A stretch of 35,560 bases of DNA from Methylotenera sp. (lineage in GTDB: Bacteria > Pseudomonadota > Gammaproteobacteria > Burkholderiales > Methylophilaceae), in NCBI GenBank assembly GCA_043745985.1, contig JAYTRW010000270.1:1-35560 (forward strand). The letters run 5' to 3'. The position numbers and the translations under genes were made by a program. Shown one piece after another: positions 1-35,560 of this stretch (its first letter is position 1; every line of letters starts with the position of its first letter). Below the pieces are notes generated by a model, which worked only from the letters and a program-made list of their open reading frames with translations, had not been told where the DNA came from and made no database searches.

Positions 1-830
1 GCCTCTAGCGTGGCCGTGCCAGAGGCGACAATCACAACATCTGCAGCTTCCATAGCATCATGCGCATGGCCGAATAGTATTTGAATGGGCAGACTTTCAT
101 TTTCGTGAAAAATAGCTAATTCAAATATTTGTCTAGTTTCTCGTGTGATGAGCGGCACTAAAAACACGGCATTAGGAAAATCTGCATAGATCAATTTTGC
201 CGTCTTAACGAACAACTCTGCATGTTGCTGCACTTCACTTTGACGGCTACCAGGCAACATAGCCACTACCAAGGCTGAAGGTTTTAGCTTTAAGCGTTCA
301 CGTGCTGCGGTAGTATCTGGTTCCAACGGCAATATATCTGCTAACGGGTGACCAACATAGGTGACTGGAATACCAGCATGCTGATATAACGCAGGTTCAA
401 ATGGAAATAGTGCCAAGATATGTGACACTGAATGCTTAATTTTCTTAATTCTATTTTTACGCCAAGCCCACACAGAGGGACTCACATAATGAATAGCGGT
501 AATACCTTTATTCTTTAATTTCTTTTCAAGCCAAAAGTTAAAGTCTGGTGCATCAATCCCTATGAATAAATCAATGCGATTGGTGAGCAAATGATTTAGC
601 AATTGACGGCGTAATCTAAGCAGCCCAAACAAATGTTTAATGACCTCTACATAACCACGTACCGATAATCGCTCGATAGGAAAAAGCGACTGAGCGCCCT
701 CACCCATCATTTTTGGCCCTGCTATGCCGACAAACTCAATATCAGAGCGTTTTAACTTTAATGCTTGCATCAGGTGACTGCCAAGCAAATCACCTGAAGC
801 TTCTCCAGCAACAATACCTATTCTCACCAT
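1..830 (-). CDS. lpxB: Lipid-A-disaccharide synthase (3' end truncated by the window edge)
   Basis: Not in the ORF track. Manual translation from ATG 830 gives MVRIGIVAGEASGDLLG..., and the frame reaches ...VIVASGTATLE at the window edge. Both are LpxB signatures. Lies downstream of lpxA. Confidence 0.96.
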   Translation of the reverse strand, partial: MVRIGIVAGEASGDLLGSHLMQALKLKRSDIEFVGIAGPKMMGEGAQSLFPIERLSVRGYVEVIKHLFGLLRLRRQLLNHLLTNRIDLFIGIDAPDFNFWLEKKLKNKGITAIHYVSPSVWAWRKNRIKKIKHSVSHILALFPFEPALYQHAGIPVTYVGHPLADILPLEPDTTAARERLKLKPSALVVAMLPGSRQSEVQQHAELFVKTAKLIYADFPNAVFLVPLITRETRQIFELAIFHENESLPIQILFGHAHDAMEAADVVIVASGTATLE

Positions 831-839
831 AATAATAAA

Positions 840-1622
840 TTAACGGACGATGCCGCGTGTTGAGACATTCAAGAAATCAGTCAGCAAACCGATTTCGGGG
901 GTGGTAGCTTGCATCGCTGCAAGTTCAACTTTAGCTTCATCTAGAGTAAGGCCATTGCGATATAAAGCTTTATACGCACGTTTGATTTGTAAAATGCTGT
1001 CGGCACTAAAGCCGCGACGCTTCAACCCCTCAGCATTAATGCCATGTGGTCTAGCATCATAGCCCGCAGCTGTTACGTAAGGAGGAATATCTTTGAACAC
1101 AACCGAACCTACCGCAGTAATTACATGTGAGCCAACTTTACAAAATTGATGAATCAGCGTGAAGCCGCCTAATATTGCATGGTCGTGAATGTCTACATGA
1201 CCAGCCAATGATGAGTTGTTCGCGAGAATAGTGTGATTGCCAACATCGCAGTCGTGCGCAATATGAACGTAGGCCATAATCCAATTGTCACTACCGATTT
1301 TAGTCATGCCTTTATCTTGAATTGTGCCGCGATTAAATGTGCAAAACTCGCGAATAGTGTTGTTATCACCTATTTCTAATAGCGTTGGCTCATCTCGATA
1401 TTTTTTATCTTGAGGCGCTTCACCTAGTGATGAATATTGAAATATTTGATTGTTTTTTCCAATGGTTGTTGGACCATTAATAATCACGTGACCCGCTACA
1501 CGCGTGCCCGCATCAATTCTGACATCCGCACCAATAGTAGAATATGGGCCAATTTCCACACTAGAATCTAGTTCAGCCTTGGCATCAATGATAGCCGTTG
1601 GATGGATTTTTGTTACTGACAT
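840..1622 (-). CDS. lpxA: Acyl-ACP--UDP-N-acetylglucosamine O-acyltransferase
   Basis: Hexapeptide repeats, PQDKKY, HIAHDC and HQF motifs, C-terminal RGIVR. The start is GTG 1625 or ATG 1622. Confidence 0.97.
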   Translation of the reverse strand: MSVTKIHPTAIIDAKAELDSSVEIGPYSTIGADVRIDAGTRVAGHVIINGPTTIGKNNQIFQYSSLGEAPQDKKYRDEPTLLEIGDNNTIREFCTFNRGTIQDKGMTKIGSDNWIMAYVHIAHDCDVGNHTILANNSSLAGHVDIHDHAILGGFTLIHQFCKVGSHVITAVGSVVFKDIPPYVTAAGYDARPHGINAEGLKRRGFSADSILQIKRAYKALYRNGLTLDEAKVELAAMQATTPEIGLLTDFLNVSTRGIVR

Positions 1623-1625
1623 CAC

Positions 1626-2102
1626 TTATTTTTCTTTTTTCTCTATCGTTTTTAAAATGCACATCATTTCCGCCTCGGCAACGACCACACCATCTACACG
1701 TGCTATGCCTGAGTACTTCCATATACCTTTTAGAATGCGGTCAATTTTAACGTTTAAAATGACTTGGTCACCTGGAGATACTGGCTTTTTAAAACGTGCA
1801 CTATCTATACCTGCAAAATAGTAAACAGAGTCATCACTCGGCTTTGCACCCATCGTTTTAAATGATAATACTGCAGCAGCTTGCGCCATTGCCTCCACGA
1901 TTAACACACCAGGCATGACAGGATGGTGAGGAAAGTGACCAGGAAAGAAAGGTTCGTTGATAGTCACATTCTTTAACGCTGTGATTTCTTTACCTAACTC
2001 CAGCGAAACAATACGGTCTATCAGTACAAAAGGATAACGATGAGGGAGATGCTCAAGGATTTCATGGATGTCCATGCTGGTAGATTCGATATTAGTGGTC
2101 AT
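1626..2102 (-). CDS. fabZ: 3-hydroxyacyl-ACP dehydratase
   Basis: LPHRYPF and [21 protein letters not shown] motifs; synteny. Confidence 0.97.
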
Positions 2103-2184
2103 TATTGCCTCAACTTACTTCTGATAGATTATGCTTCTTATAGATGATGACTATATTTTCAATAGTATTTATTTTCTATAGTTT

Positions 2185-3222
2185 TTAATGGTTAGATTTT
2201 AACAGAGCTAGCGCTTTTTCAAGCTGTTTAATTTTGTCTGATAGGTCATCTAAATGACGAATTTTTGCAGCTGTATTAAGCCATGCTTTATGTGTTTGAA
2301 ATGGCATTAGTGCTGTATAAGTATCAGCAGTAGGCAATGAGCGTGTAATCATGCTGCCTGGCGAGATAGTCACATGGTCTGCAATCTCTAAATGTCCCAA
2401 TATCATGGCGGCACCACCAATCTTGCAATGCTTACCAATTTTTGCGCTACCTGCAATCCCCGTGCACCCTGCAATCACCGTGTGTGCGCCAATCACGCAG
2501 TTGTGGCCTATCTGAATAAGGTTATCTAACTTAACCCCCTCCTCAATAATTGTGTCATCTAACGCACCACGGTCAACCGTAGTATTGGCGCCTATATCGA
2601 CATAATCATGAATGATGACCCGTCCAACCTGTGGGATCTTAAGCCATATACCAGCTTCTTCTGCATAGCCAAAGCCGTCTGAGCCGATTACGGCGCCAGA
2701 AAAAATATGACAATTTTGTCCAATGACGCAATGGTGTTTAATTGTGACGTGAGGTTCTAAGCGGGTATTGTCGGCAATTTTTACGTCATTTTCAATTACA
2801 CAACCACTGCCGATAACTACATTGTTCCCTAGCACTACATTGGCACCAATCATAGCTAATGCTGAAACACTACACGTTTCTGGAATAGTAGCACTTGTAT
2901 CAACAACCGCACTTGGTGCGATGCCTAATAAGTGTTCTGCAGGTGGATTTAAAAATACCGATACCTTAGCAAAATATGCATAAGGATTTTCTACGATAAC
3001 TCTTGGTAGTGAAGTTAACTCAGCGTCTTTCTCTCTTAAAACAAACGCACTGGCTTGGCTAGCAGACAGCGCTTTTAGATATTTGGCATCGTTAATGAAG
3101 CAAATGTCGCCAGAACTGGCATTTTGTAGGGAAGAAACTCGTGAAATAATGGTCGTATTATCACCAACAATACGACCACCTAATGCATCTACAATATCAC
3201 TAAGCGCGTAATTTTTACTCAT
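2185..3222 (-). CDS. lpxD: UDP-3-O-acyl-glucosamine N-acyltransferase
   Basis: Hexapeptide repeats; [28 protein letters not shown] and [11 protein letters not shown] motifs. Confidence 0.97.
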
Positions 3223-3270
3223 AGCTATTACCCTAAAAATTACTTTTAGTGACTAAATATTAACTTTAAA

Positions 3271-3774
3271 TTATTTTTTACCTAACAATTTCAATACTTT
3301 ATCAGTAATGTCGATTTTATCTGCAGCATAAGCAACGCCACTGTACATCACTAAATCATAGTTCTCAGCTTTAGCTACAGATTGCACAGCTTTGTTGATG
3401 CGATCTTGTAAACTACCTAACTCTTCATTCTTACGTAGATTGATGTCTTCACGTAACTCACGTTGCTTGCGTTGAAATTCTGTTTTGATATTTTGCACAT
3501 CGCGCTCTTTACTGCGACGATCAGCTTCTGCAATGGTTAACCCATCTTTATCAAGTGCAGTTTCCAAATCTTTGATTTGCTTAGCCATGCGGTCTAACTC
3601 TTGAGAACGCGGACTAAACTCCTTCTCCAATTTTTTACCACTTTCAGCAGTTTGCGGTGCTTCTTGTAGAATTTTGTCTACTTGCACATAACCTACTTTC
3701 AACTCTGCAGCATTTACACTCATGGCAAAAGTCATCAAACTTGCTATTACTAATTTTTTCAAGATACTACTCAC
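3271..3774 (-). CDS. skp: Periplasmic chaperone Skp/OmpH
   Basis: Signal peptide, coiled-coil body, C-terminal DITDKVL. GTG start with a GGAGG RBS. Lies between bamA and lpxD. Confidence 0.95.
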   Translation of the reverse strand: MSSILKKLVIASLMTFAMSVNAAELKVGYVQVDKILQEAPQTAESGKKLEKEFSPRSQELDRMAKQIKDLETALDKDGLTIAEADRRSKERDVQNIKTEFQRKQRELREDINLRKNEELGSLQDRINKAVQSVAKAENYDLVMYSGVAYAADKIDITDKVLKLLGKK

Positions 3775-3875
3775 TTAAAACCTCCAAAACGACTACTTTA
3801 TTATTACAATATTATGCCACAAGGCTCTGCAATAGGGCATCACGATTACTCTAACTAAAAGCAAAACCTCTGAAC

Positions 3876-6224
3876 TTAGAATTGCGAGCCCAATTGGAAT
3901 TGTATGCTCTGGGTATTATCAGTAGACTTACTGTTTAATGGCTTAGCATACACTAGCTTTAATGGTCCAAACGGTGAAAGCCAACTAATACCAAGCCCTG
4001 TTGAATATCGGAGGTCACTTAAACTGTATGATGAATCTGAACCCCACACATTACCGCCATCTAGAAATGCGCTCAGTCTAAACTGTTTTGAATCTTTTAA
4101 ACCAGGAACAGGGAAAAATAGCTCGGCATTACCTAATAAGCGCTTGGTTCCACCTACAGCAAAATCTAAACCTGAAATTGGGTCAATATCTCTAGGACCT
4201 AACGAGCCATTATCATACCCTCGCACTGAGTTGACGCCGCCCATAAAATAGTTTTTAAAGAAAGGGTAATTTTTATTACCGTAAGAATCAGCATAGCCTA
4301 TTTCACCATTCAACATAAATGTGAAATCTTTATAAACATTCTTGAACCATGCCTGCTTATAATCAATTTTATAGTAGTTCAAATCAAGCACAGGTAAAGA
4401 AATTTCACCGCTAAGCTTTTGCAACACGCCGTTATTAGTAAACATAATGCTATCGCGCGTGTCATGAGACCAGCCACCAGAAACTACTATAGAGTTACTA
4501 CTACAGCCCGTAGTATTTTCACAAAACCTTTGGTATTGTATTGGACTATTTGTATTTAAATCGACTGTTGTAAAGTCTGCAGCTAGGCCAAAATTAATGC
4601 CATCACGCTCATTTAAAGGTATCCCGAACCTTACTCCTCCACCATAAGATGAGGTGTTATACGACGCAACATTCAGTGAACTTGTATCCACATCACGACG
4701 GTATATATCAAACCCACGACTAACACCATCTGGTGTGAAATAAGGATCTGTATAGGAGAGTGAATATGTTGTATTAACCTTACCAGTATTCACTTGTGCA
4801 CTTACACGGTTACCAGTACCCAAAAAGTTATTTTGATTAACCGTAATACCAAATACAACGCCTTCACTACTCGACAAGCCAGCACCGAACTGGACACTAC
4901 CTGTAGACTTTTCGGTAACGCTAATATTTAAATCAACTTGGTCCGTGGTGCCAGGTACAGCAGGTGTTTCGACATTAACATCAGAAAAGAAATCTGTCCT
5001 AACTAAGCGTTCTTTAGAACGATTAATCTTGTCTGAAGCATACCAAGCAGACTCTAGCTGGCGCACTTCACGACGAAGCACTTCATCACGTGTTCTGGTA
5101 TTACCAGCGATATTAATACGTCGAACATATACACGCTTACCTGGGTCTACAAAAAAGGTAAATGCGGCAGTATGTTGTTCTTTATTGACTTCGGGTACAG
5201 GGTTGACGTTTGAAAACGCATAACCATCATTGCTTAATCGGTCACTAATGGCTTTGCTAGACTCAGTAATTTTTTCACGGCTGAATGTATCGCCTTTTTT
5301 AACTGTAATTAGTTGCTGTATTTCAGCATCAGGCAGAATGCTATCTCCAGCTAACTTCACTTCTGAAATTGTGTATTTCTCACCTTCAGTCACATTGACT
5401 GTAATGTAAATATCTTTTTTATCAGGTGTAATTGAAACTTGTGTTGAGTCGATATTAAACTCAAGATAACCGCGATTCAAGTAAAAAGAACGAAGCGCTT
5501 CAAGGTCTGCATTCAGTTTTTGTTTTGAATATTGATCATCTTTATTCCACCAACTCATCCAATTAGGCGTGGTGAGTAAAAATTCAGCGCGTAAATCATC
5601 CATGCTAAAGGCTTGATTACCCACGATATTGATACTGCGAATTTTTGAAACTGCGCCCTCTTCAATATCAAAACGCACCGCAACACGATTACGCTCTAAT
5701 GGTGAAACGACAGCTTTAACCGTTGCACCATATTTACCTTGAGATAAATATTGGCGCTTCACTTCTTGCTCAGCTCGATCTAATTGGGATTTATCGAAAA
5801 TCTGACCCTCAGCAATACCAATCTGCTTCAAGCCTTCTTTCATTTTATCTGTTGGGAATGACTTATTACCACTGAAATCAATTTGTGCAATTGACGATCG
5901 TTCTTGCACCGTCACCACTAAAACATCGCCTTCAGCCTCTATACGCACATCTTTAAAAAAACCAGTGTTGTATAGCGATTTGATCGCTTGCGAAGCAAGA
6001 TCATCATTCATAGTCTCGCCAACTTTAACTGGCAAATAAGTAAACACGGTACCAGCCTCGGTACGCTGCAAACCTTCTACACGAATGTCTTTCACTACAA
6101 AGGGTTCAAGCGCCAATGCTGAATTTGCAAACAATCCAGAAACTAACATTAGAACAGACTTAAGTTTCAGGTTCTTGAAAATATGGTCTGTATTTTTTGA
6201 GTGTTTTAATTTTTTTAATGCCAT
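3876..6224 (-). CDS. bamA: Outer-membrane protein assembly factor BamA
   Basis: POTRA start [17 protein letters not shown] loop-6 motif, SPFGPL, terminal Phe. Confidence 0.98.
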
Positions 6225-6228
6225 GCAA

Positions 6229-7617
6229 TCAGCCTGTTATTAATCTGTTTATGTCGTTATAGAACGCTAAGATCATCATACAACCCAGCAGCAGAAAACC
6301 AACTCTTTGCCCAATATTCAAGGCGAAATCAGAAGTCGGTTTTCCCGTAAAAATTTCAACTACATAATACATCAAATGCCCGCCATCTAACACTGGTATA
6401 GGCAATAGATTCAGAACTCCTATACTTATGCTAATCAGCGCTAAAAAACCTATAAATACATTCAAACCCATTTCCGCACTCTGTCCCGCATAGCTAGCAA
6501 TCGTCAATGGCCCGCTTACACCTTTTAGTGAGATTTCCCCAGTGAACATTTTCCCCAACATTTTTAGTGTAAAGACTGAAATATCCCAAGTTTTCTCAGT
6601 GGCTTTAATGAACGCAGTAGATACACTGTAATGCGTAGTGACGAAAAGTTTATCATGTTCAGCCTGATCCAATTTGAATGCAACACCAATACGGCCAAAC
6701 TTTTTACCGTTTTCAGTAAATTGCTCAGGCTTAATAGCGATGTTTAACACATTAGAATTTCTTTGAACCTCAATTTCTAATCTTTTGTTAGGATTCTGTC
6801 TAACTTCTTGTACAAAGTCTTCCCACACGCTTATTTTGGTTTTATTGACATTTAACACCAAGTCGTTAGCCTTTAAGCCCGCCAAATCGGCGATACCATT
6901 CTTAGTGACTATACCAATCTTCGCTGGAATATCTGGTTGATCAATAGTTAAGCCAGATGCGGTTAAAATGTCTTTCGCCGCGCCCTCCTGATTAATACCA
7001 GATAAATCAAGTTGATGGATATTCATTTCGTGACGGCTACTGACGGTTTGAATTTCTACGTTATTATTTTTTAGTGACTCATTTAAAAGTATCCAGCTAA
7101 CGTCTTGCCAAGACGCGACCTCTTTATCATTAATCTTTTGTATAATTTCACCATAGGTGAAATTTGCAACTGCTGCAGGGCTTTGTGCGATCACTTTGCC
7201 TAATATAGGCTTCATGCCAACGACGCCCATCATAAACAATATCCAATACAATACAATGGCGAGCAATAAATTAGCTATCGGCCCTGCTATCACAATGGCG
7301 ATACGCTTAGCGACTGATTGTCGGTTGAAAGCGCACTTCAATTCGGCTTCAGAGTATGTCGCTGTTGGTGACTCTAGTGTTGAATCCGTAGCCATCTCTC
7401 GTTCATCGAGCATTTTTACGTATCCGCCTAATGGAATTGCGGCAATCACAAACTCAGTTTTATCTGCTCCAAATGACTTAGTCCATAATGGCTTACCAAA
7501 ACCGATAGAGAATCTTAATATTTTCACACCACACCATTTAGCCACCTGATAATGCCCGTATTCATGCACAGTCACCAATATACTCATGGTTAACAAAAAT
7601 GTGAGGGCCATGATCAT
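6229..7617 (-). CDS. rseP: RIP metalloprotease RseP
   Basis: HEYGH zinc motif, GGYVKM, two PDZ-like regions, [15 protein letters not shown] overlap with the dxr stop. Confidence 0.96.
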
Positions 7618-8804
7618 AATGCGCCAATTTTCTTTCTAGCCGCTAATCTCGCAAGCGCGTCGACAGCCACTAACTGCTCAATCGACTCTACATACTCAAT
7701 ACTAGCGGCCGCTAAAACGGCTTCAATGGTATTAGGAATATCCATAAAGCCAATTTTCTCGGCTAAAAATGCCTCTACAGCAACTTCATTGGCGGCATTT
7801 AAAATAGCAGGCGCAGTGCCGCCCGTACTCAAAGCTTCATAGGCAATGCGTAGACATGGAAAGCGAATCAAATCTGGTGCACAGAAGTCTAATCTGGCCG
7901 TTGTTAGCAAGTCTAAACTACTCACGCCGCTCGCAAGCCGTTCTGGATAGCCCAAGCCATAAGCAATTGGTGTGCGCATATCAGGGTTACCAAGTTGCGC
8001 CAAAACACTGCCATCAACATACTCCACCATTGAATGAATAACGCTTTGTGGATGCACCACCACGTCAATTTGGTTTGGCAAAGCATTGAATAACCAATGT
8101 GCTTCTATAACCTCCAAACCTTTGTTCATCATGGTAGCGGAATCTACAGTGATTTTTGGGCCCATCACCCAGTTTGGATGATTTAAAGCTTGCGCACGTG
8201 TAACAGTTTTAAGTTCTTGCAAACTGGCATTGCGGAATGGTCCACCAGATGCGGTTAGCAGCACGCGTTTTACGCCTAAACTGCTCAACGTTGCATTTGA
8301 CAGGTTTTTTGTACACTGTTGTGGCATCACCTGAAATATAGCGTTATGTTCACTATCAATGGGTAATAAACTGGCGCCGCCATCAATCACCGCCTGCATA
8401 AACAGATTGCCAGCCATGACTAAGGTTTCTTTATTAGCAAGTAAAATTTTCTTACCTGCTTTTGCCGCAGCCATGGCAGGATGTAAGCCTGCCGCGCCAA
8501 CAATGGCCGCCATCACAATATCTACTTGGTCGTGAGATGAGATGTCATTCAGCGCAGCTTCGCCATGCTTCACGATAGTTTTTGAGCCAATGCTCTTTAA
8601 CTCAGCACTTAACTCTAATGCAGCGACTTCTTGCAACATCACCGCATATTCTGGTGCATAGGTGTTACATAGTCCCAGCATAGATTTAACGTTGCTATTA
8701 GCTGCTAAGGCAAATACCTTAAAGCGTTCTGGGTGTTGCGAAATAACATCTAAGGTTTGCAAGCCAATGGTGCCAGTGGCACCCAATATAGTTACATTTT
8801 TCAT
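7614..8804 (-). CDS. dxr: 1-deoxy-D-xylulose-5-phosphate reductoisomerase
   Basis: LGATGTIG, LANKETLV, PIDSEH, HPNWVMG and NKGLEVIEA motifs. Probable start is ATG 8804 (MKNVTILG) rather than 8831. Confidence 0.97.
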   Translation of the reverse strand: MKNVTILGATGTIGLQTLDVISQHPERFKVFALAANSNVKSMLGLCNTYAPEYAVMLQEVAALELSAELKSIGSKTIVKHGEAALNDISSHDQVDIVMAAIVGAAGLHPAMAAAKAGKKILLANKETLVMAGNLFMQAVIDGGASLLPIDSEHNAIFQVMPQQCTKNLSNATLSSLGVKRVLLTASGGPFRNASLQELKTVTRAQALNHPNWVMGPKITVDSATMMNKGLEVIEAHWLFNALPNQIDVVVHPQSVIHSMVEYVDGSVLAQLGNPDMRTPIAYGLGYPERLASGVSSLDLLTTARLDFCAPDLIRFPCLRIAYEALSTGGTAPAILNAANEVAVEAFLAEKIGFMDIPNTIEAVLAAASIEYVESIEQLVAVDALARLAARKKIGAL

Positions 8805-8820
8805 TTGGTGACCTGCATAT

Positions 8821-9648
8821 TTAGCGTGCATGTAGTTGTAGGCTTGAAAATAAAGGATAGTAAATGTAAAACAGCACCAACGGTAAGGTGGGGATTAAGC
8901 CATCAATTCTATCTAAAACACCGCCATGTCCTGGCAATAGATGACTGCTATCTTTCACACCAGCTTGGCGCTTTAATAGTGATTCAAATAAATCGCCCAT
9001 GACACTCAGCGCTACGGTTAACCATAAACCTACAATCAGCCAGCGACTATAATGCATATAATAACAAAGCACTAAACCATAAATTGTTGCAGCTAACATT
9101 GCTCCTGCAACCCCTTCCCAGGTCTTTCCAGGGCTAATTTCAGGTGCTAGCTTATGACGTCCGAAACGTTTACCTGCAAAATAAGCGGCAATATCTGCCA
9201 ACCAAACGATTGCCAGCACGCCAAGTAACAGCCAAGGGCTTATGCTCTGCAATCCATTCAAAGCGAGCCAAGTCGCCAATAAAAGCACTAACCCTAAGAA
9301 AGCCATCAGTAGTTTTTGATTTATTTTTTTTCGAGTAATCAACCAAATTGGGGAAAATGCAATCCAAAATAAAGTAGACACGCTCAACGAGCTAAATACA
9401 ATGACATCGTGATACAAAGCGAATGGTGTGTCGATAGTGAAAATCCACAACAAACCCATTGCAAGGGCTGAAGCTACATAAATATATACTTGATGCTTAC
9501 TCAGCTTAATGAGTTTGGCCCACTCCCAAACGCCAACTAGCGTAGCAGCTAGCGTAAAACAAGTCCAAACCATTTTAGAGGCTAAAAATAACACCATTAA
9601 AAAAACAATGGTTAAAAATACAGCTGTGATGACTCTAGTTTTTAGCAT
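8821..9648 (-). CDS. cdsA: Phosphatidate cytidylyltransferase
   Basis: Multiple hydrophobic segments; SPGKTWEG, GDLFESLLKR and KDSSHLLPGHGGVLDRID motifs. Confidence 0.97.
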   Translation of the reverse strand: MLKTRVITAVFLTIVFLMVLFLASKMVWTCFTLAATLVGVWEWAKLIKLSKHQVYIYVASALAMGLLWIFTIDTPFALYHDVIVFSSLSVSTLFWIAFSPIWLITRKKINQKLLMAFLGLVLLLATWLALNGLQSISPWLLLGVLAIVWLADIAAYFAGKRFGRHKLAPEISPGKTWEGVAGAMLAATIYGLVLCYYMHYSRWLIVGLWLTVALSVMGDLFESLLKRQAGVKDSSHLLPGHGGVLDRIDGLIPTLPLVLFYIYYPLFSSLQLHAR

Positions 9649-9709
9649 AAGTATAGGTTTTTATTATTGAAATTGGCACTTTTACGTTTTTGAAGTTAAG
9701 CTTGCGCAA

Positions 9710-10468
9710 TTAAACTTTAGGTTTAACTAACTGTTCGCTAGTACGGCCAAATCGACGCTCACGATTTTGATAAGATTGAATAGCCAAATTAAAGGCCGCT
9801 TCATTGAAGTCTGGCCACAGCGTATCCGTGAAATACAATTCGGTATAAGCCAGTTGCCATAAAAGAAAATTACTAATGCGTGTTTCCCCACCAGTACGTA
9901 TAAACAAATCTGGCTCTGGCGCGTAACTCATGGAAAGATAAGGAGTCAGATGATCTTCTCTATAAAAACCTGTGAGCTGTGGGGTCGCCAATTGCATTTT
10001 ATTCACTGCCTGCAAAACATCCCAACGACCACCATAATTGGCAGCAATCGTTAATACCAGACCTGTATTACTTGCAGTTAACTGCTCGGATGCCTCGATT
10101 TGAGCCACTAACTCTGCATCAAAGCGACTGCGATCACCAATCATAATAAGTTTGATATTATTTTGATGTAATTTTGCAACCTCTCGCTTAAGTGCGTGCA
10201 TGAACAGTCCCATCAGATATGAGACTTCTTCCGTTGGTCTGCGCCAATTCTCACTACTAAAAGCGAATAGTGTTAAATATTCAACTTTTAACGTTACGCA
10301 ATATTTAACAAGATCACGTACTGTTTCCACACCGCGCTTATGACCTGCGACCCTAGGTAAAAAACGCTTACGGGCCCAACGGCCATTACCATCCATAATA
10401 ACGGCGATGTGCTTAGGAATTTCAGCCGCTGTCGGAATAGTTTGTGTCGCGCTAGTAAAAAAACCCAC
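9710..10468 (-). CDS. uppS: Undecaprenyl diphosphate synthase
   Basis: [19 protein letters not shown] and [15 protein letters not shown] motifs. GTG start with a GGAG RBS. Confidence 0.97.
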
Positions 10469-10540
10469 GTAGGCTCCAGTCTATTTGAGCTAGTTTTTTA
10501 AATTGATGAATAGTTTGCAAGTGTATGTTCGCTATTTTTC

Positions 10541-11098
10541 TTACACAGCCATCAATTCAACTTCTTTTACTTGCAGCATTTTATCAATTTCTATCACGGC
10601 TTTGTCTGTCGCTTTTTGAACATCATCTTGCGCACGACGCTCTTCATCTTCAGAAATCTCTTTGTCTTTTAGTAATTTTTTCAAAGTGTCGTTAGCATCA
10701 CGGCGAGCATTACGCACAGAAACTTTAGCACCTTCAGCTTCCGAGCGTACAATTTTGGTCATATCGCGGCGGCGCTCTTCAGTGAGCATAGGCATTGGCA
10801 CACGAATCAAATCACTATTAGTTGCAGGGTTTAAACCTAAATCACAGTCACGAATGGCCTTTTCAACCTTACCTATCATGCTTTTTTCAAAAGGCTGCAC
10901 GTGAATGGTACGAGAATCGCCTAAATTAACGTTGGCTACTTGATTGACCGCAACCATAGAGCCGTAATACTCGACCATTACATGATCTAGCAAACCTGTA
11001 TGTGCCCGGCCTGTACGCACCTTGGCTAAATCTGTCTTCAATGCCTCTACAGACCTTTGCATTTTCTGATCTACCGTTTTTTTAATATCGTCTAACAT
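10541..11098 (-). CDS. frr: Ribosome recycling factor
   Basis: RTGRA, LTEERR and VRNARRDA motifs. Probable start is ATG 11098, after a GGAG RBS. Confidence 0.97.
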
Positions 11099-11218
11099 TT
11101 CTTTCTCCAACTTAATACTTATAATTTTTATACACTAGCCACTATGCTGCAGCTTCAATCTTTAAAGCGAAGCATTTTTGGTGTAACGCCTATGGAGCAA
11201 TGTACTTAAGGAAATACG

Positions 11219-11935
11219 TTAAGGAGTCACCATCGTGCCTTCATCTTCACCCATCACCACCCTTTTAAGCGCGCCTTGCTTAAAAATACTAAATACTGAT
11301 ATTGGTAATTTTTGATCACGGCATAAAGTAAGTGCTGTTGCATCCATCACTTTAAGGTTTTTATTAATGGCTTCATCAAAGGTAATCGTTTTATAACGCA
11401 TCGCCTCAGGGTTAGTTTTCGGATCATCGGTATAAATGCCATCAACTTTCGTTGCTTTAATGACGATTTCCGCATTCATTTCCATGCCACGCAAAGCGGC
11501 TGCAGTATCTGTAGTGAAGAATGGATTGCCAGTACCCGCACCAAATATTACGACACGGCCTTCTTCCAAGTAGCGGATGGCTTTACCACGAATGTACGGC
11601 TCAGCTACTTGTTCGATGTTTAGTGCGCTTTGTACACGTGCGTTCAAACCGATATTCTTCATAGCATCTTGCAGCGCCATGGCGTTCATTACTGTTGCAA
11701 GCATGCCCATATAGTCAGCTGTTGCTCTATCCATACCCTCGGCTGCTGGCGCAACACCACGAAATATATTTCCACCTCCAATCACTACCGCTACCTGAAC
11801 ACCTAAATCAACAACTTCTTTCACTTCTGTGACAATTCGAGTAATGGTGGCGCGATTAATACCGTATGCATCATCACCCATTAAAGCTTCGCCAGATAGT
11901 TTAAGTAAGATGCGTTTGTAGGCTGGTGTGGCCAT
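11219..11935 (-). CDS. pyrH: Uridylate kinase
   Basis: [25 protein letters not shown] and PFFTTD motifs. Confidence 0.98.
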
Positions 11936-12022
11936 AATATTTCTCTTTTTTAAGTTTACTTATTTAAGCATAAAACCACTATTCATGGGCAAAATAAGCG
12001 CAATTATTCTTAATTTTTCGCT

Positions 12023-12054
12023 AAAAAAATGGACTAAGCGATTCGCTTAGTCCA
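12023..12054 (-). terminator. Intrinsic terminator after tsf
   Basis: The minus strand reads TGGACTAAGCG-AAT-CGCTTAGTCCA followed by T7. Confidence 0.85.
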
Positions 12055-12112
12055 CTATTTTTGAATCTAGTAATCAATCAAGTCGCGTTCTGCAGCCTGA
12101 TTGACACATAGA

Positions 12113-12988
12113 TTATACTTTTGCAGCTGCTGCAACTTCTGCAGCGTAATCCACAACAACCTTCTCAATGCCTTCGCCTACTGTGAACATTGTGAATGAA
12201 GCTACTGAAGCGCCTTTAGATTTAAGCAACTGCTCAATCGTCATTTTGTCGTCTTTAACAAAAATTTGGCTTAACAAAGTTACTTCTTTTAAGAATTTTT
12301 GTACTGTACCATCAGCAATTTTCTCTAACATAGCTTCTGGCTTGCCAGCTTCTTTTGCTTTTTCAATCGCTACACGGCGCTCAGCTTCAATCAAGCTAGC
12401 ATCAATACCTGAAGCATCTAGTGATTTTGGTTTAGCTGCAGCAATATGCATAGCAATATCTTTAGCTAAGTTATCATCACCACCCACCAAATCAACTAAC
12501 ACGCCGATTTTGCTGCCGTGTACATAACTAGCTAATTTACCTTGTACAACTGGGCGCGTAAATCGACGCGGTGTAATGTTTTCGCCAATTTTACCAACCA
12601 ATTGAGCGCGCGTTTCTTCAACAGTTGCGCCACTCATTGGTAGAGCTGCGACAGCTTCGATATCAGCCGCAGTGCTATTAGCAACAATGCTTGCCAATTC
12701 ATTCACAAACTTCAAAAAGTCTTCATTTTTAGCGCAGAAATCTGTTTCTGAGTTAACTTCAACCATCGCGCCAGTTTTACCATCAGCGCTGATTGAGATA
12801 CCTACTGTACCTTCAGCAGCTACGCGGCCGGCTGCTTTACTAGCTTTGTTACCAAAACGTACACGTAGAATTTCTTCTGCGCGCGTCATTTCGCCTTCAG
12901 CTTCAGATAACGCTTTCTTACAATCCATCATTGGCGCATCAGTGCGCTCACGTAATTCTTTTACCATACTTGCGGTAATTTCAGCCAT
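12113..12988 (-). CDS. tsf: Elongation factor Ts
   Basis: [22 protein letters not shown] and AMHIAA motifs. Confidence 0.98.
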
Positions 12989-13092
12989 TTTAAGCTCCTA
13001 AATTTCATAAGTCACATTAAATTGATGACTTAATTTATTGATTTAATATTTAATATTTAGAACAAAAATCTAATCAAACAAGTTCTAAAATT

Positions 13093-13118
13093 AAAAAAGG
13101 GGCTCTTAAGCCCCTTTT
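13093..13118 (-). terminator. Terminator/attenuator between rpsB and tsf
   Basis: AAAAGGGGCT-4 nt loop-AGCCCCTTTT hairpin with a T6 run on the minus strand, just after the rpsB stop. An analogous intergenic attenuator is known in E. coli rpsB-tsf. Confidence 0.8.
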
Positions 13119-13131
13119 AAGATGTAACTAG

Positions 13132-13878
13132 TTAAGCGGCTGCAACTTCAGCAACTTCCGCAGTCTCTTCACTTGCTGATTTAACAAGCTCAGTAATCAC
13201 AGAGTTACGGCCTTCTAATACGGCATCAGCAATACCACGAGCATATAAGCGAATTGCACGGCTTGAGTCATCGTTACCTGGAATTACAAAAGCAACGCCA
13301 TCAGGTGAGTTGTTTGTATCAACAATACCAATCACTGGAATGCCTAATTTAGCCGCTTCAGTAATTGCACCGCTTTCATGACCAACGTCAATGATGAAAA
13401 TAGCATCTGGCAAACCGCCCATTTCTTTAATACCGCCAATTGAACGCTCTAATTTTTCAATTTCACGCTTGTAGCCTAGCGCTTCTTTTTTACCGAATTT
13501 TTCCAAGCTACCATCTGCCAACATCACTTCAAAGTCATGAAGACGTTTAATAGACTGTTTAACAGTTTTAAAGTTTGTCAACATACCACCCAGCCAACGG
13601 TGATTTACATAAGCACAACCAGCACGGCTAGCTTCTTCTTTAACGATGTCGCGCGCTTGACGCTTTGTACCAACGAATAAGATACGACCTTTGTTTGCAG
13701 CCAATGTACGCACGTGTTTAAGTGCGTCTTCAAACATTGGTAATGTTTTTTCAAGGTTAACAATATGGATTTTGTTGCGATCACCGAAAATGAACGGTGC
13801 CATTTTTGGGTTCCAGTAACGGGTTTGATGGCCGAAGTGAACGCCGGCTTCCAACATATCACGCATAGTGACTGACAT
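13132..13878 (-). CDS. rpsB: 30S ribosomal protein S2
   Basis: [25 protein letters not shown] and PGNDD motifs. Confidence 0.99.
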
Positions 13879-13889
13879 AATAATTCTCT

Positions 13890-14000
13890 TTTCAAAAGGG
13901 TTATATATTCACACAACTCCAAAAACACCTTAATTAACAAGCGATTGCTTTAAAGTAACCGTAAAATTTTAGGCACCCTTGATTGGGTTGTATGTAAATT
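13890..14000 (-). promoter_or_regulatory. rpsB 5' leader (S2 autoregulatory / t44-like structured RNA)
   Basis: On the minus strand, CAUACAAC (13994-13987) can pair with GUUGUGUG (13917-13910). GGGUGCC (13978-13972) and a downstream UAACCC (13903-13898) are present, resembling the conserved GGGU/ACCC elements of proteobacterial rpsB leaders. Confidence 0.65.
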
Positions 14001-14063
14001 TTAAAACTGCATTTTAAACATTACATTTTTGCAAATGCATTTCTGCCAAATTGCAGAGGGAAA

Positions 14064-14072
14064 ATAATACCA
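14064..14072 (-). promoter_or_regulatory. Extended -10 promoter of rpsB (TG-G-TATTAT)
   Basis: TGGTATTAT on the minus strand upstream of the leader. rpsB promoters are typically of the extended -10 type. Confidence 0.55.
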
Positions 14073-14274
14073 CTAAGCATATGAGTTTACTAGCTTATTC
14101 CTACACTTTATTCAATATGAAATAAGACTTAATCTAATAAACCTGAATTCTGTGGAGTGACATTTCAATTATAAATGCAGCAATTGCAAGGTAAGCACTG
14201 TTTTTGCAGCTCTTTTTGTCGCATATGAAATGGGTTAACTAGGATATGTTACGAAGTTACTGAAGGAGATTGAA

Positions 14275-15126
14275 ATGACATCAACACCCCAAGAGCTTGC
14301 CTCAAAAGACATCCATATTTGGATTAACTTTATTCGGAGCGCAGAAATCCCAGTTCTTAAGCATACCGCACGAGAAGTCGCACGCCTAAAAGAAGATGAG
14401 GATAACATAAGCGCACGCGCCATTTCTACCGCCGTTCTTAATGACCCAATGATGGTATTTAAAGTATTAAGCTTTTCCCAAAATCATAGAGGTAAAAAAC
14501 AGCTGCAAGATTTAGTTCAGGCTGACCAAGCGATATTAATGATGGGGACAACGTCGTTTTTCACAAATCTATCGCCTAAAATTTTAGTTGAAGATATGCT
14601 AAAAACCAACCTCCCAGCTTTAATGCATCTACTCAAGTTAGTGCGTCGCGCGCATCAAGCCGCTCACTTTGCTGCGGACTGGGCTACACATTTAGCCGAT
14701 TTACATGCCGAAGAAGTACGCACTGCAGCATTGCTACATGATTTATCTGAAATGCTGATGTGGTGTTTTGCACCAGATAAAATGAATATCATATATGCCA
14801 TGCAACAAGCAGATAAATCACTACGCAGCGCAGCAGCGCAAGAAGTGGTGCTAGGCTTTAAATTGTTAGAACTACAAAAAGAGCTAGTCGAAGCATTTCA
14901 ACTGCCGCCACTTCTTTCCAAACTCATGCAGGATAGCGCATCAAGCGAGCAACGCGTGCGCAACGTCACGCTAGCCGTGAATCTTGCACGTCACGCCGCT
15001 AACGGTTGGGATGATGCCGCCTTGCCAGATGATTACAGTGATATTGCCGAACTTTTACGCATGGATGTTGCTAAAGTAATAAGGATTGTTGGCGCACCTA
15101 CTATTGCCGCTTCAAACATTCCGTAG
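14275..15126 (+). CDS. HDOD-domain signal-transduction protein
   Basis: IPVL...ISTAVLNDP...AILMMG...AALLHDLSEMLM follows the HDOD pattern; AAGGAG RBS. Confidence 0.85.
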   Translation: MTSTPQELASKDIHIWINFIRSAEIPVLKHTAREVARLKEDEDNISARAISTAVLNDPMMVFKVLSFSQNHRGKKQLQDLVQADQAILMMGTTSFFTNLSPKILVEDMLKTNLPALMHLLKLVRRAHQAAHFAADWATHLADLHAEEVRTAALLHDLSEMLMWCFAPDKMNIIYAMQQADKSLRSAAAQEVVLGFKLLELQKELVEAFQLPPLLSKLMQDSASSEQRVRNVTLAVNLARHAANGWDDAALPDDYSDIAELLRMDVAKVIRIVGAPTIAASNIP

Positions 15127-15162
15127 ACATTAGTTAGAAATTAAAATTATGAATAATTGCTA

Positions 15163-15171
15163 TGCTAAAAT
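15163..15171 (+). promoter_or_regulatory. Possible extended -10 promoter for map-glnD (TG-C-TAAAAT)
   Basis: Located about 30 nt upstream of the map ATG, in the intergenic region. Confidence 0.4.
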
Positions 15172-15200
15172 AGGATTAATATTCACAAGTTAGCAAGTTC

Positions 15201-16028
15201 ATGGCAATCTCAATCAAAAATCAGCAAGATATAGAAAAAATGCGCATTGCAGGCAAGCTTGCCTCTGAAGTGCTCGATTTTATTATCCCGCATGTTGTAC
15301 ACGGCGTGACTACAGAGCAATTAGATAAACTCTGTCACGATTATATTGTTGACGTACAACAAGCCATCCCAGCACCACTTAATTATGCGCCTGACGGACA
15401 TAGACCTTACCCTAAGTCGATTTGCACTTCGATTAACCAACAAATCTGCCATGGCGTGCCTAGCGATAAAGCACTTAAGAATGGTGATATTGTCAATATT
15501 GACATCACCGTGATTAAAGATGGTTACCACGGCGATACGAGCCGCATGTTTTATGTGGGCGAAGTTACCAGCCAAGCCAAGCGCTTATGTGAAATCACTT
15601 ACCAAGCCATGTGGCTAGGCATCAGCAAGGTTAAACCAAGCGCAACCTTAGGTGATATTGGTTTTGCCATTCAAACGTTTGCCGAGAAAAGTGGCTATAG
15701 CGTAGTGCGTGAGTTTTGCGGGCACGGAATTGGTAAGGTATTTCATGAAGACCCTCAAGTACTGCATTACGGCAAACCAGGTATGGGTGTAGTACTTAAA
15801 ACTGGCATGATGTTTACCATTGAGCCGATGATTAATGCGGGCAAGCGTGAAATTAAACACATGCCAGACGGCTGGACTATCGTCACTAAAGATCGCAGCC
15901 TATCTGCACAATGGGAACATACGATTTTAGTGACTGAAACAGGCTATGAAGTGATGACCTTATCTAGCGGCTCACCAGCAATCCCAGAGTTCGTACAAAA
16001 ACTAGAGTCTTCTCAAAAGCCAACCTAA
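15201..16028 (+). CDS. map: Methionine aminopeptidase type I
   Basis: CHGVP, NIDIT, GDTSR, FCGHGIG..FHE, TIEPM and QWEHT metal-ligand motifs. Confidence 0.98.
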   Translation: MAISIKNQQDIEKMRIAGKLASEVLDFIIPHVVHGVTTEQLDKLCHDYIVDVQQAIPAPLNYAPDGHRPYPKSICTSINQQICHGVPSDKALKNGDIVNIDITVIKDGYHGDTSRMFYVGEVTSQAKRLCEITYQAMWLGISKVKPSATLGDIGFAIQTFAEKSGYSVVREFCGHGIGKVFHEDPQVLHYGKPGMGVVLKTGMMFTIEPMINAGKREIKHMPDGWTIVTKDRSLSAQWEHTILVTETGYEVMTLSSGSPAIPEFVQKLESSQKPT

Positions 16029-16032
16029 CAAA

Positions 16033-18684
16033 ATGTTGTTGGATGATCTGAACAGTCGAGTTAATACGGGAGGTCAGCCTGAAAAGAGCAATATTGCGAC
16101 GCTGAGGCAATATTTGAAAGATGGCTTTCTAGCGCTAAAAACTGATTTCTTAAAGGCGCCTAATAACACTCGGCTGTTTAAGCAACACTGCAAGCTGATT
16201 GACCGATTACTCGTCAACATCTGGGAGCAAGCAAACATTGACCAGCGTTGCTGTTTAATTGCAGTGGGCGGTTATGGTCGCGGTGAACTTTACCCCTACT
16301 CTGACATTGACTTACTTATATTATTACCCGAGTCTGATGATCCACAAGCTAATGCTAGCATCAACACCAAGCTTGAAGCGCTGGTAGGTTTATTGTGGGA
16401 TATTGGCTTAAATGTCGGCCATAGCGTACGCAACTTAAGCGAATGTATCCACGAAGCAGAAAAAGATATTACGGTAGAAACTAATTTAATCGAATCTAGA
16501 TTAATTACAGGTGAGGCTAATTTCTATCAGAAGTTTTTAGATGAAATTAATCAAACGCTCAGCAGTCCAGCTGCAATTGCCAGTTTCTTTGCCGCTAAGC
16601 TAAAAGAGCAAAACAATCGCCATGCGAAATTTAACGACACCGCCTATAATTTAGAGCCCAACATTAAAGAAAGTCCTGGCGGGCTACGCGACTTACATAT
16701 GATAATGTGGATTACGCATAGCTTAAACATGGCCAATGCACGTCCATCAGCCCCTAAGAACATTTGGGCCCTACTCACCGAGCAAAACATTATTTCAGCG
16801 CTCGAGGCTCGACAAATTCAGCAACATCAAAGCAATTTACAACTACTTCGCATACGCTTGCATTTCATCAGCAAACGACGCGAAGATCGCTTACTGTTTG
16901 ACTTCCAAAACGAATTAGCTGATTCGCTAGGTTACGTAAATACATCACGCAAACGCGCCAGCGAGCAACTGATGCAAAGTTATTATCGCAGCGTAAAATT
17001 CGTTAGTCTGATGAACGAAGTGTTGCTCAAGTCTTTTCAGCAAATTATTGCTGTTAATCCGCCAGTCATAAAATCAATTAACGCTCACTTTGAATCGCAT
17101 GACCAATTATTAGAAGCTAAAACAGCAGGATTACTGCAACAACAGCCTTCAGCAATTTTTGAAGCCTTTCTCTTATTACAACAACATCCAGAACTCGATG
17201 GGATGGGTGCGACATTATTGCGCAACATGCAAAGAGTTAAGCGCTTAGTTAACCGTGATTTCAGACAAAGTCTCGTCAATAAAAAACTATTCATTGACAT
17301 CATCTCGCAGCCAAGTGGCGTCAATCATGCACTTCGCGCAATGAATCGTTATGGTATTTTAGGTAGTTATATTCCAGCATTCGGCAAAATTATTGGTCAA
17401 ATGCAGCATGACTTATTCCACGTATACACCGTAGATGAGCACATCCTAAACGTATTAGCTAACCTACGCCGCTTTGCTAAGCCAGAGCTTAAACATGAGT
17501 TTCCATTATGCAGTAGATTATTTGCAGAGTTTGACGCACCGCATTTATTATATTTAGCAGCTCTATTTCACGACATTGCAAAAGGCCGCGGTGGCGATCA
17601 CTCGACACTTGGCACGGTTGATGCGATTAAATTTTGCAAACTACACGGACTTTCTAAAGCTGATAGCACATTTGTTGCATGGCTGGTAGCCGCACATTTG
17701 CAAATGTCCTCTACAGCACAAAAGTCGGACTTATCTGACCCTAGCGTGATCGAAACATTTTCACGCTTTGTTCAAAATGAGCGTCGACTGATAGCACTAT
17801 ATTTACTTACCGTTGCCGATATTCGAGGCACAAGCCCATTAGTATGGAATGCATGGAAAGCAAGGTTACTGGAAAGCCTATTCAACGCCACCAAGCACGC
17901 ATTAGCTAACCAATTGCTCTATGTTCAACAAGCCATTACAACGCGCAAATCAGAAGCCACAGAGCGACTAAACAAGTTTGGCTTAAGCAAACACTCCTAT
18001 GAACATTTATGGGAAAAATTTGGTTCCAACTACTTTATTCGACATGAAAGTGATGAAATCGCTTGGCATAGCCGCCTTCTAACGCCACATCTCAATACCA
18101 CACACGCCATAGTTCGTGCCAGATTAAGTCCTAGCGGTGACGGTATTCAGGTAATGATTTACAGCAAAGATCAAAATGACTTATTCGCTAGAATATGTAA
18201 CTTTTTTGATCGCATGGCCTATAACATTGTTGAGGCAAAGATTTACACCACTGATCACGCCTATGCATTAGATAGCTTTATTGTTTTAGATCAATCAAGT
18301 AAGTCTGTAAGTTACAGTGGTTTATTAAAGTTTATTGAAGTGGAACTTGCTCAAAAGATTGATAAAACCCAACCACTAGAATCACCACTTAAGGGCCGTA
18401 TAAGCCGCCAAGTTAAGCATATGCCTATATTAGCGCAAGTCACTATTACACAAGAAGCAGACAACAATAACCATAAACTAGAAATAATCGCCAACGACCG
18501 CACAGGCTTACTAGCGACATTGGCGCATCAGTTTTTAGTGCTAGAGGTGGAGCTACATAATGCAAAAATTAACACATTAGGTAATCGCGCTGAAGACACA
18601 TTCTTAATTTCTGCGAATAAAGGCCAAAAACTTGATACTTTGCGCATCATCGCGCTGAAAGAAGCTATTATTTCAGAAATTTAA
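16033..18684 (+). CDS. glnD: [Protein-PII] uridylyltransferase / uridylyl-removing enzyme
   Basis: AVGGYGRGEL.PYSDIDL nucleotidyltransferase motif, KESPGGLRD, HD domain (YTVDEH, FHDIAKGRGGDHS), two C-terminal ACT domains; follows map. Confidence 0.97.
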   Translation: MLLDDLNSRVNTGGQPEKSNIATLRQYLKDGFLALKTDFLKAPNNTRLFKQHCKLIDRLLVNIWEQANIDQRCCLIAVGGYGRGELYPYSDIDLLILLPESDDPQANASINTKLEALVGLLWDIGLNVGHSVRNLSECIHEAEKDITVETNLIESRLITGEANFYQKFLDEINQTLSSPAAIASFFAAKLKEQNNRHAKFNDTAYNLEPNIKESPGGLRDLHMIMWITHSLNMANARPSAPKNIWALLTEQNIISALEARQIQQHQSNLQLLRIRLHFISKRREDRLLFDFQNELADSLGYVNTSRKRASEQLMQSYYRSVKFVSLMNEVLLKSFQQIIAVNPPVIKSINAHFESHDQLLEAKTAGLLQQQPSAIFEAFLLLQQHPELDGMGATLLRNMQRVKRLVNRDFRQSLVNKKLFIDIISQPSGVNHALRAMNRYGILGSYIPAFGKIIGQMQHDLFHVYTVDEHILNVLANLRRFAKPELKHEFPLCSRLFAEFDAPHLLYLAALFHDIAKGRGGDHSTLGTVDAIKFCKLHGLSKADSTFVAWLVAAHLQMSSTAQKSDLSDPSVIETFSRFVQNERRLIALYLLTVADIRGTSPLVWNAWKARLLESLFNATKHALANQLLYVQQAITTRKSEATERLNKFGLSKHSYEHLWEKFGSNYFIRHESDEIAWHSRLLTPHLNTTHAIVRARLSPSGDGIQVMIYSKDQNDLFARICNFFDRMAYNIVEAKIYTTDHAYALDSFIVLDQSSKSVSYSGLLKFIEVELAQKIDKTQPLESPLKGRISRQVKHMPILAQVTITQEADNNNHKLEIIANDRTGLLATLAHQFLVLEVELHNAKINTLGNRAEDTFLISANKGQKLDTLRIIALKEAIISEI

Positions 18685-18728
18685 CTTCAAATAGTTGGTA
18701 GCCAATCTAGAAGACCAAGTATTTAAGC

Positions 18729-18764
18729 AATAAAAAAGCCTTGAATCATCAAGGCTTTTTTATT
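18729..18764. terminator. Bidirectional intrinsic terminator between convergent glnD and the cupin gene
   Basis: Perfect inverted repeat AATAAAAAAGCCTTGA-ATCA-TCAAGGCTTTTTTATT with T-runs on both strands. Confidence 0.9.
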
Positions 18765-18784
18765 TAACGCTCAGCAAGTGACGA

Positions 18785-19063
18785 CTATGAGTGTTTGTAG
18801 TGTTTTTTCAATTGTTTAGTGACTTCCCAGTTTGATTTCAAACCTTTTGGAAACACAACAAAGTCACCCGCTTTAACTACAACAGTTTCGCCACCAACTG
18901 GAGTAACGTGAATTTCACCTTCAAGCAAGTAAGCGCTTTCAGTTGCAGAATCAAAATTCAATGGAAATTTAGACGGTGCGCAATCCCAGATAGACCAGCT
19001 AGAAACGCCTAGTTCTTTTAATTTAGCTTCAGATGGGTTATGGTCAATGATAATTTGAGTCAT
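18785..19063 (-). CDS. Small cupin (DUF861/Cupin_3, EutQ-like)
   Basis: W.IWDC.PSKF, E.AYLLEG, GDFVVFPKG...W and KHY pattern; AGGA RBS. Confidence 0.85.
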   Translation of the reverse strand: MTQIIIDHNPSEAKLKELGVSSWSIWDCAPSKFPLNFDSATESAYLLEGEIHVTPVGGETVVVKAGDFVVFPKGLKSNWEVTKQLKKHYKHS

Positions 19064-19100
19064 TTTTTAGTCCTATATAAAATGGTTTGATTTAAAAACA

Positions 19101-19121
19101 AATGCCGCATTATGCGGCATT
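19101..19121 (-). terminator. Hairpin upstream of the cupin gene; possible terminator of the betBA-TRIC transcript
   Basis: Inverted repeat AATGCCGCAT-T-ATGCGGCATT, followed on the minus strand by TGTTTTT. Confidence 0.45.
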
Positions 19122-19322
19122 AAAAAATTTGGCGAAAACTGCTATTCAACGCCTCCTAAATTGCAACAAAAATGCATTTGTCACGACAATATCGCGTAAT
19201 TATAACAACCAACGCAATTATCGTCAAAACTAATGGAAATTAAATTGACATTGATTCTTAATAAAATACTGCTCACTCTGTCGCCATTAGATACTTTTTG
19301 TTCTTTTACCTAACAAATGGAT

Positions 19323-19946
19323 TTAAAAAGGTAATTTAAGGCGATACTTTATTGAGGTTATTCTTAGTGCAGTTGTAAAAGCAATTGCGACTAGCGTGCT
19401 AGGCAGTTCATCTATACCTAAATATAGACATATTAAAAATACCGCGCTACCTAGTGCGGCGCATGTCGCGTAAAGCTCGTTGCGACGAAAAACATTGGGG
19501 ATTTCATTGCAAATAATATCGCGAATAATTCCGCCAAATACGCCTGTGACTACACCCAGCAACATTGAGATATAAAAATCACAACCTACTTGGTGGGCCA
19601 TACTGGCGCCTATTGTGCTAAATAAGCCAAGACCAAGTGCATCTAATGTGTCAAAAATTTTGGTAACAGTTGGGTTTTCATAAAAGTTGATCGAAAGCGG
19701 CGCGGCAGCTATTGCAAAACCCAGCAGCATTAAAGCGTAACCTGAGTGTTGCACCCAGTATAGTGGGTAATGCCCTATCATCAGATCTCGCATAGTTCCA
19801 CCACCAAAGGCAGTAATCATGCTCACGGTATAAACACCGATCAAATCCATCCCTTTTTTGCGCGCTTCTATAATTCCAGTAAATGCAAACGCTAGTACAC
19901 CGAGCAGCTCAACTAAAGCTAACACATTAATTTGGGAGAAAATCAC
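19323..19946 (-). CDS. UPF0126/TRIC (YadS-like) membrane protein, putative glycine-related transporter
   Basis: Two internal repeats (AFAFTG...MDLIG...TAFGGGTMRDL; DALGLGLF...TGVFGGIIRDI); about 7 hydrophobic segments; GTG start 9 nt after the betA stop. Confidence 0.9.
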   Translation of the reverse strand: MIFSQINVLALVELLGVLAFAFTGIIEARKKGMDLIGVYTVSMITAFGGGTMRDLMIGHYPLYWVQHSGYALMLLGFAIAAAPLSINFYENPTVTKIFDTLDALGLGLFSTIGASMAHQVGCDFYISMLLGVVTGVFGGIIRDIICNEIPNVFRRNELYATCAALGSAVFLICLYLGIDELPSTLVAIAFTTALRITSIKYRLKLPF

Positions 19947-19955
19947 TTAATATTT

Positions 19956-21641
19956 TTATGTGTTTGAAGCTGCATCAACATTGCGATGAAGTGGATGAAT
20001 AAACACTGGTACTACTTTCGCAGAAAGTGGTTTAAGACCACGAATATGGTCTGATATTTTTTCTGCCATCATAATCGTAGGTGCGTTTAAATTACCAGTG
20101 ACAATTTCAGGCATGATAGACGCATCTACCACACGCAGATTTTGTAGGCCATGCACGTGACCTTCTGCATCCACTACAGCCATTTCATCATAACCCATCG
20201 CACATGAGCAAGATGGGTGATACGCTGTTTCACCATGTTGACGAACGAATGCATCTATTTCCGCATCGGTCTGTACGTTTTCACCTGGTGAAATTTCTCG
20301 GCCGACATAAGGCGCTAGCGCAGCTTGTTTCATGATGTTGCGCGTGATGCGCACACCTGCACGAAGCTCTCTTTTATCTTGCTCGGTAGACATGTAATTA
20401 AACTGGATGCTTGGATACTCAAGTGGATCTTTCGAGCGTATTTGCACGCGCCCACGGCTAGGGGAGCGCATGGAGCCCATATGTGCCTGAAAACTGTGAA
20501 TTTTAATTGGATTGCTGCCATCGTAATTAATAGCCACTGGCAGAAAATGATATTGAATATTGGGCCAAGTGAAACTATCATCACTACGAATAAAACCACC
20601 CGCTTCAAACTGATTGCTCGCGCCAATACCGGTGCCTAAAAATAGCCATTCCGCACCAATTAAGGGCTGATTGTATAGTTTTAGCGCTGGTGCTAATGAC
20701 ACTGGCTTTTTGCATTCGTATTGTTGATAAATTTCCATATGGTCTTGCAAGTTTGCACCAACTCCGGGCAAATCATGCACCAAAGGAATATCTAAATCAC
20801 GTAATAATGCTGCTGGGCCAACGCCTGAGCGCTGCAATATTGGTGGCGATGCTATGGCGCCAGCACATAACAAGACTTCACGCTTGGCATTGGCTTGTTG
20901 CGGCTTGCCATTATGCAAGTAAGCCACCCCTGATGCGCGCTTACCTGTAAACAAAATACGATCAGTCAGTGCATGCGTAATGATAGTGAGATTTTTACGG
21001 TCGCGCGTTTGGTCTAAATAGCCACGTGCAGTGCTAGAGCGCCTACCTTGTGGTGTGGTTGTGCGATCCATTGGGCCGAAGCCTTCTTGCTGGAAGCCGT
21101 TTAAGTCTTCAGTACGCGGATAGCCCGCCTGCACACCAGCTTCAACCATCGCTGTATACAGTACGTTATTGCCGCGTTTTGGCGTAGTAACGCTTACAGG
21201 ACCCGTACCACCATGATAATCATTAGGGCCAATATCTCTTGTTTCAGCTTTCTTAAAGTAGGGTAAACAGTCGAAATAAGACCAATTTTCTAAGCCCCTA
21301 CGTTTCGCCCATCCATCATAATCTAAAGCATTACCACGGATATAACACATGCCATTAATCAAAGAGGAACCGCCTAAGCCTTTACCGCGACCACATGAAA
21401 TTCGTCGGTTATTCATATGCGGCTCTGGCTCGGTTTCATAAGCCCAGTTATATCGCCTACCTTGTATTGGATAAGCCAAGGCGGCGGGCATTTGCGTACG
21501 AAAATCCAGGCGGTAGTCAGGTCCGCCTGCTTCTAGCAAGAGCACTGTTACATCAGCATCTTCGGTCAGGCGCGTTGCTAACACATTACCTGCAGAGCCC
21601 GCTCCTATAATGATATAATCGAATTCTATATTTTTACCCAT
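19956..21641 (-). CDS. betA: Choline dehydrogenase (GMC oxidoreductase)
   Basis: [33 protein letters not shown] and [13 protein letters not shown] motifs. Probable start is ATG 21641, after an AAGGA RBS. Confidence 0.96.
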
Positions 21642-21701
21642 GACTTTCCTTAAAGACCATACCTTCAATCAATAGACTTAAAATAATCTGGCAATCAATC
21701 G

Positions 21702-23174
21702 CTAAAACACAGACGTATAATTACCCAACTCAACTTGAATCGATTTCACTCGCGTGTAGCTTTGTAGCGTCATTAAGCCATTCTCGCGCCCTACTCCAGA
21801 CTGTTTATAGCCACCAACTGGCATTTCAGCAGGTGACTCGCCCCATGTATTAATCCAGCAAATACCTGCCTGAAGCTGATGAATGACACGGTGCGCACGA
21901 CTGATATTTTCTGTAATTAAACCTGCAGCAAGACCATATTCAGTATCGTTAGCACGACGAATCACTTCATCTTCATCGTCATAAACAAGGATGCTCATCA
22001 CTGGACCAAAAATTTCTTCACGTACAATCGTCATATCATCCGTACAATCGGCAAATACGGTTGGCTGTACATAAGCGCCATTAGCATAATCGCCGCTAAG
22101 CTCGCGCTTTCCACCAGCTAATAAACGCGCACCTTCTTTGATACCTGAATCAATATAATGCAACACGTTTTGCATGTGAGACTGGCTAACTAGTGGGCCA
22201 AAGTTAGTATGTTCATCTTGTGGATTGCCAAGGCGGATGCGCGCAACACGCTCAACAATTTTTTGCTCGAACTCTTGAATGTTAGAGCGATGAACAAAGA
22301 CGCGAGTGCCATTGGTACACACTTGGCCAGAACTGTAGAAATTCGCCATCATTGCCACGTCTGCGGCTTTATCCATATTGGCATCCGAGAAAATAATCAA
22401 AGGTGATTTTCCACCAAGCTCCATCGTCACCTCTTTTAAGGTTGAGCTTGAAGCACTCGCCATGACTTTCTTACCTGTAACCGTGCCGCCAGTGAATGAT
22501 ATTTTTTCAATGCCAGCATGTGCCGTTAACCATGCACCTACTTCACCACCGCTACCGTTCAGTACATTAAATACGCCATCTGGCAACCCAGCTTCAGTAT
22601 AAATTTCAGCTAATTTCAAGGTGCTTAATGGCGTAACTTCGCTGGGTTTAAAAATCATTGCATTGCCAGCAGCTAAAGCTGGCGCTGATTTCCACAATGC
22701 GATTTGAATAGGGTAATTCCAAGCGCCAATACCAGCCACCACACCCAGCGGCTCTCTACGCGTATAAGCAAAAGCACTTTCGCGTAATGGAATTTGTTGG
22801 CCTTCAAGCGCTGGTACTAATCCAGCGTAATACTCAAGTACATCAGCACCTGTGACGATATCGACATAACGCGTTTCAGAAAGTGGCTTGCCAGTATCTA
22901 AAGTTTCCAACTCTGCAAGCTCATCATTACGCTCACGCAAAATTTCTACCGCCCGTCGTAAAATACGGGAACGCTGCATTGCCGTCATCGCCGACCAAAC
23001 ACGCTGGCCTTGATTGGCACTGGCAACAGCAGCATCCACATCAGCTTCCGAGGCAACCTGCACGTCAGCCAACACTTCACCATTGGCTGGGTTAATGGTC
23101 TGGAAGGTTTTGCCGCTAGTCGCTGCGACCTGCTTACCACCTATGTAAAGTTGCTGTAATTTGAAACCTGGCAA
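21702..23174 (-). CDS. betB: Betaine aldehyde dehydrogenase
   Basis: [32 protein letters not shown] and EEIFGP motifs. TTG start with a GGAG RBS; adjacent to betA. Confidence 0.96.
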
Positions 23175-23211
23175 AATGGCTCTCCAAACTAAAATTAATG
23201 AATATTAGGCA

Positions 23212-23275
23212 ATAGTAAGAGTCTAGAGAACTAAGCACCACTTAAATTACGACTTAAATTTAATCAAAACCGACT
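23212..23275 (-). promoter_or_regulatory. Putative GbdR-type tandem operator and -10 for betBA
   Basis: AGTCGG-N8-AA (23275) and AGTCGTAATT (23254) are exactly 21 bp apart. TACTAT -10 at 23217-23212. Confidence 0.7.
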
Positions 23276-23291
23276 GATACTAAACAAAATT

Positions 23292-23318
23292 AAAAAGGAC
23301 GCCTACGCGTCCTTTTTT
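23292..23318 (-). terminator. Intrinsic terminator after the porin gene
   Basis: AAAAAGGACGC-4 nt loop-GCGTCCTTTTT hairpin, with T-runs in both directions. Confidence 0.85.
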
Positions 23319-23345
23319 ACTTCAACTAAATTTACTGAAGAGTTC

Positions 23346-24284
23346 TTACCAGCTACGTTTAATAAAGAAAGTAAACTTACGGTCATTAATCACTTTACCA
23401 TTGTCATCTGTGTAATACTTAGTATTAATTGAACATTGCTCTTCACCAAAAGTGCCTGTGTAATTAAAGCCTGCATTAAAGCCATCAAGCGGTTTGCCAG
23501 CCGTTGGCAATGAGAAGTTTCTGTTCAAACCAATCAAATAATCCTTTTGATTTAAGCAGATGTCGCTAGAGCGCTGATAACCGACTTTGGCAGCTAAGTT
23601 TAAACCTGCAAATGGCAAAGTATTACCATATTTTAATTCATGATACTCAACACCACTAGTATCAGCAGCGGCATTAATCACATTAGCTGGATTTGTAAAG
23701 CTTATAGCGCTTGCTGGATCACGCTTTGTATTACCAATACCATACCAGTCTGTAAAGGCATGGTAGAAAGTATAGGTGAAGCCGTAAGCAGAAACGTTTA
23801 AATTACCTTCAAAAGTGTCTTCGTTTCTATTATGGTAAGATTTCTCACCTTCTGGATACCATACATAGTTACCACCAATACCTAGCGTAACTGGGCCAAA
23901 TGCGTGCGTGTAACCTCCATACCAGTCAGTTTCCACATGGTTACCTGTACCTAGTGGGTTTCCACTAGGGTCTACGTTAGTAACTGTACCTGCTGCGCCT
24001 AGCGTTTGTGCGTCAGTCGTTGAAAACCAAGCACCCAAATAGAAGCCACTGCTATGCGCCCAATCAACACCACCTTGCAACGCAGGGCCATCACCCCAGT
24101 CATTACCACGTGAAACGTAATTAGAATATACGCCTAGGTTATAAGTAAGTGTGTAAGCTGGGGCTGGTTCAACCGCAGCTGGAGCCACCTCTTCTGCTGA
24201 AGCATAAGCACAACTCAATAAAATTGGTGCTGCGCACAGTGTGCTTACTACGTGACGATTTGCAATCCAACTCAGCGCTTTCAT
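23346..24284 (-). CDS. TIGR02001/TorF-family putative outer-membrane porin
   Basis: Signal peptide ending AYASA; YSNYVSRG...PALQGGVDWAHSSGFYLGAW...ETDWYGGY family pattern; amphipathic C-terminal strand ending in Trp. Confidence 0.85.
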   Translation of the reverse strand: MKALSWIANRHVVSTLCAAPILLSCAYASAEEVAPAAVEPAPAYTLTYNLGVYSNYVSRGNDWGDGPALQGGVDWAHSSGFYLGAWFSTTDAQTLGAAGTVTNVDPSGNPLGTGNHVETDWYGGYTHAFGPVTLGIGGNYVWYPEGEKSYHNRNEDTFEGNLNVSAYGFTYTFYHAFTDWYGIGNTKRDPASAISFTNPANVINAAADTSGVEYHELKYGNTLPFAGLNLAAKVGYQRSSDICLNQKDYLIGLNRNFSLPTAGKPLDGFNAGFNYTGTFGEEQCSINTKYYTDDNGKVINDRKFTFFIKRSW

Positions 24285-24360
24285 TTGATTTCTCCCATAA
24301 TATTCAAAAGATAAAACTAAACTGACTATTTATAAAAATTATATTCAATTATGCAATTTC

Positions 24361-24423
24361 ATTATCAAAGAATACTTCAGAAAAAAATTAGTAATTACGA
24401 CATTAATCATAGCAAAAACGCCG
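24361..24423 (-). promoter_or_regulatory. Putative GbdR-type tandem operator and -10 for the porin
   Basis: CGGCGT (24423) and TGTCGTAATT (24402) are 21 bp apart. GATAAT -10 at 24366-24361. Confidence 0.65.
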
Positions 24424-24669
24424 AGCTGGTTTTTTTATATAAGAAACAGAAATATAATTAACTCAATACTGCTGACGCTTAAATGCAATGAAATCTTAGT
24501 GATCGTTAAGGCTTTGTCATGATGGCTAATAGTTAAAAATAATATCTACAATTATCATTTCAAAATATTATCTTCAGGACTATCATGATGTAAACCTTAA
24601 GAAATATGTGGCATTAAAAAATATATAAATTGTTAAACGTTTATTGTAAGTCATCGTGATTGGGGTCGT

Positions 24670-25692
24670 ATGTCTTGTAAGGAAATGTCACAGGTCAGGC
24701 ATGTTGGGTTCTTGACCCTCAATAATTTTTCTATGATTGCATTTTCGAATGCGATTGAAATCCTTCGCATGGCAAACTACTTGCTAGGCCAAGAAGTGTA
24801 TCAGTGGTCAGTCATCACACCAGATGGCCTACCCGTTGAAGCAAGCAATGGGTTAGCTTTTGCCAAAACTACCATGCTAGACAAGATTACCATGCCAGAC
24901 ATGCTGCTTGTTTGTGGTGGTGTGGATGTACAAACTTCCGTCAACTCAAGCGTTATCAAGTTAATCACCCAAGCTAGTAAGCAAAATGTATGGTTAGGCA
25001 GCTTGTGTACAGGCAGTTACGCGCTGGCAAAAGCTGGCGTGCTAGATGGCTATAAATGCACTATACATTGGGAGAACATGGCGAGCCTGCGTGAAAAATT
25101 TCCGTATATTATATTTATGGAAGAGCTTTTCGTCATTGACCGTGACCGTTGCACGTGCGCAGGCGGTACAGCACCAATAGATTTAATGTTGGCATTTGTT
25201 TTTGCGAGATTTGGCAAAAATTTGGTCGCTGAAATTTCAGATCAATTCATGGTAGTACGCGCAAGAGATAGTAAAGATCAACAGCACATTCCAGTCGCTG
25301 CACGTGTTGGGTATAGCCACAAAGCCTTAGTTGAAGTGTCTGCCTTAATGGAAACTAATATTGAAGAGCCACTGCCGCTGGATGAACTGGCGAGACTAGC
25401 TGGACTATCTCAGCGCCATTTACAGCGTATGTTTAACCACACACTGAATATGAGCCCTATGCATTACTATTTAAATCTTAGGTTAAGGCGTGCTAGATCT
25501 CTGCTTTTACAAACTGAGATGTCCATTATGAGTATTACTGTCGCTTGTGGATTTCAGTCTTCATGTCACTTCAGCAAATCATACCGTACGCTGTTTGGCT
25601 ACTCGCCAAGCAAGGAGAGACGTAAGAACCAGCATACGCCAGCTATTCACTCACTAACAAGCAATACAAACATGCATACAAGCCATACATAA
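24670..25692 (+). CDS. gbdR: GlxA/GATase-like AraC regulator, GbdR-like
   Basis: N-terminal DJ-1/GATase-like domain (GFLTLNNFSMIAF, SLCTG, TIHWEN, TCAGG) and C-terminal AraC double HTH (LSQRHLQRMF, ACGFQSSCHFSK.YR). The symbol rests on family and context. Confidence 0.85.
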   Translation: MSCKEMSQVRHVGFLTLNNFSMIAFSNAIEILRMANYLLGQEVYQWSVITPDGLPVEASNGLAFAKTTMLDKITMPDMLLVCGGVDVQTSVNSSVIKLITQASKQNVWLGSLCTGSYALAKAGVLDGYKCTIHWENMASLREKFPYIIFMEELFVIDRDRCTCAGGTAPIDLMLAFVFARFGKNLVAEISDQFMVVRARDSKDQQHIPVAARVGYSHKALVEVSALMETNIEEPLPLDELARLAGLSQRHLQRMFNHTLNMSPMHYYLNLRLRRARSLLLQTEMSIMSITVACGFQSSCHFSKSYRTLFGYSPSKERRKNQHTPAIHSLTSNTNMHTSHT

Positions 25693-25715
25693 AATTACTT
25701 TTTGCACGCCGTGAT

Positions 25716-25782
25716 TCACATGTCGTGATTTAACAAGATTCTGTCGTAATTCTTTATTTAAAGGTTGACTACTCGCTATATT
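25716..25782 (+). promoter_or_regulatory. Putative GbdR-type tandem operator and -10 for choX
   Basis: TGTCGT-N8-AA (25721) and TGTCGTAATT (25742) are 21 bp apart. TATATT -10 at 25777. Confidence 0.78.
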
Positions 25783-25880
25783 TTACTACTTGTAACAAAA
25801 CTTTCTTTTCAGTGCGATAACGAGTGTGGTTTCACCATGCTGTCTTCTTTGAGTACTATCAATATTACGTAGGAGTTAAA

Positions 25881-26870
25881 ATGAATCACTTTGCAAAATC
25901 TGTTTTAATCGCCGCACTATTCCCTCTAGCCTTTACTGCCTGCGGCAAAAAGGAAAGTGATGTTTCCACTCCTGCGGCCACTGCAGAAGCGTCAAGTACT
26001 GGCGAAGCCGCCAGTTGTAGCGCAGTAAAATTTGCTGATATTGGCTGGACTGATATTACAGCAACCACCGCACTCTCTTCTGTTGTTTTAGAAGGTTTAG
26101 GTTACAAACCCGTTTCTACCATTGCTTCTGTACCCATTGCATTTGCTGGCATTAAAAAAAGTCAGATTGACGTTTTTCTTGGCTACTGGTCTCCTTCAAT
26201 GACGCCAATTGTTGAACCGTTTCTTAAAGATATTAAAGTACTTGAAAAACCTAACTTAGTCGGCGCCAAATATACTTTAGCCGTACCAACCTACGCTTAT
26301 GAGGCTGGTTTAAAAAGCTTTACAGATATTGCAAAATTTAAAGATAACCTTGAAGGTAAAATGTACGGCATCGAGCCAGGCAATGATGGTAATAAAATTA
26401 TTGCAGATATGATTACTAAAAATGCATTTGGCCTTAAAGATTTCAAAATGGTTGAGTCTAGCGAAGCTGGTATGTTGACAGAAGTTAGCCGCTCAGTGAA
26501 AAACAAAAAATGGATCGTATTCTTAGGTTGGGCACCTCACCCAATGAACGTTCAACAAGACATTACCTACTTAAGTGGTGGTGACGACTTCTTTGGCGCT
26601 AACTATGGTGAAGCCAAAGTGTATACCGTGACAGCGACTGATTTAGGCTCACGTTGCCCAAATGTCAATAAACTTGTCACCAATTTAGAGTTTAATTTAG
26701 ACATGGAAAACCAAGTGATGCTGCCAATTATGGATAAAACAGCACCGAATGCTGCGGCAAAAGCATGGTTAACTAAAAACCCTGCTGTGTTAGACAAATG
26801 GTTAGATGGTGTAAAAACGTTAGATGGAAAACCAGGTTTAGAGGCTGTGAAAAAATACTTAGGCGTTTAA
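25881..26870 (+). CDS. choX: Choline-binding protein (ChoX/CbcX family), predicted lipoprotein
   Basis: ATG 25881 with an AGGAG RBS. Aromatic-cage motifs DIGWTD, LGYW, KYTL, GIEPGNDGN and LGWAPHPMN. Lipobox-like FTA-C at Cys21. Confidence 0.9.
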   Translation: MNHFAKSVLIAALFPLAFTACGKKESDVSTPAATAEASSTGEAASCSAVKFADIGWTDITATTALSSVVLEGLGYKPVSTIASVPIAFAGIKKSQIDVFLGYWSPSMTPIVEPFLKDIKVLEKPNLVGAKYTLAVPTYAYEAGLKSFTDIAKFKDNLEGKMYGIEPGNDGNKIIADMITKNAFGLKDFKMVESSEAGMLTEVSRSVKNKKWIVFLGWAPHPMNVQQDITYLSGGDDFFGANYGEAKVYTVTATDLGSRCPNVNKLVTNLEFNLDMENQVMLPIMDKTAPNAAAKAWLTKNPAVLDKWLDGVKTLDGKPGLEAVKKYLGV

Positions 26871-26894
26871 ACTCGAGTCATAAAATAAATCATT

Positions 26895-26934
26895 AAAAAG
26901 GCTGTAACAGTGAAGTGCTGTTATGGCCTTTTTT
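26895..26934 (+). terminator. Intrinsic terminator after choX
   Basis: GGCTGTAACAG...CTGTTATGGCC stem with two G-U pairs, followed by T6. Confidence 0.8.
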
Positions 26935-27020
26935 GTTTTTTCGTCTCGTCATTTTTAAGCAGTCACCAAGACCATAGCCATTACTCGTTAACTCTTATTT
27001 ATTTATGTTGGCTTAAAACG

Positions 27021-27089
27021 TCACATGTCGTAAATAGCCAAGAAAAAGTCTGATGTAGCACATTAAACAAAGCGCTGAAACAGCAGAAT
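27021..27089 (+). promoter_or_regulatory. Putative GbdR-type tandem operator for the sox operon
   Basis: TCACATGTCGT is identical to the choX site. TGTCGT-N8-AA at 27026, degenerate AGTCTG at 27047 (+21), weak CAGAAT -10 at 27084. Confidence 0.68.
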
Positions 27090-27131
27090 GTGACTTAACA
27101 ACTAGTGTTTTAGATTATTGCCGGAGGCCGC

Positions 27132-28385
27132 TTGAAAAAAGATTATTCCATTTGGAAACTACTCTCACAAGGGTTAAAACATCACGAAGGATGGACGCCT
27201 GCTTGGCGCAGCCCTGAAGTTAAATCCTCATATGACGTAGTGATTATTGGCGCTGGTGGTCATGGTTTAGCTACAGCTTACTACCTCGCTAAAGAGCATG
27301 GTATTAAGAGTATTGCGGTGTTAGAAAAAGGCTATTTAGGTGGCGGCAATACTGCTCGCAACACCACGATTGTCCGCTCTAATTACCTTTGGGATGAAGC
27401 AGCCATGCTTTATGAGCACTCACTCAAGCTGTGGGAAGGATTGACCGAAGACATTAACTACAACGTGATGTTTAGTCAGCGTGGTGTGTTCAATCTAGGT
27501 CATACGCTACAAGATATGCGCGATATTGAGCGTCGTGTGAATGCCAATAATCTAAACGGAATTGATGCTTTGGCGTTGAATGCGCAAGAAGTGAAAGACC
27601 GTATTCCGATGATTAACATTTCTAAGGACACGCGCTTTCCAATTATGGGCGCCAGTTTTCAGCCTCGCGCTGGTGTGGCTAGGCACGATGCTGTTGCTTG
27701 GGGCTTTGCCCGTGCAGCGAGTAATTATGGTGTTGATATCATCGAAAACTGCGAAGTAACTGCGATGGACATCGTTAACTCTGCGATTAAAGGTTTACAA
27801 ACAAGCAAAGGTTATATTTCAACCACAAAAGTTGGTTGTGTGACGGCCGGTCATTCATCAGTCATGGCAAAAGCTGCTGGTATCCGCATGCCGCTTGAAA
27901 GCCATCCGCTACAAGCCTTTGTTTCAGAATCACTTAAACCTATATTAGATACGGTGGTGATGTCTAATGCAGTGCATGGTTATGTGAGTCAATCAGATAA
28001 AGGTGAGCTTGTGATTGGCGCAGGCATTGACCACTATACTAGTTATGCTCAGCGCGGTAGCCCACATGTGATTGAGCACACCGCAGCAGCAATTATCGAA
28101 CTATTTCCAATGTTTTCACGCGTACGCATGAACCGCCAATGGGGTGGCATTGTAGATACCACGCCAGATGCCTGCCCAATTATCAGTAAGACTAAAGTCA
28201 AAGGCTTGTACTTTAACTGTGGCTGGGGTACAGGTGGCTTTAAAGCAACGCCTGGATCGGGCAACGTATTTGCCCACACTATTGCACATGATGAACCACA
28301 CCCATTAAATGCTGCCTTCACACTTGACCGTTTCCATACTGGTCATTTGATTGACGAGCATGGCGCAGCTGGTGTTGCGCATTAA
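27132..28385 (+). CDS. soxB: Heterotetrameric sarcosine oxidase beta subunit
   Basis: [37 protein letters not shown] and C-terminal [10 protein letters not shown] motifs. TTG start with a GGAGG RBS. Confidence 0.93.
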
Positions 28386-28409
28386 AGCTTAAGCTAAAAA
28401 GGAAAACTC

Positions 28410-28709
28410 ATGTTTGTTATTAAATGCCCACATTGTTTTGAAGCGCGAGAAGAAGAAGAGTTTAGCTATGGTGGCGAAGCCTTTGTCGCGCGTCCTGAAT
28501 CACCCAGAACTGAAAGCGAAGAAAATTGGGGGGATTATTTGTTTATGAAACGAAATCCAAAGGGCTGGCACTGGGAAATGTGGGGGCATAGCACAGGTTG
28601 CCGCAAGTTTTTTGTATTAAAGCGCAATACTGCAAACCACACCATAGTTGGCGCTTGGACATTGGCTGAGGCTCGTAAAATTTATGATGCAGAAGAGGCA
28701 ACCGCATGA
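28410..28709 (+). CDS. soxD: Sarcosine oxidase delta subunit
   Basis: CPHC...H..GC zinc ligands; EFSYGGEA and NPKG motifs. Confidence 0.93.
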   Translation: MFVIKCPHCFEAREEEEFSYGGEAFVARPESPRTESEENWGDYLFMKRNPKGWHWEMWGHSTGCRKFFVLKRNTANHTIVGAWTLAEARKIYDAEEATA

Positions 28710-31700
28710 GCAACAGAATCAATCATAAAAATAGTCGCGTTGATTTAAAGCGCCCGCTTACATTTACTTTTGATGGCCAAACCTATCAAGGTTTTGTAGG
28801 CGACACCCTAGCATCAGCATTGCTTGCTAATGGCGTTAAAGTAGTTGCACGCAGCTTTAAATATGGGCGTCCTCGCGGCATTATTGGTTCGGGCGCAGAA
28901 GAGCCTAACGCACTGGTGCAAATCGACGTTGGCGCACGTACAACCCCAGATTTAAAAGCCACTCAAGTTGAGCTGTACGATGGCTTAGTGGCTGGCCGTA
29001 CCAGCGGCTGGCCATCGCTAGCATTCGATCTTAAAAGTGTAAGTGGCAAATTTTCACGCTTTATGCCTGCGGGTTTTTACTATAAAACTTTTAAATGGCC
29101 GACTAAATTATGGCCGTTCTATGAAGATATTATTCGCCGAGCAGCAGGTTATGGAAAATCACCTGTTGAAGCTGATACGGAAACTTATGACCATCAACAT
29201 CATCACATAGATTTGCTTGTGGTTGGCGGTGGCGCAACTGGCTTGCTAGCCGCATTGTTGGCTGGTCGAAGTGGCTTAAAGGTTTTATTGGTTGATGACC
29301 AATCTGAACTTGGTGGCTATTTGCTCTCTATGCCTAACGTATTGATTGGTGGGGTCAGCGCAAGTACATGGTCAGCTAATATCATTAAGGAATTGCGGAG
29401 CCTGCCTAACGTATCCATTCTTTCTCGTACCACAGCTTTTGCTCTGCATGATATGAATATGATTCAGGCCGTAGAGTTGTTGCAAGACCATCTACCTCAT
29501 GCAGAAAGAAAAAGTGCGCAACGCCGCGAACGCTTGCATCGTATTCGCGCATCTAAAGTAGTGTTGGCAACGGGTGCTTTTGAGCGTCCCTTAGTATTCG
29601 GCAACAATGACCTGCCAGGCATTATGACGGCTTCTGCGTTAACCACTTATTTAAACCGCTATGGCGTCGCTTGCGGTAAAAATGTGGTAATTATGACGAG
29701 CAATGACTTAGTCTATCAAGGTGCGGTTGATTTAGCTGAGTCTGGCATCACGGTGACCGTGGTGGATACCAGAGAGCACATTAACCATGAATGGGCTGTT
29801 AAAACCAATCAATCAGGCATTAAAGTGTATGTTGGTTACGGCATCAGTGAGGCGGTTGGTTCTGATTCAGTACAAGGCGTGCAATTAGTTAAATTAGGTA
29901 GCTTAAAAAATGTAGTCACAGCTAAAGGCCCTTATGTGCCATGTGATGTCTTAGCAAGTTCTGGCGGATTATCTCCAACTGTGCATTTATTCTGCCACGA
30001 TGGCGGTCGCCCACAATGGGATGATGCTCGTCTAGCATTTGTAGTTTCTGCTAATGGCCGTGCCAAAGATGGTATTTTCTGTGTAGGCGCAATTACTGGT
30101 ATTTTTGCCTTACAAGAAGGGTTAGCCAAAACGCATGACACCATTGCAGAACTTTTAATTGGCCTTGGTAAAACAATCAATGCTTCAGGTTTATTATTAG
30201 AAACCGATGAAATTGCTGTCACACCAGCGCGCCGTATATTTCATGTACCAGATGGTAAAGATGGGCATGGTGCTAAATCTTTTGTAGACTTTCAGAATGA
30301 TGTTGCTGTCACGGATATTCACCTAGCTGTACGTGAAAATTATCGTTCAATTGAGCATATCAAACGCTATACAGCATTAGGCTTTGGTACAGATCAAGGC
30401 AAGTTATCTAACGTCAATGGCTTTGCAATTGCCGCTGAAGCTTTAGGCAAAACAATTCCAGAAGTTGGCACAACCACTTACCGTCCTGCTTACACGCCAG
30501 TGTCCTTTGGGGCTTTAGCTGGTGCGCATGTTGGCGATACGTTTGAACCTCGCCGTTATACCGCAGTGCAAACCACGCATGAACGCTATGGCGCGGAGTT
30601 TGAGCCAGTCGGCCAATGGATGCGCCCTTGGTACTTTCCTAAACCAGGAGAAGATATTCATGCAGCAGTCAATCGTGAATGCTTAGCCACACGCAATAGC
30701 GTAGGTATGTTAGATGCTTCAACCTTAGGCAAAATCGACATTCGGGGCAAAGATGTACGTGAGTTTTTAAACCGCATCTATGCCAATGCATGGTCACAAC
30801 TTGCAGTAGGTAAATGTCGTTACGGCTTGATGTTAGATGAAGCTGGTATGGTGATGGATGATGGCGTGACAGCCTGCATCTCAGACACACATTTTTTAAT
30901 GACCACCACTTCTGGCGGCGCAGCCCGCGTAATGACTTGGTTGGAAAAATGGCACCAAACTGAATGGCCTGAGCTAGAAGTGTATATGACCTCTGTGACT
31001 GACCATTGGACTACAGCAGCCTTAGTCGGCCCAAAAAGCCGTGAAGTATTAGCTAAACTTTGTACTGATATTGACCTATCAAAAGAGTCATTCAAGTTTA
31101 TGGATTGGCGCGATGGAACAGTCGCTGGCGTGCCAGCGCGCGTATTCCGCATCAGCTTTTCAGGTGAGTTAGCTTATGAAGTTAACGTAGACGCTGGTTA
31201 TGGTGATTACATGTGGAATGAACTCATGAAGGCAGGTCAGGAGTTTGACATTACGCCCTATGGCACTGAAACCATGCACGTATTGCGCGCAGAAAAAGGC
31301 TTCATTATCGTTGGGCAAGATACTGATGGCTCTGTCACGCCGTTTGACTTAGACATGGCATGGGCAGTCGGTATGAAAAAACCTTATAGCTTTTTAGGTA
31401 AACGTTCACTTGCTAGGTCTGACACTAGCCGTACTGATCGTAAGCAATTAGTTGGCTTATTACCAGAAGATCCAAATGTAGTCCTGAAAGAAGGCGCTCA
31501 GTTAATTAACTCGCCAGACATTACGCCGCCAGTGGCCATGCTAGGTCATGTTACTTCTAGTTATCACAGCGCATTTCTTGGCCGCTCTATCGCGATGGGA
31601 TTTGTGATTGATGGCATTAAACGTCGCGCTGAAGAAGGCAATAATATTGTTTACGCATGGGCAGAAGGTAAAGCCGTTAAAGTGAAAATTGTTTCATACG

Positions 31701-31738
31701 TGTTTGTTGATGCAGAAGGAGCGCGACATAATGCTTAA
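28706..31738 (+). CDS. soxA: Sarcosine oxidase alpha subunit
   Basis: GDTLASALLANG, RSFKYGRPRG, GGGATG NAD site, KRYT..G.GTDQGK, and a GcvT-like folate domain (DASTLGKI, SFSGELAYE). ATGA overlap with soxD. Confidence 0.95.
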   Translation: MSNRINHKNSRVDLKRPLTFTFDGQTYQGFVGDTLASALLANGVKVVARSFKYGRPRGIIGSGAEEPNALVQIDVGARTTPDLKATQVELYDGLVAGRTSGWPSLAFDLKSVSGKFSRFMPAGFYYKTFKWPTKLWPFYEDIIRRAAGYGKSPVEADTETYDHQHHHIDLLVVGGGATGLLAALLAGRSGLKVLLVDDQSELGGYLLSMPNVLIGGVSASTWSANIIKELRSLPNVSILSRTTAFALHDMNMIQAVELLQDHLPHAERKSAQRRERLHRIRASKVVLATGAFERPLVFGNNDLPGIMTASALTTYLNRYGVACGKNVVIMTSNDLVYQGAVDLAESGITVTVVDTREHINHEWAVKTNQSGIKVYVGYGISEAVGSDSVQGVQLVKLGSLKNVVTAKGPYVPCDVLASSGGLSPTVHLFCHDGGRPQWDDARLAFVVSANGRAKDGIFCVGAITGIFALQEGLAKTHDTIAELLIGLGKTINASGLLLETDEIAVTPARRIFHVPDGKDGHGAKSFVDFQNDVAVTDIHLAVRENYRSIEHIKRYTALGFGTDQGKLSNVNGFAIAAEALGKTIPEVGTTTYRPAYTPVSFGALAGAHVGDTFEPRRYTAVQTTHERYGAEFEPVGQWMRPWYFPKPGEDIHAAVNRECLATRNSVGMLDASTLGKIDIRGKDVREFLNRIYANAWSQLAVGKCRYGLMLDEAGMVMDDGVTACISDTHFLMTTTSGGAARVMTWLEKWHQTEWPELEVYMTSVTDHWTTAALVGPKSREVLAKLCTDIDLSKESFKFMDWRDGTVAGVPARVFRISFSGELAYEVNVDAGYGDYMWNELMKAGQEFDITPYGTETMHVLRAEKGFIIVGQDTDGSVTPFDLDMAWAVGMKKPYSFLGKRSLARSDTSRTDRKQLVGLLPEDPNVVLKEGAQLINSPDITPPVAMLGHVTSSYHSAFLGRSIAMGFVIDGIKRRAEEGNNIVYAWAEGKAVKVKIVSYVFVDAEGARHNA

Positions 31739-32369
31739 TTCAACTACTACCAACATCTTGGAATTCAGCCCTGTGATGCAATCACCATTGCATCCGTTTG
31801 GCTTAACGGCAAAACAGGAAAAAATAAATGATAGCAAAGGTGCATGGGCTAATGAAATCCCGCTGCTTGGCTACATCGGCCTGCGTGGAAATTCGCAAAA
31901 TGCGAAATTTGTTAACGCAATCAACTCAGCGCTAAATGTCACGCTGCCAACGCAGCCTTGCAGCATGAGTTATACGACATGGGGATCTATTCTTTGGCTT
32001 TCTCCAGATGAATGGTTGATTGTTTGCAAACGTGATCAACGTGCCGCTTTGCAACAATCGCTGGAAACTACATTGGCAGGGATTCATAGCCAAGTCGTTG
32101 ATAACTCAGGTGGATTTACCTCTGTTTTGCTTAAAGGTAAAAATGCCAGCGATGTATTGCACCATTGCACAGTGTATGACTTAAACCTGCTACAAGCAGG
32201 CAAGGTAGTAGGCACAACTTTCGGCAAATTGAGCTTATACCTACATCAACATGAAGATGGTTATAGTCTAGTGTTTCGTCGTAGCTTTGCAGACTACATC
32301 TGGCGCTATCTTGAGCGCAGCGCCCTGCCCTATGGCTTTGGCATTGCTCAATTAAATGATGGACAGTAA
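31731..32369 (+). CDS. soxG: Sarcosine oxidase gamma subunit
   Basis: LWLSPDEWL, VVDNSGG and RRSFADY motifs. Probable start is ATG 31731, after AAGGAG, overlapping the soxA stop by 8 nt. Confidence 0.92.
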   Translation: MLNSTTTNILEFSPVMQSPLHPFGLTAKQEKINDSKGAWANEIPLLGYIGLRGNSQNAKFVNAINSALNVTLPTQPCSMSYTTWGSILWLSPDEWLIVCKRDQRAALQQSLETTLAGIHSQVVDNSGGFTSVLLKGKNASDVLHHCTVYDLNLLQAGKVVGTTFGKLSLYLHQHEDGYSLVFRRSFADYIWRYLERSALPYGFGIAQLNDGQ

Positions 32370-32371
32370 CC

Positions 32372-33778
32372 ATGAACTATAGCGTATTTGAAGTTTTTCG
32401 CATTGGTATTGGCCCCTCAAGCTCACATACGGTTGGGCCAATGATTGCGGTAAACCGTTTTCTTTTAGAAATTGAAAAACGTGGCTTAATTCAGCAGGTT
32501 GCTGAAGTTAAAATTCACCTGTTTGGATCACTCGCACTCACAGGTAAAGGTCATGGAACAGACTATGCTGTTATCGCTGGTTTGGTTGGCGCATTACCCG
32601 ATCAAGTTGATCCAGCAAGCATCATTCCGCTAGTTGAATCTATTAAAGAAACTGGCCGTTTAATGCTGATGAATACCGTTGAAATTCCATTTAATTTCAA
32701 CACGCATTTGGTTTTTCACAATCATCAATCATTACCTCAGCATCCTAATGGCATGGTATTGCAGGCTTTTTATGATGATGGAGATTCACTGCACCGTAAC
32801 TCCTACTTTTCAATAGGTGGCGGCGCAGTGTTGGATGAGCAAGAAATTCTCCGCACCACAAAAACCAGTGCCATTGTTAAAGAAACGCCAGTTTCTACAC
32901 CGTTCTGGTTTGATAACGCTGCAGACTTGCTAAAAATGGGCAACGAGAAAAACCTTTCAATTGCTGAGATAGTTTGGGGCAACGAATTAAGATACCAAAA
33001 TGCGGAAGAAACACGCAGCAAGTTACTTCGGGTTTGGGATGTGATGAATGCTAGCATTGAACGCGGACTTGTGACAGAAGGCATGCTACCCGGCGGGCTA
33101 AAAGTAAAACGCCGAGCGCATTTACTCTACAAACAAGCCAGTACAGTGGGCGGTAAACTATCGTCAGATTTCCAAGCAATGGACATGGTGAGTGCTTTCG
33201 CCATTGCAGTGAATGAAGAAAACGCTTGTGGTGGGCGCGTAGTCACAGCGCCAACCAACGGCTCTGCTGGCGTAATACCATCAGTGTTAAGTTACTTCAC
33301 GCGTTTTTGCCAGCAGCAAAGAACCAAAACTGAAATCGAAGACAACATCATTAAGTTTTTACTCACTGCTGCGGGCATAGGCATGCTGTATAAAAAGAAT
33401 GCCTCTATATCAGCCGCTGAAATGGGCTGCCAAGGTGAGATTGGCGTTTCATGCTCGATGGCAGCAGCAGGTTTAGCAGCGGTACTTGGCGCCAATAATG
33501 AGCAAATTGAAAATGCTGCTGAAATCGCCATGGAACACAATTTAGGCATGAGCTGCGATCCAATTGGTGGCCTTGTCCAAATCCCATGTATTGAGCGCAA
33601 CAGCATGGGCGCAGTGAAAGCCATTAATGCGGCACGCTTAGCAATGATGCATGAAGGCGGTCACATTGTGTCGTTAGATGCAGTGATTGAAACCATGCGC
33701 CAAACGGGTGTGGATATGCAATCAAAATACAAAGAAACAGCGCTCGGCGGATTAGCTATCAATGTCGTCGCTTGCTAG
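32372..33778 (+). CDS. sdaA: Fe-S L-serine ammonia-lyase (single-chain type)
   Basis: [41 protein letters not shown] and [16 protein letters not shown] motifs. Confidence 0.95.
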
Positions 33779-33837
33779 TCATTAATTAAGTTAATGTCCT
33801 GCCAAAATCATATCTTAATGTATTAGAAAGAGCCCCA

Positions 33838-35115
33838 ATGAACCAGACTAAAGCATCCTTCTTCTCAGCATCCCTAGCCGACGCTGACCCTGCAATTCAA
33901 TCGGCGGTCAATGAAGAGCTAGTTCGACAACAATCACAAATTGAACTAATTGCCTCTGAAAATATTGTCTCTCGTGCGGTGCTAGAAGCGCAAGGCACAG
34001 TGTTAACCAACAAATATGCCGAAGGCTATCCAGGTAAACGTTATTACGGCGGTTGTGAGTTTGTCGATAAAGTTGAAACGTTGGCTATCGACAGATTAAA
34101 ACAACTATTCGGTGCGAAATTCGCCAATGTACAGCCACATTCTGGCGCCCAAGCCAATGGCGCAGTCATGTTAGCTATCGCAAAACCTGGCGATACTATT
34201 TTAGGCATGTCACTGGATGCGGGTGGACACTTAACCCATGGCGCCAGACCTGCGCTTTCAGGCAAATGGTTTAACGCAGTGCAATATGGTGTACGTCGTG
34301 AAGACTATCGCTTAGATTATGACCAAGTGGAAGCCCTAGCCAATGAACATAAACCTAAAGTGATTATTGCTGGTTACTCAGCCTATCCGCGGGCTGTGGA
34401 TTTTGCTCGTTTCCGCGAAATTGCTGATAGTGTAGGTGCAACTTTGATGGTGGATATGGCGCACTTTGCTGGAATCGTGGCGGCTGGCCGTCATCAAAAT
34501 CCAGTTGAACATGCGCATATCGTTACATCGACCACCCATAAAACGCTACGCGGCCCTCGCGGTGGAGTGATACTGACTAATGATGAAGAGTTGATTAAAA
34601 AAATAAATTCTGCAGTTTTCCCTGGCTTGCAAGGCGGCCCGCTTATGCATGTGATTGCAGGTAAAGCCGTTGCCTTTGGTGAAGCACTTCAACCTGAGTT
34701 CAAAATGTATATTGACCGAGTATTAGCCAATGCAAAAGCGCTGGGTGAAGTGCTAGTTGCAGGCGGAGTCGACTTAGTAACAGGCGGCACAGACAATCAC
34801 TTAGTCTTGGTCGATTTACGTCCTAAAGGATTAAAAGGTAAGCAAGTTGAGCATGCATTGGAACGTGCTGGTATTACCTGTAACAAAAATGGTATTCCGT
34901 TCGATGACGAAAAACCAACCGTCACCTCTGGTGTGCGTTTGGGCACGCCAGCTGGCACCACACGAGGCTTTGGCGAAGCTGAATTCCGTCAAGTTGGTGA
35001 GTTAATTTTACAAGTATTCGAAGGTTTGAAAAATAATCCAGATGGAGATGAAGCCACAGAAAAGCGTGTGCGCGGTGAAGTATTAGCGCTTTGCAAGCAG
35101 TATCCAATTTATTGA
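33838..35115 (+). CDS. glyA: Serine hydroxymethyltransferase (probably a catabolic copy)
   Basis: [28 protein letters not shown] and [12 protein letters not shown] (PLP lysine) motifs. Confidence 0.97.
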
Positions 35116-35178
35116 TTTAAACGCAAACGCACAGTTAGAAAGTTTATGGTTAATTGATTGATACACAGGAGAAATTAA

Positions 35179-35560
35179 ATGAAACATTCCACTCCTATCA
35201 ATAGTGAAAATAATATCAATATGAGTGATGCTAACGCAGCAGCTATGAGCTATGTTCCGAGGAGCGATGTTCCGCGTGACTTTTTCACGAATAATCAATC
35301 CACTATAGAGGATGTTATTGGCTTTAATGAGTATGCTGAAGTGCTCTATGAAGCAGGCTATAAATCTGCCTATCACTGGTGTGAAAAAGAGTCCAAATTA
35401 AACCATTTATCTGGCATCGCCGTTTTTGAGCATTATTTAAATCGCCTATCACAACGTGGCTGGGGAGTGTTTAGTTTTGAGTTTGTGAATGCCGACACTG
35501 GTAACGCTGAAGTAAAGCTTGAATACTCCTCTTTTGTGCTATCACAGCCTGAAAAGCCGG
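35179..35560 (+). CDS. V4R/DUF5943-like protein of dimethylglycine catabolism loci (P. aeruginosa PA5397-like), truncated by the window edge
   Basis: Not in the ORF track. AGGAG RBS, ATG 35179, open to the end of the window: MKHSTP...YVPRSDVPRDFFTNN...YAEVLYEAGYKSAYHWCEKE...FEHYLNRLSQRGWG. Family recognised from memory of these motifs. Confidence 0.8.
   Translation, partial: MKHSTPINSENNINMSDANAAAMSYVPRSDVPRDFFTNNQSTIEDVIGFNEYAEVLYEAGYKSAYHWCEKESKLNHLSGIAVFEHYLNRLSQRGWGVFSFEFVNADTGNAEVKLEYSSFVLSQPEKP
35247..35276 (+). repeat. Imperfect 15-bp in-frame tandem duplication
   Basis: GAGCTATGTTCCGAG / GAGCGATGTTCCGCG, 13/15 identical. Confidence 0.7.

What the first reader, a model, noticed from the sequence alone, without database searches (positions are those of the whole stretch)
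23212..27089. Four promoters share a 21-bp-periodic TGTCGT operator: a regulon readable directly from the DNA
Seen: half-site pairs exactly 21 bp apart precede betB (AGTCGG/AGTCGT, minus 23275/23254), the porin (CGGCGT/TGTCGT, minus 24423/24402), choX (TGTCGT/TGTCGT, 25721/25742) and soxB (TGTCGT/AGTCTG, 27026/27047). Three proximal sites read GTCGTAATT and three distal sites have AA after N8. A -10-like hexamer starts 35-37 bp after the proximal site in all four. Known: GATase-like AraC regulators such as P. aeruginosa ArgR bind direct repeats of TGTCGC-N8-AA-N5. Inference: the resident GbdR-like protein activates all four units, which ties the uncharacterised porin and TRIC genes to choline/betaine use.
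Basis: partly seen in the sequence, partly recalled or inferred. Interest (0 to 1): 0.8.

Follow-up and report, generated by a model that had tools for sequence, protein, structure and literature searches.

The report
Betaine-regulator operators in a methylotroph
Four promoters in a choline-use gene island of a Methylotenera-like bacterium carry the same conserved 21-base-spaced repeat, of a kind already known for betaine- and arginine-sensing activators, so the one regulator encoded in the island likely switches on uptake, oxidation and breakdown of choline, including a porin and a small transporter of untested function.

Summary
Confirmed, and of a known kind. The four half-site pairs sit at the stated coordinates. 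With a matrix trained on other genomes they are the top 4 of 1,376 upstream windows (20-31 bits; next 12.8). They recur in untrained Methylophilaceae (choX 20/20, porin 8/8, leading betB 7/7, soxB 14/14) and before choX in 35/35 Hyphomicrobium-type loci. A -10-like hexamer lies 36-37 bp after the proximal site. The motif is the published GATR box (CdhR GGTCGC-N15; ArgR TGTCGC-N6-G-N-AA-N5), and the resident GbdR-like protein is the only GATR found. What differs from Pseudomonas: one regulator, no BetI, a box before betBA, and inferred class II placement. In a Methylophaga genome where betA was not found, boxes precede a stand-alone TRIC gene, a BCCT transporter and an unrelated porin, which supports the TRIC and porin link. 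A fifth, weak site may lie in the sdaB 3' end before glyA. Binding, start sites and ligand are untested. A word search of earlier scan notes found none on this regulon.

The parts
23234..23275 (-). betB operator: distal half-site starts 23275, proximal 23254
   Evidence: 31.0 bits, rank 1
23212..23217 (-). predicted -10 hexamer TACTAT of the betB-betA-TRIC unit, offset 37
23292..23317 (-). terminator-like hairpin between the porin and the betB promoter
24382..24423 (-). porin operator: distal 24423, proximal 24402
   Evidence: 20.5 bits
24361..24366 (-). predicted -10 hexamer GATAAT of the porin gene, offset 36
25721..25762 (+). choX operator: distal 25721, proximal 25742
   Evidence: 26.1 bits
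25779..25784 (+). predicted -10 hexamer TATTTT of choX, offset 37 (TAnnnT at this offset in 33 of 33)
26895..26933 (+). terminator-like hairpin after choX
27026..27067 (+). soxB operator: strong distal 27026, weak proximal 27047 (GTCT core)
27084..27089 (+). predicted -10 hexamer CAGAAT of the sox operon, offset 37
33745..33808 (+). candidate fifth operator inside the last sdaB codons, with TGn-CAAAAT at offset 37 before glyA (weak, 4.9 bits)
24670..25692 (+). GbdR-like GATR regulator, 340 aa
21702..23174 (-). betB, betaine-aldehyde dehydrogenase
   Evidence: over cut-off
19956..21668 (-). betA, choline dehydrogenase
   Evidence: over cut-off
19323..19946 (-). TRIC/PF03458 ('Glycine transporter') membrane protein, starting 10 bp after betA
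23346..24284 (-). TorF-family (Gcw_chp) putative porin
25881..26870 (+). choX, choline ABC substrate-binding protein
   Evidence: TIGR03414 over cut-off
27132..35560 (+). soxBDAG-sdaB-glyA-DUF5943, continuing on contig C499 as dgcA/B-like, etfA/B, gbcA/B-like

Best explanation
The four promoters carry conserved 21-bp-period direct repeats of the GATR (GbdR/CdhR/ArgR) type, placed 36-37 bp before a -10-like hexamer, and the GbdR-like protein encoded between them likely binds these repeats as a dimer and is predicted to activate all four units in response to glycine betaine or dimethylglycine. Shown: sequences, spacing, conservation, co-occurrence with the regulator, terminator-like hairpins before betB and soxB, one GATR per genome examined, no BetI found. 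Inferred: one monomer per half-site; proximal half-site at about -49 overlapping a poor -35 region (class II, XylS-like); outputs are porin, choX, betB-betA-TRIC and the long sox-sda-glyA-dgc-etf-gbc operon. Also inferred: positive feedback, since BetBA makes the likely inducer. The three uptake and oxidation promoters have a strong proximal site, which could give basal priming. The catabolic promoter has a weak proximal site plus a competing inverted site, which could set a higher threshold (about 0.35 likely).
For: Top 4 of 1,376 upstream windows (31.0, 26.1, 20.5, 20.0; next 12.8) and ranks 1-4 of 4.77M positions. 11 of the 12 next hits inspected lie inside ORFs. Conserved by alignment column in the genus: betB 10/11, porin 11/12, choX 14/14, soxB 12/13. 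Untrained loci: choX 20/20, porin 8/8, leading betB 7/7, internal betB 0/5, soxB 14/14. Hyphomicrobium-type choX 35/35. -10 at offset 36/37: betB 16/17, porin 20/20, soxB 26/26, choX 33/33 TAnnnT. Boxes found by pattern away from the regulator in G369 precede TRIC (31.2), a BCCT transporter (17.4) and a porin-like protein (18.8). Published GATR sites have the same core and period. One GATR per genome; no BetI.
Against: No binding, start-site or expression data. The bare repeat is not enriched genome-wide. Held-out ranks for porin (199) and soxB (1,768) are modest and worse with a 37-bp matrix (133-1,164). The soxB proximal half-site scores only 1.0 (median) on a monomer matrix and has GTCG in 0 of 26. 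G035 lacks the soxB site. The regulator is under the GbdR equivalog cut-off (396.9 vs 480), so its ligand is not established. In Pseudomonas, CdhR at caiX and GbdR at plcH bind further upstream. Relatives are not independent, and the sets were picked by matrix score, so their core conservation is partly by construction.
Confidence: 0.85

Rival explanations
1. The regulator binds the boxes but mainly represses, or has a dual role, because the proximal site overlaps the -35 region; ligand would relieve repression.
For: Overlap with the inferred -35 region. CdhR represses its own basal expression and GbdR can dampen co-bound promoters. The soxB inverted site could be a repressing position.
Against: No promoter-like call with a consensus -35 at any of the four, and the -35/-10 spacer columns are poorly conserved (0.53-0.57), as expected for activator-dependent promoters. 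The fixed offset of 36-37 fits a class II contact. GbdR and SouR are described as activators.
Confidence: 0.07
2. Three promoters belong to the GATR, but soxB is run by, or shared with, a second factor that binds the palindrome ACGACA-(CA)-TGTCGY or the TGTA-N-(T/C)ACA block.
For: The soxB proximal core is GTCG in 0 of 26 and its adjoining block is strongly conserved. Held-out rank is 1,768. Pseudomonas uses a second GATR, SouR, for sox.
Against: The distal and inverted sites score like true GATR half-sites (medians 10.4 and 11.0). The proximal GTC is kept in 26 of 26 at the 21-bp register with the -10 at 36/37. No second GATR was found. Neither block picks out a plausible second regulon in G000.
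Confidence: 0.12
3. A different, unlinked transcription factor binds all the repeats.
For: Binding is untested, and G000 is 84% complete.
Against: Boxes follow this regulator across Beta-, Alpha- and Gammaproteobacteria. A strict pattern hits 13 of 17 genus genomes with the regulator and 5 of 76 without; one of those five is a real betB box and four lie in unrelated ORFs.
Confidence: 0.04
4. The repeats are chance matches in AT-rich spacers.
For: No genome-wide excess of GTCG pairs at period 21.
Against: Out-of-sample recurrence, loss when betB becomes an internal gene, and a fixed -10 offset.
Confidence: 0.01

Closest known systems
Pseudomonas aeruginosa GbdR regulon (with CdhR and SouR sites)
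   Same: GATR regulator, GTCG-core direct repeats at a 21-bp period (CdhR GGTCGC with a 15-bp spacer, described as very similar to GbdR, SouR and ArgR sites; PMC5806209), CG kept in the distal half-site, targets cbcX/choX, gbcAB, dgcAB, soxBDAG.
   Different: One GATR instead of several; no BetI found, and a box before betBA; inferred class II position (about -70/-49) against class I for CdhR at caiX and about -90 for GbdR at plcH; T often replaces C at position 6; porin and TRIC targets; three-half-site soxB promoter. The published GbdR and SouR consensus figures could not be read.
P. aeruginosa ArgR ARG box
   Same: TGTCGC-N6-G-N-AA repeated with a 5-bp gap, i.e. a 21-bp period (PMC10963909); AA at 15-16 in most betB, choX and soxB distal sites.
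   Different: The G at position 13 is mostly absent (0/17, 0/20, 7/33, 1/26), and the pathway and regulator are choline/betaine, not arginine.
XylS at the Pm promoter (AraC/XylS class II geometry)
   Same: Two 15-bp direct repeats (PMC5481539 passage); a cited title there says XylS and RNA polymerase sites overlap. The 21-bp period and the -70/-49 positions are recalled.
   Different: Different box sequence, regulator subfamily and ligand.
BetI-controlled betIBA / betICBA operons
   Same: The same BetB and BetA enzymes.
   Different: Those are held by the choline-sensing repressor BetI. Here no BetI was found in 5 of 5 genus genomes searched and a GATR box precedes betB.

Membership tests
GATR (GlxA-type AraC) regulator | N-terminal DJ-1/PfpI domain plus C-terminal AraC HTH | tested here: met
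   PF01965 15-177, PF12833 240-318
GATR operator (CdhR/GbdR/SouR/ArgR) | Direct-repeat half-sites with a GTCG core at a 21-bp period | tested here: met
   proximal GTCG in 17/17, 20/20, 33/33; soxB distal GTCG 26/26 but proximal 0/26
GATR operator (GbdR) | Conserved CG in the distal half-site | tested here: met
   distal GTCG or GGCG in betB 17/17, porin 18/20, choX 33/33, soxB 26/26; requirement from PMC5806209
GATR operator | Sequence-specific binding by the regulator | not testable with these tools
   needs EMSA or footprinting
Pseudomonas GbdR equivalog (NF052371) | Score over the curated cut-off of 480 bits | tested here: not met
   396.9 bits; 48-50% identity to three over-cut-off hits. 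Filed as GbdR-like, not as the equivalog
GbdR | Responds to glycine betaine and dimethylglycine | not testable with these tools
   indirect only: regulator and boxes kept in G369, where gbcA is present and betA was not found; source labels of close homologues read 'glycine betaine-responsive activator'
GbdR/CdhR promoters of P. aeruginosa | Site upstream of the core promoter (class I) | tested here: not met
   the -10-like hexamer lies 36-37 bp after the proximal start, which implies overlap with the -35 region; start sites not mapped
ArgR ARG box | TGTCGC-N6-G-N-AA | tested here: not met
   G13 mostly absent, and AA absent in 20/20 porin sites
BetI regulon | betI gene present | tested here: not met
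   0 of 5 genomes over the TIGR03384 cut-off (best 33.9 bits) and 0 of 5 with PF13977

The most novel reading that the evidence does not exclude
A single GbdR-like protein runs the whole choline pathway as a two-tier switch written in the DNA. Strong proximal sites keep uptake and BetBA primed without BetI. At the catabolic operon, a conserved inverted half-site competes for the dimer until betaine accumulates and the dimer re-pairs onto the weak proximal site, an inverted-to-direct repeat switch for a GATR. The same box marks PF03458 TRIC proteins and two unrelated porins as betaine-pathway transporters, and a fifth operator is encoded in the last codons of sdaB.
Probability: 0.3. Interest if true: 0.6.

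Novelty: new variant of a known kind. Interest (0 to 1): 0.38.

Why it matters
It gives a ready, testable regulon for choline and betaine use in freshwater methylotrophs (regulator found in 16 of 93 genus genomes). It supplies about 100 aligned sites for a regulator family whose ligand recognition is still open. It assigns a TorF porin and a PF03458 protein to a pathway by regulatory evidence. It also shows a BetI-free wiring in which the product likely induces its own synthesis. It is not a new class of element.

Tried and rejected
Bare-string counting showed no enrichment at period 21. The best extra genome hit (C232, 19.1 bits) and 10 more of the 12 inspected lie inside ORFs and were rejected. 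A 22-bp-spaced GTC series at the regulator's own start is not conserved, and its upstream window scores 3.5, so no autoregulatory box is claimed. A near-match at the etfB 3' end (7.6 in G000, up to 16.6 elsewhere) has no -10 at the offset and was treated as a coding coincidence. No box was found before TRIC, betA, dgcA or choV in the Methylophilaceae loci (scores up to 9.8); the rows for gbdR in L083, L154 and L156, gbcA in L093 and choV in L159 were mis-sliced and ignored. Scans with the two soxB-specific blocks found no second regulon. Hampel 2014 is not held. Passages of PMC8041468, PMC6610081, PMC8313267, PMC6794327 and PMC3572970 gave no GbdR consensus and no Methylophilaceae regulon. A search for MelR site architecture returned nothing, so no MelR comparison is made. 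No structure or complex job was run: the complex tool does not score protein with DNA.
Full report
Setting. The window is contig C270 of a 2.4-Mb, 84% complete assembly. The nearest named records of the regulator (98-99% identity) are titled Methylotenera. Family scans give, between glnD and the contig end: cupin, PF03458 TRIC protein, betA, betB, TorF-family porin (all minus strand), then a DJ-1/PfpI + AraC-HTH regulator, choX, soxBDAG, sdaB, glyA and DUF5943 (plus strand). Contig C499 continues with dgcA/B-like, etfA/B and gbcA/B-like genes. The regulator was found in 16 of 93 genus genomes and betA in 14 of 93, 13 of them with the regulator.

Observation. One search confirms every half-site, the 21-bp spacing, the three GTCGTAATT proximal sites and the three distal AA dinucleotides. 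The -10-like hexamers start at offsets 37, 36, 37 and 37. Terminator-like hairpins lie between porin and betB (23292-23317) and between choX and soxB (26895-26933), so those genes likely need their own promoters.

Chance. The bare repeat is not enriched: GTCG pairs number 28 at period 21 against 11-34 at periods 15-27. I aligned upstream regions from genus relatives. By alignment column the site is present in betB 10 of 11 (G032 partly masked), porin 11 of 12 (G032's site was found later at 28.3 bits), choX 14 of 14 and soxB 12 of 13 (G035 differs). A 31-bp matrix trained without G000, G005, G019, G081 and G030, and without the two non-matching rows, ranks the four sites 1-4 of 4,765,276 positions. 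Holding each promoter out gives ranks of 2 (betB), 24 (choX), 199 (porin) and 1,768 (soxB); a 37-bp matrix gives 133, 161, 936 and 1,164. Of 12 next-best hits inspected, 11 lie in ORFs. Among 1,376 upstream windows of long ORFs the four are the top four, and the next scores 12.8.

Out-of-sample tests. In 23 loci not used in training (22 Methylophilaceae-type and one Methylophaga; regulator 71-84% identical) the best upstream site scored 19.9-29.8 for choX in 20 of 20 and 27.7-33.5 for the porin in 8 of 8. It scored 21.2-32.1 for betB in 7 of 7 where betB leads a unit, and only 0.9-7.7 in 5 of 5 where betB follows choX by 113-120 bp. soxB had the site in the same register in 14 of 14 (5.1-20.2). 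In Hyphomicrobium-type loci choX beat block shuffles in 35 of 35 and betB in 14 of 30; 26 of those 30 show TGTCGY-N15-YGTCGY by eye. G052, of another family, has a box before choV with TAnnnT at offset 37. A strict pattern built from the sites matched 13 of 17 genus genomes with the regulator and 5 of 76 without; the reversed pattern gave 17 matches in 15 genomes. Of the five, one is a true betB box and four lie in unrelated ORFs. Kin are not independent, so these counts are not probabilities.

Geometry. In 96 unique sites chosen as the best matrix hit (internal betB rows and G035 soxB dropped), a -10-like hexamer sits at offset 36 or 37 in betB 16 of 17, porin 20 of 20 and soxB 26 of 26. For choX the strict filter passes 16 of 33, but TAnnnT is at offset 37 in 33 of 33. 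By standard sigma-70 spacing (recalled) the proximal half-site starts near -49 and the distal near -70, overlapping the -35 region as for XylS (PMC5481539, passages; exact positions recalled). CdhR is class I at caiX (PMC5806209, passages and Discussion). GbdR binds about 90 bases upstream of the plcH start (bioRxiv 2023.11.06.565848, passages).

Which protein. The regulator's best family is GbdR (396.9 bits, cut-off 480). It is the only full-length GATR hit in G000 and the only match at E <= 1e-15 in G019, G005, G081 and G371. Its HTH region aligns closely with the regulators of all box-bearing loci examined. Published GATR sites have this form: CdhR GGTCGC with a 15-bp spacer, called very similar to GbdR, SouR and ArgR sites, with the distal CG needed for GbdR binding; ArgR TGTCGC-N6-G-N-AA in tandem with a 5-bp gap (PMC10963909, passages). 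BetI, which holds betBA in P. aeruginosa and S. meliloti (bioRxiv 2026.09.15.751800, passages), was not found in 5 of 5 genus genomes. One Hyphomicrobium genome has a BetI-like hit under the cut-off (178 bits), so that absence is not claimed outside the genus.

(a) soxB has three half-sites. An inverted half-site ends 0-2 bp before the distal site in 25 of 26 soxB promoters, against 1 of 17, 0 of 20 and 1 of 33 at the others. On a monomer matrix trained without soxB, the medians are 11.0 (inverted), 10.4 (distal) and 1.0 (proximal). In G000 the inverted site carries a T-to-A change and scores 3.7. The proximal GTC is kept in 26 of 26, followed by T in 24. A conserved weak site suggests selection for a threshold, but a second factor is not excluded. 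(b) A candidate fifth site lies in the last sdaB codons (33745/33766) with TGn-CAAAAT at offset 37. It is kept in 7 of 8 genomes where glyA follows, and the eighth lost both the proximal site and the hexamer. It is absent in the five Methylophilaceae loci where dgcA follows directly. It scores only 4.9 in G000 and the protein sequence constrains it; I put it at about 0.45.

Porin and TRIC. TRIC starts 10 bp after betA and follows it in the porin-type loci with room to see it. In Methylophaga G369, where betA was not found (draft genome) but gbcA was, a pattern search found a box on a contig without the regulator. It scores 31.2, has the porin-type GATAAT at offset 37 and precedes a stand-alone TRIC orthologue (68%). 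Two more boxes there precede a BCCT transporter (17.4) and a 493-aa protein with no family hit whose nearest Atlas clusters are porin-like (18.8). So TRIC stays under the box when choline oxidation appears to be gone, which ties it to betaine or its products, and an outer-membrane channel under the box recurs with an unrelated protein. Substrates are untested.

Mechanism. Most likely (0.85) the regulator binds the pairs as a dimer and activates through a class II contact once betaine or DMG is present. P. aeruginosa GbdR responds to these, and to choline only after BetBA conversion. With BetBA inside the regulon this would be positive feedback that needs basal priming; priming is described for cbcXWV. 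The strong proximal sites at porin, choX and betB and the weak, contested one at soxB would give such two-tier behaviour (inference, about 0.35).

Novelty. The motif class and the pathway are known. Searches for Methylotenera + betaine + choline, Methylophilaceae + 'choline degradation', a Methylotenera species name + betaine, and GbdR + betaine + motif + upstream (listings seen) showed no paper on this regulon. Most subscription papers, Hampel 2014, the SouR paper and RegPrecise were not readable, and no supplements were read, so a published prediction may exist. The GATR paper on CahR says ligand recognition in this family is still not understood (bioRxiv 2021.11.02.466972, passages). Look-ups of earlier scan notes gave none on this regulon. 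Verdict: real, a new variant of a known kind, interest 0.38.

Noticed in passing
upstream of the regulator in L037, L040, L080-L082, L084-L088, L092, L151, L152; L056, L058, L060, L153, L159: Near-perfect NtrC-type boxes (e.g. TGCACCCAATTTGTGCA) or sigma-54-like -24/-12 motifs lie in the porin-regulator gap of many relatives but not in G000, G005, G019, G081 or G030 (consensus patterns recalled; loose background 29% and 10%). This suggests nitrogen control of the island that this lineage lacks.
   Followed up: partly
window 35115-35179; L033:1281-2264: A Peptidase_M19 gene lies between glyA and DUF5943 in G005; a like-sized ORF is there in G108. It is missing there in G000, G019 and G081, whose DUF5943 N-terminus differs. 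G035 lacks sdaB, glyA and DUF5943 at this place.
   Followed up: partly
L228 (G099:C145:1054-2523): betB is in three frames in G099, which keeps the betB box while the regulator was not found: a decaying island or assembly error.
   Followed up: no
G369:C16 (L262, L263, L265): The contig is a mirror image of itself around about 29.5 kb, probably an assembly artefact. Between the box and TRIC a short stretch resembles a betB remnant by eye, suggesting porin-betB-betA were deleted.
   Followed up: partly
window 19199-19227: The cupin gene has its own near-consensus sigma-70 promoter (11 of 12, TG-extended) and no box, so it is likely outside the regulon.
   Followed up: yes
window 25824-25881: The ORF finder starts choX at GTG 25824, but ATG 25881 follows an AGGAG and gives a lipoprotein-like signal ending in LAFTAC.
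   Followed up: partly
G000 C233:13564-14490: A second TorF-type porin, 49% identical; its upstream DNA is cut by the contig end, so it could not be tested for a box.
   Followed up: no
G000 C499 end: choV and choW follow gbcB in relatives but were not found in this assembly; C499 ends 155 bp after gbcB.
   Followed up: partly
L088 and L034: Insertions of about 6.3 kb and 1.6 kb separate choX from soxB, yet the soxB operator stays 106-115 bp from soxB.
   Followed up: no
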